A DNA stretch of 64,000 nucleotides, taken from the NCBI GenBank assembly GCA_963681965.1, contig OY820579.1, positions 384,001 through 448,000 of the forward strand. Reading direction: 5' to 3'. Below, piece by piece: positions 1 through 64,000 of the stretch. Both the position numbers and the translations under genes were made by a program. The stretch's first letter is position 1, and each line of letters starts with the position of its first letter. The notes under the pieces were generated by a model. The model worked only from the letters and a program-made list of their open reading frames with translations. It ran no database searches and was not told where the DNA came from. The DNA comes from a bacterium (GTDB taxonomy: Bacteria > Electryoneota > JAOADG01).

Positions 1-225
1 GCAATGATCCGGATCGATGCAAAATTGCAGGAATGGAAAGCTCAGAAAGGATTTCGCGCGAATATGCTATTGCAGGTCCATGACGAATTGGTATTCGAAG
101 TACCACCGGAAGAAGTCGATGAATTGTCGACAATGGTTTGTTATGAAATGGAACATGCTTTGGAATTGGATGTTCCGATTGTTGCCGATATCGGAGTGGG
201 TAACAATTGGTTGGAAGCACATTAA
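1..225 (+). CDS. polA: DNA polymerase I, C-terminal fragment (5'-truncated by window)
   Basis: Family A motif C MLLQVHDELVFEV and typical terminus VPIVADIGVGNNWLEAH. Confidence 0.95.
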   Translation, partial: AMIRIDAKLQEWKAQKGFRANMLLQVHDELVFEVPPEEVDELSTMVCYEMEHALELDVPIVADIGVGNNWLEAH

Positions 226-735
226 ATGTCTTCGATACCGCTGCCATTCGCCGATCAGATCAGCGTCTTCATTCCCGACAATTTCGATCATATCGACTCA
301 TATTCAATCAAGGGAAAATCGACGCTCTCGGAATTCATCGCGCGGGGACTGACTTTTCGACCATTTTGGATTAAAGGTCTATTTCGAATTCGAGGCTGGG
401 TTGCCTGGTTGTTGCACCTGAAACACGATGACCGAAAAATTCTAAAAGAACTTCGACCTGAAGATATTTCATTTCAATCGGGTGAATATTTACTTTTCTT
501 CCAGGTGGTAGCCGGTATTCCCGATCGATACTGGATCGGATTAGCCGATGATAGCCATTTATCCGCTTGGTTGATTTTTACTCGTGATGCAGTTGATCAT
601 GGTGGTAACGCTACTTTTGCTACCACAACCATTGTCAAATACAAAAATCATACCGGTCGATTCTACTTTTTTCTGATACACCCGTTTCATCGATTATTAG
701 TACATCATCTTACCCGAAAAGCAGTGTCGATTTAA
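226..735 (+). CDS. DUF2867-family protein
   Basis: Starts right after polA stop; PFWIKGLFRIR, DDSHLS and GRFYFFLIHPFHRLLV resemble the DUF2867 pattern. Confidence 0.75.
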   Translation: MSSIPLPFADQISVFIPDNFDHIDSYSIKGKSTLSEFIARGLTFRPFWIKGLFRIRGWVAWLLHLKHDDRKILKELRPEDISFQSGEYLLFFQVVAGIPDRYWIGLADDSHLSAWLIFTRDAVDHGGNATFATTTIVKYKNHTGRFYFFLIHPFHRLLVHHLTRKAVSI

Positions 736-741
736 ACTCAA

Positions 742-3120
742 CTATTTAATGCTCGCGATTTTCATATCTCGATAGATGTACCGATCTCCCCGATTACTCA
801 CCGTCACAAAATTGGCATTCACTCCACGGTGCTTGGCATTATCGGCATACTCGCGCAACTCATATTCGGAATCGACAGCATGCATCGGAAATACTGCCTT
901 TGGCTGTAGTTGTGCAATCGCATAATCGTTGCCTTTTTTCAACGCTTCCAGATCGGGAAACCCACAACCGCGAATAGGGAAGAACAGTAGATCGACTGAT
1001 CCGAAACGCTGCTTTAAGGTGTCGACATATTGGGTAAATCGGGAGGGGGTGACCCGGCTGGTATCGACGGCATCACCGGTATGGAATATTTTCAAACCAT
1101 CGACTTCGATCAGAAACCCGACCCCCTGATCGATATCGGATTTGATCGGGTAAACCGATAATCCCTTCTCATTGAGAGGTACACCCGGTCGCAACCGAAC
1201 ATATTGCGGCAATGGTTCCGGTTGTCGCCGGTATTCCGGCAACTGTCCCGGATCAACGCCCAGATAATAGGTTGCATTCGGCAACACATTCTGCCAGTTG
1301 AAGATGGCTCGATCCAAATGATCATTGTGTTCGTGACTCGCAAAAATGGCAACCGGTTCCGATTTTAGTTCTTCCGGCACGATGTGACCGTTAACTAGAC
1401 CGGCATTGGTGTGATTCGCGTCGCGTTCCCAGTAATCGATAATCAGAAAATGATTCTTGGTGCGAATTGCCCAACCCGAATGCGCCAGATACCAGATGAT
1501 CGCTTCTTTTTCCCGAAGGGGTTTTGCCAGCAGGGTCGAAGCACTCGCAACAAAGTGCTCTTCAGATTTAGCATGGTTTGTTTCCAACAACCCGGCTACA
1601 TCGGCATGTCCATAGTAACACGCATAATCTCGAGGATACTTTCCAACATTGTCTTTTTGATTGGGATCGGCTCCGCTTGCAAGAAGAAGTTCGGCAATCG
1701 GTTTGTTTCCAGATAGAGCGGCAAGATGAAGCGGCGTCTTGCCGTCTCGAATACATTTCTTCGGGTCGGCACCGGCTCGAAGTAGCTTTTCGACCACCGT
1801 GTTTTTCCGTTGTTGGATCGCAAGCGTCATCGGGGTAGCGCCAGTGGAATCCTCGACACTTACTTTAGCACCAGCAGCAAGTAGTAAATCTACCGTTTCG
1901 AGCGAATCGCCAAAGATAGCAAAGTACAATGGACGATATCCCGACCAGGTAATCTGATTGGGATCTGCTCCGTATTTCAACAACACTGATGTTGTTAGAG
2001 GCGAGATTCTAGCCGCTTGGAAAATTGCCGAAAGCGGCGGATGAACAAGTGCTACATCGTTTCTCCCAGTGATCACTTCCTGTTTTGCTCCGGTTTTCAG
2101 AAGCAATTCCACCATTTCAGCTTTTCCAGTCTGTGCTGCGCAGATTAATGGCGTATATCCTTCCCGGTCACATTCATTAATTCTAGCGCCTCGATCCAAT
2201 AACAGTTGCACTGTTGCGATATGTCCCTGCTCGGCAGCGATATGGAGTGGTGTTCGACTTTCATTCAGCGTCGTATCTAATGGGGTCGCGCCAAGTGATA
2301 GTAACAACGAAATCATGGCAGTGTCGTTATTGAAACAAGCGGTATGCATCGGAGACCAACCACTTCGATTCGCGATACCGGTTACGCGCGCACCTTTTGA
2401 TGAAAGATGCCGAACCATTTCAATTTTCTTCATCCAGACGGCATTGTGGATCGGGTAGGAAAGCGAAGCAGATCGAAAATTCGGGTTAAACCCGCGCGCT
2501 AGTAGAGTATCGACAATTTCAAGATTTCCACCACCCGATGCCAAGACAAATAAGCCATTCGACCGATCTTGCCCCACTGTTACCCTAGCACCGTGATGAA
2601 TTAGATATAAGAATGCATCGCATTTTCCCGAGGCTGCCGCTCGCATCAGTGGAGTCAGTCCGGTAAGCTCGGTCGTATCGATCGAAGCACCATAGTGAAG
2701 CAGCAGTGCACAAATCGTAGTGTCGCCACTCTCGGCAGCATAGTGCAGTGCGGTTCTTCCGGTGACACGATCGGCAAACCGGACATTTGCCCCTTTTTTC
2801 AACAGATACTCAACAATCGTGAGATTATGCAGATTGGCAGCAATATGTAATGGAGAGATCCCTTGATGATCTGTTCCTTCGATATTGGTTCCGCGATCAA
2901 TTAAATCAAGTGCGATCGCGGTTTTATTGTGAGAAACAGCATGAAGCAAAGGGGGATCGTTCAATTCATTGGTTTGTTCCAAGAGGTTCGGTGCTATTTT
3001 AAGTAAAGAATCGATCGCAAGTCGATCTTCGCGCGTGATGGCATCGTGCAGCGGACTCGCAATAACGGAGTTAACCGTTATTATCCCGGCAATAAATATG
3101 AAACCTAACAACCGGAACAT
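742..3120 (-). CDS. Exported ankyrin-repeat protein with C-terminal metallo-beta-lactamase-fold hydrolase
   Basis: Signal peptide; many (G)xTPLHxA ankyrin repeats; HEHNDH (HxHxDH), FHTGD and PMH motifs; GGAGG SD upstream. Confidence 0.9.
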   Translation of the reverse strand: MFRLLGFIFIAGIITVNSVIASPLHDAITREDRLAIDSLLKIAPNLLEQTNELNDPPLLHAVSHNKTAIALDLIDRGTNIEGTDHQGISPLHIAANLHNLTIVEYLLKKGANVRFADRVTGRTALHYAAESGDTTICALLLHYGASIDTTELTGLTPLMRAAASGKCDAFLYLIHHGARVTVGQDRSNGLFVLASGGGNLEIVDTLLARGFNPNFRSASLSYPIHNAVWMKKIEMVRHLSSKGARVTGIANRSGWSPMHTACFNNDTAMISLLLSLGATPLDTTLNESRTPLHIAAEQGHIATVQLLLDRGARINECDREGYTPLICAAQTGKAEMVELLLKTGAKQEVITGRNDVALVHPPLSAIFQAARISPLTTSVLLKYGADPNQITWSGYRPLYFAIFGDSLETVDLLLAAGAKVSVEDSTGATPMTLAIQQRKNTVVEKLLRAGADPKKCIRDGKTPLHLAALSGNKPIAELLLASGADPNQKDNVGKYPRDYACYYGHADVAGLLETNHAKSEEHFVASASTLLAKPLREKEAIIWYLAHSGWAIRTKNHFLIIDYWERDANHTNAGLVNGHIVPEELKSEPVAIFASHEHNDHLDRAIFNWQNVLPNATYYLGVDPGQLPEYRRQPEPLPQYVRLRPGVPLNEKGLSVYPIKSDIDQGVGFLIEVDGLKIFHTGDAVDTSRVTPSRFTQYVDTLKQRFGSVDLLFFPIRGCGFPDLEALKKGNDYAIAQLQPKAVFPMHAVDSEYELREYADNAKHRGVNANFVTVSNRGDRYIYRDMKIASIK

Positions 3121-3736
3121 AAGAACCTCCCGAATCGGATCATGTCAAAATCCTGTGGATAGAGATTTAAATAGACAGGTAAATGAAAAAGGGATCTCTA
3201 AAGAATATTATTCAATCGATTGGGGGGGAAAAGTCATTCATTATCGGCGGCGGACACTTCAACCGGATAATGTGTATCAAATGAGAACAAAAACATTGAT
3301 TTTCTGAATACGCTATTTCACTCTCTCAGAGTGAGCTACTTGTACTCATAATTGAATATTTTATTTGTGATTATGCAAATCTTCATGAAACGTATTCAGC
3401 ATATAAATGCTTTTATTCCTCATCAGTGGTTTACTTCAATATTATTAATACAATTCAAACATATACCTTACTTTTTAATACTTAATTAACTGAGATTATC
3501 TGAGCATATGTTTCACAGAAAAAACAATATGTATAAGGTGTATCCAGCGAATTTCTGCTTTATGCTGTTCAAGGAGTTTGACACACACCTTTGCTTGTGC
3601 ATATTTGAACATTGTTATAAGTATGTGTAATATTAGGTAAATAATTTGCATTACCTGATCGCGGCAAAATGATTCATTTTGCACTTATCGCGATCGGATT
3701 TAGTGTAATGAGAAATCTCTTTCGAAAGGGAATCCC

Positions 3737-6700
3737 GTGAAACTGAGACTGATTCCTCTCGTCGTATTATTCTCGCTACTGCTCACCTTGAGTCTTGCGC
3801 AGGCGGCACCGATCATACGCCTCGCGACATTTCCTGCTGGCGATTCGATATTCTTCGGAAATATCATCGTTAACGAGAACTCGATATCGACATTTACGGT
3901 GGAGAATGTGGGCGATACCTCATCGACGCTCAGTTTTTCGCCGTTATCGGGAGACCTTTCCTATGTTGGCGCGTTACCGACTTCGATCGATTCCGGAGCT
4001 ACGGTCGCTTTTACCGTGCAGTGGTCTCCACTTACGCTCGGTCCGATTGCCATACCGGTTACGATTTCATCCGAAGATCCGGTCACACCGACATACACAA
4101 TCGTTCTTACCGGCATTTGTATCGATAACACAGTGCTGGCGCACGATATGATCCACGATCTCCCGTTTTCGCTCGGTTTTGAAACGGTGTTCGATTCCAT
4201 TAAGGTGGTCAATCTTGCCCGGGTAACGCCGTGCGTAATCACCCAAATAGATCTATTGGTTAATCCCCTCTTGACCGTTCTTGACACTGCCGATATTACC
4301 ATTGCACCGGGCGATTCCGCTTACATTCATCTTCGCTTTCAGTCGATCTTCCGGAACGGACATGTCAACTTTACGCTAAGTTTTACTCATTCTTTCGGTA
4401 CCGAACACATTTTCCTTTCAGCGACCGTCGAAACGCCGCCCAACCAATACTATGTGTACAATACTCACGCCGATGGGATCGGATCGTTGTTACAAGCGAT
4501 TATCGATGCCGATCGAGCCACCGGTACCGATTCCTCGGATTTTCCGCCACCAGTCATCCTGTTCCGGATTCCACTTTCCGATTCCGGATATAGCGCGGCA
4601 CGTGGCGTATTTACGATCAATGCGCCAGTCCTCCCCCCAATTCAGCGCCCGTATCTAACCATTGAAGGATTTTCCCAAGTGGGCTTTACCGGAAATACCA
4701 ACAGTGTCGAGCTGGGAAGCACAACCGTCGGGGAAGGCGATTACACATTTAATCAATTCGATGGTCCGGAAATTGAAATTGTCGGAACCTCACTTTCATC
4801 ACGTGGATTAACGATCGATTCCAACAACGTGACGATCTCCCATATCGCGATTTATGGGTATAGTACCAATATTTATGCGTACCAGACCAGCAACCTGACA
4901 CTAGTGAATTGCGTTATCGGCTCGCCGGCAGACCAGTTCGCACGACCGCCCTCCCCAATTTTTACGGGAATCAATTGTCAGGTCATAAACGTTCCGGATT
5001 TCGCGATTTACCATTGCTTAATCGGTTATGCTGCTGCCTTTAACGTGTTTGTCACGAACTCACCGCGATTGCATATCGAAGATGCGGAAATCGCTTACGC
5101 CAATATGCATGGAATATTCGCGAATTTCTGCGACTCGGTCACCGTCGGTGGTTCCATCATTCGTAACAATAACCAATGCGGTCTTCAATTGAGCAGTTCG
5201 GTTGGCTATCATCAAATCAATTTCAATTCCTTCCTGAATAACTCATATACCGCTATCAAGCTGAGCGGACCGCATAACGCCGTCTCCTACAACAAAGTTT
5301 GGTTCAATGGCGAAGGCATCGTTGCACATGGCGACTTCCCCTCAATACCCGAACAGCGCTCGATCGGCAATTACATCATCTACAATAGTCTGAAAGCTAA
5401 CGCAATCGGTATCGATCTTGCCCGGGATGGAATGGGCGGACCAATGAACGGCGACGGACTGACACCGAACGATTTCGCCGATGCCGACAGCGGTGCCGAT
5501 GCGCTCTTGAATTATCCGGTACTCACTTCCGCCGTTACGGGTGGTGGTAATCTCGAAGTGGCGGGATATTGCCGTCCCGGCTTGCGGATCGATTTGTATC
5601 GCGTCGATCCGAACGACCACAACGACTTTGGTCAGGGGATGGAACATCTGGCGACTGTAATCGAAGGATCGGTGGACGATCACGACTCTTCGACTGCCCT
5701 GTACACCAATCCCGTCAATCGGATCAATCAGGGTACCGACAGTACCAACCGATTTCTCTTCTTCATTCCGTTGACAACGCTTGGTCATCCGCTTTCCATC
5801 GGCGACCGTATCGTTGCCACCGCATACGACCCGATTGCCGGCACCTCGGAATTCTCCGGTTCGATGCAGGTCTACCCATCGTATATCCGCTTCGGTCGAT
5901 TTGTCGAGTACAGTTCGAATAATTCCGGAATTGGAAGTTTGCAGATCAACGATATCGCCACACTTTCCAGCGGAACGCCGTTATCATCGGTGATGGTATA
6001 TGTCGCCACAGCCAATGACGGCTTATATATCCTGAATAAAACCACCAATGTCTGGACGCATTACGACGCATCGACACCCGGCTTCCCGGGCAATAGCCTG
6101 ACCAAGGTAAAAGTCCGGAGCAATGGCGATATCTACGTCGGTACCGCTACTCAGGGTGCTGGCTATTTCAATGCCACCACCGGTATCTGGCAGACTTGGA
6201 ACGAGACGACTAGTGCCCTTCGCGGCAATCATATTTATGATATCCATTGCTATAGTCACGGTTCGGACGAATATGTCGCATTTGCAACCGATACCCATCT
6301 TTGCCTGTTAAACTTGACGACAAATACTTTTACCAACTACAACGATGCCAATTCGAACTTACCTGCTGGCAATTTCTATAGCGTCTATCACGATTATATT
6401 CATCACGAACTGTGGGTCGGCACGTCCTTCGGACCGAGCCGGTCACTCGATAATGGCGTCACTTGGACGCATTATACCCGGGCGAATTCCGGCGTCACCA
6501 GCGATGTGATTTTGTCGTTTACGATCAATGTCGATAATCACAATGAGTTATTGGCAGGTACGCAGGGAGCCGGTCTTGATCGCTATAACCGTCTGACCAA
6601 TACCTGGTCGCGCTATCCAAATATTGGTGCCACTTCGACCGTCGGCGATGTCCTCAGTCTACCCGGCGCAGTATTCGTTGCCGCGTGGAATCAAGGATTG

Positions 6701-8170
6701 TACTCGATCGATTTCGATAGCGTGCGTTATTATAGTTCGGTCGTTCCGGGTCGTCCCCGCGACATTATCAATGCGCTCGATTACGATGGCTTGGATGTCT
6801 GGTTCGGCACTGATGCTGGTTTAGCTTCGACGATGTTACTGGGCTCGACTTCAGGTGGCGGTACTGTCACCACTGGCACGGCTACTGCCGATACCGGGAG
6901 CATCGCGATTGTGCCGGTAACTCTTACTGTAACTCCCAATACGCATATCTTCTCGTTCGATGGTACTTACGACTATTATCCGAGTATCCTGACATTCGAT
7001 CACGTTACTTACGGGAATCTGCTGACCAACTGGACATTGTACATCACCGAACCGTATCCGGGACACTTGGAATGGCATGCTAACGGGATCGATGCAATCT
7101 TTACCGATGGCGCTCTGTTCAATTTAGTTTTCCGGGTGAATGGCAACATTACCGGTCATGGAATTACCAATATTTATCCGCGTTCGGTCACTGCCGGTCG
7201 GGGACAAGTTCTTAGTCACAATGCGCACGGCACGGTGAACTGGGCAGCGAATCCGCCGGTAGTCGACGGTGGTGCCGGCGATCCCACGTTGGACGGCGTA
7301 GTCGATTTACTTGATCTCTATGCGATCCGCAATCATGTCATCTATGGTGGTCGCTACACATTGACCGGAACTGCGCTGGCGAATGCCGACGTAAATCACG
7401 ACGGTCATGTCACACTAGCCGATATGCGTGCGATCTACTATTATCTAATTGCCGGATCGTTTACCCCGCCAGCCCCGGATTCGGGATCGGGAACAACTGG
7501 GTCGGGTACCGTCGACGAAGAGTTGGAGTTGGTTGTACCAATCGATTTCAATAATTTCAATGGCGTCCACAACCTCCAGTTGGAAATCGCCTATCCATCG
7601 GAAACGATCGGTTATTCGACATATTCCAGTCCCTTGCTTGCGCAACACACATTTATCGATGCTGCAGTTACTACACCGGGACGAGTGGCATTTACAATTG
7701 TCGGATTCCAGAACATTGAATCCACCAATGCGGCGTTACGCATTCACTTTAATGGCATCTCCGGGACCGTACCAACCGGAACCCAATTACGGATGCGATA
7801 TCGCTTGAATGACCAAGACTGGAGCAACGAAGTCGTGATACCGACTGGTTCGACTGGTGTGAATAATGGCGAACGGGTGATACCGAGCGCATTCCGACTA
7901 TTGCGGAATTATCCGAATCCATTCAATGCTACTACCGAAATCCGGTATGAAGTACCGACAGTATCGCACATTTCGTTGACAGTGTATGATATGCTGGGAC
8001 GAAAGGTGGCAGAACTGGTTAATCAACAGCAGAGTGCCGGTCGCTACAGTGTGTCGTGGGGTGGGACATCCAATTCAACGACTCATTTATCCAGCGGGAC
8101 GTATTTCGTAGTGATGCGGTCACTCGATAACGGATTTACTTCCACTCAGAAAATTGTATTATTGAAGTAA
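3737..8170 (+). CDS. Large secreted modular protein: Ig-like, beta-helix, beta-propeller, cohesin-like, dockerin, T9SS-type/FlgD-like C-terminal domain
   Basis: Signal peptide ending AQA; beta-helix-like repeats; propeller repeats (IYVGT, LWVGT, VWFGT); paired Ca-loops GDPTLDGVVDLLD / ADVNHDGHVTLAD; NYPNPFN...QKIVLLK. Confidence 0.85.
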   Translation: MKLRLIPLVVLFSLLLTLSLAQAAPIIRLATFPAGDSIFFGNIIVNENSISTFTVENVGDTSSTLSFSPLSGDLSYVGALPTSIDSGATVAFTVQWSPLTLGPIAIPVTISSEDPVTPTYTIVLTGICIDNTVLAHDMIHDLPFSLGFETVFDSIKVVNLARVTPCVITQIDLLVNPLLTVLDTADITIAPGDSAYIHLRFQSIFRNGHVNFTLSFTHSFGTEHIFLSATVETPPNQYYVYNTHADGIGSLLQAIIDADRATGTDSSDFPPPVILFRIPLSDSGYSAARGVFTINAPVLPPIQRPYLTIEGFSQVGFTGNTNSVELGSTTVGEGDYTFNQFDGPEIEIVGTSLSSRGLTIDSNNVTISHIAIYGYSTNIYAYQTSNLTLVNCVIGSPADQFARPPSPIFTGINCQVINVPDFAIYHCLIGYAAAFNVFVTNSPRLHIEDAEIAYANMHGIFANFCDSVTVGGSIIRNNNQCGLQLSSSVGYHQINFNSFLNNSYTAIKLSGPHNAVSYNKVWFNGEGIVAHGDFPSIPEQRSIGNYIIYNSLKANAIGIDLARDGMGGPMNGDGLTPNDFADADSGADALLNYPVLTSAVTGGGNLEVAGYCRPGLRIDLYRVDPNDHNDFGQGMEHLATVIEGSVDDHDSSTALYTNPVNRINQGTDSTNRFLFFIPLTTLGHPLSIGDRIVATAYDPIAGTSEFSGSMQVYPSYIRFGRFVEYSSNNSGIGSLQINDIATLSSGTPLSSVMVYVATANDGLYILNKTTNVWTHYDASTPGFPGNSLTKVKVRSNGDIYVGTATQGAGYFNATTGIWQTWNETTSALRGNHIYDIHCYSHGSDEYVAFATDTHLCLLNLTTNTFTNYNDANSNLPAGNFYSVYHDYIHHELWVGTSFGPSRSLDNGVTWTHYTRANSGVTSDVILSFTINVDNHNELLAGTQGAGLDRYNRLTNTWSRYPNIGATSTVGDVLSLPGAVFVAAWNQGLYSIDFDSVRYYSSVVPGRPRDIINALDYDGLDVWFGTDAGLASTMLLGSTSGGGTVTTGTATADTGSIAIVPVTLTVTPNTHIFSFDGTYDYYPSILTFDHVTYGNLLTNWTLYITEPYPGHLEWHANGIDAIFTDGALFNLVFRVNGNITGHGITNIYPRSVTAGRGQVLSHNAHGTVNWAANPPVVDGGAGDPTLDGVVDLLDLYAIRNHVIYGGRYTLTGTALANADVNHDGHVTLADMRAIYYYLIAGSFTPPAPDSGSGTTGSGTVDEELELVVPIDFNNFNGVHNLQLEIAYPSETIGYSTYSSPLLAQHTFIDAAVTTPGRVAFTIVGFQNIESTNAALRIHFNGISGTVPTGTQLRMRYRLNDQDWSNEVVIPTGSTGVNNGERVIPSAFRLLRNYPNPFNATTEIRYEVPTVSHISLTVYDMLGRKVAELVNQQQSAGRYSVSWGGTSNSTTHLSSGTYFVVMRSLDNGFTSTQKIVLLK

Positions 8171-8192
8171 CCAAAATAAATGTCCATCCAAT

Positions 8193-8224
8193 GACGGGGC
8201 ACCAAACGGTGTCCCGTTTTTTTG
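8193..8224 (+). terminator. Intrinsic terminator
   Basis: GACGGGGCACC-AAAC-GGTGTCCCGTT hairpin followed by T tract just after the CDS stop. Confidence 0.8.
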
Positions 8225-8263
8225 TTTTCTGTCCAAACGGTAGTAATTCTCGAATTCGGGTAT

Positions 8264-8378
8264 TATAGTGGTTCTTGAAAATAAGTTGTCATGATTCGGT
8301 GTCAGGCTTCGCCTGACCTGCGGACGCAGGGGTCAGCCCATACTACCGATAATAACTTATTTTCAAGTGATACTTTAG
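8264..8378 (+). mobile_element. MITE copy 1 (REP-carrying)
   Basis: Imperfect TIRs TATAGTGGTTCTTGAAAATAAGTTGTCAT / ATAATAACTTATTTTCAAGTGATACTTTA; similar copies at 30891, 48360, 58781. Confidence 0.85.
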
Positions 8379-8481
8379 TCGAGGCAAAGAGCAGAGGTAC
8401 GATGACTGGATTTTTACCAGCGGATTTCTATTGGAGATTTCAGATCGATTAATACTGGAAATCCGAATGAATTATATGTTA

Positions 8482-8508
8482 CGCCTGACACGCGGGGATC
8501 CGCCCAAC
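8482..8508. repeat. Collapsed remnant of the MITE-internal REP pair
   Basis: CGCCTGAC-ACGCGGGGATCCGCCC joins halves of the two hairpins seen inside the MITE. Confidence 0.5.
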
Positions 8509-8660
8509 TTACTGAGAACTACTGGTTACTTTTGACCACCACTTTTTCTGATCAGTCATTCCAATTGATTCGACTTTAATCTGCATGTAATCGGTGGCTT
8601 AATTCAACTTCACTGTTTCTTGCAATCTTTAAAATCGATTCCCCTCATCTTAAAATTGAA

Positions 8661-8686
8661 ACAAGGCGCGTTTTCACGCGCCTTGT
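8661..8686 (-). terminator. Intrinsic terminator
   Basis: ACAAGGCGCG-TTTTCA-CGCGCCTTGT perfect stem downstream of the minus-strand CDS, T-rich tail on minus. Confidence 0.75.
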
Positions 8687-8714
8687 CATACTGAATCGAA
8701 TCAGCGATCGAATT

Positions 8715-11700
8715 TTACTTCCGATACTGATTTACCGGTTTCGCCGGAGTGATCTTGACGGTTGTTGGTAAATCCACCGATCGAATTGAACTACTTGATT
8801 CGGTAGAATAATAGGCTTTCACACGGTAATAGTAACTACCGGTAACACCGAGATCTTGATACGTAGTCGTCATTGGATCGGAGATTGTAGCAATCAAGGT
8901 TCCCACAGTAGGTGGATCGAAATATCCAGTCAGGTTCCGGTATACGACATAACCAGTGATACTTCCGGTCGGACGGACCCAAGTAATTGTTGCATTGTGG
9001 TTGTCGACATCGTAAGCAATCACCACCGTTGGACTACCGGGTAGAATGTAAGATGAACCGGATACAGCAATCGATGTCGGGCTGGATGCCGCATTCGAGG
9101 TAATCACTACGTTACCGGATAGACTACCCTCCACGATAGGCGTCCAAGTTAACAATAATGCAAGTGAATCACCAGCATTGATTGTATTCGATGTCCAACT
9201 GGGTACGACGTTTTCCGGAACAGTCACATTTGTTACCACCAATGGTAACGATCCGGTACTGCGAACGTACACAGTTTGACTCGCCGCAATATTCGCCTGA
9301 CTCGATCCAAAATTGATCGAAGAGGTACTAACGGCAATATTCGGAACGCCGCGATAGTATTCGATCGCAAAGTTGTTACCCGGCCATGTCATAGTGGTTG
9401 CACTGCCATATTGCAAGAAATTGGTTCCTGCCGTTGCTCCTTGAATACCGATCGTTGCCGACAATACTGTGGTTGATGGTATGTAGGTCCGATACTGTAC
9501 TACGATTCTGCCGGTGTTGTAGATCAGAGCCTGCATTGCAATCGTATCTGCCGGAACATTATACCGATACGCATAGTAGGAAACAACAAAAAGAGAATCG
9601 GAGAAATTCTGCGATTTGATCCAGAAATCCGTACCGTACGTCGGCGGTGGTGTTGTATTACCGTATTTCAAATCGTCCCACAACAGACAAATCGCGCCAG
9701 CATTCAATGTGGAATTGGGAAGAGCCGCATTCGTTAAAGAAGTAGATCCCGTCGATCCGATCTGGATATTTCCATTCGTGCTGGCAAAGATCGATCCTGA
9801 GACCGTGGAACCGTAAAACGGGAAGGTGAACGTGCCTAACGAAATTGCGCCGCCATTATCGTCGTAGGTTGACATACCGGTCAACAGGGTTCCCGTCGCT
9901 GCGATATCGCGCCATGCGAATACCGGACCGCCAACAGCCAGACTCGTCCGGTAATAATAGTTCGATCCGTCGGGTCCACTCGTCTGTGCAGGCACAACCA
10001 AAGGTCCACTGACCGTCCCAATGGTGGGATATCGGAGTGGTGTCGCTGCAATTCCAAGCGAATAATATGCCTGGCAGAAATAAGTAATCGTTCCCATCGT
10101 AGTAAAGGAATTGGAATACGTGTACGTTGCGGTACCCGGCAGCGATCCGCTTGCATACGACATCATTGCAAGGGCAGAACCGTTGGTTGATATTTTCACG
10201 GAATCGATCGTTACCGCTTGTGTCGATGTCAGATCGATTGTGAATGTAACAGGTACACCGGAACTAACTATTGCTGGGTTTGCAGTTGGGTTTGCCATTG
10301 CTGCCGCATGCCCGGTTATTCCATTTGCCGAAGTGTATCCGGGACCTACAACCAACCCATGCAATTCGTATACTCGATACCAGTAATGAGTCGTTACCGG
10401 TAACCCTTCGTCAAGATAGGTATTCGCATTCACATCGAGGTTGGCAAGTAGGGTATAGTTAATTCCGTCGGTCGAACGCATGACCCGATATCCGGTCTCA
10501 TCGGTGGCGATATCTGTCCAGTTGAAACGCATCGAATTGAAAGTGATGTCGGAAATATTTCCATCGGTCGGTGCCGATGGATCATTAATACCGAATATCC
10601 CTTCATCGGCACCAATATCCGGTGTAGCACTGCGGCTCTCTCCATCGAGATCGGTGGTTACCCACGCAATCGACTGCCCGGCATTGCTGACTGGCGTCAG
10701 CATATTATCGGCAATGTGTAATTCCGCTGGTGAGCCAATACTAGCAAATTGAGGATCACCGAAACTCGATGCCTGATCCATACTGGTGTTGTTTTGCCAA
10801 TCAGTCAATTCGGCACAATCCGAGGTATAATATCCCACATATCCATTCGCATTGTCCGGAATGTAGAAGACATTATTGTCGGACGACGTGATTGTAGACG
10901 AACTTCGATACACACCGTAATGCTTCGCCGTTGTCGGTGTACTGGAAGCATTGTAGAAAATATTGTTACGCATATTGATCGATGTGCCGCTGCTCAAGTA
11001 AACACAAGCGCTGTTGTACAAATCGTTGTTCGGATTAGTCGCGTCGATCAAATAGCTGTTGTTGTCAAGGTTGAGCGTACTGACACTGGATACATAGGTT
11101 CCGTAAATATAAAACGAGGCAATTGAACCGGCATTCGCGGATGTGGATTTTAGACCATAAATCATGTTGTTGTAAATCCGTAGATCCGTTAACGCAGTTC
11201 CTGCCGAAATATACATTCCATACTTGGCGTATCTCGTGGTTGAAGTACTGTAACTGGTGTTGTTGTAAATTCGGTTCCCGTATACTTTCGGTGAACCGCC
11301 TTGCGTACTGATGTACAAATCATAACTAGCAAGATTAGCGTTGTGATTTGTAATATCGAGATCGTGGATGGTCAAGTTTTCTTGATTGTACATATAGACC
11401 GCGTAAGTACCAATGATCGAATCTTGACCGATAACCATACGGTCGGGATTGTTCGTGCCAGCAACAGTACTACCAATATCGGTTTCGAAATCTCGGTAAG
11501 TCGAACTGGTCTGATAGAAGTACATACCGTAATAACACTTCCCGATCTTCAGATTCAAGTATTTATTGTAGCTCTGTGCACCGGCTAATCCCGATGGCGT
11601 CGAAGTATAATATTGACGGATGCCATAGGTCGTCGACTGCGCGCGAAGCGTAATTGAACAATTCTTAAACGTATTGTGTTGCGCACCATCCAATACACCG

Positions 11701-14700
11701 GCATCCGTTACCCAAATTCCGTATTCGACATTGTTCGTACCGGAAGAAGTATCGACCAGCGAAATTCCATCGAAAGTGATCCAGTCGGCGCCAGCCAATT
11801 TTATCATATAATCGGTTGTAGCACTGGTTCCGGGTGTGGAGATCGTAACGGTACCGGTTTCTTTCTGGAAGACAACTTGGTTCTCTTCGCTTACATTCGC
11901 GATCGTATTCGGAATCGTTATCGCTTCGTAATACGTTCCCGGTCGGATGTTAAACGTAACGCCCCCGGCACCGACACCTGCCAATTGCATTCCTGCTATG
12001 GCTGCAGCAAAGCTTGCGAAACTCGGATTGGCGCCACCGATCGTTTTTATACCAGCCAACGGGGGTAAATAAGTACGGAACGACCAGACACCACTCGAAG
12101 AGGTTAAACCGGTATTGTTATGCGCTACAACTTTCCAATAATACCATGTTCCTTCGGGTGGGTTCGACAGATTGTAGCTGGTCGTCGTAGTTGCCGAAAG
12201 TACTCGAGCGCCTACTACCGAATTTTGAACATCGGTTAAGGTTGTCGACAAGTACACGTCAACATTCGTGGTTCGAGCGCCGATCGACCAATTTAAAATT
12301 ATCGGATTGTCGGAGATATCTGTCAAACCATTGCCGGGACTCGTTAATGTGGGGGCTTCCGGAGCCGATGCGCTGACAAACGTGCCTTCATCGGCACCGA
12401 TATCCGGCGTTTCACTTCGAGTGTCACCCTCGATATCGGTAGTAATCCAGGCGATCTGCTGAGCAGTGTTTTCCACCGGAGTTGCAGATAGATTCGTACC
12501 GATTAGCAAATTATAAGGTGCTGTCACACTTGAGTAAACCGGATCAGTCGAGGCAGATGCATTGTCTTGTCCAGTGGCAGTTTGCCAATTTCCCAACGTC
12601 GCTTGATCCGCACTATAGTATCCCACAAAACCATTGGTAGTATTGGGAATATAAAAGACATTGTTGTTGGATGAAGTAATGGTTCCACCACTCCGGTACA
12701 CGCCGTAATGCTTTGCCGTGGTTGGAGTCATCGCAGAATTGTAAAAAATGTTGTTCCGCATATTGATCGATGTCGCAGTGCTAAAGTAAACACAAGCACT
12801 GTTATACCGATCGTTTGTCGGATTGATCGCATCGATAAGATAGCTGTTGTTATCAAGATACAATGTACTGATCGATGAGATATATGTCCCGTAGATATAA
12901 AATGACGCGATCGCACTGGCATTCGTCGAAGTCGATTTCAAGCCGTAGATCATGTTGTTGTAGATCCGCATTTCGGTAACAGTTGTACCGGAAGTGACAT
13001 AGATACCGTACTTCACGTACCGGGTAGTCGTGATACTGTTACTGGCATTATTGAAAATCCGGTTACCGTTAATCTTGGGTATGCCGTATGCGGTCGTGAT
13101 GTAGATATCGTAGCTAGTAATACCGGTAGTATTGTGATTCGTTATATCGAGATCGTGCACCCAGAAATTTTCTTGACTGTCGAGATAGATCGCATAGGTA
13201 CCCGAAATTGAATCTTGTCCGACAACCATTCGACCGGTAAAACCTAAACCCTGTTCCGTACTTCCGATTTCGTTATCGAGATCACGGTAAGTACTGCTTC
13301 CCTGACCGATATAGATGCCGTAATAACACTTCCCAATTTTCAGATTCAGATATCGGTTGTAACTTTGAGTACCGGCAGTAGTTGTTGCCGAAGTAGTACT
13401 ATATTGTCTGATTCCGTACGTGGTCGATAATGGATGCAGGGTAATCGAACAATTCTGAATCGTATTGTGTTGCGCACCATCGGTACCACCGACATCGGTT
13501 AACCAGTAACCGTATTCGATCTTGTAGGTCGATGAAGTAGAAGTATCGACCAGCGATATTCCATCGAATGTAACCCAATCGGTCCCAGCAATTTTTACCA
13601 TATAGTCGGTAGTGCCGGATGTTCCGGGAGTCGAAATCGTCACGGCTTCCAATTCCGGCTGAAAAATTACTTGATTGGATTCACTCACATTGGGAATATT
13701 CTGAAGTAGGATCGATTCGTAATAAGTTCCTCCGCGGACATTAAAAGTAACTCCTCCATCAGCAACGCCGCCCATCTGCAATGCCAGCACTGCCGAAGCA
13801 AAGTTGGGGAAATCCGCGTCGGCACCTCCGATCGACATCATCCCCGAAAGCTGTTGAAAAGTATTGAAAGACCGAATCAAACCGGGAGTAACTTCTAATG
13901 TCGTTGAATTTCGTGCAACTACTCGCCAATAGTACATTTGATTATTTGATATCGGTGCGTTAAACGTGGTTGCCGTAATTCCGCTCGCAATACGAGCAGT
14001 GCTGTTCATCGTAACCACACTTGATTGATTCGTCGATAAATAAATATCGAAATTATCGGTATTCGCTCCGGCAGTCCAACTTAATGCCGCTGTCGCAGTT
14101 GAAATTGAAGTTCCGTTAGCCGGACTGACAAGTGTCGCTGCACCGGGCAATGTTGCACTATTGGTAATATCGAGTTGCATATTCGGACGATTTAGCGATG
14201 CATAGTACGTGATTCCACCACTTGCAATCGTATTCCAACTCAAATTATCGGTGTAAAAATAAATGAATTTGTTCTCGGTCGTCGCGGTATAGTACCAATT
14301 GTTGCCGCCACTGACATCGGTGGTCACAAATGCGCGAAATAAAACCATTAAATTGTTAGAACCGGAATAAGTGAACGGTGTGGTAAAAGTGAATGTATAC
14401 CAGCCAACAGCAAGTGTCGGAGTGACTGTAGAATGATATACATTGGTCGCACCAACCGAGAATTGATTCCAATTCAGCGGCGATGGAAAACTTGCGGTTT
14501 CGGTTTCGGACATCCAGATATCGACGGTATCTTGTCCCGTTCCCGACCATGTCGCCGCAGTTCCGCAATACAGCGAGATTGAGTTAATCGTTCCTCTCAG
14601 CCCGATCTCGGCAGGGGTATAAATCGCAGCTCCACCGGAGTAGTGCCAGTACTTGTACAGTGGATATGATTGTCCAGTCGTACCGGTACCGATTGTCACA

Positions 14701-14918
14701 ATCGTGTTTAATTCGTCGGTGGAACTGGGTTGACGAATCACTTCGACAGGTAAATTGGTCCGATTTTGATTCGTCAATAAAGCGTTGTTGATTAACGCTT
14801 CATTTTGTTCCTTCTCATCAGAGGAAATCGTGGCAAAAGCCGGGGTGAGTAAGCAAATCGAGAGAAGCCAAAGAATCAGTACTTGAGTAATTACATATCG
14901 TTTCGAGAGCATTTTCAA
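8715..14918 (-). CDS. Giant exported surface protein with two tandem FN3-like + beta-helix modules, FN3 and Ig-like domains
   Basis: Signal peptide; two ~590-aa internal repeats ending TPDIGADEG; S/T/Y/N/G-rich; FN3-like W...GYRV motifs. Confidence 0.85.
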   Translation of the reverse strand: MKMLSKRYVITQVLILWLLSICLLTPAFATISSDEKEQNEALINNALLTNQNRTNLPVEVIRQPSSTDELNTIVTIGTGTTGQSYPLYKYWHYSGGAAIYTPAEIGLRGTINSISLYCGTAATWSGTGQDTVDIWMSETETASFPSPLNWNQFSVGATNVYHSTVTPTLAVGWYTFTFTTPFTYSGSNNLMVLFRAFVTTDVSGGNNWYYTATTENKFIYFYTDNLSWNTIASGGITYYASLNRPNMQLDITNSATLPGAATLVSPANGTSISTATAALSWTAGANTDNFDIYLSTNQSSVVTMNSTARIASGITATTFNAPISNNQMYYWRVVARNSTTLEVTPGLIRSFNTFQQLSGMMSIGGADADFPNFASAVLALQMGGVADGGVTFNVRGGTYYESILLQNIPNVSESNQVIFQPELEAVTISTPGTSGTTDYMVKIAGTDWVTFDGISLVDTSTSSTYKIEYGYWLTDVGGTDGAQHNTIQNCSITLHPLSTTYGIRQYSTTSATTTAGTQSYNRYLNLKIGKCYYGIYIGQGSSTYRDLDNEIGSTEQGLGFTGRMVVGQDSISGTYAIYLDSQENFWVHDLDITNHNTTGITSYDIYITTAYGIPKINGNRIFNNASNSITTTRYVKYGIYVTSGTTVTEMRIYNNMIYGLKSTSTNASAIASFYIYGTYISSISTLYLDNNSYLIDAINPTNDRYNSACVYFSTATSINMRNNIFYNSAMTPTTAKHYGVYRSGGTITSSNNNVFYIPNTTNGFVGYYSADQATLGNWQTATGQDNASASTDPVYSSVTAPYNLLIGTNLSATPVENTAQQIAWITTDIEGDTRSETPDIGADEGTFVSASAPEAPTLTSPGNGLTDISDNPIILNWSIGARTTNVDVYLSTTLTDVQNSVVGARVLSATTTTSYNLSNPPEGTWYYWKVVAHNNTGLTSSSGVWSFRTYLPPLAGIKTIGGANPSFASFAAAIAGMQLAGVGAGGVTFNIRPGTYYEAITIPNTIANVSEENQVVFQKETGTVTISTPGTSATTDYMIKLAGADWITFDGISLVDTSSGTNNVEYGIWVTDAGVLDGAQHNTFKNCSITLRAQSTTYGIRQYYTSTPSGLAGAQSYNKYLNLKIGKCYYGMYFYQTSSTYRDFETDIGSTVAGTNNPDRMVIGQDSIIGTYAVYMYNQENLTIHDLDITNHNANLASYDLYISTQGGSPKVYGNRIYNNTSYSTSTTRYAKYGMYISAGTALTDLRIYNNMIYGLKSTSANAGSIASFYIYGTYVSSVSTLNLDNNSYLIDATNPNNDLYNSACVYLSSGTSINMRNNIFYNASSTPTTAKHYGVYRSSSTITSSDNNVFYIPDNANGYVGYYTSDCAELTDWQNNTSMDQASSFGDPQFASIGSPAELHIADNMLTPVSNAGQSIAWVTTDLDGESRSATPDIGADEGIFGINDPSAPTDGNISDITFNSMRFNWTDIATDETGYRVMRSTDGINYTLLANLDVNANTYLDEGLPVTTHYWYRVYELHGLVVGPGYTSANGITGHAAAMANPTANPAIVSSGVPVTFTIDLTSTQAVTIDSVKISTNGSALAMMSYASGSLPGTATYTYSNSFTTMGTITYFCQAYYSLGIAATPLRYPTIGTVSGPLVVPAQTSGPDGSNYYYRTSLAVGGPVFAWRDIAATGTLLTGMSTYDDNGGAISLGTFTFPFYGSTVSGSIFASTNGNIQIGSTGSTSLTNAALPNSTLNAGAICLLWDDLKYGNTTPPPTYGTDFWIKSQNFSDSLFVVSYYAYRYNVPADTIAMQALIYNTGRIVVQYRTYIPSTTVLSATIGIQGATAGTNFLQYGSATTMTWPGNNFAIEYYRGVPNIAVSTSSINFGSSQANIAASQTVYVRSTGSLPLVVTNVTVPENVVPSWTSNTINAGDSLALLLTWTPIVEGSLSGNVVITSNAASSPTSIAVSGSSYILPGSPTVVIAYDVDNHNATITWVRPTGSITGYVVYRNLTGYFDPPTVGTLIATISDPMTTTYQDLGVTGSYYYRVKAYYSTESSSSIRSVDLPTTVKITPAKPVNQYRK

Positions 14919-15143
14919 TTCCTTTCGTCTTCGGAAACAGGTTACAATAACTAGTGATAACCTGTGAAATGCACAGTCTTACGATTCAGACAAACATTAA
15001 AAAATATAAGGCATGACTCACTTTTTAATTTTTCGAATATTCTTCAAATGAATACTGAATCGCCAATCGTTGACAGTGAAACCGAATGAGTGGTTTATTT
15101 GGTAAGTCGCTTACTTTAACAACAATATCGATGATTACCGACT

Positions 15144-15177
15144 GATAAATGGGCGCAAATTCATGCGCCCATTTATC
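15144..15177 (-). terminator. Probable terminator hairpin
   Basis: GATAAATGGGCGCA-AATTCA-TGCGCCCATTTATC perfect 14-bp stem 12 nt after the stop of 15190..20343. Confidence 0.65.
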
Positions 15178-15189
15178 TCGATTCATCAC

Positions 15190-18100
15190 CTACTTGACCA
15201 GAACCATCTTTTTCAGATCGCTGAAAGAACCGCTTTCGATCCGGTAGAAATACACGCCAGCATTGTGACGCAATCCATCAAACCGAACACTATGTCTTCC
15301 AGCGTTCAGATTCTGATTAACTAACTGCGCTACTTGTCGACCAAGAACATCAAACACGGTCAATTTCGTCATTCCGGATTTTGGAAGATCGAACCGCAGT
15401 TCGGTCGAGGGATTAAACGGATTCGGATAATTCTGGTAGAGTTTATATTCTTTCGGTATTGCCGATAACTCGTTATCGACACCCAGCGAAACCGAAATCA
15501 ACACTGCTACAGTAATCGGAGACGGGCACCCATTGTAAGTAAAGGTGAGTGCGTTTGCCATCCAGGTATTTAGCTGCTGTGAACTATCGATCGATAACAT
15601 CACCGATATTTCACCGATCGAATGTGGATCAATTGTATTCTGTTGTGGCGAAGCACTCATCCAAGGCGCCAGTACAGTTAAACTGTATTGAAGTGGTGCC
15701 GAACCGGTATTTTGGATGACTAAATTTTCCGAAAGTGTTTGTCCCGGTTCACCATACAAAACAAACGAATTCGGTGCCGTAAAGATCGGTCGCAGCATGA
15801 ACACGTCAAACGTATCGGTTCGACCAGAATCGATCTGAATTCCAGTGATGGTTGTGCGTGCAAAGCACGGTTTCACGGCAATTAAGTCGTACAAGCCGAC
15901 ATTTGCTTCGATCGTGTATCTACCCAGTGAATCGGTAATTGATGCATTTCTACCCACTGTGACGGTAACGCCTGCTACGGGCGGCATACCGGGAATCGAA
16001 TCGCGAACAACACCAGTAATAAAACCGGTTGCACCGTTTGCGAGATTACTTTCATCGGCACCGATATCGGGTACGGTTTCGCTTCGGATTTCGTTATCGA
16101 AATCGGTAATGATGCCAAACATCGGAACGGCATTCCCTTCGACTGATGATGTCGAGGTTGGATCGATATGTAAATCCGGTGGTTCCACAAATGGCGGCGC
16201 TTCATCGAACGAGTTGGCATCGTAGTTGTACCCAGCGGTTCGCGTCGCTTGCAAAGTGTTGTAATTCACTGAATTGTACCGGATAATGAAACGATTATCG
16301 GTATTAGATGTGTCGACGTTACTGAATAGATTGTGATCGCAATACGCATATGGCGTCGTTGATGTCGGGAGATAGACGCAGACATTGTAATAACTCGCCC
16401 CACCGCCGGTTCGCTCGTTCACAATGATATTGTTTGCGATCGAATCTTGCGATGCGGAACCGACATACAAACCATAGGAACTATAACTACCGGAAGTCGT
16501 TCCACCGATTCGAATCGTATTGTAAGCGATTCTGGCAAACTCCGATCCGACATATAGACCGTAGACTGATCCACCAGTCGCCGCGTCAAGATTGACAATA
16601 TTATTTGCGATCGTTCTACCCGGTCCATAATAGAGATACAAACCGTATACCGTTCCGGTCGCACTGGGAGTTAAATTATAAATCCAATTTCCGGTGAATA
16701 TTCCGTTGGTTCCGGTGGAACCGTAAATTCCGTATAGCGCGTTTGATGCCGCAGAAGTGCGATGAACCTGATTTCCATGCACTGTCGCCGACGTGAAATA
16801 ATAGAAATACATACCGTAATAGGTAAAGTCGACGACATCGTTGTTGGCGACATACCAGCCTGATAGCTGAGTCGTTGCCGATCCGCCGTAAAGATACATA
16901 CCGTAATAACCACCAGTTACCCGGCAGTTCACGATTGAATCGTTAGCGCATCCTGGAACGCCGGTTCGATAGTAGGCATAGATGTTCTTGTACGTAGATG
17001 TAGTACCCGTTATGGTGAGATTTAAGTTTTTCGCGACACAGTTATTCGTACCGGCATCATACCACAAAGTATAGTATCCATACGTACCGACGGCATTAAT
17101 CGAAATTAAATTTTGTCCCGGAAATGCAGGATCGCTGCCATCGAAAATAATATCGTCGGCATCGGAGAATTTAAACGCATAAGGTTGAGCTGAAGTACCG
17201 GTTTTATTGATAATTACGGCACTGGTATCGGCAGCTTTGAAACAAACCCGAGAAGTCGAACTACTTCCGATAGAGGTCAAAAATTCATTCGGCTCCTCAT
17301 TGTATGTTCCGCCACGAATCAGGAATGTAACGCCTCCCTGTCCGACACCAATATTGTTCAATGCATTAACGGCTTCCGTTATTGATACAAAATCGGGATT
17401 TACACCACCGATCGTTTTTGTTCCCATCAGGATCGTCGCAATATTATATGAATGAGGAGTCGTTGGGGGAATCGTACCCGGAGGATTTGCACCACTTCCA
17501 CCAAATGGAGAAGTGACGACATTTCCAGACGTATCCTGTGCCGCGATGTAATATTGAACCACGGCATTCATCGGGTAACCGGGGATTGTAAAGGTGTAGA
17601 GTGAATCTTGAATCGTTGTGGCATTTACGAAAGACCAAGTGGTTTCATTCGATCGTTTATGATACAATCGCGGGGCATTGGCACCAGTTGCAACTCCGAC
17701 ATTGTCGGTGATGATTGCAACTGCGGCTCGCGAGGTGGTTTCCTGCGTCCGTAGCAGCGGTTCGTGCGAGATCGAGGGTCTGATCATATCTTCCCCGGTG
17801 GCAAATAACCCTTCATCGGCACCAATATCCGGAGTCGTCGCATTTCTTGTTTCACCGTCGAAATCAGTGACGACATCGAATACCGGACGTCCAGCCGATT
17901 CCACGATTGTCGGTGAATTCAACGGAATATGAAGATTTGGGGGTGCAATAAAAGTCGGAGGAATATCGAGCGATTGAGCATCCCAGACATACCCGGGTGC
18001 CCCTCGAAGATCCGACAAGGTGTTGTATGTAATAGCATTATATCTGGCAACGTACAGGTTATCGGTGGTCGATTCGGTAACCGTTGACAGGATATTATTG

Positions 18101-20343
18101 TTGCTATATCCGAAGGGATTCGCGGGCATATACATTACAACATGGTATTGAGTTGTCGTGCCACCAGTCCGCTCGTTGATGAAGATGTTGTTGACAATCG
18201 TATCGGTGTTGGCAGCACTGCTGTACAGAGCGTAAGAATTGTAACTACCACCAGCCGTTCCGGCAATGCGCACAGTATTGTGGGCAATTTTCGCATAATC
18301 GGTGGTCACGTAAAGCCCGTACATCGCCCCACCGGTCGTTGCATCCAGATTGATCATATTGTTGGCAATCAGACGTCCAACACCAGCGGTACTATACAAT
18401 CCGTATGCCGATCCGGTGGCACTCGGTGTTAAATCGTAAACCCAGTTTCCGACAAAATTTCCGCTAGTACCGGTACTGGCATAAATTCCGTACAGCGCAT
18501 TCGCTGCTGCCGAAGTCCGGTGAACGCGATTACCAAGAATGGTTGCATTTGTAAAGTAGTACAAATACATACCGTAGTAGTTGAAGTCGACGATGTTGTT
18601 GTTCGCGATATACCAACCGGTATGTGATGCACTCGAGGAACCGTAGAGATACATTCCGTAATACCCACCGGTAATTTGACAGTTCATTACGGTATCGTTC
18701 GCACACGATCCGAGAGTGGTGGAATAGTATCCGTAAATCGGTCGGAACGTCGAAGTCGTACCACCCACAGTAATATTTACATTTTTGACTTTACAATTAT
18801 TACTCCCGGCATCGATCCAGAAACCGTATTGACCACTCGTTCCGGTTGCATTCACAGTCATGAAGTTGCGATCCGGTGCATCCGGGTGGCTGCCGTCGAA
18901 TACGATATTGTCCGCATTGGCGAATTTGAATGCATACGGTTGTCCGGTCGTTCCGGTTTTATTGATAATTACTCCGAGCGTATCGGCAACTTTAAAGATG
19001 GCAGGATTATTCGGACCGGTCGTAGCAGTTATCGATATCGAGTCCGGAGGTTCATTGTAAGTACCCCCTCGAATCATGAAGGTTACTCCCGTTCCCGTAC
19101 CGGCACCATTTAACGCCGAGATCGCATCGTGTATTGTGGCGTAATCCGGATCGGTTCCTCCAATCGTTTTCACACCTTCCAATCCCGGAGTATAGGACAT
19201 GAAAGTGAACACGGTGGATGCAAAGATGTCGGGTGGAGTAACGCCAGTATCGATCGCCACCACCCGCCAGTAATACCGCGTCGATTGCAACAGTGAATCC
19301 GGCGGATCGTAAAGTGATAACGTAGTATGACTGGCAACTCTGACACTACTATCGATGTTGGTTACCAGCGTCTGATCGGTTCCTAAATAAACATCGAAAT
19401 AATCGGTACAACTACCACCGGTCCATTGAAAATTAGTTGTTACTGGCACTTGCAGAGCATTATTCAAAGGTAAATTTAGCGATACGATGTTGCAGGGGAG
19501 GTAAAACAATATTGCAGTATTGTTTGTTGGCAATGGGGCACCGTAACCCAATGAATTAACGGCATTGGCACTTTGAATTCCGATCCCCGGAGCGGTCGAC
19601 CAATCGCCAGTTACATCCCGATATTGAAGTTTGATATTCCCGTTTGGATACAGAATAATTTGTGCCGAAACGCGACCGGCAGCAGTCGAATATTTAGCAA
19701 GACTATCGTAAGTGACAACGAACATTGTGTCCGGTGAAATGAATGATTCGTATCGGACCCGCGAGTTGCCTGCTCCGGAATAGGGATAGGTACACATATC
19801 GCCGCACCAGAAATAGATACCACGCGGTCCGGTCGGTTGCGGGAATGCATAAGTTCGAAGAGTACCGGCAGCGAGCGATTCAGTCAGGTGACCATTCGTG
19901 TTGATGTAGATGCTCGAAAGAGTACCACCGTACATCGGGAACGGAAACGGCAGGTTGATCGGTCCAACCGAGTTGTCATCACCGGTAGTGAACTCAGCGC
20001 TGGTCATCTGATGTGCAGCGGTAGTATGCTGAATCCAATTGAAGGTGGGTCCATCAGTTTCAGCTTGATCTTTAAATGCGTAACCAAAAGGATCGGGTCC
20101 ACCTGTCCGCATGATAACCGGATTTTCTTGATTTCGAAGAGCGACTTCTTCTTCGTACAATCGGTAAGCGGCGAGTTTTTCCTCGGGAGTAACTGCTTCA
20201 TTATTAAACATCCGATCGACGATCGCACGAAGTTGACTTTCAGTCTCGTTCGAAGCAGATTGAGCCGATAAGTTCACCCCGAAAAGCATATTCGAGAAGA
20301 TTAGTAACGAGGCGATCACAAAATAACTTCGCAATTTTAACAT
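15190..20343 (-). CDS. Giant secreted protein with two beta-helix modules, carboxypeptidase-regulatory-like/Ig domains and T9SS-type C-terminal domain
   Basis: Signal peptide; GGPDPFGY motif; two G(V/T)KTIGG...PDIGADE modules; YQNYPNPFNP...KKMVLVK. Confidence 0.85.
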   Translation of the reverse strand: MLKLRSYFVIASLLIFSNMLFGVNLSAQSASNETESQLRAIVDRMFNNEAVTPEEKLAAYRLYEEEVALRNQENPVIMRTGGPDPFGYAFKDQAETDGPTFNWIQHTTAAHQMTSAEFTTGDDNSVGPINLPFPFPMYGGTLSSIYINTNGHLTESLAAGTLRTYAFPQPTGPRGIYFWCGDMCTYPYSGAGNSRVRYESFISPDTMFVVTYDSLAKYSTAAGRVSAQIILYPNGNIKLQYRDVTGDWSTAPGIGIQSANAVNSLGYGAPLPTNNTAILFYLPCNIVSLNLPLNNALQVPVTTNFQWTGGSCTDYFDVYLGTDQTLVTNIDSSVRVASHTTLSLYDPPDSLLQSTRYYWRVVAIDTGVTPPDIFASTVFTFMSYTPGLEGVKTIGGTDPDYATIHDAISALNGAGTGTGVTFMIRGGTYNEPPDSISITATTGPNNPAIFKVADTLGVIINKTGTTGQPYAFKFANADNIVFDGSHPDAPDRNFMTVNATGTSGQYGFWIDAGSNNCKVKNVNITVGGTTSTFRPIYGYYSTTLGSCANDTVMNCQITGGYYGMYLYGSSSASHTGWYIANNNIVDFNYYGMYLYYFTNATILGNRVHRTSAAANALYGIYASTGTSGNFVGNWVYDLTPSATGSAYGLYSTAGVGRLIANNMINLDATTGGAMYGLYVTTDYAKIAHNTVRIAGTAGGSYNSYALYSSAANTDTIVNNIFINERTGGTTTQYHVVMYMPANPFGYSNNNILSTVTESTTDNLYVARYNAITYNTLSDLRGAPGYVWDAQSLDIPPTFIAPPNLHIPLNSPTIVESAGRPVFDVVTDFDGETRNATTPDIGADEGLFATGEDMIRPSISHEPLLRTQETTSRAAVAIITDNVGVATGANAPRLYHKRSNETTWSFVNATTIQDSLYTFTIPGYPMNAVVQYYIAAQDTSGNVVTSPFGGSGANPPGTIPPTTPHSYNIATILMGTKTIGGVNPDFVSITEAVNALNNIGVGQGGVTFLIRGGTYNEEPNEFLTSIGSSSTSRVCFKAADTSAVIINKTGTSAQPYAFKFSDADDIIFDGSDPAFPGQNLISINAVGTYGYYTLWYDAGTNNCVAKNLNLTITGTTSTYKNIYAYYRTGVPGCANDSIVNCRVTGGYYGMYLYGGSATTQLSGWYVANNDVVDFTYYGMYFYYFTSATVHGNQVHRTSAASNALYGIYGSTGTNGIFTGNWIYNLTPSATGTVYGLYLYYGPGRTIANNIVNLDAATGGSVYGLYVGSEFARIAYNTIRIGGTTSGSYSSYGLYVGSASQDSIANNIIVNERTGGGASYYNVCVYLPTSTTPYAYCDHNLFSNVDTSNTDNRFIIRYNSVNYNTLQATRTAGYNYDANSFDEAPPFVEPPDLHIDPTSTSSVEGNAVPMFGIITDFDNEIRSETVPDIGADESNLANGATGFITGVVRDSIPGMPPVAGVTVTVGRNASITDSLGRYTIEANVGLYDLIAVKPCFARTTITGIQIDSGRTDTFDVFMLRPIFTAPNSFVLYGEPGQTLSENLVIQNTGSAPLQYSLTVLAPWMSASPQQNTIDPHSIGEISVMLSIDSSQQLNTWMANALTFTYNGCPSPITVAVLISVSLGVDNELSAIPKEYKLYQNYPNPFNPSTELRFDLPKSGMTKLTVFDVLGRQVAQLVNQNLNAGRHSVRFDGLRHNAGVYFYRIESGSFSDLKKMVLVK

Positions 20344-21373
20344 TCTTTCCTCCAGTACTTCATCGCAGAATCAATACGGCGTTTCAACAATTATCTTCCC
20401 AGCGCTGCAGTCCCAATCGCTATTCAACTCAATATTAATAGCTTGGTTCCGACTGATCGAGCGAAGTTTAATTCATTGAATACTTTCTGAATGGATCCGA
20501 ATCAGATAGCATTTATTCTAACTACTCAGTCTCAAAACATAAACAAAAGGGATCTTGAAAAATTTCCAGCAACTTATGTGACCAGTTTCAAAGGTAATTC
20601 ACCGACATTGGTAAAAGTGATCCCGCTAGACTAGCATTCTAATGGATCAAGTTATCACAAAGAAATTTACAGTATGAACTTTTCAAAAGCAGTGTGGCGT
20701 TGTCATCGATTTAGCGAAAAGTTGAAAGAAGCATCGTTGAATTTATTGCTAATTACGCGATGTAAGTGCTTGAGTTTTGCAATTTCGTCGCAATAAACTC
20801 TCATAGTGAAAATTAACTTTTGTTTTTCTGGAGATCAAGTCAAATTTAAAAAATTATCAAAATCTTTTTTTTTTCGGCGTCTACTTTTGCATCATTGTAA
20901 CGAAGAAAGTTTTACAACATATTGGTAATTAATCTATTATATTATGTTGGGAGATGGCTTATCCGTTTTTCATTCAAGGATATGGGTGGATTTGTTTTTT
21001 AGAATATTATGTCCTCAACTCGGAATGAATAGTTCACAGTATAAATGTAATGCTCCCATCTCAGAGTGAAACAATCAAATCGCTTTCGCATTGCGCTTCT
21101 CTAATTCTTTTAATTTCATTTTCATTCTCGCGATTACATTACCTCATATATATGTATAGATGACCAATATTCAACACGATACGAGAAAGCTCAAATCATT
21201 TAAAAGAATATTTTTTTCCATATAGTGGGTCTAGGTGCAGCATTTGTAAACTTTTACAGCAGTCGGATGACGATCATTTGGTTTGCTATCGAAGCTGAGG
21301 AGGTGTCTAAAAATAGTACTTCTTAATTGCAACGGTGTCGCACCAAGATTACTTTTTGTACCTAGATCACACC

Positions 21374-22108
21374 TCACCGATTACCGACATCTTCCGGAGA
21401 AATTGTCTCTTCCGATGGTGAGGATGGCTTTTGAGGTTGATTAAAATTGGGAACAGTGCTGATTTGATCTGGTTCATAGACCCCTTGATTTTCACTCCAT
21501 GTTCGTTCCAGCGATGCTTGTCGCTCATACAAGTCCTCCGACTGTGCCAATCCCCCCTTTGCCTGCACATTATTGGGATCCAGCGACAACGCTTTTTGGT
21601 ACATCGCGATCGCTGAAGTGTAATCGTTCTCAAGTCGATACAAACTTGCAGCTTTTAAGTAATGATCGGAAGTGTTCGGATCAATGTGTATAGCTTGAAG
21701 CGCGATCAGTAATGCATTGTGATTGTCACCCAACACACGAAATAAATCGGATTGAAGTAACAGTGCCGGAATGTGATCCGGTTTGATGTGCAGTGCATCG
21801 ACGGTATACGACATTGCTTTCTGGAGTTGATTAATTTTTGAATAACACTGTGCAATTCCAGTAAGTGTAACGGGATTATTCGGTTGTTGTTGATCCGATT
21901 TCAGATATGCATTTAATGCATCGCCAAATTCGTTATTCGCGGCATAAGTATTCGCGCGAGCCAACCACGCTTCCGGCGTATCCGACAATCCTTTCCACCA
22001 ATAGAAAACGACGGTTGCCAGCAGTAACACACTTACCGGTACAACGATATACATATACCAATATTTATTCTTACCGCGTTTCGGAAGTTGGGGTGATAAC
22101 GTTAGCAT
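21374..22108 (-). CDS. Membrane-anchored TPR protein, paralog 3
   Basis: N-terminal TM helix, DTPEAWL then TPR helices; GGAG SD. Confidence 0.85.
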   Translation of the reverse strand: MLTLSPQLPKRGKNKYWYMYIVVPVSVLLLATVVFYWWKGLSDTPEAWLARANTYAANNEFGDALNAYLKSDQQQPNNPVTLTGIAQCYSKINQLQKAMSYTVDALHIKPDHIPALLLQSDLFRVLGDNHNALLIALQAIHIDPNTSDHYLKAASLYRLENDYTSAIAMYQKALSLDPNNVQAKGGLAQSEDLYERQASLERTWSENQGVYEPDQISTVPNFNQPQKPSSPSEETISPEDVGNR

Positions 22109-22175
22109 ATCGTCTCCAGACTGATATTCGATGTTGTGCTTAGTAGTGTTTATCGATTTGAAAAGCTCATATTAC

Positions 22176-22901
22176 TCATTCCCCACTATTGATTGGTTCG
22201 GGCGGTGAATCCGAGCCGGAATATGGAGAGGGATTATAATCGGGAGTGGTTGAAATCGCTTCGGATTCGTAGCCGTTATTCAGTTGCGACCGATTCTGTT
22301 CGAGCGTTGCCTGACGCTGTCCTAATGTTGTGGCTTTATCAATACCCAGTTTCGCTTCAGCGTGGTTTGGTGCCAATTCCAGTACTTTGTGGTACATTGC
22401 CAGTGCATTTTCAAATTCACTCACATACGAGTATAAATCACCTGCTTTCAGGTATATTTCGGGATTTGAAGGATCGAGTGTCGATGCTTGAAGGATTGCC
22501 GAAATTGCCGCTTGGTTGTCTCCGGCAGCGTGTTCGGCATCGGCAAGAGCAATGTAAGCCAGAACCAGTTTAGGATTAAGACGAATCGCTTCGGTGATAA
22601 ATTTCATCGCAAAATCGACTTTGTTCAATTTCAGGTAGCAGCGTCCGATTCCGGTCAGTGCTTCGGGATTGCCAGCAGCTTTTTGATTGGATGTTTGATA
22701 TGCTTCGAGGGCATCGCCGAATTCGCGACTTTCATAATAATCATTTCCCCGATTCAACCAAGCTTCGGGTGTATCGTCCAAACTCCTCCACCAGTAAAAC
22801 GCAAGAATAATTGCGATCAGACCAAGGAGTGGAAACGCGATGTAAAGAAACCAGAACTTCGATTTCACTCCCTTTGGCATTAACGGGGTTTGGGATAACA
22901 T
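22176..22901 (-). CDS. Membrane-anchored TPR protein, paralog 2
   Basis: Same architecture and motifs as neighbours; GAGG SD. Confidence 0.85.
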   Translation of the reverse strand: MLSQTPLMPKGVKSKFWFLYIAFPLLGLIAIILAFYWWRSLDDTPEAWLNRGNDYYESREFGDALEAYQTSNQKAAGNPEALTGIGRCYLKLNKVDFAMKFITEAIRLNPKLVLAYIALADAEHAAGDNQAAISAILQASTLDPSNPEIYLKAGDLYSYVSEFENALAMYHKVLELAPNHAEAKLGIDKATTLGQRQATLEQNRSQLNNGYESEAISTTPDYNPSPYSGSDSPPEPINSGE

Positions 22902-23053
22902 TTATACCTCAGTGGAAAAAAATAATATGTTCGAATACATATGGTGAATGAATTAAATGACTTATACTAACCAAGTGAATGGTGTATCGGTGGAAGATAG
23001 TGGATTATTTCGAACAATCTAATCTGAGTTTCCATTCACTTGTTTACATCACG

Positions 23054-23965
23054 TTACTCAGATGAAAGTCCCTCGTTGGATTCTTCAGGTGGAACATATT
23101 CGTGATCGTGAACCGACATGGTAGAAATGGTCTCTTTCTCGAATCCTTCCCGGGGAACATGATTTTGAAATCGCGAATAGATCGCCTGTTGTTGTTGTTT
23201 GTCAACCGATCTCGTCAATCCTTTTTTCGCTTCGGTATTATCGGGATCGAGAATTATCACCTTCTGATACATCGAATAAGAATTTTCGAATTCACTTACT
23301 CGCCAGAACAGATCGGCGCACTTTAACAGGATTGCAATATTATTCGGTTCCATTTCGGTCGCCTGAAGCATCGCAGATACTGCCGCACGCCCTTCTCCCA
23401 TCGACCATTCGAGATCGGACTGTGCGAGCAATGCTGGTGTGTACTTAGGATCGATTTTCACCGCTTCGGTAACGAACGATAGACCAACAACCGGTTTATT
23501 CAATTTGCAATAACAATTGGCGATTCCAACCAAGGTTTCCGGATTATCCGGCAAGCGTATATTCGATTTCTGATAGGCAGTCAAAGCTTCGCCGTACTCC
23601 ATGTTCCGGTAAAATGTATTCGCTCGCTCCAACCAAGCTTCAGGTGAATCCGAGAATTTCTTGTAAGTGAAGAACACAATAATTGTAATTAAACACACCG
23701 AAACCGGAACTACGAAGTAAAGAAACCAAAATCGCGAAGTGATTTTCGGTGGTAATCTCGTAGTGCCTAGTTTTACATCTGGCGGTATACCGATTGATTC
23801 ATCCGATTTGTGCTGTGCTTCGTGCGAAGATGCCGGTCGTTCATTCGGTCCCCGATTTTCTCCAACGGTCTGTGACGGCTTCCCGAAGGAAATATCTCCA
23901 GAATCGTTGAAATCTTTGAGGGGATCGTAGTCATACTTAGGAGTACCGGTCGAATCAGTTGCCAT
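23054..23965 (-). CDS. Membrane-anchored TPR protein, paralog 1 (longer disordered N-terminus)
   Basis: FWFLYFVVP TM segment, DSPEAWL, TPRs; GAGG SD. Confidence 0.85.
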   Translation of the reverse strand: MATDSTGTPKYDYDPLKDFNDSGDISFGKPSQTVGENRGPNERPASSHEAQHKSDESIGIPPDVKLGTTRLPPKITSRFWFLYFVVPVSVCLITIIVFFTYKKFSDSPEAWLERANTFYRNMEYGEALTAYQKSNIRLPDNPETLVGIANCYCKLNKPVVGLSFVTEAVKIDPKYTPALLAQSDLEWSMGEGRAAVSAMLQATEMEPNNIAILLKCADLFWRVSEFENSYSMYQKVIILDPDNTEAKKGLTRSVDKQQQQAIYSRFQNHVPREGFEKETISTMSVHDHEYVPPEESNEGLSSE

Positions 23966-24150
23966 CGATACCTCGTAGTCGGAACACCAGAAAATAGGGA
24001 ATTGCCGATAACAATGAAAGTTAAATTAATCGAAAACTTAAATATTTCGGTCAAGTCATTATCCCCGGTTGTCTGTATGGGGTTTCCAACCGTATTTTGA
24101 AGCGTTTTGAAAAGATTCGTATATCTGAGAGTATAATTGGAGAATCTGCA

Positions 24151-25548
24151 ATGGCAGAAATGCAATTTGATTTGATCGTTATCGGATCGGGTCCCGGTGG
24201 CTACGAGGCAGCAATTCGCGCAAGTCAGCTCGGTATGAAAACGGCTGTTATCGAAGAGAAACATCTCGGCGGAATCTGTTTGAATTGGGGCTGTATTCCC
24301 ACCAAAGCTCTTCTGAAATCGGCAGAAATGTTTCTAACCATGAAACACGCCAAAGATTACGGACTCAGTGCCGAGGGTATCGGTTACGATTGGAAAGCAA
24401 TCGTCGCTCGATCGCGCAAGGTCGCAGATATGTCGATGCGTGGCGTCCAATTCCTGTTTAAGAAGAATAAACTGGAACATATCGCCGGACGAGGCACTGT
24501 CACCGGTAAAAATGAAGTTACTGTTACCGCCGCTGACGGCAGTACAAAAGCCTATTCCTCGAAATTCATCATGGTCGCAACCGGCGCTCGAACGCGTGAA
24601 TTGCCGCAGATTAAACTCGATCACAAGCGAATCATCGGCAGTCACGAAGCAATGTCGCTTCCGGATCAACCAAAATCGCTGGTGGTGATTGGCGGTGGTG
24701 CGATCGGTAGTGAATTTGCCTATTTCTACAATGCGTTCGGGACGAAAGTGACCCAACTGGAAATGTTGCCACGACTGGTTCCTGCTGGCGATGCCGAATT
24801 AGGAGATCTGCTGACAAAAAGCTTCGGCAAGCTTGGAATTGATGTCCGTGTGAATGCAACGGTGCAATCGATACTACCCACCGAATCCGGCGTGAAAGTA
24901 ACGTGGACTGCCGCAGGTAAAGAAGATTCCGTTGAAGCCGATTTAGCATTACTCGCGATCGGTGTGACGGGAAATGTGGAAAATCTCGGTCTTGAAGCGC
25001 TTGGCATCGGAGTCGAACGCGGTGCAATCAAAGTTAACAAAAACTATCAAACCGCTATCGCCAATATTTATGCCATCGGCGATTGTATCGGTGCTCCGTG
25101 GCTGGCACACACCGCCAGTGCCGAAGGTATCCATGCGATCGAGCACATGAATGGATTGAATCCACATGCTATCGATTATGAATCCATGCCTGCAGTGACC
25201 TATTGTCAACCCCAATTCGCGAGTATCGGTTTCAGTGAAGAACAGGCAAAAGAGCGCGGATTGGAAGTGAAGATCGGTAAATATCCGTTTAGTGCCAATG
25301 GTAAAGCACGCGCTGCCGGTGAAACCGATGGGTTAGTGAAATTAATCTTCGATGCAAAATATGGCGAACTACTCGGTGCTCATATTCTTGGTCACGATGC
25401 CGGTGAATTGCTCGCCGAACTCTGTTTGGCAAAATCGGCTGAAGCAACCGGTAATTTAATTCACCACACGATTCACAGCCATCCGACCTTGTCGGAAGCA
25501 ATCAAAGAAGCTGCCGGTGCAGCGTATGGATTAGCAATCAATATCTGA
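24151..25548 (+). CDS. lpdA: Dihydrolipoamide dehydrogenase
   Basis: GSGPGG FAD site, GGICLNWGCIPTK redox disulfide, GGGAIG, HPTLSE; ATG at 24151 with GGAG SD. Confidence 0.95.
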   Translation: MAEMQFDLIVIGSGPGGYEAAIRASQLGMKTAVIEEKHLGGICLNWGCIPTKALLKSAEMFLTMKHAKDYGLSAEGIGYDWKAIVARSRKVADMSMRGVQFLFKKNKLEHIAGRGTVTGKNEVTVTAADGSTKAYSSKFIMVATGARTRELPQIKLDHKRIIGSHEAMSLPDQPKSLVVIGGGAIGSEFAYFYNAFGTKVTQLEMLPRLVPAGDAELGDLLTKSFGKLGIDVRVNATVQSILPTESGVKVTWTAAGKEDSVEADLALLAIGVTGNVENLGLEALGIGVERGAIKVNKNYQTAIANIYAIGDCIGAPWLAHTASAEGIHAIEHMNGLNPHAIDYESMPAVTYCQPQFASIGFSEEQAKERGLEVKIGKYPFSANGKARAAGETDGLVKLIFDAKYGELLGAHILGHDAGELLAELCLAKSAEATGNLIHHTIHSHPTLSEAIKEAAGAAYGLAINI

Positions 25549-25558
25549 TCGAGGCACA

Positions 25559-26668
25559 GTGAACGAGAATTCTACCGACCGCGAACGCATCTTTTTCGAA
25601 CATCTCGACGAACGGGTTGTTTGGGTACAAGATTTTCTATTGAACAATCGATTTTTGGAACGATTTGCTCCCGACGATATCCGAGAAGCAGTCGCCGCTT
25701 ATATCCGCTATGGCGGGAAGCGGTTGCGACCGGCAATCCTGTTATTTTCCTGCGGTGCCGTCGGTTGCGACGAACGAAAAGCCCTTCCTGCAGCTTCCGC
25801 AGTGGAAGTCTTTCACACTTGGACATTGGTTCACGACGATATCATCGATCGTGACGGTACACGTCGGGGTAAAGACACGGTACACGAACGGTTTCGGAAG
25901 GAATCGTCGCAACGTGAAAAATTCCCCTTGGAAAATTCGGAAGCGGCACATTATGGCGTTGCGATTGCAATATTGGCAGGCGATGTCCAACACGGGTGGG
26001 GCGTCTCGATGATGACCGAGTTGTCGTCGCAGCACGGGGTCGATCCGAAAGTAGCGCTATTCCTGATCAACCGTCTAGACACCCGGGTCTTGAATATTCT
26101 AGTCGAAGGTGAAGTGCTTGACGTTCAATTCTCGCACCTCCCCATCGATGAACTTACGGAAGAAGCCATCATCGATATGCTTTGGCGAAAAACCGGCGTA
26201 TTATACGAATTCTGTGCTCAAGCCGGTGCGATGATCGGACTTGACACCGACGATCCGGAACACCCGATCGTTCATGCACTGGGACGTTTTTCATCGCTTT
26301 GCGGTATCGCATTTCAATTACAGGACGATATTCTGGGTATCGTCGGTAACGAGAAGAAACTTGGTAAACCGGTCGGAAGCGATCTTCGCGAAGGAAAACG
26401 CACGACGATCGTCAGTTATGCTTATCGGCGATCCTCACCGGAACAGCGCATACTGATGGATCGTGTTCTGGGCAATTGCCAGGCGACTACAGAAGACGTC
26501 AAGGCAGTTACCGATTGGCTGGTTGCGTCCGGTGGTGTGCAGTATACGATCGATAAAGCCAATGGGTATATTCACGAAGCGTTGCCGTTATTGGAAGTAC
26601 TCCCAAAATCAAAATACCGCGATCTCTTGCAAGCGTGGGCTGAATACTTGATCAGTAGATCGTTTTAA
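25559..26668 (+). CDS. Short-chain polyprenyl diphosphate synthase (GGPP synthase-like)
   Basis: GGKRLRP, FARM HDDIID..RRG, KT, SARM FQLQDDILG, GSDLREGK. Confidence 0.9.
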   Translation: MNENSTDRERIFFEHLDERVVWVQDFLLNNRFLERFAPDDIREAVAAYIRYGGKRLRPAILLFSCGAVGCDERKALPAASAVEVFHTWTLVHDDIIDRDGTRRGKDTVHERFRKESSQREKFPLENSEAAHYGVAIAILAGDVQHGWGVSMMTELSSQHGVDPKVALFLINRLDTRVLNILVEGEVLDVQFSHLPIDELTEEAIIDMLWRKTGVLYEFCAQAGAMIGLDTDDPEHPIVHALGRFSSLCGIAFQLQDDILGIVGNEKKLGKPVGSDLREGKRTTIVSYAYRRSSPEQRILMDRVLGNCQATTEDVKAVTDWLVASGGVQYTIDKANGYIHEALPLLEVLPKSKYRDLLQAWAEYLISRSF

Positions 26669-26711
26669 TTTATCTGTTTTCGATTCGCTTCTATTAACAA
26701 GCGAGGAGAAT

Positions 26712-27314
26712 GTGACACACGACGAACAAATGAAAGCAGTCGCCAACGGATTGTTGGCATCGGCAGAAGTGAAACGTGCTTCGGCGGCAAACGAAGTATT
26801 GCTCCAAACCATCTGTACGATTGCAGAGCGCATCGCGGATACGATTCGCAACGGCGGAAAAGTGCTATTCTGCGGCAATGGCGGTTCGGCAGCAGATTCA
26901 CAACACTTGGCTACAGAACTGGTCGTACGGTTATCTGGTGATTACGAACGTCCGGCAATTGCCGCACTGGCATTAACGACTGATAGCTCGATTCTAACTG
27001 GTTGTGCCAACGATTACGGGTACGACCATGTGTTCAAGCGCCAAGTAGAAGCACTTGGCAGCGTCGGTGACGTTTTGATTGCGATTTCCACTTCCGGCAA
27101 ATCGAGTTCGGTGTTGGCGGCAATGGCAGCAGCCCGTGCCAAAGGCGTTACCACTGTGGCGTGGTGTGGTGCCGATCCGCGCGGAATGGGCGCATTGGCT
27201 GATTACGTCGTTAGTGTTCCATCGCAGGTGACCGCGCACATTCAGGAAACGCACATCACACTCGGTCATCTTTTGATTCACCTGGTGGAACGGATTCTTT
27301 ATCCCCGGAATTAA
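26712..27314 (+). CDS. gmhA: Phosphoheptose isomerase (SIS domain)
   Basis: CGNGGSAADSQH, NDYGY, ISTSG, IQETH. Confidence 0.92.
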   Translation: MTHDEQMKAVANGLLASAEVKRASAANEVLLQTICTIAERIADTIRNGGKVLFCGNGGSAADSQHLATELVVRLSGDYERPAIAALALTTDSSILTGCANDYGYDHVFKRQVEALGSVGDVLIAISTSGKSSSVLAAMAAARAKGVTTVAWCGADPRGMGALADYVVSVPSQVTAHIQETHITLGHLLIHLVERILYPRN

Positions 27315-27395
27315 ATCACCAGCAGCATTGCAACAACATCACTGCTGCAAATTCAATCGCGGAACCTCTAAGCTGCGGGAAGCCATCGAAACACT

Positions 27396-29321
27396 ATGAC
27401 TTGGTTAAATTCCTCTCTTCTTCCGTTTCTGGCTGCAGCCGGTATTCCGTTGTTGCTATATCTTCTTTCCCGTCGGAAGTTGCCGAAAATTCCCTTTTCG
27501 TCCATCCGATTCCTGAAACTGCTCGAAAAAAAACAGCACCGCCGGGTCAATATCACGCAGTGGTTATTAATTCTTTTGAGAATTCTCGCGATTCTCTGTA
27601 TTGTCGCGGCGTTTGCTCGTCCGTTATCGGTGGGTGCTTTCCCGGTAGGCTCGCCCGCCAATGCAGAAATAACCATTGTGCTGGATCGGTCGGCATCGAT
27701 GGCGGCGCATACTGCTGCAGGTTCGCCATTCGATCAAGCGGTACGCGTAATTCGACAGTTTGCGAATACGCTAACATCACAGGATAAAATCACACTGCTA
27801 TTTGCCGACGATCTGGATTCAAATCGAATCTATACCTCGCTTCCGGTCATCAAATCGGCGTTAGATGGCGAGTCACCGAAAACACTTCCCGATAATATCG
27901 CGGGCGCGCTGGCTCGAGCCGAACGGATTTTGCGGGTTTCCAGTGCACCGTTCCGATCATTGATCCTGCTTACCGACGGTGTCGGGCAAAACGATACCTT
28001 GAGCATTCAACCCGTTCCGAATATTCGGTATTTCCGCTGGACCCCACCGGAAATCAGCACAAACAATCTGGCAATATCCGATATCCAACAACTCGAACCG
28101 TTGCTGGATGCCAGCTCGGGAGTAACCGTTCGCACGACAGTTCACTCATACGCCGAGAATCCTCAATCGACTGCAATCAAGCTGTCGATTGCCTCACCAA
28201 CTGGAAGTTACGAGGCGATCGGCGAACAAAATCTTGATATGGCGGCACATTCCGAACGATCGGTGGACTGGATCGTAAAACCTCAAGGCTCCGGACCTTG
28301 GCGGCTTCGCGCCGAATTGTTGACGGAAGACCTCTTATCGACCGATAATTCTCGAGATTTATCGATCCCGGCACAACGCCAACGAGCGGTAGCAGTAAGT
28401 GGCGATCCATCACAGATCCGGATTATCGCTGCCGGACTTGCGGCAATGAATATTGGAGTTGCTGGTGTCGGCGAGCGGACTTCGACCGTGGCAATTCACG
28501 CAGGAAAACGTCCTCCACTGCAATCGGCGCAACAATGGCGAACCCGGCTGGAAACTGGCGAGTCGCTCTGGTTAATTCCGGCTTCCGATGCCGATGTAAG
28601 TGAGTGGAATCGCTGGTTACTGGCGGCAAATCTACCACAATTGCAAACCTATCAATCGGTTGGTCGAAGCCGCTATCCTCTAAACAAAGATCAACTAGCC
28701 AGTTGTCTGCGCGCTTGGGTGAAATCGCCGGATATCGCAGTCGGTGGACGGTGGTCTGTTTCATCCGCTAGTATCAGCAGTTTGAATTTCGCCGATGGTG
28801 CTTCGGCTTGGATCGACCAGAAAGACGGAAAAGGGTATTTCCGATTGGAGACAATTCCGGTAACTGGTGCTGGATGGGAAACCGAACCGTTACGAATTCC
28901 GTTACTTGCACGCGGGTTGGCGATGCTGCAGGGAGTTGATGCTGCACCTTCGGTAGAATGCTCTGCGTCAGTTCCGATTCCTGACGAATTCCGTACATCA
29001 GTTCGTTGGACTTCACCATCCGGAACCATTGAATTCGCAGATCTAAATCGGATTCATTTCACCGAACCCGGTTTTTGGCGCGATGATTCCAACCGAATTT
29101 GGACGGCGACCTTTCCGTGCAATGAAAGCAATCGTAACAAACGAACCCGGTTTGGCGGAATCGCCGATTCGACCTTCAAACCATTACCGAATAGCCCGGA
29201 GGCTGCAATCACTTCGTGGAAACAGACCCGCGACGGTCGCGAGTGGCGCAGCTATTTATTGGCAATGGCATTGCTGTTGCTCGTTTCGGAAAGCGTGATC
29301 GGTCGAAGCGCAAACAAATAG
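27396..29321 (+). CDS. BatA N-terminal / VWA domain membrane protein
   Basis: PLLLYLLSRR..IPFSSIRFL and LLILLRILA...AFARP; DRSASM MIDAS; LLTDG; C-terminal TM helix. Confidence 0.85.
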   Translation: MTWLNSSLLPFLAAAGIPLLLYLLSRRKLPKIPFSSIRFLKLLEKKQHRRVNITQWLLILLRILAILCIVAAFARPLSVGAFPVGSPANAEITIVLDRSASMAAHTAAGSPFDQAVRVIRQFANTLTSQDKITLLFADDLDSNRIYTSLPVIKSALDGESPKTLPDNIAGALARAERILRVSSAPFRSLILLTDGVGQNDTLSIQPVPNIRYFRWTPPEISTNNLAISDIQQLEPLLDASSGVTVRTTVHSYAENPQSTAIKLSIASPTGSYEAIGEQNLDMAAHSERSVDWIVKPQGSGPWRLRAELLTEDLLSTDNSRDLSIPAQRQRAVAVSGDPSQIRIIAAGLAAMNIGVAGVGERTSTVAIHAGKRPPLQSAQQWRTRLETGESLWLIPASDADVSEWNRWLLAANLPQLQTYQSVGRSRYPLNKDQLASCLRAWVKSPDIAVGGRWSVSSASISSLNFADGASAWIDQKDGKGYFRLETIPVTGAGWETEPLRIPLLARGLAMLQGVDAAPSVECSASVPIPDEFRTSVRWTSPSGTIEFADLNRIHFTEPGFWRDDSNRIWTATFPCNESNRNKRTRFGGIADSTFKPLPNSPEAAITSWKQTRDGREWRSYLLAMALLLLVSESVIGRSANK

Positions 29322-29354
29322 AAGCGAAGATTTTCCAAAAAATATTCCTGATAT

Positions 29355-29393
29355 AAAAAAAACGCATCATTGACAATAGTCAGTGATGCGTTT
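29355..29393. terminator. Terminator between convergent genes
   Basis: A8-CGCATCATTGAC-AATA-GTCAGTGATGCG-TTT. Confidence 0.75.
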
Positions 29394-29420
29394 AAAGCAA
29401 TAACAGTTGATTTTATAAGC

Positions 29421-30446
29421 TTACAAAGGAATCACGCGGGTCCAGCCGAATTTATCTTCGGTCGTTCCATTCTGGATCGATGTCAGCGTTTCGTACAGCT
29501 TTTTACAAACCGGACCAATTTCATCATTCTCTTGATACACAATGACTTTATCGCGGAAAGTGATGCTCTTGATTGGAGTAATTACGGCAGCCGTTCCACA
29601 GCACCCAGCTTCTTTCAAATAATCCAACTCATTAATGTGAACCGGGCGTTGTTCGACGGTAAGTCCCATCTCTTTGGCTAACGCCATCAGACTCATGTTG
29701 GTGACACTGGGTAAGATCGAGTTGGATTTGGGGGTAATATATTTCCCATCCGCGGTGATGCCGAAAAAGTTTGCGGGACCAGATTCGTCGATATACTCTT
29801 TTTTAATTGCATCGAGATAAAGCACTTCGGTATAACCGTTGTTATGTGCTTTGACTGTCGCACGTAACCCGGCAGCGTAATTTCCACCGACTTTGACGTC
29901 TCCAACCCCAAGCGGTGCGGCACGGTCGATTGTGTCTTCAACGATCAATTTGATCGGTTTGACCCCGGTTTTAAAGTAGGGTCCGACAGGAGTACAGAAG
30001 ACAAGGAACATGTACTCAGTCGCCGGTTTAACACCAACCAACGGCGAGATACCAACCAGTAGCGGGCGAATATACAGACTGGCACCGCTGCCATAAGGGG
30101 GAATGAACCGTTTATTGAGCTGAACCAGCTTATCAATGGCATTTAAAAACTTGTCTTTGGGGAACGGGACCATCTCAATTTTTTGAGCTGACCGGTACAT
30201 CCGATGTGCATTTTCTTCTGCTCGAAAAATGAGGGCTTGACCGTTCTTGTTTTCGAATACTTTGACACCCTCGAAACACTCCTGTCCATAGTGAAGGCAA
30301 GTGGCAGCAATGCTCAATTTTACCGAGTCTTCGTTAACGATTTGACCCTCGTCCCATTTACCGTCCCGATAGTAGTACTCGAGATGACAGTCGGTTTTCA
30401 GGTACCCAAACGGGAGCGATTGCCAGTTGATTTGCGCCTTGTCCAC
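29421..30446 (-). CDS. ilvE: Branched-chain amino acid aminotransferase
   Basis: LHYGQECFEGVK, LYIRP, VKVGGNYAA (PLP Lys), ILPSVT, GTAAVITP. Confidence 0.95.
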   Translation of the reverse strand: MDKAQINWQSLPFGYLKTDCHLEYYYRDGKWDEGQIVNEDSVKLSIAATCLHYGQECFEGVKVFENKNGQALIFRAEENAHRMYRSAQKIEMVPFPKDKFLNAIDKLVQLNKRFIPPYGSGASLYIRPLLVGISPLVGVKPATEYMFLVFCTPVGPYFKTGVKPIKLIVEDTIDRAAPLGVGDVKVGGNYAAGLRATVKAHNNGYTEVLYLDAIKKEYIDESGPANFFGITADGKYITPKSNSILPSVTNMSLMALAKEMGLTVEQRPVHINELDYLKEAGCCGTAAVITPIKSITFRDKVIVYQENDEIGPVCKKLYETLTSIQNGTTEDKFGWTRVIPL

Positions 30447-30890
30447 GAGAATTCCTCACTTGTTTGAGATTGTGGTACAACAAAGATAAATCAATTACCT
30501 GCTTCTTGCAATGGCACTAAATCCTCTGAGATACTCTTATTTTCTGCATTTCCGGAGAATTATGTCGAAAATCTGATCGCTTTGAACCAGTTAATCACGA
30601 TAGAAATCCCGAGTCAAGAGCGATAATCTTGTGAATTTCCTAATCGTGGTTTCCGGGAATGAAACAGGTGTACTATTCTCCGAAGATTTGTGTAATGAAT
30701 TCAGAATAAATAGTGGTTTTTGGTCGAATAGACCGAGTTGAAGGGGTAAACACTCGTGTGATCTGTCAATATTAATCTTAATTATGCTGAAAATTCAAGG
30801 AAATCGTAATAACTACCAGTCGATTTTGGACAGACGACTGATTTTTTAATAATTCAATCGACCTGACATCCACAGTTGGACCTTGCCTAT

Positions 30891-31009
30891 GATAGTTGTT
30901 CTCGAAAATAAGTTGTCATGATTCGGTGTCAGGCTTCGCCTGACCTGTGGGTGGAAGCGGGGTTCCGCCCCCTACTACCGATAACAAATGATTTTCAAGA
31001 GAGACTATT
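30891..31009 (+). mobile_element. MITE copy 2
   Basis: Same TIRs and internal GTCAGGCTTCGCCTGAC and ..TCCGCCCCCTAC hairpins as the other copies. Confidence 0.85.
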
Positions 31010-31018
31010 GTAATTCAA

Positions 31019-34000
31019 TTACTTTGTCGCAGCTTCGGCACGTGCACGATATTCGGCAGCTTTTTCCAAGTCACCTAGTTGTTCATAAGTTTCATAAATA
31101 CTCTTGAAGATGCTAACGGTCTTCGGGTGCCGTTCACCCAAAATCGCTAGACAGATTTCCAGCGCATTTTGGTGAAACTCCAATGCCCGACTCGGCTCAC
31201 CTTTATCATTATACACCGACCCGATGTTATTGTAGGACGTCGCAACAAAGGGGTGACGTGACCCGAGCGCTGCGATACGGACATTTAGCGCTTTTTGGAA
31301 TACCTCCAGTGCCCGATCATACTCTTTTTTCTCGTAATACACACATCCCATACTATTGTAAGTATTGGCGGTAGCGGGATGCCGGTCGCCCAGCACTGCT
31401 AATTGGATATCCAACGCTTTTTGGAGAACCTCCGATGCCCGATCATACTCCTTTAAATTGAAATAAACATTTCCAATATTGCCGTAGGACAATGCGGTGT
31501 CGGGATGCTGGTCGCCCAAGGTTGCTAACTGAATTTCGAGCGATTTCCGGTAAACCTCTAGTGCCTTGTCGTACTCCCGATTTTCGAAATAAACACTCCC
31601 GATATTTCCATAGGACCACGCGGTATCGGAATGGCAATCTCCCAATACCGCCAACCGGATTTCCAACGATTTTTGAAGAACTTCCAGCGCCTTGTCCAAT
31701 TTGCCGATACGCCCGTAAATATTCCCGATACTGCTGTAGGACATTGCCGTAGCATTGTGATGTTCACCTAAGACAACTAATTGGATATCCAGCGATTTCT
31801 GGTGATACTCCAAGGCAAGATCGAACTGCCCCTTGTTAAAGTAAATATTTCCGATATTGTTATAGGTCATCAAGGTATCGGGGTGCCGGTCGCCCATAAT
31901 GACTAATTGGATTTCCAACGATTTCGTGTATTCCTCTAATGCTCGATCGTACACACCTTGACGGCTATAAATAATACCAAGATTTCGATGAGAAATTGCC
32001 ATTTCGAGTTGTTGTTCACCACGATACTGCCGATTCAGCACCAAACTTCGTTGGTTCGCAACAAGCGCTTTTTCGAAGTGGCATTGCTCCAACTCGAACA
32101 TTCCCGCTTTGTTATAATAGACTACTGCCTGCGCCCATTCTTCCGCTTGGTCGAAATGAGTCGCGATATCGAACCATTGTTGATAATCATCTTCAAAGAG
32201 GTGCACCATCGTATCGGCAGCAAGTTTGTGTAATTTGCGTACCTGTTTCTTGAGTTGCATTTCATAAGCGGCATCGCGCAATAAAATATGACTGAACAAA
32301 TAGTGCAATTCATGGATCGCATTCCAGATGTGTTCCTGCTCTCCGGTTGCAAGCTGTTTCGAAAGTGTCGCACTTTTACTTTTTCGTTCCGATACCAGCG
32401 ATTTTAGCATTTCTGCCAATACTTGCACGGCAAATTCTCGACCCAGTACGCTGGCGGTATGCACTACTTGCTTCAAACCCGACTGCAATCGGTCGATTCG
32501 CGCGACTAATATCGATTGAATTTGTGACGGGAGTTCTTGTGCCGATTCCGAAAGCGTGAAGCGGTTCCCGACCAATTTGAGTTGATTCGTTTCCCGCAAA
32601 TAGAGCGCAAGCTGTTCGCAATAAAATGGATTTCCTTGTGAACGCTTGAAGAGATAGTCACTCACTGACTCGGTAATCTCCGATCCGAGTAAGTTAACAG
32701 TGAACGCAGAAATTTGTTCGGGGGAAAGGGCATTTAAATCAATTTCGTCGACCGCTACATCATGATCAAGTCTAAGTCGAGGCTTGCTCCCATCGTCGGA
32801 ATATCGCGAAGTGACGATCATTTTGAATGGAATCGCTTCGGCGTGTCGCGTTAGAGTAGCAACAACTGCTTTTGATTCATCGTCGAGCCAATGCAAATCT
32901 TCCAGAACGAGTACGACGGGTTGAAGCTGACAATACGCTTCGAGAAGGGATTTGATGGCAAACCGTACGACCGTGGATCGCTCTCGCGGGATAATATTCG
33001 CGTAATTTGACCCTTCCCACGCGAGTCCGACCATACTAGCGATGATCGATTCGATTCGAATGAGTTCCTGCTGGAGCGCTGGTGCAATCGAACGACACCG
33101 GTCGGCAAATTTGATCCATTGCTCGCGAAAATAGCTGCGGCGTTGCTCGATTGAATCGATCTCACCGCTGGTAAAAGTATGGCGAATCCATTCGACGAAC
33201 GGATTCAGCGGATTTTGAAGAATCGGATCGGTAGACAACGTTATAACTTGCGCACGATCCGAAATAGCTTGAGCAAATTCAAAGATCAGGCGTGATTTGC
33301 CTTGTCCCGCTTCACCGTAAAGATAGGTAACAGATGCGAATCTTCGATCCTTCCAAATTGCCTCCGAAACAGCTTCCAAGCGTTTCAATTCGGTATCGCG
33401 ACCGATCATTTTCGTTAAATACCTCGGCGCTGCTTGCGATTTTCGAAGTTGAGTAACGCGATAGACCGGGATCGGATTAGAAAACCCTTTGAAATCGTAT
33501 TCTCCAAGTTCGGCAAATTGCCACCGATCCTTAGTCGATTCGAAAATGCGCTGTCCGCACCATACCGCTCCAAACTCGGCATTCATCATCATTCGCGCGG
33601 CAAGATTTACCGATAAACCGAGAGCAGTATATTCGCAACGTCGTTTTGAGCCGACGATACCGGCAAAGGCAGTCCCTTGTGTAAGTCCGATCCGGACGAC
33701 ATTAGCGTACTCATCGCGAATCGTCGTCGCGAATTCGAGGGCACGATGCGACATCTTTTCCAGTGCCGTTGGCGCACCGAATAGAACCAGGATGACACAC
33801 CCTTTGTCACTCACATCGACTTTATTGAAATAGCCACCGAAGCGATCCGATAACGTCAGAATGTGCTCGATTTTTTTCGCATCAATTCGATTCAGGTTGA
33901 TAAAACAAGCGACGATATCGCGAAATTCGCCGGAAGTTTTTTGCGACAATATTGAGCGTGGAACGAACCGTGTATTTACCGCTCGAATATTGTGTCGATG

Positions 34001-34615
34001 TTTACTTGGTGGGATTGCACCATTGGTCAATTCACGGAAATCATTACTCAGCTTTTTAGTATTGACTGCCCCGGGATATGGTAACGATTGCAATATACCC
34101 TTTGTTACAACGATCGAATTTAACTGGGCGACATTTTCCGAAATTACTGCCGCTTCGATTGCGAATCCAGAGTACCAATATGTTGCTTGAGGTCGCGAGG
34201 GGAGGATTTGCCACGATACGGTACCCATACCAATTCCGATGCGAACCGAAACGCGAAATTCGCCGAATGGTGTTGTTCGTAATCCATGTTCACGAAAGAA
34301 ATCGCGAATATCGATGGCGGCACCGAGGACATCGTGACCGTTGGCATCGCGTTTTGGAAAGATGGCAGTGAAGGCATCTCCGGCAAAGCTTGCAACGAAC
34401 CCGCCATGTCGTTCAATCGCATCGATTGCCGGAGTAAACAAAGCATTGATCGTGTCGTTAAGGATCTCGCTACCTTCTTTACCGCTCATCATCAATGCAT
34501 TTGTCAACGCAGTAAAACCACTCAGATCGACAAACATGGCGTGACCAGAAAATTTACCGCGATGACTAGACAAGTGGATGAACTTTTGTATCGGTAGTGG
34601 TGAGAAGAACGGCAT
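31019..34615 (-). CDS. Twin class III adenylate/guanylate cyclase + STAND/AAA ATPase + TPR protein
   Basis: FVDLSGFT/FAGDA in domain 1; DKG and VNLAARMM in domain 2; Walker A GEAGQGKS, Walker B VLVLEDLHW; 42-aa HPDTAxSYxNIG TPRs; ATG 34615 with GAGG SD. Confidence 0.9.
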   Translation of the reverse strand: MPFFSPLPIQKFIHLSSHRGKFSGHAMFVDLSGFTALTNALMMSGKEGSEILNDTINALFTPAIDAIERHGGFVASFAGDAFTAIFPKRDANGHDVLGAAIDIRDFFREHGLRTTPFGEFRVSVRIGIGMGTVSWQILPSRPQATYWYSGFAIEAAVISENVAQLNSIVVTKGILQSLPYPGAVNTKKLSNDFRELTNGAIPPSKHRHNIRAVNTRFVPRSILSQKTSGEFRDIVACFINLNRIDAKKIEHILTLSDRFGGYFNKVDVSDKGCVILVLFGAPTALEKMSHRALEFATTIRDEYANVVRIGLTQGTAFAGIVGSKRRCEYTALGLSVNLAARMMMNAEFGAVWCGQRIFESTKDRWQFAELGEYDFKGFSNPIPVYRVTQLRKSQAAPRYLTKMIGRDTELKRLEAVSEAIWKDRRFASVTYLYGEAGQGKSRLIFEFAQAISDRAQVITLSTDPILQNPLNPFVEWIRHTFTSGEIDSIEQRRSYFREQWIKFADRCRSIAPALQQELIRIESIIASMVGLAWEGSNYANIIPRERSTVVRFAIKSLLEAYCQLQPVVLVLEDLHWLDDESKAVVATLTRHAEAIPFKMIVTSRYSDDGSKPRLRLDHDVAVDEIDLNALSPEQISAFTVNLLGSEITESVSDYLFKRSQGNPFYCEQLALYLRETNQLKLVGNRFTLSESAQELPSQIQSILVARIDRLQSGLKQVVHTASVLGREFAVQVLAEMLKSLVSERKSKSATLSKQLATGEQEHIWNAIHELHYLFSHILLRDAAYEMQLKKQVRKLHKLAADTMVHLFEDDYQQWFDIATHFDQAEEWAQAVVYYNKAGMFELEQCHFEKALVANQRSLVLNRQYRGEQQLEMAISHRNLGIIYSRQGVYDRALEEYTKSLEIQLVIMGDRHPDTLMTYNNIGNIYFNKGQFDLALEYHQKSLDIQLVVLGEHHNATAMSYSSIGNIYGRIGKLDKALEVLQKSLEIRLAVLGDCHSDTAWSYGNIGSVYFENREYDKALEVYRKSLEIQLATLGDQHPDTALSYGNIGNVYFNLKEYDRASEVLQKALDIQLAVLGDRHPATANTYNSMGCVYYEKKEYDRALEVFQKALNVRIAALGSRHPFVATSYNNIGSVYNDKGEPSRALEFHQNALEICLAILGERHPKTVSIFKSIYETYEQLGDLEKAAEYRARAEAATK

Positions 34616-34892
34616 TAGATCCTCAAGAAACAAGATGTTTTGGTTTATACCGACAGATAGTACTTAAAGTTTCAAATAATTATTCCTGATTTTCGCATGA
34701 TCAATAAACATAAATTCTGCACATTTTGCCACTCTTTTACCTGATTTCGATAGTTCAAGCCGAGTGCTTTGTAAAAACTGGATTGACGACAATGGTGTGT
34801 ATCTGAAACTGAAATTCAAGATCTCCGCGACACCTGATGAGAAGACATAAAGTACGATATTGGATTTCTAGTGCAAAATTTTATTGGGTGGC

Positions 34893-35156
34893 TGATCGTG
34901 TTGAAGCAGAAATCCATGAAAATCGAAAGTCCGTTAAGTACGTTGCAGATCGCGAAGCAGGAAAAACAATCCGCCATCCAGCAAGTCGAGCGGGCGATTG
35001 AACTTGCTACTCGCTTCGTTGTAGGGTCAGTCAAAAAAGCTGGTTTTTCTCTATTCGTCCATTGACACCATCACTATCGTGTTTGCAGGAAAAACCTCGT
35101 TTAGCAAAGTGATTCTGCGCAGCGGTTTCGGCAGTCAGGTCGCGATGGCGGGATGA
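34893..35156 (+). pseudogene. Degenerate copy of the 3' end of the serine recombinase gene
   Basis: Aligns by eye to ~37551-37829 (KQKSMKIESPLSTLQIAKQEKQSAIQQVERAIELATRF vs KQESVKIESQLCTLQNAKQEKHSALQQVERAIELATRF), with deletion/frameshift, then KVILRSGFGSQVAMA. Confidence 0.85.
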
Positions 35157-35217
35157 TACAGGAACTTGATAACCGATCATAATCAACATTCACGACACCA
35201 ATAGTAATATAGATTTT

Positions 35218-35454
35218 TTATATCACTATTTCTTCTCTGTTTCCATTGCGTCCACCAATCGGTTCAGACAATGGACGACTGGGATGTCCTAAGGTTGAGT
35301 AATCAATATAATTACCACTGTAATTCAGAGTTTTAAGTATGCATCTGTTTATGAGAGTTCGGTAAGTACAAGAAATATTTGTGCGGTGGTTATCGATCCC
35401 CTCCCGATGTTTCTTTGCCCACACCCTGAGCAACTCTGCTATCGTCTCAATCAT
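35218..35454 (-). CDS. Small AT-rich hypothetical protein (possible cargo or remnant)
   Basis: 78-aa ORF only; no recognised motif. Confidence 0.3.
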   Translation of the reverse strand: MIETIAELLRVWAKKHREGIDNHRTNISCTYRTLINRCILKTLNYSGNYIDYSTLGHPSRPLSEPIGGRNGNREEIVI

Positions 35455-35560
35455 AATGTGTCCAACCTAAAAAGCGCTAAGGTAACTCGGAGTCCGACGG
35501 CAAAATGTCCACTTTTTTCAGATCGCTCCCATCTGTATTAATAAAGGGGGTCAAATCGAA

Positions 35561-35779
35561 ATGGACATTCCAACGAAAAAGCAAATCAAACCAAGAACTT
35601 CGGTGCTGGTCGAAGTTCATGGCTGTTTGACGAATTTAACACTCGAAAGGGAACTTCCCCTAAATGGACGACGAGTTTTGCGACATTTGTCGAAGAGCGA
35701 GCAATGTAACTCATCCCAGAAGAACCAACTTGACTTTTTTGATTTGATTGGAGATGGCGAGGAGGATCAATGCAATTGA
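35561..35779 (+). CDS. Small hypothetical protein
   Basis: AAAGGGGG SD; overlaps the next ORF start. Confidence 0.5.
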   Translation: MDIPTKKQIKPRTSVLVEVHGCLTNLTLERELPLNGRRVLRHLSKSEQCNSSQKNQLDFFDLIGDGEEDQCN

Positions 35780-36024
35780 TCTTCGAACCTCGCGCTCAAT
35801 CTCGTTCAGAGGTCGAGGTGAGTGTCGTCTTCACGTCGCAACCTCCCACGGATGCTGACCGCAAATTGCAGAATAGTGGAATGAATTTGTTTGCCCAATG
35901 GTTGACGCGACACCTTCAGAAGCCGCGTACCAAAAGGCTTACGCTGATTGTTGAATTTGACTTCTCGCTGTTTTCATCGCAATGTGTCGATGGAATTATG
36001 ACAGGAGGTCAGGCGATACAATGA
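35770..36024 (+). CDS. Small hypothetical protein, translationally coupled to the recombinase
   Basis: GGAGGA SD; ATGA overlap with recombinase start. Confidence 0.55.
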   Translation: MQLIFEPRAQSRSEVEVSVVFTSQPPTDADRKLQNSGMNLFAQWLTRHLQKPRTKRLTLIVEFDFSLFSSQCVDGIMTGGQAIQ

Positions 36025-37829
36025 GAGCAAACTCAATATCCGGAAGTAAACTTGCCGTCGGCTACTTACGTCGCTCCACCGACCGGCAAGAGCAGTCGAT
36101 TGGCGACCAGAAGCAAGCTATCGAACTTTACGCAGCGAATCACGATTTTGAAATTCTGGAGTACTATACCGACGATGCGATAAGTGGCGCGACGTCTTCC
36201 GAGCGTCCAGCTTTTCTAAAACTGATAAGCGATGCGAAGCAAATGCACTGCCCGTTCAAGTTTGTGCTGGTATATGACATCAAGCGATTCGGTCGTGTCG
36301 ATAACGATGAGGCGGGGTTCTACCGTCACCAACTTAAAACTTGCGGAACCGAAATCATATACGTTTCGGAAGGATTGAACGGTGACTACTCAGATGGTTT
36401 GGTGCTTGGTGTCAAACAATGGCTTGCAAGACAGGAGTTAATTGATCTCAGTAAAGTGACTGTGCGCGGTCAGCTCAGTCGTGTTGATGCGGGTTGGTGG
36501 GCAGGCGGAGTTCCTCCGTTCGGTTACGACTTGGTGTATTACTCCAGCAGCGGTGAGGTCGTACGCATCGTCCGGTTCATGCCCAATGGCACTCGTGAGT
36601 TGCTCAATCAGCATGGTCATGTTGAGCGAGTACTTCCCAAGGGTGAAGTGATTCCGTCCTCCAGCCGCGACCGATCCAAATTGACTTTGAGTTCACCAGA
36701 TCGCGTAGAACTCGTCAAACGCATTTTTTCGATGTACTTGCATGACGGTTTTGGTTACAAGGGGATAGCGATACGCTTGAATCGCGAAATGCAACCTGCT
36801 CCTTTCGGCAACAATCGATCTTCGCTGAGCAACGAGGGGTGGTGCGTATCAACGGTAGCGTCGATTCTAAAAAATCCCATTTACACCGGCGACATGGTTT
36901 GGAACCGCACAAGCTTCGGAAAATTCCATCGAATCGAAAATGGCTGTGCAACTGCGATAAGATCAATCAAGCCGTTGACCCACCAGTACAACGATTCCTC
37001 AAATTGGATCGTCGTCCCTGAAACGCACCCGGCGATTATCACTCGAGCAGAATTTGATAATGCGCAAGTGAAACGGGAAATCGGTATTTCTTCCGGAGTT
37101 GGGAACGGTTGGAATCGGGGGTACGGTGTTAACTCGCCATTCCTTTTGACTGGTCTAATCGAATGCCTGAACTGCGGTCACAACTTCGTCGGGTACGCAA
37201 TCCACCAAGGTCGGCAGCGTCCTGGGCGCGTTCGCCACAAGAACCATTACTACGTTTGCAACGGGTATTTGACGAAAGGGAAAGACCACTGTCCCCGGCA
37301 TATCATCCCGAAAGACGAACTCGAGAAAAGGATTTTGCGGGAACTTGGGAAGCTGCTGCGCAAACGGTTCGCTACACCGGAAGGGCGTGCGGAACTGCGC
37401 CAGAGCATCGAGAACCTCAGCTACGAGCGGAATCCACAACTCGAACGCGAGATCGAGCGGTTGGAAAAACGGTTGCCGACAATTCGGCAGACAATCTCAA
37501 ACCTTGTCGACAGTCTCTCGCCGACCACACGGGAGTTTGTTGAACCCCGATTGGTCGAGCTGAAACAGGAGTCGGTGAAAATCGAGAGTCAGTTGTGTAC
37601 GCTGCAGAATGCGAAGCAGGAGAAGCACTCCGCCCTGCAGCAAGTCGAACGGGCGATTGAGTTGGCAACTCGCTTCGAGGAAGTATTTGAAGAGGGGTCG
37701 GTCGAAGAGAAGCGGGTCTTCCTGAATTCGTTCATCGACCGAATAACAATCGAGTTCGAAGGTTCGACCGCCGTCACCAAAGTGATTCTACGTAGCGGTT
37801 TCGGTAGTCAGGTCGCGATGGCAGTATAG
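36021..37829 (+). CDS. Large serine recombinase (resolvase + recombinase + Zn ribbon + coiled coil)
   Basis: YLRRSTDRQ catalytic Ser, DDAISG..RPAF, RFGR, PPFGY, ILKNPIYTG, HPAII, CLNCG..YYVC; CAGGAGG SD before ATG 36021. Confidence 0.95.
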   Translation: MRANSISGSKLAVGYLRRSTDRQEQSIGDQKQAIELYAANHDFEILEYYTDDAISGATSSERPAFLKLISDAKQMHCPFKFVLVYDIKRFGRVDNDEAGFYRHQLKTCGTEIIYVSEGLNGDYSDGLVLGVKQWLARQELIDLSKVTVRGQLSRVDAGWWAGGVPPFGYDLVYYSSSGEVVRIVRFMPNGTRELLNQHGHVERVLPKGEVIPSSSRDRSKLTLSSPDRVELVKRIFSMYLHDGFGYKGIAIRLNREMQPAPFGNNRSSLSNEGWCVSTVASILKNPIYTGDMVWNRTSFGKFHRIENGCATAIRSIKPLTHQYNDSSNWIVVPETHPAIITRAEFDNAQVKREIGISSGVGNGWNRGYGVNSPFLLTGLIECLNCGHNFVGYAIHQGRQRPGRVRHKNHYYVCNGYLTKGKDHCPRHIIPKDELEKRILRELGKLLRKRFATPEGRAELRQSIENLSYERNPQLEREIERLEKRLPTIRQTISNLVDSLSPTTREFVEPRLVELKQESVKIESQLCTLQNAKQEKHSALQQVERAIELATRFEEVFEEGSVEEKRVFLNSFIDRITIEFEGSTAVTKVILRSGFGSQVAMAV

Positions 37830-37850
37830 GCGTTCCGTACAGCGATGAGA

Positions 37851-37887
37851 AAGGGCGAGGTTGGGTTTCCAGCCTCGTTTTCTTTTG
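37851..37887 (+). terminator. Intrinsic terminator after recombinase
   Basis: CGAGGTTGG-GTTT-CCAGCCTCG followed by TTTTCTTTT. Confidence 0.7.
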
Positions 37888-37983
37888 TGCCCAAGGTTTG
37901 GATACCAAGTCCAGATAGGTCGCGCTGAGGGGCGCAGTAAAGTGATTTTCAAATGCGATGGTGGGCAATCGACGCCGAGCTGG

Positions 37984-38075
37984 TCGACCGAATGAAAATG
38001 GATTCGAAGGCAAGACCGCCGTCACCTAGGTGATTCTACGCAACAGCTTCGGTAATCAGGTCGCGATTCAGGTAA
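37984..38075 (+). repeat. Third, shorter degenerate copy of the recombinase 3' end
   Basis: TCGACCGAAT..TTCGAAGG..GACCGCCGTCACC..GTGATTCTACG..TTCGGTA.TCAGGTCGCGAT matches ~37735-37819. Confidence 0.85.
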
Positions 38076-38122
38076 GTTTAATCTTAACTTAAACGAGGCA
38101 ATTGAAATATATGCTGTACAAG

Positions 38123-38698
38123 TTAATTATGAAGCTCTTGGGGTAAGAAGGCGTTGATTTCGTCTTTCGAAAAAGTCATCTCTTGGTCTTTTTGAAGTGC
38201 CTTTTGCGCTTTCTTGTATGCTTTCGATGTGGTACTGGGAGCCCCAGAATATACCGATCCGAGCTCAGAAATTAGCTCATCTCTGATTTGAGTTATGCTC
38301 TCGATGCTCTCCGATTCACGTTTTACGTCACCGATTAGTGAGGTCAACTTTTCGCGAATCAGCCAGAGTTCATTGGCAGCTTGTTTATGTTTCTGAGCGA
38401 TCTCACCTAAGTCGTAGTTTTTTGTGTAAGCGGTAAGAACTAACAAAGTGACTGAAATCAACAGCCCAACGATAGTCGTAATATGCGACTCACCGAAAAT
38501 TGTACCGATGAAACTTGCAGTAGTTAGAGCACTCAGAATAATCTGCAGGAGTTTAATACTCGCAAGTCTTGACAAAAGGATTTCGGCACATTTTTCATGC
38601 GTTTTGTGTGAATACACAACTCGCCCAAAGCACTCACGGATTTGGGCACCCACGATTGAATATCCATACTTCGGGTCATTCTGGGAATATGGTTCCAA
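38123..38698 (-). CDS. SLATT-family two-TM effector (CBASS effector)
   Basis: QIRECFGRVVYSHKTHEK, two TM helices, AQKHKQAANELWLIRE; likely TTG start at 38698 with GGAGAG SD overlapping CD-NTase end. Confidence 0.85.
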   Translation of the reverse strand: MEPYSQNDPKYGYSIVGAQIRECFGRVVYSHKTHEKCAEILLSRLASIKLLQIILSALTTASFIGTIFGESHITTIVGLLISVTLLVLTAYTKNYDLGEIAQKHKQAANELWLIREKLTSLIGDVKRESESIESITQIRDELISELGSVYSGAPSTTSKAYKKAQKALQKDQEMTFSKDEINAFLPQELHN

Positions 38699-39557
38699 AA
38701 ATTTCTCTCCACTTTTGTTTTGCAGACCATTCATGTTTTGGGGAAGCAGATTCATACCCAATTGCTTCGACCGATATGTTGTAACATCTCGTTGATTTGT
38801 ACTGAAAGTTTCCTTTCTTGTATACCCATTGCCCACTTCCAGGTGCGCGCCAATAATCTTGTTGTTCGTTTTGGTTAGCCATATAGCGAAAAAAATCTCG
38901 ACACATATAGTCGTAGTAAAGGTAGGATTTGTCTCTATATTCGTAATTTTCGATAAATTGATATGCCAAGGTGTCGATTAATAAGCCACCAATTGGAACT
39001 TCCCACTTTCTTTTCCATGCGCGCATCATTCGACAAAGTGGGATTAAATTGTAATTACAAGCTTTATTTCTGTCTCGAATAGCTTGAATTTCTGGTTTCG
39101 GGTCAGTATGCTTCCATTTTCCACCGTTGTTAGTATCCGGATACATATAAGTACCATTCTTACAAACAAAAGCGGGAACAATCTCAAATGTCAAGTTATC
39201 TGTGAACGCAATCACCAACACTTGCCCATCAGCACCTGTCGTTGTGGTTGGATATGTTTTCTGCAATGAGCTTCGTACAGCTTGCAGTAAAGCAGACTGC
39301 CCGTTACCTGCATAACTATTGAATTGTTCGTAAGTGGTATAAGGAAGTTCGTATATCATATCCAAGTCACTAAACCCTTGGATAGCGGTATTTCTACCGT
39401 AAGAACCGACGTATAGACTATGGGCAGAATCGGAAGATGTAGACCAAAAATCAGAATTCAGGCACCGAGTTATTCGTTTGTATCTGCTTGAGATAGATTC
39501 AACGTCCTTCACTTGAAGGTTTTTATTGAAAGTTTCGAACCACTCCGCCAAACCCAT
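38676..39557 (-). CDS. SMODS / CD-NTase cyclic oligonucleotide synthase (CBASS)
   Basis: GSYGRNTAI..SDLDM nucleotidyltransferase motif, FEIVPAF, W..TDP, RMMRAWK; AT-rich; coupled to SLATT gene. Confidence 0.9.
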   Translation of the reverse strand: MGLAEWFETFNKNLQVKDVESISSRYKRITRCLNSDFWSTSSDSAHSLYVGSYGRNTAIQGFSDLDMIYELPYTTYEQFNSYAGNGQSALLQAVRSSLQKTYPTTTTGADGQVLVIAFTDNLTFEIVPAFVCKNGTYMYPDTNNGGKWKHTDPKPEIQAIRDRNKACNYNLIPLCRMMRAWKRKWEVPIGGLLIDTLAYQFIENYEYRDKSYLYYDYMCRDFFRYMANQNEQQDYWRAPGSGQWVYKKGNFQYKSTRCYNISVEAIGYESASPKHEWSAKQKWREIFGTIFPE

Positions 39558-39643
39558 TTTTCCCTCGAAGTCGAACTTACTTGAGTTGTTGACAGTTCTA
39601 AGTTTATTTGCCTCTCTAAATTCCCGAATGTGTTGAAAAGTAC

Positions 39644-39676
39644 AAAAAAAAAGACCTGCTCGACAAGCAGGTCTTC
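39644..39676 (-). terminator. Terminator downstream of tRNA
   Basis: AAGACCTGCT-CGACA-AGCAGGTCTT stem preceded by an A run (T tract on minus). Confidence 0.8.
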
Positions 39677-39687
39677 AGTAATATCCG

Positions 39688-39761
39688 TAGCGGGAGAGGG
39701 ATTCGAACCCCCGACACGTGGATTATGATTCCACTGCTCTAACCAACTGAGCTACCCCGCC
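39688..39761 (-). tRNA. tRNA-Met(CAT), elongator-type; CCA not encoded
   Basis: GGCGGGGTAGCTCAGTTGGTTAGAGCAGTGGAATCATAATCCACGTGTCGGGGGTTCGAATCCCTCTCCCGCTA folds as a cloverleaf with CAT anticodon. Confidence 0.95.
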
Positions 39762-39966
39762 GAGGTTCTGCAAATATATAACACTTCACCGCGGAACGCA
39801 ACCATCCGTTTAGCACTGAAAAACCATCAAATTATCCGCTACTAACACATGGTGGCAGCCCGGTTAATGGCAGTTATCGATTTAAATGATCCCAATCATC
39901 CGGCTTTTTCTCCCTCCCTTTCATATCCCATTGCAATCCCTTAAAAAACCTCCGATATTGTAAGTT

Positions 39967-41211
39967 ATGATTCCTCTTGAGTATCAATCCTTCGGACTAG
40001 CGATTTTCCTCGGTGCATTGATCGGTACCGAACGCCAATTTGCCGCTGGCGAAGCCGAAAAATATTTCGGCGGTATCCGCACTTTTGTGTTTGTATCGAT
40101 GGGTGGTGCCGTTGCTGCCTTCATTAACGACGCCCACGTCCCCGGCTTCTTCTTACTCTCATTCGCCGGATCGACCATTCTCGTCGCCGTTAGCCATGTC
40201 ATCGCAATCTTCCGCGGCAGCGACGAAGGAACGACCACCGAGATGGTCACACCAATAGTGTTCGGTCTGGGTGGACTCTGTTGGTGGCAATACTACAGCC
40301 TTTCCATCGCACTGGCAATCGCCGTGCTCGTATTCCTTTCGTCAAAACGGTTATTGCGATCACTTACCATGCACCTCTCCTACGAGGATATCCGGGCTTC
40401 GGTAACATTGCTGGTGCTGACATTCATTATCCTCCCGATCGTGCCCAACCGCGGAATGGGTCCGTATGATGCGTTAAATCCCTATCGTATCTGGCTCTTC
40501 ATTATTCTCGTCGGAACCCTGTCATTCGCAGCTTATATCGCTTTACGTGTCTTCCGCCAGACCATGGGTGTGATCGTAACCGGTCTATTGGGTGGTATTG
40601 TTTCTTCCACAGCAGCAACGATGACGCTTTCACGCCAATCGAAAGACACTCCCGAACACGCCGATACGTTTGCGACTTCCACCGTCATTGCATCGGCAAT
40701 CGTGCCATTGCGCGCGATGGTGTTATCACTGTTTGTCGCCCCACAACTGTGGGACCGCGTTATTCAAATCGTCATACCAGGACTACTTATCGGAGCGCTG
40801 ATCTCCTTCCAACTGCTACGACGACACGGTGAACATGTCACTTCGCTGAAATTGAATAACCCGTTCCGCCTGAAAGTCGCGCTGAATTTTGGTCTACTTT
40901 TCGGTATCGCAACGCTACTATCCCGAGTGGTGGTGGAATTAACCGGTGCCAGCGGTGTATTGCTTGTAGCCGCATTTTCCGGATCGGTTTCGGTTGATGC
41001 CGTGGTGCTGTCATTAGGCGACTTCATCAGTTCCGGTTTGCCTGAGAAATTCCTGATCGGCGGTGTTGCGATCGCAATTTTTGCCAATTGTATACTTAAA
41101 GCAGGTATTGCTCGATTTGTCGGAACCAGAACCTATTGGCGAAAAACAATACCGCTAGTCCTGTCTATCGGTTCTTCTACGTTGATTCCATTGATTTGGC
41201 TGCTTCGTTGA
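39967..41211 (+). CDS. MgtC/SapB + DUF4010 membrane protein
   Basis: LGALIGTERQ, GGIRTF, GTTTE, LNP..IW, GGIVSSTA. Confidence 0.9.
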   Translation: MIPLEYQSFGLAIFLGALIGTERQFAAGEAEKYFGGIRTFVFVSMGGAVAAFINDAHVPGFFLLSFAGSTILVAVSHVIAIFRGSDEGTTTEMVTPIVFGLGGLCWWQYYSLSIALAIAVLVFLSSKRLLRSLTMHLSYEDIRASVTLLVLTFIILPIVPNRGMGPYDALNPYRIWLFIILVGTLSFAAYIALRVFRQTMGVIVTGLLGGIVSSTAATMTLSRQSKDTPEHADTFATSTVIASAIVPLRAMVLSLFVAPQLWDRVIQIVIPGLLIGALISFQLLRRHGEHVTSLKLNNPFRLKVALNFGLLFGIATLLSRVVVELTGASGVLLVAAFSGSVSVDAVVLSLGDFISSGLPEKFLIGGVAIAIFANCILKAGIARFVGTRTYWRKTIPLVLSIGSSTLIPLIWLLR

Positions 41212-42086
41212 CCGCAATTCGATACAAAGAGTATGGTGCGATCTTACTGTTGACCGCGATTTGGGGGTCGGCATTCGCATTCATTAAAATTGCACTGGAG
41301 TCGTTTTCTCCCGGACAATTGACTCTCGTACGCTTTGTTCCGGTGCTCCCGGTTTTTGCGATAATGATGTATCATTACCGCAAGCGGCTGCGAGGATTGA
41401 CGAAAATCGAGTGGTTAAAACTTAGCATCGCCGGAATCGCTGCGACGACCTTATATAATCTGGCACTCAATAACGGCGAAACCCATGTAGGAGCGGGATT
41501 AGCCAGTCTGGTTATTTCTCTAAATCCGGCATTTATAATTATTGGCGCCTATTTCATGCGTGGTGATCGGATATCCAAACGCTTCTTTATGGGTCTCTTG
41601 ATCTCGTTTGTCGGTGTTTTCGTCTTAACATTAGCTCGCAACGGCATCGGATTCGATCGCACCGCTCTTTCGGGCATCTCGTTTATTCTGCTTTGTCCCT
41701 TTAGTTGGGGACTTTATACAACTTTATTACACGATGCGATCGATCGGGTCGGAGTGATGGCTGCAACCGCAGCCTCATCAACGATTGGTATTGTGACGAT
41801 GTTACCGGCTATTCCATTTGCTTTCGATCAGTCGATTCCAACAAATTTCATCGGTTGGTCCTGTGCACTCTATTTGGGAATTTTTTCGACCGTAATCGGC
41901 TATACGATTTGGTCATGGTTATTGCAACGACGTGGTGCGGCACGTACCGGAATGGTAGTATATTTGAATGTGGTGTGGGGGTTGTTGTTTGCGGGGTTGT
42001 TCTTGGGTGAGGTGATGACATGGCAAACGGTATTTGGTGCAATATTAATTTTATCGGGTGTCGCAGTTGCGCGACGCGCCGGTTGA
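41208..42086 (+). CDS. DMT/EamA transporter
   Basis: IWGSAF..IK, two EamA halves; TTG start overlapping the upstream stop. Confidence 0.9.
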   Translation: MTAIRYKEYGAILLLTAIWGSAFAFIKIALESFSPGQLTLVRFVPVLPVFAIMMYHYRKRLRGLTKIEWLKLSIAGIAATTLYNLALNNGETHVGAGLASLVISLNPAFIIIGAYFMRGDRISKRFFMGLLISFVGVFVLTLARNGIGFDRTALSGISFILLCPFSWGLYTTLLHDAIDRVGVMAATAASSTIGIVTMLPAIPFAFDQSIPTNFIGWSCALYLGIFSTVIGYTIWSWLLQRRGAARTGMVVYLNVVWGLLFAGLFLGEVMTWQTVFGAILILSGVAVARRAG

Positions 42087-43093
42087 TCGTTACGATCCTA
42101 CTGTCGATCGCATTTATCTATCTATCGGGTTGTAATCTCGGGAAGAAAACCACTGGTCCCGATGATACTATCACAGAAGATACATCCAGCTATTTTCATC
42201 TCGACACAATCACCTTGCCGCAAGTCGGTCTTCGACACCTTAATGTTCTTCGTTATTACAACGGAACGATTTATATCGGTGGCGAATCGGGGACACTACT
42301 TTACGGATCACCCCGCTCTGGGTTCTCTCACGGTCGGTTACAAACAGTCGTATCGATCTGGGATGTCGCAGTCGGCTCTGGCAATCAATTTGCATTCGGT
42401 GGTGACGGAAATATTTTCCGATTGACGAACACCGGAATTTGGGATACTATCTATCACCTTAGTCAACATGACTTTCGCCGAACTGCTTTCGATGGATCAG
42501 ATCGATTGTGGGCGCTTTCAGTGAATTCTACACCAAGTGTGGCGATACCTCCGTACAGTGTGTGGAATCAATACTCTGCTGTCGGTGGAACAACAGTCAC
42601 CAATTTTACTGCAATAAACTTTCATCCTCCTTCGAGTCGCGGTTACTTAACCAGCTCTTCACAATGTTTCCGCTCTTATGATAACGGGATTACTTGGTCA
42701 GGCGGAATTCCATTGAAGTATCTTGCCAACGACATTCTTTTTCTGAACCAAGACGAAATGCTCCTTGCATGTAACAATGGTAAGATCATGCGGTCCTACG
42801 ATTTCGGTTTGAATTGGGAATTTGCACAGATCGATTCAAAAGTCGAAGAACAGATGAATCGAGTGATCACTTTAAGTAGTCGACTCTTTCTTGCCGTATC
42901 TGGGTATTACTATACCGACGATAGTACCGGGGTGACTTCTCGCCGTGGACGCATGTGGCGAAGTCGCGACAAACAGAATTGGGAACTCTTGACCGACATT
43001 CCGCACAACATTAACGATATTGCATACAGCCCGCTTGATGGTTTGTATATTTGCGGTTCCGAAGGATTTTTTGCTCTTGTGACCGTACGATGA
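42083..43093 (+). CDS. Lipoprotein with YCF48/BNR-like beta-propeller
   Basis: LSGC lipobox; RSYDNGITW, RSYDFGLNW Asp-box repeats; TTG start overlapping the upstream stop. Confidence 0.75.
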   Translation: MIVTILLSIAFIYLSGCNLGKKTTGPDDTITEDTSSYFHLDTITLPQVGLRHLNVLRYYNGTIYIGGESGTLLYGSPRSGFSHGRLQTVVSIWDVAVGSGNQFAFGGDGNIFRLTNTGIWDTIYHLSQHDFRRTAFDGSDRLWALSVNSTPSVAIPPYSVWNQYSAVGGTTVTNFTAINFHPPSSRGYLTSSSQCFRSYDNGITWSGGIPLKYLANDILFLNQDEMLLACNNGKIMRSYDFGLNWEFAQIDSKVEEQMNRVITLSSRLFLAVSGYYYTDDSTGVTSRRGRMWRSRDKQNWELLTDIPHNINDIAYSPLDGLYICGSEGFFALVTVR

Positions 43094-44394
43094 AATCAAA
43101 TCACGTAATCGTTATCGCAACGGATCTGGGGGTATCGGGCGAAGCAGTCTTTCGTCATGAAGGACGCGTCGGTTTTGTTCCCGGTCTTCTTCCCGGCGAA
43201 AGTGGTGAAGTATCATTATCGGTTCGTAGCGGAGTCTGGCGCGGTCAATTGATCCGCCGATTATCCGATGCACCCGAGCGGGTGAATCATCCCTGCCCGC
43301 ACGCCGCACAATGCCCCGGCTCGCGATTTGGTTGTCTGAGTCGTTCTGCCGAAATCGAATATAAAAGAACTCATGCCCAATCCACATTAAAGAAGATTGG
43401 CGGTGTCGACTTATCAGTCTCCGAATTTGTAACTGCAGGTACGGAATGGGGCTACCGGAATAAAATCGAATTAAGTGTATCCGAGCATGGCGGTCGAATT
43501 CTGATCGGCTATCATCTATCTTCCGATGCCGAAACCATCATCCCGATTAAAGACTGTTATCTTGCCGAGGAGCCAATTCGACAATTAATTGAAACGATTA
43601 CCACCTTAACCGACCGAAATTGGCGAAAGCTGTTGCTTCAAACCACTCGCCTCGTTATTCGCTCGGGCGACGGTCTTCACCTTCATTGGTCGTTAACGCA
43701 GCTCCCCGATAATTCCGCTCGCGAGCTACTGCAAACACTGTTTCGCGAATATTCCGGTCTCGTAGGGATTACCATTGCGGTGCCACAAGAAAATATCGGA
43801 AAGCAAACCAGCGAGGCGATCGTTCGAACGATTGCTGGAGAACTTTTATTGACCGGACATGATGGTGTCGCTTTACACCCACAGACTTTCCGCCAAGTGA
43901 ATGATGCCGTTGCGAAACGTTTGGTGCAAGCGGTGGAAGAGTGGAGTACCGATCTTTCCGGACCGCTGTTTGAATTATATGGTGGATTTGGACCATTTGC
44001 CCGCCGTATCGCATCTGTTCGCGGCATTGAGGTGCATGTTATAGAGAAAAGTGAAACCGCGATTCAAGATGGACAGCGTGCACTCAAGAAAAAACCGCTA
44101 CCGGTAACATATTATCGGGGCGATGTTGCGAAAATACTCCCGACGACACTTCCCAAACTCCGACCACAAGGCATCTTACTCGATCCATCGTATAGCGGTG
44201 CTGGTAACGCGGTGATTGCCGAAATGATTCGACGGAAACCAAAGAAAATCGGTTATATCGCTTGCCACGGCGCGGCACTGGCTCGCGATCTCAAACCCTT
44301 ACTCGAGAACGGTTATCGGTTGTCCAATATTCGGCTGTTTGATATGTTCCCCAAGACTCCTGATGTCGAGTGGTTTGCCGAATTGGAACGGTAA
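43090..44394 (+). CDS. rlmD: RlmD/TrmA-family RNA (uracil-5)-methyltransferase, divergent
   Basis: TRAM-like GFVPGLLPGE, YRNK, FRQVN, YIAC..LARDL, FDMFPKT..VE. Confidence 0.75.
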   Translation: MKSNHVIVIATDLGVSGEAVFRHEGRVGFVPGLLPGESGEVSLSVRSGVWRGQLIRRLSDAPERVNHPCPHAAQCPGSRFGCLSRSAEIEYKRTHAQSTLKKIGGVDLSVSEFVTAGTEWGYRNKIELSVSEHGGRILIGYHLSSDAETIIPIKDCYLAEEPIRQLIETITTLTDRNWRKLLLQTTRLVIRSGDGLHLHWSLTQLPDNSARELLQTLFREYSGLVGITIAVPQENIGKQTSEAIVRTIAGELLLTGHDGVALHPQTFRQVNDAVAKRLVQAVEEWSTDLSGPLFELYGGFGPFARRIASVRGIEVHVIEKSETAIQDGQRALKKKPLPVTYYRGDVAKILPTTLPKLRPQGILLDPSYSGAGNAVIAEMIRRKPKKIGYIACHGAALARDLKPLLENGYRLSNIRLFDMFPKTPDVEWFAELER

Positions 44395-44438
44395 GCTTGA
44401 GGAGTTCGTTTCTGAACCGAAAATAAAACGTGCGACTT

Positions 44439-46289
44439 TCACTGAAGTTTGAGCACACCTGCAGTTGAATTTTGTACTCTGCGAAATACCAATACCCGCA
44501 ACCATCCCGGTGGATCAACCAACACCCGCTGCTCGTCGGCGATTAATTCCCATCCCGGAACGACCGAAGTAAGATCTTTTCGACGAATCCGATGCAACGG
44601 GCTATCCGTTACAATCAACCAGTCACAACCATTTCGAATTGCAATTTGAGTCGCAGTTGTCAAGTCGCGATCAGGTTCGATAGGGATAACAATACGGGGA
44701 TTGTTGCGAGGTGTACTAAGCGACCACAAATCGATCCAATCGGCAGGATACACCGCAATCCGATCGGGAAGAGGGTACTGAGAGATGAAATTTGGAAATT
44801 GAGTCGGTAGGTGAATCGGTGTTCGCGATTTGAATTGAAGATTGGAAACGACTGGAATTGTGAACATAACAGTGATGGCAACTGGAACAACTGCTATCAA
44901 CAACATCCACTCGCGAATCCTCGAAATCTTTTGGAAAAAGAAGCCACTCCCAATTCCTAATAGTATTGTAACAGCGATGAGGGGGGTCTGACGCCAAATT
45001 GGCGATGGAACAAGCAAAATGCTTGTGACAAATATCAGGGAAAACCCGATAAACACCGGATCGACAACAACCTTTCGCAGAGATTGGCGCAGTAACAGCA
45101 ATAATCCGGGGATACCGGCGAGTAGTAAACCGGCTCCGACCGAAGCCCCGGCATCGGATTCCGAAAGAGGAATCGGCATAATCATTGCCGAACAGCGCGA
45201 TACCATCCGCGAAAGCGATATCATGCCATTGGAAGTTAGAAATAATTGATTGAAAACGGCGTTATTTGCTTCCGGTTGTTGAAACAGCGATGGTAACATT
45301 GGCGCAATTGGATTACCTAATTCAACCCACATCCAAATTCGATTCCACCCCCCAATTAAAAGAAACAAAATGAAACCGCGGATGATTTCCCGTTTCCTTA
45401 TTTTCGGGGCAAAGAGTAGGATCAAGGCAGCACAGATGATTAGATCGATCGGTAAATCCGGCTGCATCGCAACACCCGTTCCAAGCATTACAACAGCAAC
45501 AAGAAAAGCAAATTCAGAGTGTCGCGGACGGTTATGTGCAATCGTCAGAAAATGCAATCCCGCGATAATGAAGCCAATTTGCCAACCAGTTTGATCGATT
45601 CCGGTCGAGAGCGATAGCAAACTGGGTGCAAGCAGCGCCATGCAAACCGATATAACTGCAGCAGCACGCGATTCCAACCAGCGCGTCGCGACACTGTAAG
45701 AAGCAATTCCGCAAAAGAGCCAACCGAACCAACTCCAAATACCGATCATCCGATCGGAATGAAAGAACAAGATCTGAAAAAGCGCCGGCAACTCTAGTGG
45801 AACTGGAATCGCAATTGCTCGAGGATCGCAGGCGCGATTCAATTCGATTGAATGGATTCGAATCCAATCGGCTATCCGGGAGAGGTGAACCGTGTGATCG
45901 GTATAGGAAAGTGAAGAAAAGACATTGACTAATAAACTGTATGTAGCTACGACAACAACCAAAATACCTAGCGCTAAACCGGAATTTCGCAATCCCGATG
46001 TATCGGTTCGATCACCGATCGGAAGTTTCAGCAATGGCGCTGGATCAAATCGTGCTGCGATTAAAAAGACGATTGCCAACCAGAACGCTGCGGTGAAGGT
46101 TACCCATAACGGTTCAAGGGCTCCAACCCATCCGGGTAGCAACAGCGATAATTGAAGATGAAGAAATATCCCGCTGATTGTGATGAGTAATCGCTCGGAA
46201 GCGCGCAACGTACCGGGTAACCGGCGATGTATAATTATTCCGGAAACGGCAAACAAACAAAGTGATATTATTCCTAGTAGGATCGACAT
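44439..46289 (-). CDS. Multi-pass membrane protein, possibly GT-C-fold glycosyltransferase
   Basis: More than 10 hydrophobic segments; D..VH loop after early TMs; GNP motif. Confidence 0.55.
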   Translation of the reverse strand: MSILLGIISLCLFAVSGIIIHRRLPGTLRASERLLITISGIFLHLQLSLLLPGWVGALEPLWVTFTAAFWLAIVFLIAARFDPAPLLKLPIGDRTDTSGLRNSGLALGILVVVVATYSLLVNVFSSLSYTDHTVHLSRIADWIRIHSIELNRACDPRAIAIPVPLELPALFQILFFHSDRMIGIWSWFGWLFCGIASYSVATRWLESRAAAVISVCMALLAPSLLSLSTGIDQTGWQIGFIIAGLHFLTIAHNRPRHSEFAFLVAVVMLGTGVAMQPDLPIDLIICAALILLFAPKIRKREIIRGFILFLLIGGWNRIWMWVELGNPIAPMLPSLFQQPEANNAVFNQLFLTSNGMISLSRMVSRCSAMIMPIPLSESDAGASVGAGLLLAGIPGLLLLLRQSLRKVVVDPVFIGFSLIFVTSILLVPSPIWRQTPLIAVTILLGIGSGFFFQKISRIREWMLLIAVVPVAITVMFTIPVVSNLQFKSRTPIHLPTQFPNFISQYPLPDRIAVYPADWIDLWSLSTPRNNPRIVIPIEPDRDLTTATQIAIRNGCDWLIVTDSPLHRIRRKDLTSVVPGWELIADEQRVLVDPPGWLRVLVFRRVQNSTAGVLKLQ

Positions 46290-46295
46290 GTATCC

Positions 46296-47411
46296 TTACT
46301 GTTGAGCATCAGTTCCGTGCTCGAAGTTTTGTTGAAAGCCACGTTCAGGTATTGGTTCGGTTTCGCGTTCCGTCACATACGCCAATAAGCGGGTAGCGAC
46401 ATCGGTCAGATGATCCATTACGACAACTTCCCGTCGAACATGCGCAGCGTTGTAGGCGCCACAGAGAAATCCGGGTAGAAACTTTCGCATCTCGATCACC
46501 GCTTTGTACTCACCTTTCTCGGGAATCATTTCCTCAATCATGCCGAGATACTGCTCAATTCGGAAGCGTAGAGATGGAACTGGTGGAACCGGTTGCCCTT
46601 GAAGAACTGCCAAGGCATCACGGAACAACCAAGGTTGCGTGATCGCACCTCTGCCAATCATCAATCCATCCACACCAGTTTCTTCCCAACGTTGTCGAAC
46701 CAATCCGGGATTAATCAGATCGCCGTTCCCGATGAGCGGGAGTTCGCTGGCTTCTTTCGCCGCGCGGATATAATCCCAATTCGCCGTGCCGGTATAGGCT
46801 TGTTCCTTGGTTCGAGCGTGAAGTGCAACAAATTGTACGCCCCATTTTTTAAACCACTGCATCGATTCTACAACGTAAATCGTCTGCTTATCCCACCCGA
46901 GACGGGTTTTTACCGTCACCGGAGTCGAGACGGCATCGACTACGGCACAAACCACCTTCTCGAGATTTTGTGGAGGAATTTGAAATGCACAACCGGGATT
47001 GGATTTTACGTAACCATCTGGTTTTAGCAAACCGGCACCATCGCCTCGACCGGCAATTTTCTTCACCGGACAACCGAGGTTGATGTCGATAAAGTCCGGT
47101 TGCACCATTCGTTCGACCATTTTCGCCGCTCGCGCCATCTCTTCGGCATTCGAACCGTAGATTTGCACGGAAAGAGGGCGTTCAGCCTCTTCGTATTCCA
47201 GTTTCCGGATACAGGCATTTATTTCCCGAACCAATCCCGCTGCAGGAATGAACTCAGTATAAACGAGATCGGCGCCATGCCGTTTCATGATTCGTCGAAA
47301 TGGAAGAATTGTTACATCTTCCATCGGTGCAAGCGCAAGAATTGGACGATTCTTGCCCAGAAACAGATGTTGGACATTAGGATGGAGAGATTGCCAGTTG
47401 ATGGGTGCCAT
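46296..47411 (-). CDS. dusB: tRNA-dihydrouridine synthase
   Basis: LAPMEDVT, DINLGCP, VKTRLGW, HART, GNGD, MIGRG. Confidence 0.9.
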   Translation of the reverse strand: MAPINWQSLHPNVQHLFLGKNRPILALAPMEDVTILPFRRIMKRHGADLVYTEFIPAAGLVREINACIRKLEYEEAERPLSVQIYGSNAEEMARAAKMVERMVQPDFIDINLGCPVKKIAGRGDGAGLLKPDGYVKSNPGCAFQIPPQNLEKVVCAVVDAVSTPVTVKTRLGWDKQTIYVVESMQWFKKWGVQFVALHARTKEQAYTGTANWDYIRAAKEASELPLIGNGDLINPGLVRQRWEETGVDGLMIGRGAITQPWLFRDALAVLQGQPVPPVPSLRFRIEQYLGMIEEMIPEKGEYKAVIEMRKFLPGFLCGAYNAAHVRREVVVMDHLTDVATRLLAYVTERETEPIPERGFQQNFEHGTDAQQ

Positions 47412-47507
47412 TGCGATTAATATAAGGAATCGTCGAGAAGAAATTGACTGTTATCCCGGAGTCGGAATCAATCGAAGGGTACTGTTATTACGTAAGTTCG
47501 AGAATAA

Positions 47508-48287
47508 TCAATCACCCCGAAGTTTGCGTGAAGCTTCATCCAGCCGTCGTCGTTCTTGATCGCTTAGGGAATCAAGTCCAGTACGATTTACTTTATCGAG
47601 CAAACCATCGACTTCTTTTCTTAAATCGTTCAGCTTTTCTCTTTCCTGTTCGCGTCGATTCCATTCCCGCGCATATTTTCGGTTAGCATACCAGCGTTTA
47701 ATACGATAACTGAAGTATTTCTCGGTCACCAATACAAAACAGGCTCCAGCGATCATCCCGCCAAGATGCGCTTCATGAGAAATCGAACCATGATCGTAAA
47801 ACAGCGATACAAATTCATACAGCCCCATCCCAAGGATCAACCATTTCGCACGAACTGGAACGATCATCCAAAGGTAGATCAAGGAATCGGGGTAAAGGAT
47901 GGCACTAGCAGCCAGTACGCCGTAGACGGCACCGGAGCAGCCAATAACCGGAATGATCGAATTGGGCGCAAGCAAAGTAGTCAAGACGCCACCGGCGGCT
48001 CCACACCCGAGGAAGAATGCTAGAAATCGACCGGTACCCCAACGCTCTTCCAATGGTGGTCCAAAGAAGAATAAACCCATCGCGTTGAAAATAACGTGTA
48101 GAAATCCGCCGTGAATAAATTGGTAGGTGATAAGTTGATAAACATATCCGCGTCTGACCAAAGCCGGGACTAGTCCAAAAGTGATTGCCCAATCGGCACG
48201 AAGGATCCATTCGAGGACGAAAACGCCCACGATGCCAATCAATAAAATTTTTACGCCTTCGCCGATTCGCCCGAACATTACCACCAC
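47508..48287 (-). CDS. Rhomboid intramembrane serine protease with soluble C-terminal tail
   Basis: HGGFLHVIFN, GCSG catalytic Ser, AHLGG; tail VDGLLDKVNRTGLDSLS. Confidence 0.9.
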   Translation of the reverse strand: MVVMFGRIGEGVKILLIGIVGVFVLEWILRADWAITFGLVPALVRRGYVYQLITYQFIHGGFLHVIFNAMGLFFFGPPLEERWGTGRFLAFFLGCGAAGGVLTTLLAPNSIIPVIGCSGAVYGVLAASAILYPDSLIYLWMIVPVRAKWLILGMGLYEFVSLFYDHGSISHEAHLGGMIAGACFVLVTEKYFSYRIKRWYANRKYAREWNRREQEREKLNDLRKEVDGLLDKVNRTGLDSLSDQERRRLDEASRKLRGD

Positions 48288-48359
48288 CTGTGTAAAAAAT
48301 GACTTTACAAAATACTAGTTATGCGAACGGAAACCAACAGATCGGAAAAAGTAGTCGGT

Positions 48360-48477
48360 TATAGTGGTTCTAGAAAATAAGTTGTCATGATTCGGTGTCA
48401 GGCTTCGCCTGACCTACGGGCGGACACGGGGGTCCGCCCCTACTACCGATAACAACATATTTTCAAGAGATACTTTA
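48360..48477 (+). mobile_element. MITE copy 3 (best-conserved internal REPs)
   Basis: TIRs plus two tandem REPs reading GTAGGTCAGGCGAAGCCTGAC and GTAGGGGCGGACCCCCGTGTCCGCCC on minus. Confidence 0.85.
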
Positions 48478-48537
48478 CTAACGAACTACCAGTCGATCGG
48501 CACGAATTCATCGAATACATATAGTAAAGGACTCGAA

Positions 48538-49431
48538 TTATCGAGATAACATCCACCTTGTGTCGAGTGTTCCACTGAAAACGATTCGAGCCGGTCCTGC
48601 CAAAGTCGTTGCATATTCCTTCGAAGACACTTCCATCGTCAAACTTCCACCCGGCAAGTACATTGCTAATGGACGATCAGCGTCCATCAATCCTGCTCGC
48701 ACCAATGCCGCGGCAGTCGCCGTAGCGCCGCTCCCGCATGCAAGTGTAATTCCGCAACCGCGTTCCCACACCCACAACTTAGCTTCGTGTCGATTGAGTA
48801 TTTCAACAAACTCGACATTCGCACGTTCCGGGAACAGTTCGTGAATTTCCAATTGCGAACCGATTTGGATTGCCAATAGTTCATTTGATTCCGTAACCGG
48901 AATTACAAAATGAGGATTTCCGACATTCACGCCATATCCGTGCCACCGATTGCCAGCCAATTCAATCTCAGCTTCGGCATTGCCATTTCCGACCATAGGT
49001 ATTTGATGCCGGTCGAATACGGGAAGCGGCATTGCTACACGGTAATGATTGTCGTCAAGCACGGTGACTTCGACGTTATCGCTTCCATTGGGGAGTGCGA
49101 TCTGCGTAACTGTATGCTGCAGATACCCACGGAAACGTGCAAAGTGCATTGTACAGCGCAATCCGTTACCGCACATCCCGGCGATACTTCCATCGGAATT
49201 CCAGTAGCGCATCCAGAAGGGTGCTTCGCTGGTTCGATCTAATACAATGATACCATCGGCACCAATTCCAAAATGCCGATCGCAGATTCGTTGAATCGTC
49301 GCTTCGGAAAGCAGTGGAAGTATTTGTTTCCCTTCGTTGGTTAGTCCATCGAAGAAGATGAAGTCATTGCCCACGCCTTCCAATTTCCAGAACGGAATAT
49401 TCGCGATTGTTCGATTGGTTTCTGTAGTCAT
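48538..49431 (-). CDS. dapF: Diaminopimelate epimerase
   Basis: GNDF, GIGADG, MCGNGLRC, GNPH, ERGCGITLACGSG. Confidence 0.95.
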   Translation of the reverse strand: MTTETNRTIANIPFWKLEGVGNDFIFFDGLTNEGKQILPLLSEATIQRICDRHFGIGADGIIVLDRTSEAPFWMRYWNSDGSIAGMCGNGLRCTMHFARFRGYLQHTVTQIALPNGSDNVEVTVLDDNHYRVAMPLPVFDRHQIPMVGNGNAEAEIELAGNRWHGYGVNVGNPHFVIPVTESNELLAIQIGSQLEIHELFPERANVEFVEILNRHEAKLWVWERGCGITLACGSGATATAAALVRAGLMDADRPLAMYLPGGSLTMEVSSKEYATTLAGPARIVFSGTLDTRWMLSR

Positions 49432-49455
49432 TTGGATTGACCTACTAGGCTGTGT

Positions 49456-50346
49456 TTAGTTGCCAACCACCGGGTTGGTCAAAGTACCAATACCCGAGAT
49501 TGAGACTGACACGACATCACCATTTTTCAACGGCGATACCCCTTCCGGGGTTCCGGTTAAAATGATGTCGCCAGCTTCTAACGTTACTTTTTGCGATACA
49601 AAGTACAATAGTTGCCCGACAGAAAAAATAAAGTCGCAAGTGTTTCCCTGCTGCTTGACCACACCATTTACATCGACACGAACATCCACCGAAGCAGGAT
49701 CGAATTCATCGGCGGTGACAAGCACCGGTCCCAACGGGCAGAATGTATCGTAGTTCTTCGCACGTGTCCAAGGTTGACCAACGGCACCAGCGGCTTTCTG
49801 GAGATCGCGTGCAGTGACATCGTTCGCAATGGTGTAACCGAAGACTGCGGCAAGCGCTTCATCCATACTCTTCGGTTTCCGAAGTCGCTTACCTACTACT
49901 ACCGCCAATTCTCCTTCATGATCCACTCGCTGCGATTCCGTCGGCATTTCAATCGCTTCGCCGGGAGCAATGATCGTGCTCGCAAGTTTTGCAAAGTAAA
50001 TTGGTTCGGTCGGCGCCTCGTTCCCCAGCTCTTTCGCATGAGCGGCATAATTGCGACCGATCGCAATCATCTTGGCGCCTTTCGCAAACGGTGCTAAGAT
50101 GCGGACTTTGTCCACTTCATGAGGAGCAATTTGCTGTTCAGCTAACACTCGAGCCATGCGTAGTGTTTCAAATGAAGCATAAGATGGCGTTGCGAATAAA
50201 TCGGCAAAATTCGAAATTGGGAAATACTGCCAATCCTTTGCATTAGCAACAGCCAGCATCGCTTCGCGTAAATCCCACACCCGCTGTTCATCCAAAATTC
50301 CCAATCGTTGCTGGTGACCGTCGATTGTATAAGAAATCAGTCGCAT
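49456..50346 (-). CDS. Fumarylacetoacetate hydrolase family protein
   Basis: GRNYAAHAKE, DHEGEL, NDVTARD, GDIILTGTP. Confidence 0.9.
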   Translation of the reverse strand: MRLISYTIDGHQQRLGILDEQRVWDLREAMLAVANAKDWQYFPISNFADLFATPSYASFETLRMARVLAEQQIAPHEVDKVRILAPFAKGAKMIAIGRNYAAHAKELGNEAPTEPIYFAKLASTIIAPGEAIEMPTESQRVDHEGELAVVVGKRLRKPKSMDEALAAVFGYTIANDVTARDLQKAAGAVGQPWTRAKNYDTFCPLGPVLVTADEFDPASVDVRVDVNGVVKQQGNTCDFIFSVGQLLYFVSQKVTLEAGDIILTGTPEGVSPLKNGDVVSVSISGIGTLTNPVVGN

Positions 50347-50373
50347 AGTATCCTCTCACGTGCCGCGATAATT

Positions 50374-51144
50374 CTATTTCCGAAATAACTGATGAAAATT
50401 ATCCGCCAATTGATTTTGTAATGCCGCTGGCGACAGACCCAGCGCCTTTGCTAAAAACTCGCCGGTCTGAGCGACAAATGCCGGCTCGTTGCGTTGCTTC
50501 CGATTCGGTGCCGGGGTTAGCCAAGGGGCATCCGTCTCGATCAGCCAGCGATCTAATGGTACGACTTTCGCGACCTCAAGCAGGGTCGCTTTCTCATAGG
50601 TAATGTTACCGGCAAAGCTGACGTAAAATCCCCGATCGATAACTACCCTAGCCAATTTCTCGTCTCCGGAAAAGCAGTGAAAGATCCCCCCGATGTCAAA
50701 CCGACACTCGTTCAGTAATTCGAGGATTCGGTCTGCTGCTTCGCGATTGTGTATGACGACTGGTTTTCCAATTTTTAGAGCGCACTGCAGTTGTAATCGA
50801 AAATTATGCTCTTGATTCACTACCTCGGCATAATCTCTAAAGAAGTCAAGCCCAATTTCTCCGATTGCAATACATTGCGGGTCATTCCACAGCAGTTCTA
50901 ATTCTTCGATTTTTGATTCGACCGGTTCCTTATCGGATTCATGCGGGTGAATACCCGCACAAAACAAAACAGTTTCCGGGTGGCATCGTGCCAGATTGCG
51001 TGCCAGAAAACTTGAAGCGGTATCGACTCCTAGCGAAACGCAACGTGACACCTGTCGATCGGTTAACCGCCGCAGGACTTCGAGGCGATCTTTGTTGTAG
51101 ATCGTATCGGTAATATGACAATGAGTATCAATCCAACCAGACAT
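50374..51144 (-). CDS. tatD: TatD-family nuclease
   Basis: IDTHCH, GIHPH, GEIGLD, IHNREA, HCFSG, ETDAPWL; start ATG 51144. Confidence 0.92.
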   Translation of the reverse strand: MSGWIDTHCHITDTIYNKDRLEVLRRLTDRQVSRCVSLGVDTASSFLARNLARCHPETVLFCAGIHPHESDKEPVESKIEELELLWNDPQCIAIGEIGLDFFRDYAEVVNQEHNFRLQLQCALKIGKPVVIHNREAADRILELLNECRFDIGGIFHCFSGDEKLARVVIDRGFYVSFAGNITYEKATLLEVAKVVPLDRWLIETDAPWLTPAPNRKQRNEPAFVAQTGEFLAKALGLSPAALQNQLADNFHQLFRK

Positions 51145-51225
51145 GAAGAGCTTCACCATTCCTTTGTAGCTGATTTCTTGAGTGTTTTGTTTCAATCTAC
51201 CACAGTAGCAGATTTCATGCAAACG

Positions 51226-51250
51226 AAAACCCCTGCTCTTGAGCAGGGGT
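51226..51250 (-). terminator. Intrinsic terminator
   Basis: AAAA-CCCCTGCTC-TT-GAGCAGGGG after the histone-like gene. Confidence 0.75.
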
Positions 51251-51276
51251 CTCGAAACATCACAGCCTACTAGTGA

Positions 51277-51717
51277 TTAGTTGGCATTCTCATTCGGCAT
51301 CACCGGGCTGACTTCAGACTTGATTTCCTTTTTTACCGCCTTCTTCGGAGCGGCTTTCTTCACTGCTGCCTTTTTCGGAGCGGCTTTCTTCGGAGCGGCT
51401 TTCTTTACGACTGCCTTCTTCGGTGCTGCTTTCTTTGGGGCGGCTTTCTTCACGACTGCTTTCTTCGGTGCTACCTTCTTCGGTGCTGCCTTCTTGACGA
51501 CTGCTTTCTTCGGTGCTGCCTTCTTCGGTGCGGCTTTCTTTACGACTGCCTTCTTCGGTGCGGCTTTCTTGACGACTGCTTTCTTCGGTGCAGCCTTCTT
51601 CGGTGCGGCCTTCTTTACGACTGCCTTCTTCGGTGCGGCTTTCTTTACTGCCGGCTTCTTTGCCGGAGCTTTCTTTACTGCCGGCTTTTTGGGTGCGGCT
51701 TTTTTCGCTTCTGCCAT
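51277..51717 (-). CDS. Histone H1-like lysine/alanine repeat DNA-binding protein
   Basis: ~24 pentapeptides KKAAP/KKAVV/KKPAV; GGAG SD; own terminator. Confidence 0.85.
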   Translation of the reverse strand: MAEAKKAAPKKPAVKKAPAKKPAVKKAAPKKAVVKKAAPKKAAPKKAVVKKAAPKKAVVKKAAPKKAAPKKAVVKKAAPKKVAPKKAVVKKAAPKKAAPKKAVVKKAAPKKAAPKKAAVKKAAPKKAVKKEIKSEVSPVMPNENAN

Positions 51718-52628
51718 TTTCTTCTCCGTAAGGGGGTTGCCAATTCAATTGATGATGCTCGAGATTAATCGGGCATCCTCCCCAACTAATTCCATCGAAA
51801 CGGCTCCTCTTCCGTGTTCGATGACCAACTCCTGCGCGCAATCGAACAACTGGGGAGAATTATTCGACGAGATGGTTGCAGGCGGTGCGATCGAGTAAAA
51901 AACCAATTTTTGGAAAGATCCTCACCCGATTCGATTCACACATGTCTAACATAATTTCATCTGCTACTCAAATGCAAGTGGTATGAGAAAAATTTTTGGA
52001 GAATTTTTGAGATCGAATTCGCATCGTCAGCATCGTTTTTTTATCTTGACCACCCGATTTCAAGAGAATATTTTTTCTCGATGAATCGCCATAATCATTG
52101 CCAATTGTGCCTTACATGAATTCGTTTGCTTATTTTGCTTCTCTGAATCGATCCATTATCCCACGCGATTTTAGCTTTTTCATTTCATCCCCCGCTCGCG
52201 AGCTCACCAAGAAAAAATTAAATCACTCTCATACTCTCGGAAATGATTCCTAATTGGATCGCAAACAAATTTTGTCCGAAGACGAGTTGCTCAATCACCG
52301 ATCAACCATTGTAAATACTCGTCATCGGTGCTCTCAATTGAGATCGAAGACAGAAAAATCCCACTCAGTATTTCTAGAATCGAAGACCAATCACATCCAA
52401 AAGTGGAGTTAAAATGCTTCCGAGAGTATTTGATGCAATCATCGGATACCGAATTTTTCTCGGATTTGTTCAACCAGAAAATCGCATTTATCCATCACCC
52501 GGTCACCGCAGAATTCCCTTGAAAATAGGTGTGATGCCGTTTTCACAATCCCTGAGATTATCCGTATTTTGGTTCAGTGATAAGCGATCCGTCGCTTTTC
52601 ATTCAACCGGCATTGTTGGGAGCTACTC

Positions 52629-53543
52629 ATGTTTTTGCGATTTAGCATCTGGTTCGGCTTTTTGTTCGTCATGGTTGTCGGGTCAGGGTGCAGTAAAAAT
52701 AATAATGATACTTCGAAACCGATCGCCAAGCATGAGCCAACTGCGACCGAATTGTTTAACCAATATCCTGTCAGTGTCTGGCGAGGCATTGCCGGAATGG
52801 ACTATGCTGCGATTCAAATGATGAGTCCGGGTTTTCTGATTCAGTTAAATCAAACACTACTGCTTGCTCGAAATGCCGGCGAGCGGATGGAACGGCATTC
52901 TTCAACCGATACGATCGGGTACGTCTTTACCGGAGAGTGGTATTCGCGTCAGTTCGATTCGGTAACCACCCAATTTTCCGACCGGTGGAAGTTAACCCCC
53001 GACCCGTTCCACAACGGCGGCAGCCCCTCTAGACTGGATCGCTCGTTTTCCCTGACGCTCTCCGACAGTACGCATACATCGAGCAATCTCTTCGCCGTGA
53101 TCTATCATAGCCTACTTATCGACAACCATTATCAAGGTCACGTTGCCGGTCAAACCGTCGTCACACTTCGGATCTCCGGAACGACCCAAACCAACTGGGT
53201 TGATTTTCCCATCGATTATTCGCAGCTCGATAATCGGAAATCAAGTAACCGGTATCGATCTCCCGAATTCACAGCAAGTGGCGCCGGATCAATTAACCTC
53301 GGATTGAATGAGGAAACACTGACAATCCAAACGTACTCATATTCCGGGAATTGGACTGTGCCAGCAAATCCATCAGTTGGTGCGACAATCGGCACGTTGT
53401 CTGTTGGCGGTGAACCGTTTGCGATATATACTTATACCGGCTTCGATGATTCTACCGGTTTGTATCGCGGTGAGTATCGGTTTGTGGGTCGAAGTGAACC
53501 GGCGATCAATTTCGTTATGACAAATTCAACCGTTTTGAAATAA
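52629..53543 (+). CDS. Hypothetical lipoprotein
   Basis: Signal with GSGC lipobox; GGGAG SD; beta-rich. Confidence 0.7.
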   Translation: MFLRFSIWFGFLFVMVVGSGCSKNNNDTSKPIAKHEPTATELFNQYPVSVWRGIAGMDYAAIQMMSPGFLIQLNQTLLLARNAGERMERHSSTDTIGYVFTGEWYSRQFDSVTTQFSDRWKLTPDPFHNGGSPSRLDRSFSLTLSDSTHTSSNLFAVIYHSLLIDNHYQGHVAGQTVVTLRISGTTQTNWVDFPIDYSQLDNRKSSNRYRSPEFTASGAGSINLGLNEETLTIQTYSYSGNWTVPANPSVGATIGTLSVGGEPFAIYTYTGFDDSTGLYRGEYRFVGRSEPAINFVMTNSTVLK

Positions 53544-53595
53544 TAGTTCTTATTTCAAAAAATAATACTTTTAATCTTTAATCGAGTCTTAGCGC

Positions 53596-54816
53596 ATGAT
53601 GAGAGAACCAGATTTGCCCGATGAAATTGAGGAAGTACCACCCGATCTTGAATCGGTTGAACTACCGAAAACATCAATTTTAAGTGATCCGAAAGCGTGG
53701 GCACCCATCGCAATTCGTCGTCGGCACATCGCAATATGCATTACCGGACACGGCTTCGGTCATGCCGTTCGAGTCTTACAGGTGGCAAAACGATTGTTGG
53801 AAGTTGAGCCATCGTTGACATTTACAGTTATAACTCCGGTCGCCGAGTGGTTCCTCCGCGATGTCATGCCGACCCCCTTCCGGTTGATTCCAACCCGTAT
53901 CGATATTGGAACAGTTCAGAGCGATGCAATCGAAGCTGATCCACTAGTTACTCTAAAACAATACTCGGACTTCGTGCAAAATCGGGAAGTGCTATTTCAA
54001 AAACTAACCAACGATCTGGGTGAGTCACCCATCGATCTGGTTCTCGTCGACCTTCCACCACTCGGTTGCGAACTCGGGGCATGGTTAGGTGTTCCCACGG
54101 TAGCGATCGGTAATTTTTCGTGGGACTGGATTTATGGTGAGTACACCCAGACATATCCGGAATACGAGTGGATTGTCGATGAAATCCGCACTCAGTATAG
54201 CACCACTGATTTACTGTTAGAATTACCTTATGCTGGCGATCTATCCGCATTTCCCAATCGCGAGGAGATTCCGTGGATCTGCCGTCGTCCCCATATCGAT
54301 CCCGAAGACGTGCGAAAGAAACTGAAGATTCCACCCAATAAACCGATTGCCTTAGTATCCTTTGGGGGTATAGGAATGAAGCTCAAATTACCGGAAGGGA
54401 GTTTGAGTGACAACATCGAGTTCATTGTTACCGCACCACTTAACGGAATGATTGGCAAAGGGCGTGTCATCGATAATGCGCAATTGGCAGCGTTGGGTCT
54501 GACCTTCACCGACGTTTTGGGCGCATCGTCGGTGGTCGTCTCGAAACCTGGTTACGGCATTGTCTCGGAGTGTATTGCAGCCAAAGTACCGATGCTCTAT
54601 GCTGGCAGACAGCATTTCCGGGAATACGATCTGTTGGTCGCGGGAATGAAGCGGCACATTCGGTGTGAGTTATTGTCAGCAGAGATGTTAAGTTCAGGGA
54701 ATTGGCAAACGGCTTTCGAAAGTCTTTTTTCTCATCGAACTTTGGCGAGTGATCCCGATCCCGATATCGAAGGCGATACGATTGCCGCCGAAGAGATTTT
54801 TAAACTACTGGGTTAA
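53596..54816 (+). CDS. GT-B glycosyltransferase (similar to L-arabinokinase N-terminal domain)
   Basis: TGHGFGHAVR, GNFSWDWIY, VSFGG, SKPGYGIVSE. Confidence 0.85.
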   Translation: MMREPDLPDEIEEVPPDLESVELPKTSILSDPKAWAPIAIRRRHIAICITGHGFGHAVRVLQVAKRLLEVEPSLTFTVITPVAEWFLRDVMPTPFRLIPTRIDIGTVQSDAIEADPLVTLKQYSDFVQNREVLFQKLTNDLGESPIDLVLVDLPPLGCELGAWLGVPTVAIGNFSWDWIYGEYTQTYPEYEWIVDEIRTQYSTTDLLLELPYAGDLSAFPNREEIPWICRRPHIDPEDVRKKLKIPPNKPIALVSFGGIGMKLKLPEGSLSDNIEFIVTAPLNGMIGKGRVIDNAQLAALGLTFTDVLGASSVVVSKPGYGIVSECIAAKVPMLYAGRQHFREYDLLVAGMKRHIRCELLSAEMLSSGNWQTAFESLFSHRTLASDPDPDIEGDTIAAEEIFKLLG

Positions 54817-55453
54817 CTTGTCTGAGGAAGTCGATTAATTCTTGTTCATCCAACCGACCATCGGTTCGAACACCACTACAAACATCAACCCCAAAGGGGT
54901 GAACCTGCGCGATCGCCTCGGCAACGTTTTGTTTGTTTAGTCCTCCAGCCAGAAATACTGGACGTGAAACTGTGGCGACAATTTCACGACTGATCTCCCA
55001 ATTGTGAATTCGCCCGGTTCCACCTAACTCTTTTACTTTCAGCATCGGATTGCCAGAATCGAGCAGAATTGCGTCGACTAAAGGAGCAACATTCACTGCC
55101 TCTAGAATCGATGATTGATCGATTACATGAATAACCTGAACCAAAGCGATACCGGGAAGTCGTGTGCGAAGCAGCTCGAGTTCAGAATGAAGAACGCCAT
55201 CGCAGAGTTGAATGGTATTACATCGGCAGCGTTGTTGTTGTGCGATTATCTCTTTCGCGGTTCGCTTGCTCGTCAATAAAAATGTCGCTACTGCTGGTGG
55301 TGTTTTCGCTGCAATTTCCGAGATTGTCGCTTCATCGATTACTCCCGGACCACTGGGCATTTCCGATACTAAGCCGATTGCTGCGACTCCAGCGCGAACC
55401 GCAAGTTGCATCTCTGCAACCGATTGAATACAACAAATCTTACACCGGATCAT
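54800..55453 (-). CDS. trpF: Phosphoribosylanthranilate isomerase-like protein
   Basis: KICCI, LLDSG, GGTG..HNW, LAGGL, GVDVCSGV. Confidence 0.8.
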   Translation of the reverse strand: MIRCKICCIQSVAEMQLAVRAGVAAIGLVSEMPSGPGVIDEATISEIAAKTPPAVATFLLTSKRTAKEIIAQQQRCRCNTIQLCDGVLHSELELLRTRLPGIALVQVIHVIDQSSILEAVNVAPLVDAILLDSGNPMLKVKELGGTGRIHNWEISREIVATVSRPVFLAGGLNKQNVAEAIAQVHPFGVDVCSGVRTDGRLDEQELIDFLRQVNPVV

Positions 55454-57233
55454 GAGGTTCCTCGATCCGGGATACGGGAATCCAACCCCTCACCGAATTG
55501 ATCAGATACACTGACGTAGCCGAAAACCACTCTGCTTTAGTAATAACACGCTCGCGAACCCGGTAGATTTCCAATAGATGTTCCCGAAAGGTACCGGCAA
55601 GTAAACCACAACTTATTGGTGGGGTGTATAGAACATTGTCGATTTTCACTACGACATTTGCCCGGGTCGATTCGGTAATTTCACCGCGGTCATTCCAAAG
55701 AACGACATCGTCGTATTGAAGATATTCCCGAAGTGCCTGTTCATATTGCTTGCGATGGGTGGTCTTGTGAAACAGAAAGCGATCATTCGAATCAACCGGT
55801 TTGCTAGACAGCGCCACGTTCCACCGTCGTTTCGGTTTTTCCGGTATGTAAGGTTTTGACTGAAAGTGAATTTGACCCGATCGATCCAGCAATATGCGAA
55901 CGATCCGGTACTCGTCACCAAGCGATCGGGCGTAATTCATCAATTCATTCTCAAGAGTTTGCTGATAGAAAGGATACCCGAAATAACTGGCTGACGCTGC
56001 CAATCGCTTGAGGTGATACTCCAATAGAAAATATCGTGCGGATTTAGTCCACAGGATCGTTTCGAGTAATTGAAAGGGGGATTGATCCTGAGTTACGACG
56101 AGTGCTTTCGTCAGCGATTCCTGATATTCATCACCGATTTTCGAATCCCAGACGATACCACCTCCGGTACCGTATTCCGCCTGGGATTGAATCGGATCAA
56201 CCGTAGCTGTCCGAATCGCGACATTGAATTGGGCATCATGATCGGGTGCTAAATATCCAATGGCACCGGTGTAGATCCCTCGTGGATCCGTCTCTAATTC
56301 GGATATAATTTGCGTTGTCCGGATCTTGGGTGCACCGGTGATAGAAGCACAGGGAAACAGTGCTGACAATATTTCGGTAAATGATTTTGTGGTTTGGGCG
56401 GTAATTTGCGAAATCATTTGCCACACTGTCGGGAAACGCTCAACCTCGAACAGTTTGGGGACTTGCACTGAACCAGCCTCGGCAATCCGCCCGAGATCGT
56501 TTCGAATCATGTCGACGATCATCACATTTTCGGCACGATCCTTTTCCGATTGCTGTAACTTAGTGGCGTTTTGTCGATCCTCGCCCCGCCATCGTCCGCG
56601 TGGTAATGTCCCTTTCATCGGACGACATTCGATTTGAGTTCCAGTCAACTTGAAAAACAGTTCCGGCGAAGCCGAACAGATTCGATGGTCGCCCGTGTTC
56701 AGAAATGCGCCATATTTGCACTCTTGCGCTTGCATCATGTTGAGAAAAAGTTGCCAAGCACTACCCGCGAACTGCGAGCGCAATCGGTAAGTGTAATTGA
56801 CCTGATAGGTTTCCCCGCTTGCAATCAGATCGTGGATCGTACGCAACGATTGTTCGTAAGTCTCTGAAGTGATCGAAGGCAGCCAATTCAATAATACATG
56901 ATCTGATTGGGGTTTAAGTAAATCTGCACGCTCTTCGAACTGGTCGTAGATCCCAAACCATAATAGGGGAACGGGAGAGAATGAAAATGCTTTCATGGCA
57001 GGATCGAATGCCGGAGTCGCCTCGTAGGAGATAAAACCTGCGGCATGATAGCCTTTACTTACTTTGTTTTCAATTTCGGAGAGAGCCGGAATTACCTCGT
57101 CCAACTGCCGAGTGGTAATGATCGATTTCGGTGAATGATAACACCGCCACAGGGTACCGTCGGCAATCTGCATGACGACAGTACCAATTTCGGAATCCGG
57201 TAGCGCGGGTAGCGATTTAGCAGAATCGGTCAA
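55440..57233 (-). CDS. pabB: Aminodeoxychorismate synthase component I fused to class IV PLP domain (PabB-PabC)
   Basis: SPELF, PMKGT, AENVMIVDMIRNDL, SITGAPK; C-terminal LLET, HKTT, GLLAG, NSVRG. Confidence 0.9.
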   Translation of the reverse strand: MTDSAKSLPALPDSEIGTVVMQIADGTLWRCYHSPKSIITTRQLDEVIPALSEIENKVSKGYHAAGFISYEATPAFDPAMKAFSFSPVPLLWFGIYDQFEERADLLKPQSDHVLLNWLPSITSETYEQSLRTIHDLIASGETYQVNYTYRLRSQFAGSAWQLFLNMMQAQECKYGAFLNTGDHRICSASPELFFKLTGTQIECRPMKGTLPRGRWRGEDRQNATKLQQSEKDRAENVMIVDMIRNDLGRIAEAGSVQVPKLFEVERFPTVWQMISQITAQTTKSFTEILSALFPCASITGAPKIRTTQIISELETDPRGIYTGAIGYLAPDHDAQFNVAIRTATVDPIQSQAEYGTGGGIVWDSKIGDEYQESLTKALVVTQDQSPFQLLETILWTKSARYFLLEYHLKRLAASASYFGYPFYQQTLENELMNYARSLGDEYRIVRILLDRSGQIHFQSKPYIPEKPKRRWNVALSSKPVDSNDRFLFHKTTHRKQYEQALREYLQYDDVVLWNDRGEITESTRANVVVKIDNVLYTPPISCGLLAGTFREHLLEIYRVRERVITKAEWFSATSVYLINSVRGWIPVSRIEEPHDPV

Positions 57234-57808
57234 ACGATTGGCTCCGTGATCTGGATAAAGTTCTTTAAAATCAAACTGCCGCTTGGTGATAAAATTGATT
57301 CAGGGTGAAACTGAACCCCGAAGATGGGTCGACTTCGATGTGCTAATCCCATAATCGTATCGTTGTCAGAAGTCGCTGTCACAACCAGCTCTTCAGGTAA
57401 ACTCTCCGGTTTAACTTCCAACGAATGATACCGCATCGCTTCAAATGGATTCGGCAGATCCTTAAAGATTCCCGAGTCATTATAGGTAATCCAAGATGTT
57501 TTGCCGTGTCGTGGTTCGATCGATGGACCGATCTCAGCTCCAAATACCGCGGCAATGCATTGATGACCGAGACAGATTCCAAGAATTGGGATTTGCTCTC
57601 CTAACTCACGGATTACCTCGCATGAGATTCCGGCATTTTCCGGACGTCCCGGACCGGGAGAAATTACGATGCGTGTTGGCTTGAGTTGTTTTAACTCGGG
57701 CAGATCGATTTGGTCGTTGCGAATAACGTGCGCACCAAACCCCAGCGTGGCAAATGCTTGTACCAGATTATAAGTAAAGGAGTCGTAATTGTCGATGATG
57801 ATCAACAC
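57230..57808 (-). CDS. pabA: Glutamine amidotransferase, ADC/anthranilate synthase component II
   Basis: IDNYDSFTYNL, SPGPG, GICLGHQ, RYHSL, QFHPES. Confidence 0.92.
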   Translation of the reverse strand: MLIIIDNYDSFTYNLVQAFATLGFGAHVIRNDQIDLPELKQLKPTRIVISPGPGRPENAGISCEVIRELGEQIPILGICLGHQCIAAVFGAEIGPSIEPRHGKTSWITYNDSGIFKDLPNPFEAMRYHSLEVKPESLPEELVVTATSDNDTIMGLAHRSRPIFGVQFHPESILSPSGSLILKNFIQITEPIV

Positions 57809-57811
57809 ACA

Positions 57812-58750
57812 CTATTCCTGAGTGAATCCGAGTACAATCCAGGAATGCGACTTCCGGCGAATCGCGACTGGACCCATTGCACGTCCCAGTTTCTTCCCTT
57901 GACCAACGAGCAACCCGGTGACGATGACTCTGCCCCCCGGATTCAATAGAGTTGGTACCGTCTGCCACCACGCCTTCAGCACATTTAAATGAATGTTGGC
58001 GAGGATCAGATCAAATTTATCGGCTTTCCCGAATTTGGTCGTGAGAATGGATCCTTCACGTACCGCCATCTTTCCCTTGAATCCGTTTCGGAGAACATTC
58101 TGACGCGCTTCCCGTACGGCATCGGCTTCAATATCGATCCCGAGACAATAGGATGCCCCTTGTGCCAGCGCGACCAATCCGAGGATTCCGGTACCACATC
58201 CAGCATCGAGTACCCGATCCCCGGTTTGCGTCCATTCGGCGGTCAGTTTGCATGCCATGCGGGTGGTTTCATGTTCGCCGGTTCCGAATGCCATGCGCGG
58301 TGGCACGACCAACCACTGCCGGCGATCCCTCGGAATCATCGAGCGCATCGGTGCAACGCCAATTCGCGGGGATAGAACAAATCGCTTCAGATCCTTTCGC
58401 CAGCGTGCGATGCTGTCGAAATCCGGCAGCTTTTCACAGGAATGTGTAATATCCGGTACCATCGGTCGGATCATGTCAATCAACTTCAGAAATCCGGGTT
58501 GGATCTTTTCCCACTCGGCTTCGGGAAATGCCGCCAACAACTCGCGCTCGATTGCCGTCTCCGGTGGGGGTTCGACACCAAATTCTTCGATACCGAAATC
58601 GGTGTCGAGATCCAATTCTCCCTCAGTACCTTTCGCTCGCTCTTCGATTCCCACGGCACCAAGTTCGATCAGTCGTTCGCCGATAATCTCTGCTAACGGT
58701 GCACTGCCAACGATGATCACTCCGATATAACTCTTAGTCGTTTTCGCCAC
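57812..58750 (-). CDS. prmA: Ribosomal protein L11 methyltransferase
   Basis: MAFGTGEHETT, LDAGCGTGIL, LANI; GTG start at 58750 with AAGGA SD. Confidence 0.88.
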   Translation of the reverse strand: MAKTTKSYIGVIIVGSAPLAEIIGERLIELGAVGIEERAKGTEGELDLDTDFGIEEFGVEPPPETAIERELLAAFPEAEWEKIQPGFLKLIDMIRPMVPDITHSCEKLPDFDSIARWRKDLKRFVLSPRIGVAPMRSMIPRDRRQWLVVPPRMAFGTGEHETTRMACKLTAEWTQTGDRVLDAGCGTGILGLVALAQGASYCLGIDIEADAVREARQNVLRNGFKGKMAVREGSILTTKFGKADKFDLILANIHLNVLKAWWQTVPTLLNPGGRVIVTGLLVGQGKKLGRAMGPVAIRRKSHSWIVLGFTQE

Positions 58751-58780
58751 GATCGCGTCCTTTAATTGCATTCGAACAGA

Positions 58781-58935
58781 TATAGTATCTCTTGAAAATA
58801 AGTTGTTATCGGTAGTCGGAGCGGATCCCCGCGTCCGCCCGCAGGAATCTTTAGTAGGTACAGACACTCTTGTCTGTACATGTTCGGCAAAGCCGAACAC
58901 CGAATCATGACAACTTATATTCAAGAACCACGATA
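58781..58935 (-). mobile_element. MITE copy 4, inverted, with an extra REP
   Basis: Same TIRs in reverse orientation; additional GTAGGTACAGACACTCTTGTCTGTAC hairpin. Confidence 0.85.
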
Positions 58936-59065
58936 ACCCACTGATATAGATAAAGGTAATGTATTCCAGAGGATTGCGCATCTGAATCCGGACCGGGTGC
59001 CTGAGGATTTGAGCATTCGACCAGTTCAATGTAAATTACGTATTGCTGAATTTTGAGGATTTGCC

Positions 59066-60187
59066 ATGGCTCATAGCTATACCCCCGGTCTGCGCGTAGC
59101 GGAACAGACCAAAATCGTGAAAGAGCGCCAACTACCAACCGAACCGGACAAAACCGCGGTGCTGGTGAAAACCGGCGACAAGGTAACTGCCGAGACGGTC
59201 ATTCTTCGCAGTGAAATGCCGGGCAATGTGCAACCGGTGAATGTTGCCAACTTGCTGCAGGTACCACCGGCTGACATTCCAAAACTGCTGATCAAAAAAG
59301 AGGGCGACAAGGTTGAAAAAGGGGAGATGCTCGCCGAATCGAAAGGTCTGTTCGGGCTATTCAAGTCGCAGGTAAAATCTCCGATCACCGGTTTTGTCGA
59401 AACGATTTCTGCCATTACCGGGCAGATGATGTTGCGCGAACCCCCGATTCCTATTGAAATGACGGCTTATGTCGATGGTAAAGTCACAAACGTGACGTCG
59501 GATCGGGAAGTGACGATCGAGACCAACGGCTGTTTGATCCAAGGTATTTTCGGAATTGGCGGCGAGGCAGTCGGCGAATTGTTGTTGATCGCCAAAAGCC
59601 CAGCCGATGTGATCGATTCGGCGCAAATACCGGCAAATGCCAAGGGGAAAATTCTGGTCGGCGGCGGTCTTGCGACACTTGCCGCAGTACGCCAAGCGAT
59701 TAAGAGCGGTGCGACTGGATTCGTCAGTGGCGGTTTTGACAATCAGGATCTAAAAGAACTGCTCGGTTACGAACAGGGTGTGGCAATCACCGGTACCGAA
59801 CAAATCGGTTTGACGTTAATTCTGACTGAAGGGTTTGGTTCGATCACGATGGCGGACCGCACGTTCCAATTGCTCAAAGCTTTCCAAGGGAGAAAGACGT
59901 CGATCAATGGTGCGACGCAGATTCGCGCCGGTGTGATTCGTCCCGAAGTGGTGATTCCGCATACCGACAAGGGTACGGAATCGGTCTATGTCCTCAAGGG
60001 TCTCGAACCGGGAGATGTCGTTCGGGTCATTCGCGAACCGCATTTCGGGAAGATCGGGAAAGTGGTTGAGTTACCTGCCGAATTGCAGGTACTCGAATCC
60101 GAAGCGAAGGTTCGCGTAATGAAGGTCGAGCTGGATGGCGTAGTCGTCATGGTTCCGCGTGCGAATGTCGAGGTCATCGAAGGATAA
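59066..60187 (+). CDS. Conserved hypothetical protein (barrel-sandwich hybrid-like N-terminus, KOW-like C-terminus)
   Basis: Host-like codon usage; KKEGDKVEKGEMLA; GDVVRVIREPHFGKIGKV; own terminator. Confidence 0.75.
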   Translation: MAHSYTPGLRVAEQTKIVKERQLPTEPDKTAVLVKTGDKVTAETVILRSEMPGNVQPVNVANLLQVPPADIPKLLIKKEGDKVEKGEMLAESKGLFGLFKSQVKSPITGFVETISAITGQMMLREPPIPIEMTAYVDGKVTNVTSDREVTIETNGCLIQGIFGIGGEAVGELLLIAKSPADVIDSAQIPANAKGKILVGGGLATLAAVRQAIKSGATGFVSGGFDNQDLKELLGYEQGVAITGTEQIGLTLILTEGFGSITMADRTFQLLKAFQGRKTSINGATQIRAGVIRPEVVIPHTDKGTESVYVLKGLEPGDVVRVIREPHFGKIGKVVELPAELQVLESEAKVRVMKVELDGVVVMVPRANVEVIEG

Positions 60188-60214
60188 CAATTTCCCACTT
60201 CATTTTATTTTATT

Positions 60215-60244
60215 AAGGCGACTCGCGAGGGTCGCCTTTTTTTT
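60215..60244 (+). terminator. Intrinsic terminator
   Basis: AAGGCGACTC-GCGA-GGGTCGCCTT followed by T tract. Confidence 0.85.
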
Positions 60245-60246
60245 CG

Positions 60247-60714
60247 GTAGCCGCAAGCTTCAGCCTGCGTTTTTGTGTCATTTTTTATCTTGCATCATGT
60301 ATCCTTTAGTAGTGGCGCCTCCCCGCGGGCGCCCATTCTTTTTTTTATCTTTTCCTAATCCCCATCACCTACCACCTAACACCCATTTTGTAGGTGGCGC
60401 AGGCCTCCGAGCCTGCGTGATTTTGTTTTTTGTAGTACTGCCCAACTCCGATTGGGCGATTCCCTTCTTTTCCGTAGGTCAGAACTTGTTCTGACCACCT
60501 CTTGCATCCTGATTCCTATATCCTGATCTGTCGTTGCGAGGATCGAAGGGCGTCCGCCGGCTGGCGGATGCGCCCGAAGCGACAAAGCAATCTATCTTTT
60601 CCATTGGTAGCGGCGGACTTTAGTCCGCGTATTGATTTTTTATTGATTTTACAGGAATGGCGGACTAAAGTCCGCCGCTACCAAAAACGGTCGGGCGTGT
60701 GGGTCCGTCCCTAC
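60247..60714. repeat. Cluster of ~9 heterogeneous REP-like palindromes
   Basis: GTAG-footed hairpins at 60247, 60309, 60390, 60432, 60474; inverted pair 60606-60682; 60693-60714 on minus; GTCGTTGCGAG...GCAATCT element at ~60528-60592. Confidence 0.85.
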
Positions 60715-60727
60715 TTCACAATATGAA

Positions 60728-63493
60728 TTACTTTAATAGAACGATCTTCTGCGTCTTCGAAAACGCACCCGCTTGCAATCGCACAAAATATGTTCCACTC
60801 GCTAATCTCGAACCATCGATCTGCAATCGATATGTACCTGCAGTCTGATTCCGTTGCACAAATGAGCTGATTTCGCGTCCGGTAAGATCGAACAACTTTA
60901 GTTCGACAAAACCGGATTTCGGAAGCGAATACGAAAGGGTGGTAGTGGCGTTGAAGGGGTTGGGGTAATTCTGAGATAGGCTGAAATTGGTAAGTAAGGG
61001 TACGCTAAATGCTGGTACAGAAGTTATTATCCCAGAAATCGAAGTAATGAAGCCATCTCTTGAACCACTTAATGAGCTATCAATTGAGGCTGGAGCATTA
61101 GGAAAGTTGGGACTTCTAGTAAATCCACACACAAGAATGTTATTGCTATTGTCTATGCAGAGTCCATAAGGAGTTTCTATACCTGAGCCACCAAGAAAGC
61201 TACTATAAAATATTTGTGAACAATCAATATTCAATCTCGAGATAAAACAATCACGCAAGCCACCACCATAAAAACTCTGAAAAGCATCTGTAGTGATTGG
61301 AAACGAGTTGCTGGATGTCTGACCGGTTACTACAAGAGCATTGTAATTGTCAATCAGTATTTTACTTGCACTATTCGTCCCAGAATCACCCAAAAATGTA
61401 CTTGTTAAAACATGAGACAGCGTGCTATCAAGCCTAGAGACAAAACATGCAGATCCCTGAACCAGAGTGGTATCAAACGAACCAGGTGTAACTGGAAAGT
61501 TAGTACTTCCAGTAGAACCAGCAACAACAACGTTTCTGTTAGAATCTCTAATTAAATCGGATACACCATCATCTAACGAGCCGCCAAAGTACGTGCTTGA
61601 AACAAGTTGTGTTCCAATTGCACTTAAATGAGAAATGAAACCATCCATTCCACCGCTATTGACCGAAGAATAGGCACTTGGAGTCGTTGGCAAATTGTCA
61701 CTAGAGGTCCAACCACTAACAATTATCGAATTATCATTGCATTTGAGAATCGCACTGGGACAATCATATCCATTTCCACCCAAATAAGTACTATAAAGCA
61801 GAGTTGCTAAATTGTTTACATGAGCTGCAAAGCAATCATAGCTCCCCCCATTATAGGATGTATCAAAAACTCCAGTGGTAACTGGAAAATCATAGCTATT
61901 TGTATATCCGGCAACAAAGCAACCACCTAATCCATCATTGACAATTGCACTTCCAACATCGCCAGTATAATTGGTTGAGTCACCTGTAGAACCACCGAGA
62001 TAGGTACTGAATATGAGTTGTGATCCACTTGAACTAAACCTTGTTATAAATGCATTGTTGATGGGTGGAAAACCTACGCCTCTGTAACTACTTAAATTGG
62101 TGACAGGCAACGAATTGTCTCGAGTATACCCAGTGATAATTACTCCGTTAAACCCATCATTGCAAATAGCATTTGCGGAAGTAGCATTGAGAAAAGTACT
62201 ATACAGTAACTGACTTCCACTTTCAGTTATTTTAGTTACAAAACAGCAAGTATTATATGTGATAGAATCTAAGCATCCTGGTGTAAGAGGAAAGCCCTGA
62301 CCTTCAGTTGAGCCAGTTACAACTAATCCGTCACTTAAACCAGTAGCTGCGTATATGTAATCCATACTACTTCCCCCCAAATACGTACTATACACCAGTG
62401 GATCGATTCTCAGCGTCTGAGAGGCATCGTACCCATTCGGCAAATCGATCGCGAAGAGATTTTCCGACAAGAGTCTGAATTGTGCTGTGACAGCGTTTCC
62501 GCGAGCGCCATTTACGGTGGTTTGATAGGCACCCGGAATCGTCATTCGCAATTCACCGAGGGAGATGGGAAGCGACAGTTCATTCGATAATCGGAGGTCG
62601 GACACTCCTGTCCGACTCCTATTTGTGATAGAATTAATTGAGTCGACGGACAAGAGTGTCCGTCCTCCGCCTGCTATCGGCGCATCCAACCCCTCACACA
62701 CCATCTTAATTTGCTTGGGATCGGCACCGGGATGCACCACGAAATCGAATTCGAGATGGCCCTTGCTCTCATACCACTCGACATCGATTCCATTCCACAC
62801 ATCATGATACACCACGCGTGTAAAGTTCCGGCAATCCGGCGCCCACTTCGATGAGTCATTTCCGAGGAAATAATTATTGTGCCACGAAAGTTCGCCTTGT
62901 GTGTCGATCCATTTCGCTTGCGCGAAGGGTAGGTCGGAATTTATTCCGACATCCTCTTGTGTCGTGCATTTATCCGTAGGGGCGTATCGCATACGCCCTG
63001 TGGGCGCGAACGCGCCCATATTGGTTGGTGCATCTTGATCGGATAGGGGCGAATGCGATTGCCTTCGGCGAGCACTTTGTGGTTCGCCCCTACGGGAGTC
63101 GACAAATTTGAATTTGAGCGCGTGGGATTTTAATGCATATCGAGGAAGAAGGTTGCGATCCAAAGGATCAAAAGATGCGGGCGGATGCGGGGATCCGCCC
63201 CTACTGGCGTCAATGGGTTTCGTCGAATCGATCACAGACGTAACGAGGGTGACACCATCGCGCTCAAGGAACCAGGTGAAACCGTCGCGCCGCACCTCGC
63301 ACTTGTAGAGGACGGCAGAATCCCATTGTCCCCTGTTCTCGGTGAATTGGAATGGGTGCGGAAGGCGCGAGGATTGCACCGACACCGCAAATGTTTGTTG
63401 TGGGAGTAGTGAAAGCAAAAGCGATAGAGCGAAAACGAGCCTTGTCGCGGAGGCGAGTGTGCGAGTTCGCGGAATAGGATGGCGGACGTTCAT
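60728..63493 (-). CDS. Secreted SBBP (beta-propeller) repeat protein with conserved N-terminal domain and T9SS-type C-terminus
   Basis: Signal peptide after ATG 63493; FTENRGQW, NYFLGND..KW, VHPGADP, RIDPLVYSTYLGG; repeated STYLGG/GxTxSxNFPxT; NYPNPFN..QKIVLLK. Confidence 0.9.
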   Translation of the reverse strand: MNVRHPIPRTRTLASATRLVFALSLLLSLLPQQTFAVSVQSSRLPHPFQFTENRGQWDSAVLYKCEVRRDGFTWFLERDGVTLVTSVIDSTKPIDASRGGSPHPPASFDPLDRNLLPRYALKSHALKFKFVDSRRGEPQSARRRQSHSPLSDQDAPTNMGAFAPTGRMRYAPTDKCTTQEDVGINSDLPFAQAKWIDTQGELSWHNNYFLGNDSSKWAPDCRNFTRVVYHDVWNGIDVEWYESKGHLEFDFVVHPGADPKQIKMVCEGLDAPIAGGGRTLLSVDSINSITNRSRTGVSDLRLSNELSLPISLGELRMTIPGAYQTTVNGARGNAVTAQFRLLSENLFAIDLPNGYDASQTLRIDPLVYSTYLGGSSMDYIYAATGLSDGLVVTGSTEGQGFPLTPGCLDSITYNTCCFVTKITESGSQLLYSTFLNATSANAICNDGFNGVIITGYTRDNSLPVTNLSSYRGVGFPPINNAFITRFSSSGSQLIFSTYLGGSTGDSTNYTGDVGSAIVNDGLGGCFVAGYTNSYDFPVTTGVFDTSYNGGSYDCFAAHVNNLATLLYSTYLGGNGYDCPSAILKCNDNSIIVSGWTSSDNLPTTPSAYSSVNSGGMDGFISHLSAIGTQLVSSTYFGGSLDDGVSDLIRDSNRNVVVAGSTGSTNFPVTPGSFDTTLVQGSACFVSRLDSTLSHVLTSTFLGDSGTNSASKILIDNYNALVVTGQTSSNSFPITTDAFQSFYGGGLRDCFISRLNIDCSQIFYSSFLGGSGIETPYGLCIDNSNNILVCGFTRSPNFPNAPASIDSSLSGSRDGFITSISGIITSVPAFSVPLLTNFSLSQNYPNPFNATTTLSYSLPKSGFVELKLFDLTGREISSFVQRNQTAGTYRLQIDGSRLASGTYFVRLQAGAFSKTQKIVLLK
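62593..62668. repeat. In-frame inverted REP pair inside CDS
   Basis: GGAGGTCGGACACTCCTGTCCGAC ... GACGGACAAGAGTGTCCGTCCTCC. Confidence 0.85.
62929..63093. repeat. In-frame cluster of five REP-like hairpins inside CDS
   Basis: GTAGGTCGGAATTTATTCCGAC; GTAGGGGCGTATCGCATACGCCC; GGGCGCGAACGCGCCC; ATAGGGGCGAATGCGATTGCC; GGCGAGCACTTTGTGGTTCGCCCCTAC. Confidence 0.85.
63179..63204 (-). repeat. In-frame single REP inside CDS
   Basis: GTAGGGGCGGATCCCCGCATCCGCCC on minus, nearly identical to the MITE REP at 48418-48443. Confidence 0.85.
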
Positions 63494-63778
63494 GGCGGCT
63501 CCGATCAGACAGGTAGTATCATCATTATTATAATGCTGACATAGTCTGTTTACAAACAAAATGGTGTGATACTGAAAGCTGAATAACGATTCCCCCAACA
63601 GTCGTTCCACCGCTTCCCAGCAATTGCCTTTCCTGAATTCGATCATTGCGGCGGGTGACTTCTGAAGAATACCGCCACTACCGAAATTAAATGATTGTGA
63701 TGGCTTTGATCCTGAGATCGACCCTATGTCGCTGCTCCCCGATTTCGTATATTCGATCGAACTGACACAAGGAACTGT

Positions 63779-64000
63779 ATGCCCGACCGTATCGGTCAAG
63801 TAATCGTCTGGATTCTGCTGTTGCCGCCCTTTATCATGTCATTGACTCTTCACGAGTTCGGACATGCGTATGCGGCGTACCGGCTGGGTGATCCAACCGC
63901 CAAAGCGATGGGTCGCTTGACCCTGAATCCGCTCAAACATCTCGACTGGTTCGGGTTGTTGATGATGTTCATCGTCCATTTCGGCTGGGCGAAACCGGTA
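63779..64000 (+). CDS. Site-2 protease (M50 family), 3'-truncated by window; absent from ORF track
   Basis: Manual translation MPDRIGQVIVWILLLPPFIMSLTLHEFGHAYAAYRLGDPTAKAMGRLTLNPLKHLD..FGWAKPV; HExxH; AAGGA SD. Confidence 0.92.
   Translation, partial: MPDRIGQVIVWILLLPPFIMSLTLHEFGHAYAAYRLGDPTAKAMGRLTLNPLKHLDWFGLLMMFIVHFGWAKPV

Follow-up and report, generated by a model that had tools for sequence, protein, structure and literature searches.

Three copies of a large serine recombinase 3′ end beside a tRNA-Met gene: a probable decayed array of small islands

The segment from 34.6 to 39.65 kb of the window (the whole 64,000-nucleotide stretch of DNA that was analysed) is, on balance, probably a decayed head-to-tail array of small large-serine-recombinase (LSR) islands at a tRNA hotspot, a structure of a known kind. 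One unit would be intact, consisting of small ORFs, the LSR gene and a terminator; two further, diverged units would survive only as LSR 3′ tails, and a two-gene CBASS system would lie between the array and the tRNA gene. The features on which this reading rests are as follows.

34888..35156, plus strand: upstream relic (C″), the final ~92 codons of a separate LSR gene, thrown out of frame by a net deletion of 14 nt, with the stop codon retained at the homologous place
35218..35454, minus strand: AT-rich ORF of 78 aa without family or homologue, which may not be a gene
35561..36024, plus strand: two small overlapping ORFs (72 and 84 aa) that precede the LSR gene and belong to no family
36021..37829, plus strand: intact LSR gene (602 aa) with Resolvase, Recombinase and Zn_ribbon_recom domains
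37515..37562, plus strand: imperfect dyad with 18-nt arms around a 12-nt spacer, in the part of the LSR gene that encodes the coiled-coil tip
37852..37890, plus strand: terminator-like hairpin of 13 pairs with a T run, directly after the LSR stop codon
37984..38067, plus strand: downstream relic (C′), what remains of a third LSR gene: its final ~28 codons, containing an in-frame TAG and a 1-nt indel
38123..38836, minus strand: SLATT_4 two-transmembrane effector of the CBASS pair (Pfam 2.1e-67; PADLOC 2TM effector 3e-77)
38676..39557, minus strand: CD-NTase (SMODS) oligonucleotide cyclase of the CBASS pair (Pfam 1.1e-51; PADLOC cyclase 6.5e-141)
39647..39761, minus strand: tRNA-Met (39687-39761) and terminator hairpin (39650-39676), the right-hand limit of the variable region

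The LSR protein carries a resolvase catalytic domain (PF00239, residues 25-163, 4e-19), followed by PF07508 (residues 239-365, 4e-22) and PF13408 (residues 388-455, 1.2e-12), and matches the integrase family PHROG 95 (2.2e-93); near its N-terminus the translation shows an S-T-D-R-Q stretch, which we take to be the catalytic serine motif. Enzymes of this class recombine attP with attB through a 2-bp crossover. The 84-aa ORF overlaps the LSR start, and shows a weak alignment (18-30% identity, with a common W-L-[AT]-R stretch) to the small ORF found ahead of the LSR in relatives.

Sequence from the last ~270 bp of the LSR gene recurs both upstream and downstream of it, placing three LSR 3′ ends on the same strand within 3.2 kb, beside tRNA-Met. 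The core pattern of the 3′ end was matched three times in the window (35109-35146, 37782-37819 and 38030-38067) against 0 expected from 100 shuffles, and a repeat search returned 65-nt copies 78% and 85% identical to the intact one, together with longer pairs at 34893-35018/37552-37677 (80%) and 35037-35154/37710-37827 (75%). In the 4.24-Mb genome only these three places matched (E 5.6e-150, 1e-43 and 4.6e-18), the other 15 matches listed having E values of at least 0.165. The original prediction of three same-orientation copies, the upstream one frameshifted, is thus borne out. So is its description of what follows them, in that 61 bp separate the upstream copy from the stop codon of the 78-aa ORF and 55 bp separate the downstream copy from that of the SLATT gene (38123), the flanking genes are AT-rich (GC ~0.38-0.41, compared with ~0.49-0.55 in the LSR gene), and the proposed SLATT/CD-NTase pair was recognised by both Pfam and PADLOC.

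The upstream copy, which spans LSR residues ~510-601, is ~77% identical in nucleotides to the intact gene (for comparison, LSR paralogues in another genome are 80-90% identical to each other), with a dN of 0.16, a dS of 1.08 and a dN/dS of ~0.15. These values identify it as the remnant of a separate, long-diverged and once functional LSR gene that, judging from the substitution pattern, diverged under purifying selection, and they run counter to the suggestion that every integration left such a copy behind as a scar. The downstream copy comprises the final ~84 nt; of 66 nt, 55 are identical, and the codon differences are synonymous in 2 cases and non-synonymous in 6. In all three copies the terminal 38 nt are the best-kept part (35/38 and 33/38 in the two relics). 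Homology between the copies ends at the stop codon, although this does not by itself mark the end of an element, since it may only reflect saturation of neutral sites at a dS of ~1.

A comparison with a genome from the same genus (G001) was used to delimit the region. Homology covers the tRNA-Met gene and its terminator and stops at ~39647, and to the left of the tRNA G001 carries a different gene, encoding a TPR-PIN protein, identifying the site as a variable hotspot. The left border was not found by this comparison, in which G001 is fragmented; its cyclase-NTPase-TPR gene is 57% identical, has other neighbours and is uninformative for this border, and the MgtC loci of two further genomes (G002 and G003) hold no tRNA. 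In 5 of 28 related loci scanned, all five from other phyla, a tRNA gene lies convergent with the LSR 3′ end and at most 300 nt away (Glu in L062; Met in L071, L076, L078 and L033), and the LSR ORF extends into the tRNA in L078 and L062. This places the LSR gene at the edge of its element. When the LSR 3′ ends were compared with the tRNA-Met region, no significant likeness was found, only 9-12-nt matches (p 0.03-0.09 among six tests). In the window itself it is the CBASS pair, and not an LSR tail, that abuts the tRNA, an arrangement that leaves the order of arrival ambiguous and counts against the array reading.

LSR 3′ fragments also recur in relatives. When 29 related loci were each compared with themselves, three (L055, L064 and L073) proved to repeat the LSR 3′ end on the same strand further downstream, each with different cargo in between: 7.4 kb including two T9SS beta-helix proteins in L055, and 5.8 kb encoding TetR, OEP, HlyD and ABC proteins in L064, neither of which contains another integrase. 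All five fragments that adjoin an LSR (two in the window, three in relatives) share its orientation. A metagenome scan with an alignment of the 3′ part (an alignment of 17 tails proved too diverse for scanning loci) yielded 15 loci, mostly short contigs with full genes, and added the fragments L110, L111, L114 and L115, with no new case of LSR, cargo and fragment together. No relative was found among viral contigs with the query used, and in a sample of Planctomycetota, where 88 of 301 genomes matched and scoring was limited to 4 candidates per genome, no contig was seen to carry both an LSR and a fragment.

Taken as an accretion model, the array would have formed by site-specific arrival: in this LSR family the recombinase gene faces outwards on the side of its element nearest the tRNA, which puts its 3′ end next to the attachment site, and related elements would have arrived successively in one orientation, at a single place or close to it. 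Later deletions would then have removed redundant LSR genes from the 5′ side, leaving tails whose ends might still be usable as cis sites. The original prediction of tandem accretion is therefore sustained in part, as what looks like a build-up of LSR elements near a tRNA gene, given the single orientation in the window and in three related loci and the position of the 3′ end at the element edge, but not as integron-like capture of cargo.

Several observations bear on that second part. No attachment site was identified, a result that also counts against the array reading: there was no repeat of the tRNA end or its flank at the unit borders, where the only repeats are LSR tails; the flanks that follow the three copies, compared for shared half-sites, were not alike, with nothing above shuffles (p 0.43-0.83); and, LSR tails aside, no shared sequence was found before or after the cargo. 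Eight sequencing runs were listed, five of which contain the stretch, with none of them recorded as RNA. In the contigs of four of them, which cannot show rare forms, we saw none of the predicted circular junctions joining two copies; two (X1 and X3) cover the stretch continuously and two (X4 and X5) in pieces with uncovered parts. The sole joint in the region, from 33228 to 39628 (depth 3.6, side 22, 30 foreign letters), was of an unreliable kind and was set aside. The cargo genes themselves form a CBASS type I arrangement, in which the CD-NTase gene adjoins that of the 2TM effector; read from its first GTG, the SLATT ORF would overlap the cyclase gene by 161 nt, and a more internal codon is probably where it really begins. 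Among 79 loci that contain a close CBASS relative, there was no LSR of the window's family and no fragment of one, and a homologue search with the 78-aa ORF found only itself. These two results, the unlike flanks and the failure to find an excision joint or a junction motif leave integron-like capture unsupported. Integrons rely on the tyrosine recombinase IntI, attI, folded attC sites and a Pc promoter. The window resembles them in having a recombinase gene beside an array of promoterless-looking cargo, but differs in that its recombinase is of the serine type only, with no IntI, that no shared site borders the cargo, and that the CBASS cargo is not linked to this LSR elsewhere.

The relics all include the 3′ terminus of the gene (residues ~577-601), and their 5′ limits range from ~367 to ~572. 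Nevertheless, five of nine internal fragments begin within residues ~498-515 (in window numbering, C″ at ~510, L055 at ~508, L098 at no more than 513, L115 at no more than 515 and L064 at ~498), and the two shortest begin no more than ~5 codons apart, near residue 570. Simple erosion does not predict such clustering, which counts against the array reading. One of the two clusters lies beside the imperfect dyad, and homology with the upstream relic begins in or just past its spacer. The clustering keeps alive, as a tentative alternative and a sharper form of the original integron-like idea, site-specific recombination inside the LSR gene itself, at the coiled-coil-tip codons or further 3′, whether through insertion of cargo with a spare 3′ tail or through an attachment site of the LSR's own that splits the gene.

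Such an in-gene site, which we consider possible but doubtful, would account for L055 and L064, where a full LSR gene, different cargo without another integrase and a diverged 3′ fragment follow one another. The arrangement recalls phage 21 and e14 in icd, where an element enters the 3′ end of a gene and supplies a replacement end, and L055 and L064 likewise show a full gene, an insert and a displaced, diverged 3′ fragment on the same strand; there, however, the gene is a host gene and a tyrosine recombinase lies within the insert, whereas here the gene would be that of the recombinase, and no integrase lies in the insert. Identity at third codon positions peaks locally at the tip (0.62-0.68 compared with ~0.5), and the 3′ end of L060, the nearest relative of the 5′ part of L055, is slightly closer to the L055 fragment than to L055's own 3′ end (79.0% and 74.2% over 271 nt), a difference that falls inside sampling error. 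In the window's LSR gene the dyad score, with the centre chosen within a 55-nt stretch, ties for the best of 1809 centres; in the L055 clade, whose members are not independent, five genes give it ranks of 1-22. After correction for the 55-nt choice, however, the chance of such a rank is roughly 0.03-0.06 in the best genes and up to ~0.66 in the weakest of the clade, the rank is only 61-218 in L064, L078, L063 and L068, and the dyad could equally be a hotspot for ordinary deletions. Nor do the limits fall at one nucleotide (L064 is ~27 nt from L055, and other fragments begin at ~367, ~381 and ~459), and no half-site-like sequence was found to the left of the fragments. In a mosaic test for exchange of the 3′ module the X and C identities correlated poorly (r 0.37), but the LSR paralogues are mosaics with many scattered breakpoints rather than one at the tip, and their contigs may be chimeric. 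The L064 ‘LSR’ lacks the catalytic domain, and the absence of such LSRs or fragments from the 79 CBASS loci weighs on the same side. A fuller version, in which the LSR family recombines a tip-codon site in its own gene, cargo with a spare tail is inserted behind an intact LSR, and orphan tails elsewhere are empty or used sites, seems to us unlikely. If true, it would amount to a cassette system built on a serine recombinase that targets its own reading frame.

The history could also be purely local, with LSR paralogues duplicated or landed by general recombination and then decayed, so that the copies have no bearing on mobility. The free exchange of segments among LSR paralogues would fit this, as would the failure to find att repeats or, in the contigs of the four runs, excision joints; but we judge it improbable, since the dS of ~1 and the unlike flanks argue against local duplication, oriented and site-directed arrival is consistent with all five fragments pointing the same way and with their recurrence beside different cargo in three other genomes, and the tRNA-side position is the one seen in five relatives. 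Least probable is that the fragments were kept for a function, as a small protein (the second coiled-coil helix plus the last zinc-ribbon strands) that modulates the LSR or as an LSR-bound DNA site forming a cis-mobilisable end: the recurrent start points, the open frames across most fragments (74, 153, 90 and 100 aa) and the well-conserved terminal 38 nt speak for it, but the upstream copy is frameshifted and the downstream one interrupted by a stop, visual inspection of the window and of L055 revealed no plausible start codon accompanied by a ribosome-binding site, the L055 ORF start runs through the terminator of a cargo gene, and the 64-aa ORF of the window was the sole hit when shorter proteins resembling the 3′ part were sought.

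The accretion of small LSR islands and their decay would have precedents. SCC and SCCmec elements, mobilised by the large serine recombinases CcrAB, form tandem arrays at one site with defence genes alongside; their target is the 3′ end of rlmH, two recombinases act together, and their borders are short repeats. Among the closest known systems are the Dehalococcoides ssrA islands (PMC3146451), where, as in our reading of the window, several tandem islands with a CcrB-like LSR (DsiB) and adaptive cargo lie by one small RNA gene, and where some islands have no integration module and cis mobilisation has been proposed for them. Every border there is a 20-bp copy of the ssrA end, with the integrase gene adjoining attL (PMC3146451), whereas in the window no copy of the tRNA end was found and the repeated mark is 84-270 bp of the LSR gene, diverged by 15-25%. 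Tycheposon islands at tRNA genes of Prochlorococcus share repeated tRNA integration, integrase remnants and defence cargo, with newer elements pushing older ones along and fragmented integrases remaining, but 910 of 937 of these elements have tyrosine recombinases, and partial tRNAs mark their borders (10.1101/2020.12.28.424599).

For annotation, both fragments are to be treated as pseudogene relics and not as genes. The same truncation points recur in unrelated genomes, and if a recombinase acts there, this would be an unusual way of capturing cargo. As it stands, the locus looks like the ordinary wreckage of successive small islands rather than a new cargo-capturing machine, and tRNA-Met flanks appear to be the target of this LSR family in several phyla. 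The locus would be a further example, from the little-studied phylum Calditrichota, of a tRNA-side hotspot in which small islands borne by recombinases accumulate and then decay, with anti-phage genes among what is left.

Three same-strand copies of the 3' end of a large serine recombinase (LSR) gene are present in the window, as had been predicted from the sequence:

36021-37829, + strand: intact LSR gene (602 aa; Resolvase, Recombinase and Zn_ribbon_recom domains)
34888-35156, + strand: upstream copy of the LSR 3' end (residues ~510-601 of the intact LSR)
37984-38067, + strand: downstream copy of the LSR 3' end (last ~28 codons)

The intact LSR matches PHROG 95 ('integrase') at 2.2e-93. The core pattern of its 3' end occurs three times, against 0 occurrences in 100 shuffles, and across the 4.24-Mb genome the 3' end was recovered in these three places only (E >= 0.165 for the remaining 15 rows). 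The original remarks on spacing and base composition around the extra copies were also borne out. A net 14-nt deletion breaks the reading frame of the upstream copy in two, with its stop kept at the homologous place, and the downstream copy carries an in-frame TAG and a 1-nt indel.

The original prediction took each extra copy to be a scar of integration. Measured over 84 aligned codons, divergence between the upstream copy and the intact gene amounts to a dN of 0.16 and a dS of 1.08, and 3/3 differences in the terminal 38 nt are synonymous, as would be expected of two long-separated genes that both once encoded working proteins. On these values we rejected an origin of the upstream copy as a duplicate produced by a recombination event; instead of a scar, it is the tail of a separate, once-working gene. 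Its ~77% nucleotide identity to the intact gene resembles the divergence between LSR paralogues within another genome of the phylum (80-90%). The downstream copy, identical to the intact gene at 55/66 nt and with two synonymous and six non-synonymous codon differences (one a stop), is a decayed piece of a third LSR gene. The apparent triplication therefore consists of one intact recombinase gene and the tails of two others.

To the right, a CBASS pair separates this block from a tRNA gene:

38123-38836, - strand: SLATT_4 two-transmembrane effector (domain match)
38676-39557, - strand: CD-NTase (domain match)
39650-39676, - strand: tRNA-Met terminator hairpin (hairpin prediction)
39687-39761, - strand: tRNA-Met

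Homology between the window and the same-genus genome G001 takes in the tRNA with its terminator and an MgtC-like gene. It stops at ~39647, and that genome carries, on the left side of the tRNA, a gene for a 1223-aa TPR-PIN protein. All three copies, along with the CBASS pair, thus sit in a variable region that starts directly past the terminator; comparison with G001 gave no placement for the left border. When the SLATT ORF is read from its first GTG, it shares 161 nt (38676-38836) with the CD-NTase gene; the effector's Pfam match begins at residue 64, so the true start is probably an inner codon. Directly adjoining the LSR block on the left is a gene (31019-34633, - strand) whose 1204-aa product combines a nucleotide cyclase domain and an AAA_16 NTPase with many TPRs and gave weak PADLOC hits to Pycsar cyclases. 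A repeat of ~116 nt (30892-31008 and ~48361-48474), with GC-rich hairpin-forming parts and without a matching Rfam family, has at least 40 genomic copies at 85-91% identity (104 candidates); assemblies break there, and its features resemble those of a MITE- or REP-like element.

Matches to the LSR were found in 23 of 79 genomes of the phylum (Calditrichota). One genome holds at least five paralogues whose common DNA extends no further than the LSR gene and ~200 bp ahead of it. Scanning of 28 related loci for tRNAs placed one within 300 nt of the LSR 3' end, and convergent with it, in five (Glu in L062; Met in L071, L076, L078 and L033); two of these, L078 and L062, have an LSR ORF that crosses the terminator of the tRNA gene and enters the tRNA itself. 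From this convergence and overlap, the LSR gene lies at the tRNA-side edge of its element and reads outward. The proposed crossover in or near the recombinase 3' end is in this sense reasonable for the family; in the window, however, 1.86 kb (the downstream relic and the CBASS pair) lies between the LSR gene and the tRNA.

Several other features were noted in the family. A gene for a LexA-like S24 peptidase repressor, divergent from a small ORF and the LSR (L055, 1309-1926, - strand; L059, 12-~790), belongs to the DNA common to two LSR copies and is absent from the window; its presence suggests that some genomes place these elements under SOS-type control. In L072, a 45-nt copy (78%) of the tRNA-Met 3' end (4356-4400/4452-4496), 96 nt after the tRNA and 5.5 kb upstream of a same-strand LSR, looks like an old attachment scar. 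L066, a 12,088-bp contig of a Calditrichota bin with identical ends (1-77 and 12012-12088), is apparently circular (12,011 bp); its LSR homologue is missing the catalytic domain (residues 1-~153) and lies between two 53-bp direct repeats (870-922 and 2334-2385, 81%). Homologues without the catalytic domain start at residue ~154 in L066, L108, L109 and contig C26 of genome G061, and at ~128-134 in L064 and L031; that separate contigs agree in the start point could reflect a domesticated DNA-binding form or recurrent truncation. In L058, 45-50-nt repeats (500-544, 970-1019 and 4727-4776; 95-98% identity), of which the one lying where the pre-LSR small ORF begins is inverted relative to the two copies ~3.7-4.2 kb upstream, could be a mobile repeat or mark a segment that inverts.

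When 29 related loci were each compared with themselves, three showed the LSR 3' end repeated on the same strand downstream of the gene, a count that gives no true frequency, as many loci have <2 kb after the LSR:

L055: 7.4 kb downstream, same strand, 77% identity; cargo, a 101-aa ORF and two T9SS beta-helix proteins
L064: 5.8 kb downstream, same strand, 74% identity; cargo, TetR, OEP, HlyD and ABC transporter
L073: 1.8 kb downstream, same strand, 79% identity; cut by the contig end

All five fragments that adjoin an LSR share its orientation, and tails without a nearby LSR were found in L098, L115 and contig C62 of genome G004.

Integron-like cargo capture found no support. The flanks following the three copies are unlike each other, the 78-aa ORF that follows the upstream copy returned no family and no homologue in the respective searches, and neither an LSR of this family nor a tail of one was found in any of 79 loci from many phyla that carry a CD-NTase relative (49-71% identical), the sole LSR-like hit being distant (21% identity). 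No joint between LSR copies was present in the assembled contigs, which can miss such forms. The observation was confirmed, and the interpretation is supported in part.

The 5' limits of the aligned relics are uneven (window numbering):

First cluster: window upstream copy, ~510; L055, ~508; L098, <=513; L115, <=515; L064, ~498
Others: ~367, ~381 and ~459
37515-37562, at the first-cluster site: imperfect dyad (18-nt arms, 12-nt spacer)

The 5' ends of the two short fragments, the window downstream copy and that of L073, lie no more than ~5 codons apart, close to residue 570. The first cluster falls at the tip of a predicted coiled coil, ahead of a conserved R-L-V-E-L-K stretch. The dyad, its centre having been chosen within a 55-nt stretch, ties for best of 1809 centres in the window gene and ranks 1-22 in five L055-clade genes and 61-218 in four other genes; third-position identity has a modest local peak there. 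The clustered limits and the dyad could denote a recombinase site inside the LSR gene, a reading of low probability, or equally a dyad at which ordinary deletions are frequent. Breakpoints are scattered through the mosaic paralogues and weigh neither for nor against a special site.

The simplest account, which we favour by a modest degree, is that related LSR elements would have arrived repeatedly, in the same orientation, at one hotspot, and that redundant recombinase genes would then have been lost. With the gene's 3' end at the element edge, that end would be the last part to go; all relics seen extend to residues ~577-601, while their 5' limits vary from ~367 to ~572. Similar arrangements have been described: in Dehalococcoides, serine-recombinase islands lie in tandem at ssrA, including units without an integration module for which movement in cis was proposed (PMC3146451), and in Prochlorococcus tRNA islands newcomers displace older elements and leave fragmented integrases (10.1101/2020.12.28.424599). 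The locus is best filed under a type of structure already known: serine-recombinase islands that accreted at a tRNA hotspot and decayed.

What the first reader, a model, noticed from the sequence alone, without database searches (positions are those of the whole stretch)
62593..63204. REP palindromes inserted in frame at three sites of a secreted protein
Seen: the N-terminal domain of the SBBP-repeat gene holds three blocks of GTAG/GGAG-footed hairpins (63179-63204; 62929-63093 with five hairpins over 165 bp; 62593-62668 as an inverted pair), and the frame stays open through all three. They encode RGGSPHPP, RRGEPQSARRRQSHSPL...GRMRYAPT...VGINSDLP and GGRTLLSVDS...SRTGVSDLR. One is nearly identical to the intergenic MITE REP, and another shares the GACACTC(C/T)TGTC core with the extra REP in MITE copy 4. 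Known: GTAG-type REPs are mobilised by RAYT (HUH Y1) transposases and are usually extragenic; Rickettsia palindromic elements are the precedent for coding insertions. Inference: several REP families have repeatedly landed in loops between conserved motifs (HALKFKF / NYFLGND; VHPGADP / LGEL), which could diversify the loops of a surface-protein family.
Basis: partly seen in the sequence, partly recalled or inferred. Interest (0 to 1): 0.75.

Follow-up and report, generated by a model that had tools for sequence, protein, structure and literature searches.

The report
REP hairpins translated in secreted-protein loops
Small mobile DNA hairpins (REP elements), normally found between genes, sit in frame in three loops of a secreted protein and of about twenty sister genes; this is an unusually dense, family-wide case of a known phenomenon.

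Summary
The gene at window 60728-63493 (minus strand, 921 aa) has a signal peptide, a DUF7948 domain, SBBP repeats and a type IX secretion tail. It carries three in-frame blocks of GC-rich hairpins at the stated places.

Against insert-free paralogs the blocks are clean insertions of 27, 126 and 75 bases. They coincide with the three low-confidence loops of an otherwise confident beta model.

Blocks 1 and 2 belong to GTAG-tagged REP families with tens to about 100 mostly intergenic copies. The genome encodes RAYT transposases flanked by two of these families. Block 3 is a REPIN-like inverted doublet found almost only in this gene family.

The genome holds 27 DUF7948 frames, and most carry different combinations of REP or MITE cassettes at the same three loops. 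Related genera carry their own repeats there.

The inserts show no codon-position pattern. They are 5-10 times less diverged than flanking synonymous sites, so they are either young and exchanged between paralogs or constrained as DNA.

In-frame REPs are already in print (PMC3733652), and this scan has met them in other genomes. What is new here is the density, the hot spots and the family-wide turnover. Expression could not be tested.

The parts
60728..63493 (-). Gene for a 921-aa secreted protein: signal peptide, DUF7948 domain, SBBP beta-propeller repeats, type IX secretion C-terminal sorting domain
   Evidence: ORF; start and translation. Pfam: DUF7948 E 1e-42 in 3 stretches, Por_Secre_tail E 4.1e-11, SBBP 21.9 bits against a cut-off of 20.5. 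The signal peptide (aa 1-36, ending TFA) is read by eye.
62384..63352 (-). DUF7948 N-terminal domain (protein aa 48-370), a beta-rich core interrupted by three insert loops
   Evidence: Alignment A1 of 24 sequences. AlphaFold model with mean pLDDT 75.2; the core blocks score about 87-97, and the segments below 50 are domain residues 52-68, 91-139 and 232-254.
63178..63204 (-). Block 1 (site A): a 27-nt GTAG-tagged REP hairpin, stem GGGCGGAT, read as (S)RGGSPHPP(A)
   Evidence: It is a 27-nt gap in paralogs p2951250 and p1275785. Hairpin. Of 64 BLAST hits, 61 lie outside the paralogs.
62972..63097 (-). Block 2, upper part (site B): a 126-nt REP cluster. It holds a long-looped GTAG palindrome (63044-63092), hairpin TGGGCGCG (63001-63018) and REP GGGCGTAT with a CTAC foot (62980-62998).
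   Evidence: It is a 126-nt gap in the insert-free paralogs. Hairpins. Copies outside the paralogs. The GGGCGTAT family has 52 copies, 12 of them in paralog frames.
62921..62958 (-). Block 2, lower part: REP GTCGGAAT with a CTAC foot, read as DVGINSDL. It is present in most close paralogs and decayed in p2951250.
   Evidence: The family has 108 copies, 17 of them in paralog frames. The same REP flanks one RAYT gene.
62592..62669 (-). Block 3 (site C): a REPIN-like inverted doublet with GGAGG...CCTCC feet, two 8-bp-stem hairpins and a 32-nt spacer. It adds a net 75 nt and is read as GGGRTLLSVDSINSITNRSRTGVSDL.
   Evidence: Arms. It folds as one hairpin at -26.7 kcal/mol, z -8.4. It is present in 16 aligned paralogs with identity of 0.93-0.96 at all three codon positions. 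Its loop core GACACTC[CT]TGTC is shared with the intergenic GTAG REP family GTACAGAC, which has 16 copies and none in paralogs.

Best explanation
The three blocks are REP-type mobile hairpin elements: single GTAG-tagged REPs, a REP cluster and a REPIN-like doublet. They have inserted in frame into three structurally permissive loops of the DUF7948 domain of a secreted protein. They are translated as extra, probably unstructured, loop segments.

The same three loops act as landing zones in the whole family of 27 DUF7948 frames in this genome and in related genera. Only insertions that keep the frame and lie in tolerant loops survive. An existing REP probably attracts further REPs, so clusters grow.

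The cassettes turn over, or are copied between paralogs as element-bounded units, faster than the genes themselves diverge. The most likely agents are the genome's RAYT (HUH Y1) transposases.

Shown here: the insertions, their exact boundaries, their REP identity, the RAYT genes, the loop location, the recurrence, and the lack of protein-level constraint.

Inferred: translation of the inserts, mobilisation by RAYT, and that the low divergence means youth rather than constraint.
For: 1. Exact in-frame indels of 27, 126 and 75 nt against insert-free paralogs. Across the paralogs, site A spans 25-82 aa, site B 18-149 aa and site C 24-88 aa.

2. REP identity.
- The families carry GTAG...CTAC feet.
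- There are 696 REP hairpins of families with 5 or more copies. Only 97 of the 696 lie in frames open for at least 300 nt on both sides, against 2473 of 5000 random sites.
- 105 of the 696 lie in the DUF7948 frames, which make up 1.9% of the genome.

3. Two RAYT genes match NCBIfam NF047646 at 94.3 and 78.9 bits (cut-off 80), and one of them, the only one queried, matches PDB 4er8 TnpArep at E 3e-8. One is flanked by 2+2 GGTCAGAA REPs, the other by 2 GTCGGAAT REPs.

4. The three AlphaFold segments with pLDDT below 50 correspond to protein aa 99-115, 138-186 and 279-301. The inserts lie at aa 98-105, 134-189 and 276-301.

5. The host genes are under purifying selection. Core pairwise identity by codon position is 0.94-0.96 / 0.97-0.98 / 0.64-0.70 in 21-23 paralogs. 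Of the 27 frames, 21 are open for at least 850 aa.

6. The inserts have no codon periodicity and little divergence.
- Site C: 0.93/0.94/0.96 in 16 paralogs.
- Site B cluster: 0.96/0.94/0.94 in 7 paralogs.
- In a trio with the same alleles, third-position difference is 0.23-0.36 in the core and 0.03-0.06 in the inserts, changing within a codon or two of the element ends.

7. Independent events.
- Site C holds at least 3 different REPIN-like doublets and 2 long clusters.
- Site A alleles sit at different nucleotide positions.
- In G003, G014 and G026 (three taxonomic families) the in-loop hairpins belong to those genomes' own multi-copy repeats: 44, 74 and 24 pattern hits against 0 for the control pattern.

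8. Of 14 other REP-bearing frames tested, only 2 have a Pfam domain, and in both the REP lies before the domain.
Against: - There is no RNA or peptide evidence that the gene, or the inserts, are expressed.
- Block 3 lacks the GTAG tag and has no intergenic population, so it cannot be tied to a RAYT.
- No RAYT flanked by the GGGCG-type REPs of blocks 1 and 2 was identified. Of five RAYT-like hits, I examined only two, and a third in passing.
- Low divergence with sharp boundaries could equally come from selection on the DNA or RNA hairpins.
- The paralogs compared were picked by sharing an insert allele, which inflates insert identity somewhat.
- Low pLDDT in the inserts may partly reflect the few alignment rows that contain them.
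- The paralog tree is star-like (1 of 13 inner branches starred), so gains and losses cannot be counted on it.
Confidence: 0.8

Rival explanations
1. The inserts are old parts of the gene family, inherited by descent. They are kept nearly identical because the hairpins themselves do something at the DNA or RNA level in every paralog, for example as a shared regulatory or protein-binding structure in the mRNA or on the chromosome. On this reading they are not recent or moving.
For: - The stems and loops of block 3 are invariant in 16 paralogs, while 5 spacer columns vary at identity 0.44-0.59.
- Block 3 has almost no copies outside the family.
- Some sister paralogs share the same spacer haplotype.
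- In G026 one hairpin sits 36-39 nt before 6 of the 7 listed DUF7948 hits.
Against: - Most non-stem spacer columns are conserved too, and third positions are no freer than first and second.
- Blocks 1 and 2 are as similar to intergenic copies (90-100% over 30-52 nt) as to each other.
- Different elements occupy the same loop in different paralogs.
- One close paralog lacks the site A and C inserts altogether.
Confidence: 0.25
2. The REP-coded loops are selected for. The cell uses REP cassettes to vary exposed loops of a surface or secreted protein family, generating combinatorial diversity for binding or evasion.
For: - The host is a large secreted (type IX) family of 27 frames.
- Cassette combinations differ between paralogs that share near-identical C-terminal parts.
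- The same loops are hit in three taxonomic families of the phylum.
Against: - The inserts show no protein-level signature: first and second positions change as often as third.
- The encoded peptides are simply what the palindromes spell in their two stop-free frames.
- They are predicted with low confidence.
- No functional data exist for DUF7948, and the fold search found nothing at E <= 0.001.
Confidence: 0.15
3. The region is not translated as read. Either the paralogs are decaying pseudogenes, or the real start lies downstream of the hairpin blocks.
For: - 6 of the 27 frames are short or broken.
- No RNA data are available.
Against: - The core shows strong purifying selection at codon positions 1 and 2 against position 3 on both sides of every insert.
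- The DUF7948 match spans the inserts, with profile positions 1-214 matched in three stretches.
- 21 of 27 frames stay open for at least 850 aa, through at least a dozen different indels that are all multiples of three.
Confidence: 0.03

Closest known systems
Intragenic GTAG-tagged REPs (Di Nocera, De Gregorio and Rocco 2013, PMC3733652; passages read)
   Same: These are GTAG-tagged palindromes of REP families that are mostly intergenic, found in frame inside genes as single units, dimers and clusters. That paper reports clusters encoding 43-82 aa. RAYT genes are flanked by REPs.
   Different: In that paper the inserts are scattered over unrelated genes, many of them for replication and repair. 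Here they are concentrated in one paralogous secreted family at three fixed loops, with combinatorial cassettes and a measured deficit of divergence. I could not read the paper's additional file 3, its list of intragenic REPs.
Rickettsia palindromic elements (RPE), as summarised in PMC10969869 (passages read) and PMC3733652
   Same: Palindromic mobile elements inserted in frame in ORFs that remain functional, in positions judged compatible with the protein fold.
   Different: RPEs are about 150-bp elements of Rickettsia, inserted in many unrelated genes. No sequence relation was sought or seen. The elements here are 20-80-bp GTAG REPs and REPIN-like doublets with RAYT genes.
REPIN/RAYT system of Pseudomonas
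   Same: Block 3 and the other site C alleles are inverted REP doublets with a short spacer that fold into one long hairpin. RAYT genes are flanked by their REPs.
   Different: Classical REPINs are extragenic and number in the hundreds. Block 3 is translated, has GGAGG feet, and its 16-17 copies sit at one site of one gene family.
E. coli TnpA-REP (PDB 4er8)
   Same: The genome's RAYT (157 aa) matches it at E 3.1e-8 and has HUH-like (HVH) and Y...NP motifs in its sequence.
   Different: It is a distant relative. Its activity and its cognate REPs are inferred only from the REPs that flank the gene.

Membership tests
GTAG-tagged REP elements | Short GC-rich imperfect palindrome (20-40 bp) with a GTAG (or CTAC) tetranucleotide at one end | tested here: met
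   Met for blocks 1, 2 (upper) and 2 (lower): GTAGGGGCGGAT..., GTAGGGGCGAA......ATACGCCCCTAC and ...ATTCCGACCTAC. Block 3 has GGAGG/CCTCC feet instead, so it does not meet this feature.
GTAG-tagged REP elements | Many dispersed, mostly intergenic copies in the same genome | tested here: met
   Copies (of which in paralog frames): GTCGGAAT 108 (17), GGGCGTAT 52 (12), GGGCGGAT 16 (1). Only 97 of 696 REP hairpins lie deep in long open frames, against 2473 of 5000 random sites. Not met for block 3, which has 18 of 20 hits in paralogs.
GTAG-tagged REP elements | A RAYT (REP-associated tyrosine transposase) gene in the genome, flanked by its REPs | tested here: met
   NF047646 at 94.3 bits (cut-off 80) and 78.9 bits. 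The genes are flanked by GGTCAGAA (2+2) and GTCGGAAT (2) REPs. No flanked RAYT was found for the GGGCG-type families; three further RAYT-like hits were not examined in detail.
GTAG-tagged REP elements | Mobilisation by the RAYT | not testable with these tools
   This needs biochemistry or strain comparisons. Public contigs gave no presence/absence information.
REPIN (REP doublet forming a hairpin) | Two REPs in inverted orientation, separated by a short spacer and folding into one long hairpin | tested here: met
   Block 3: 23-nt arms, 32-nt spacer, -26.7 kcal/mol, z -8.4. Two other site C alleles have the same architecture.
REPIN (REP doublet forming a hairpin) | A population of dispersed extragenic copies tied to one RAYT | tested here: not met
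   Copies are confined to site C of the paralogs, apart from one lone hairpin. No RAYT is flanked by it.
Rickettsia palindromic elements | Membership of one of the RPE sequence families of Rickettsia | not tested
   Only the mode (in-frame palindromic insertion) is shared. No RPE sequence was compared.
DUF7948 (PF25778) / SBBP / T9SS-sorted proteins | Scores above Pfam gathering thresholds | tested here: met
   DUF7948 147 bits (cut-off 27), Por_Secre_tail 43.5 (27), SBBP 21.9 (20.5).

The most novel reading that the evidence does not exclude
The three DUF7948 loops are conserved landing pads. RAYT-type transposases copy element-bounded REP or REPIN cassettes between already diverged paralogs, and independently in several families of the phylum. 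This would amount to a transposase-driven, in-frame loop-grafting process that keeps reshuffling the exposed loops of a type IX-secreted protein family faster than point mutation does.
Probability: 0.25. Interest if true: 0.8.

Novelty: new variant of a known kind. Interest (0 to 1): 0.55.

Why it matters
In-frame REPs are usually treated as rare accidents scattered over unrelated genes. Here one secreted protein family absorbs about 15% of a genome's REP hairpins in three loops. The inserts are 5-10 times less diverged than the neighbouring synonymous sites, with boundaries at the element ends.

This gives a natural system with many replicate host genes. It could be used to ask whether REPs and REPINs are still moving, what defines their targets, and how much foreign loop sequence a beta domain tolerates.

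It also warns annotators that long low-complexity loops in such proteins are repeat-derived.

Tried and rejected
- **Expression.** The look-up of sequencing runs listed no RNA holder, so nothing can be said either way.
- **Population variation.** I laid Logan contigs of 4 runs on 60728-63800. The unique C-terminal part and the upstream flank are covered without differences, but contigs break throughout the repeated N-terminal domain. The listed joints, for example 62970 to 63105 with 8 letters between, match other paralogs' alleles rather than polymorphism. No presence/absence information was gained.
- **Fold of DUF7948.** Foldseek against the PDB gave no match at E <= 0.001. The best hits were N-terminal domains of GH97 enzymes, at E 0.013 and TM 0.23. 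I did not pursue this further.
- **Mapping gains and losses on a paralog tree.** The tree of 16 of the 27 paralogs (552 core columns) is star-like, with 1 of 13 inner branches starred, so it cannot order events.
- **Homologous gene conversion as the cause of low divergence.** I consider it unlikely, because third-position differences resume within a codon or two of the element ends. It is not excluded for tracts bounded by the elements.
- **In-frame REPs in other gene families of this genome.** Of 54 non-paralog frames holding a REP at least 150 nt from both ends, I scanned 14: the 13 of at least 200 aa and one repeated 152-aa frame. Only 2 have a Pfam domain, a BNR/T9SS protein and PrmA. In both the REP lies near the start of the stop-to-stop frame, before the domain. 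The other 40 frames are short and were not scanned.
- **Domain lengths in remote homologues.** My three-anchor extraction worked on only 28 of the 80 loci fetched. The lengths quoted rest on those 28.
- **Literature.** Searches found no paper on REP cassettes concentrated in one paralogous secreted family. This is a limited full-text search, not proof of absence.
Full report
**The gene.** The finding lies in a minus-strand open frame, 60728..63799. The likely start is the Met at 63493, which gives 921 aa beginning with a typical signal peptide (read by eye). Pfam finds three families:
- DUF7948, E 1e-42, matched in three separate stretches; the best is aa 196-271 on profile positions 74-149 of 214.
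- One SBBP beta-propeller repeat, 21.9 bits against a cut-off of 20.5.
- A type IX secretion sorting domain, E 4.1e-11.

The N-terminal kilobase has 50-56% G+C and the propeller part 37-42%.

**The observation.**
- Block 1 is one hairpin with a GTAG foot on the coding strand.
- Block 2 holds four clear hairpins: a GTAG palindrome with a 29-nt loop, TGGGCGCG, GGGCGTAT with a CTAC foot, and GTCGGAAT with a CTAC foot.
- Block 3 is an inverted pair with 23-nt arms, 91% complementary and 32 nt apart.

Folded as single strands, the small units give z-scores of -2.3 to -3.8 against shuffles. Block 3 folds into one long hairpin of -26.7 kcal/mol, z -8.4.

These units are not chance. The same stem/loop units occur 7 to 110 times in the 4.24-Mb genome. 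The genome has 2626 perfect hairpins of this size class, against 643 in one Markov simulation.

**They are REPs.** The frequent hairpin families have GTAG...CTAC feet. I took the families with at least 5 perfect copies, which gave 696 hairpins after merging.
- They avoid long open frames. 97 of 696 lie at least 300 nt inside a frame open on both sides, against 2473 of 5000 random sites.
- Blocks 1 and 2 have many copies outside the gene family. For block 1, 61 of 64 BLAST hits are outside. For the GTCGGAAT unit it is 66 of 83.
- Two 157- and 162-aa genes match NCBIfam's REP-associated tyrosine transposase at 94.3 and 78.9 bits (cut-off 80). The 157-aa protein, the only one queried, matches E. 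coli TnpA-REP (PDB 4er8) at E 3e-8. Both carry HVH and Y..NP motifs.
- One of these genes is flanked by 2+2 GGTCAGAA REPs, the other by two GTCGGAAT REPs. GTCGGAAT is the REP of the lower part of block 2.
- The family model finds five RAYT-like places in this genome, and matches in 28 of 31 genomes of the phylum sample.

Block 3 is different. It has GGAGG/CCTCC feet, and 18 of its 20 BLAST hits are in the paralogs, with one more in a broken paralog. Its loop core GACACTC[CT]TGTC is shared with an intergenic GTAG REP family of 16 copies. One of those copies lies in this window at 58863.

**They are insertions.** The genome holds 63 DUF7948 matches, which I resolved into 27 frames; 21 are open for at least 850 aa.

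At the DNA level, the window gene differs from the insert-free paralog at G000:C1:2951250 by gaps of exactly 27, 126 and a net 75 nt at the three blocks. The site C junction cannot be placed uniquely.

Across the paralogs the three sites vary widely while the core is almost invariant in length:
- Site A: 25 to 82 aa.
- Site B: 18 or 32 up to 149 aa.
- Site C: 24-26 up to 88 aa.

From the FTENKGQ motif to IDPLVYST, the domain is 236-426 aa in 22 paralogs. It has a median of 239 aa (range 222-278) in 25 other genomes, and 20 of those have no perfect 8-bp hairpin in it. Only 28 of the 80 loci fetched passed my anchors. Alignment A1 shows the same picture.

An AlphaFold model built on A1 has mean pLDDT 75.2, with a confident beta core. 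Its only three segments below pLDDT 50 are protein aa 99-115, 138-186 and 279-301. The blocks lie at aa 98-105, 134-189 and 276-301. Low confidence there may partly reflect the few alignment rows that carry the inserts.

**Family-wide pattern.**
- 105 of the 696 REP hairpins lie in the DUF7948 frames, which make up 1.9% of the genome.
- The cassettes are modular. Site A carries REPs read as VGAVREPPV, RGGxPxPP and GAYGIRP, among others. Site B carries the block-2 cluster, with or without a 219-nt composite whose modules have 89 partial hits elsewhere.
- Site C carries block 3 in 16 aligned paralogs, two other REPIN-like doublets in 3 paralogs, and long clusters in 2.
- Both stop-free frames of the GTAG palindromes are used.
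- Outside this family I found no convincing in-domain REP. Of 14 other REP-bearing frames scanned, 2 had Pfam domains, and in both the REP precedes the domain.

**Mode of evolution.** In the core, pairwise identity among 21-23 paralogs is 0.94-0.96, 0.97-0.98 and 0.64-0.70 at codon positions 1, 2 and 3. This is the mark of expressed, constrained proteins.

In the inserts all three positions are alike and high:
- Block 3 in 16 paralogs: 0.93/0.94/0.96.
- Block-2 cluster in 7 paralogs: 0.96/0.94/0.94.
- VGAVREPPV unit in 6 paralogs: 0.98/1.00/0.98.

In three paralogs with the same alleles, third-position difference is 0.27, 0.36 and 0.23 in the three core stretches. It is 0.058 and 0.026 in inserts B and C, changing within a codon or two of the element ends.

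The paralog tree is star-like, with terminal branches near 0.1. So the inserts do not evolve as coding sequence, and they are 5-10 times less diverged than neighbouring synonymous sites.

There are two readings. Either the cassettes arrived, or were copied between paralogs as element-bounded units, long after the genes diverged. Or they are held by selection on the nucleotide sequence. I favour the first, for three reasons:
- Blocks 1 and 2 are as close to intergenic copies as to each other.
- Spacers are conserved as well as stems.
- Different elements occupy the same loops.

The comparison sets were chosen by shared allele, which biases identity upward. Nothing here shows movement directly.

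**Beyond this genome.** The same-genus genome G001 and the same-family genome G003 have 32 and 39 matches to the domain, with their own GTAG hairpins in the same loops. One G003 domain is 503 aa long. The in-loop hairpins in three genomes are multi-copy repeats of those genomes:
- G003: 44 pattern hits against 0 for the reversed control.
- G014 (another family): 74 hits against 0.
- G026 (a third family): 24 hits against 0.

In G026 the hairpin sits 36-39 nt before 6 of the 7 listed domain hits. The nearest named relatives are Caldithrix.

**What is known.** Di Nocera et al. 2013 (PMC3733652; passages read) already describe intragenic GTAG and CGTC REPs, including dimers and clusters encoding 43-82 aa, in unrelated genes. 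Rickettsia RPEs are the classic in-frame palindromes (PMC10969869; passages read).

Earlier notes of this scan describe this genome as REP-saturated, and report in-frame REPs in several other genomes. Some of those claims were later partly withdrawn.

The kind is therefore known. The variant here is the concentration in one secreted paralog family, three fixed loops, combinatorial cassettes, the divergence deficit, and recurrence across a phylum. My searches found no paper on that.

**Open points.**
- Expression is untested: no RNA run was listed, and contigs were uninformative.
- The function and fold class of DUF7948 remain unknown.
- Action of the RAYTs on these elements is inferred.

Noticed in passing
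G000:C1:526681-527085 and 529684-530088 (outside the window): Two RAYT genes lie 3 kb apart, each flanked by a different REP family (GTCGGAAT and GGTCAGAA). They sit about 3.4 kb from a DUF7948 paralog (frame 520355-523297).
   Followed up: partly
window 60728-63493: There is a sharp composition step inside the gene. The DUF7948 part has 50-56% G+C and the SBBP propeller part 37-42%. Paralogs share near-identical N-terminal domains but fall into different C-terminal subfamilies, which suggests a mosaic history.
   Followed up: no
window 58858-58879, and the frame 57812-59029 (-): A GTAG REP (stem GTACAGAC) and other hairpins lie in the stop-to-stop frame upstream of the PrmA domain, which starts at aa 108 of the frame. 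This is probably 5' leader and not coding.
   Followed up: partly
G000:C1:345429-346362: Four GGGAGGGC REPs at 84-nt spacing lie directly upstream of a RAYT-like fragment (NF047646, 41.5 bits) in one open frame. Pfam finds nothing there.
   Followed up: no
G000:C1:256591-257050 and eight other places: Nine identical copies of a 152-aa frame contain a CTTCGTCG hairpin and have no Pfam match. This may be an unrecognised mobile element.
   Followed up: no
G026, e.g. C2:522668-522688: In a genome of another family of the phylum, one hairpin (TCCCCCCACTCTGTGGGGGGA) sits at site B of at least six DUF7948 paralogs. This parallels block 3 here.
   Followed up: partly
G000:C1:204389-207310 (paralog site A): One REP (read as VGAVREPPV elsewhere) carries an 18-nt nested insertion and is read as VGATPPPLGVREPPV. 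It is an in-frame insertion inside an in-frame REP.
   Followed up: no
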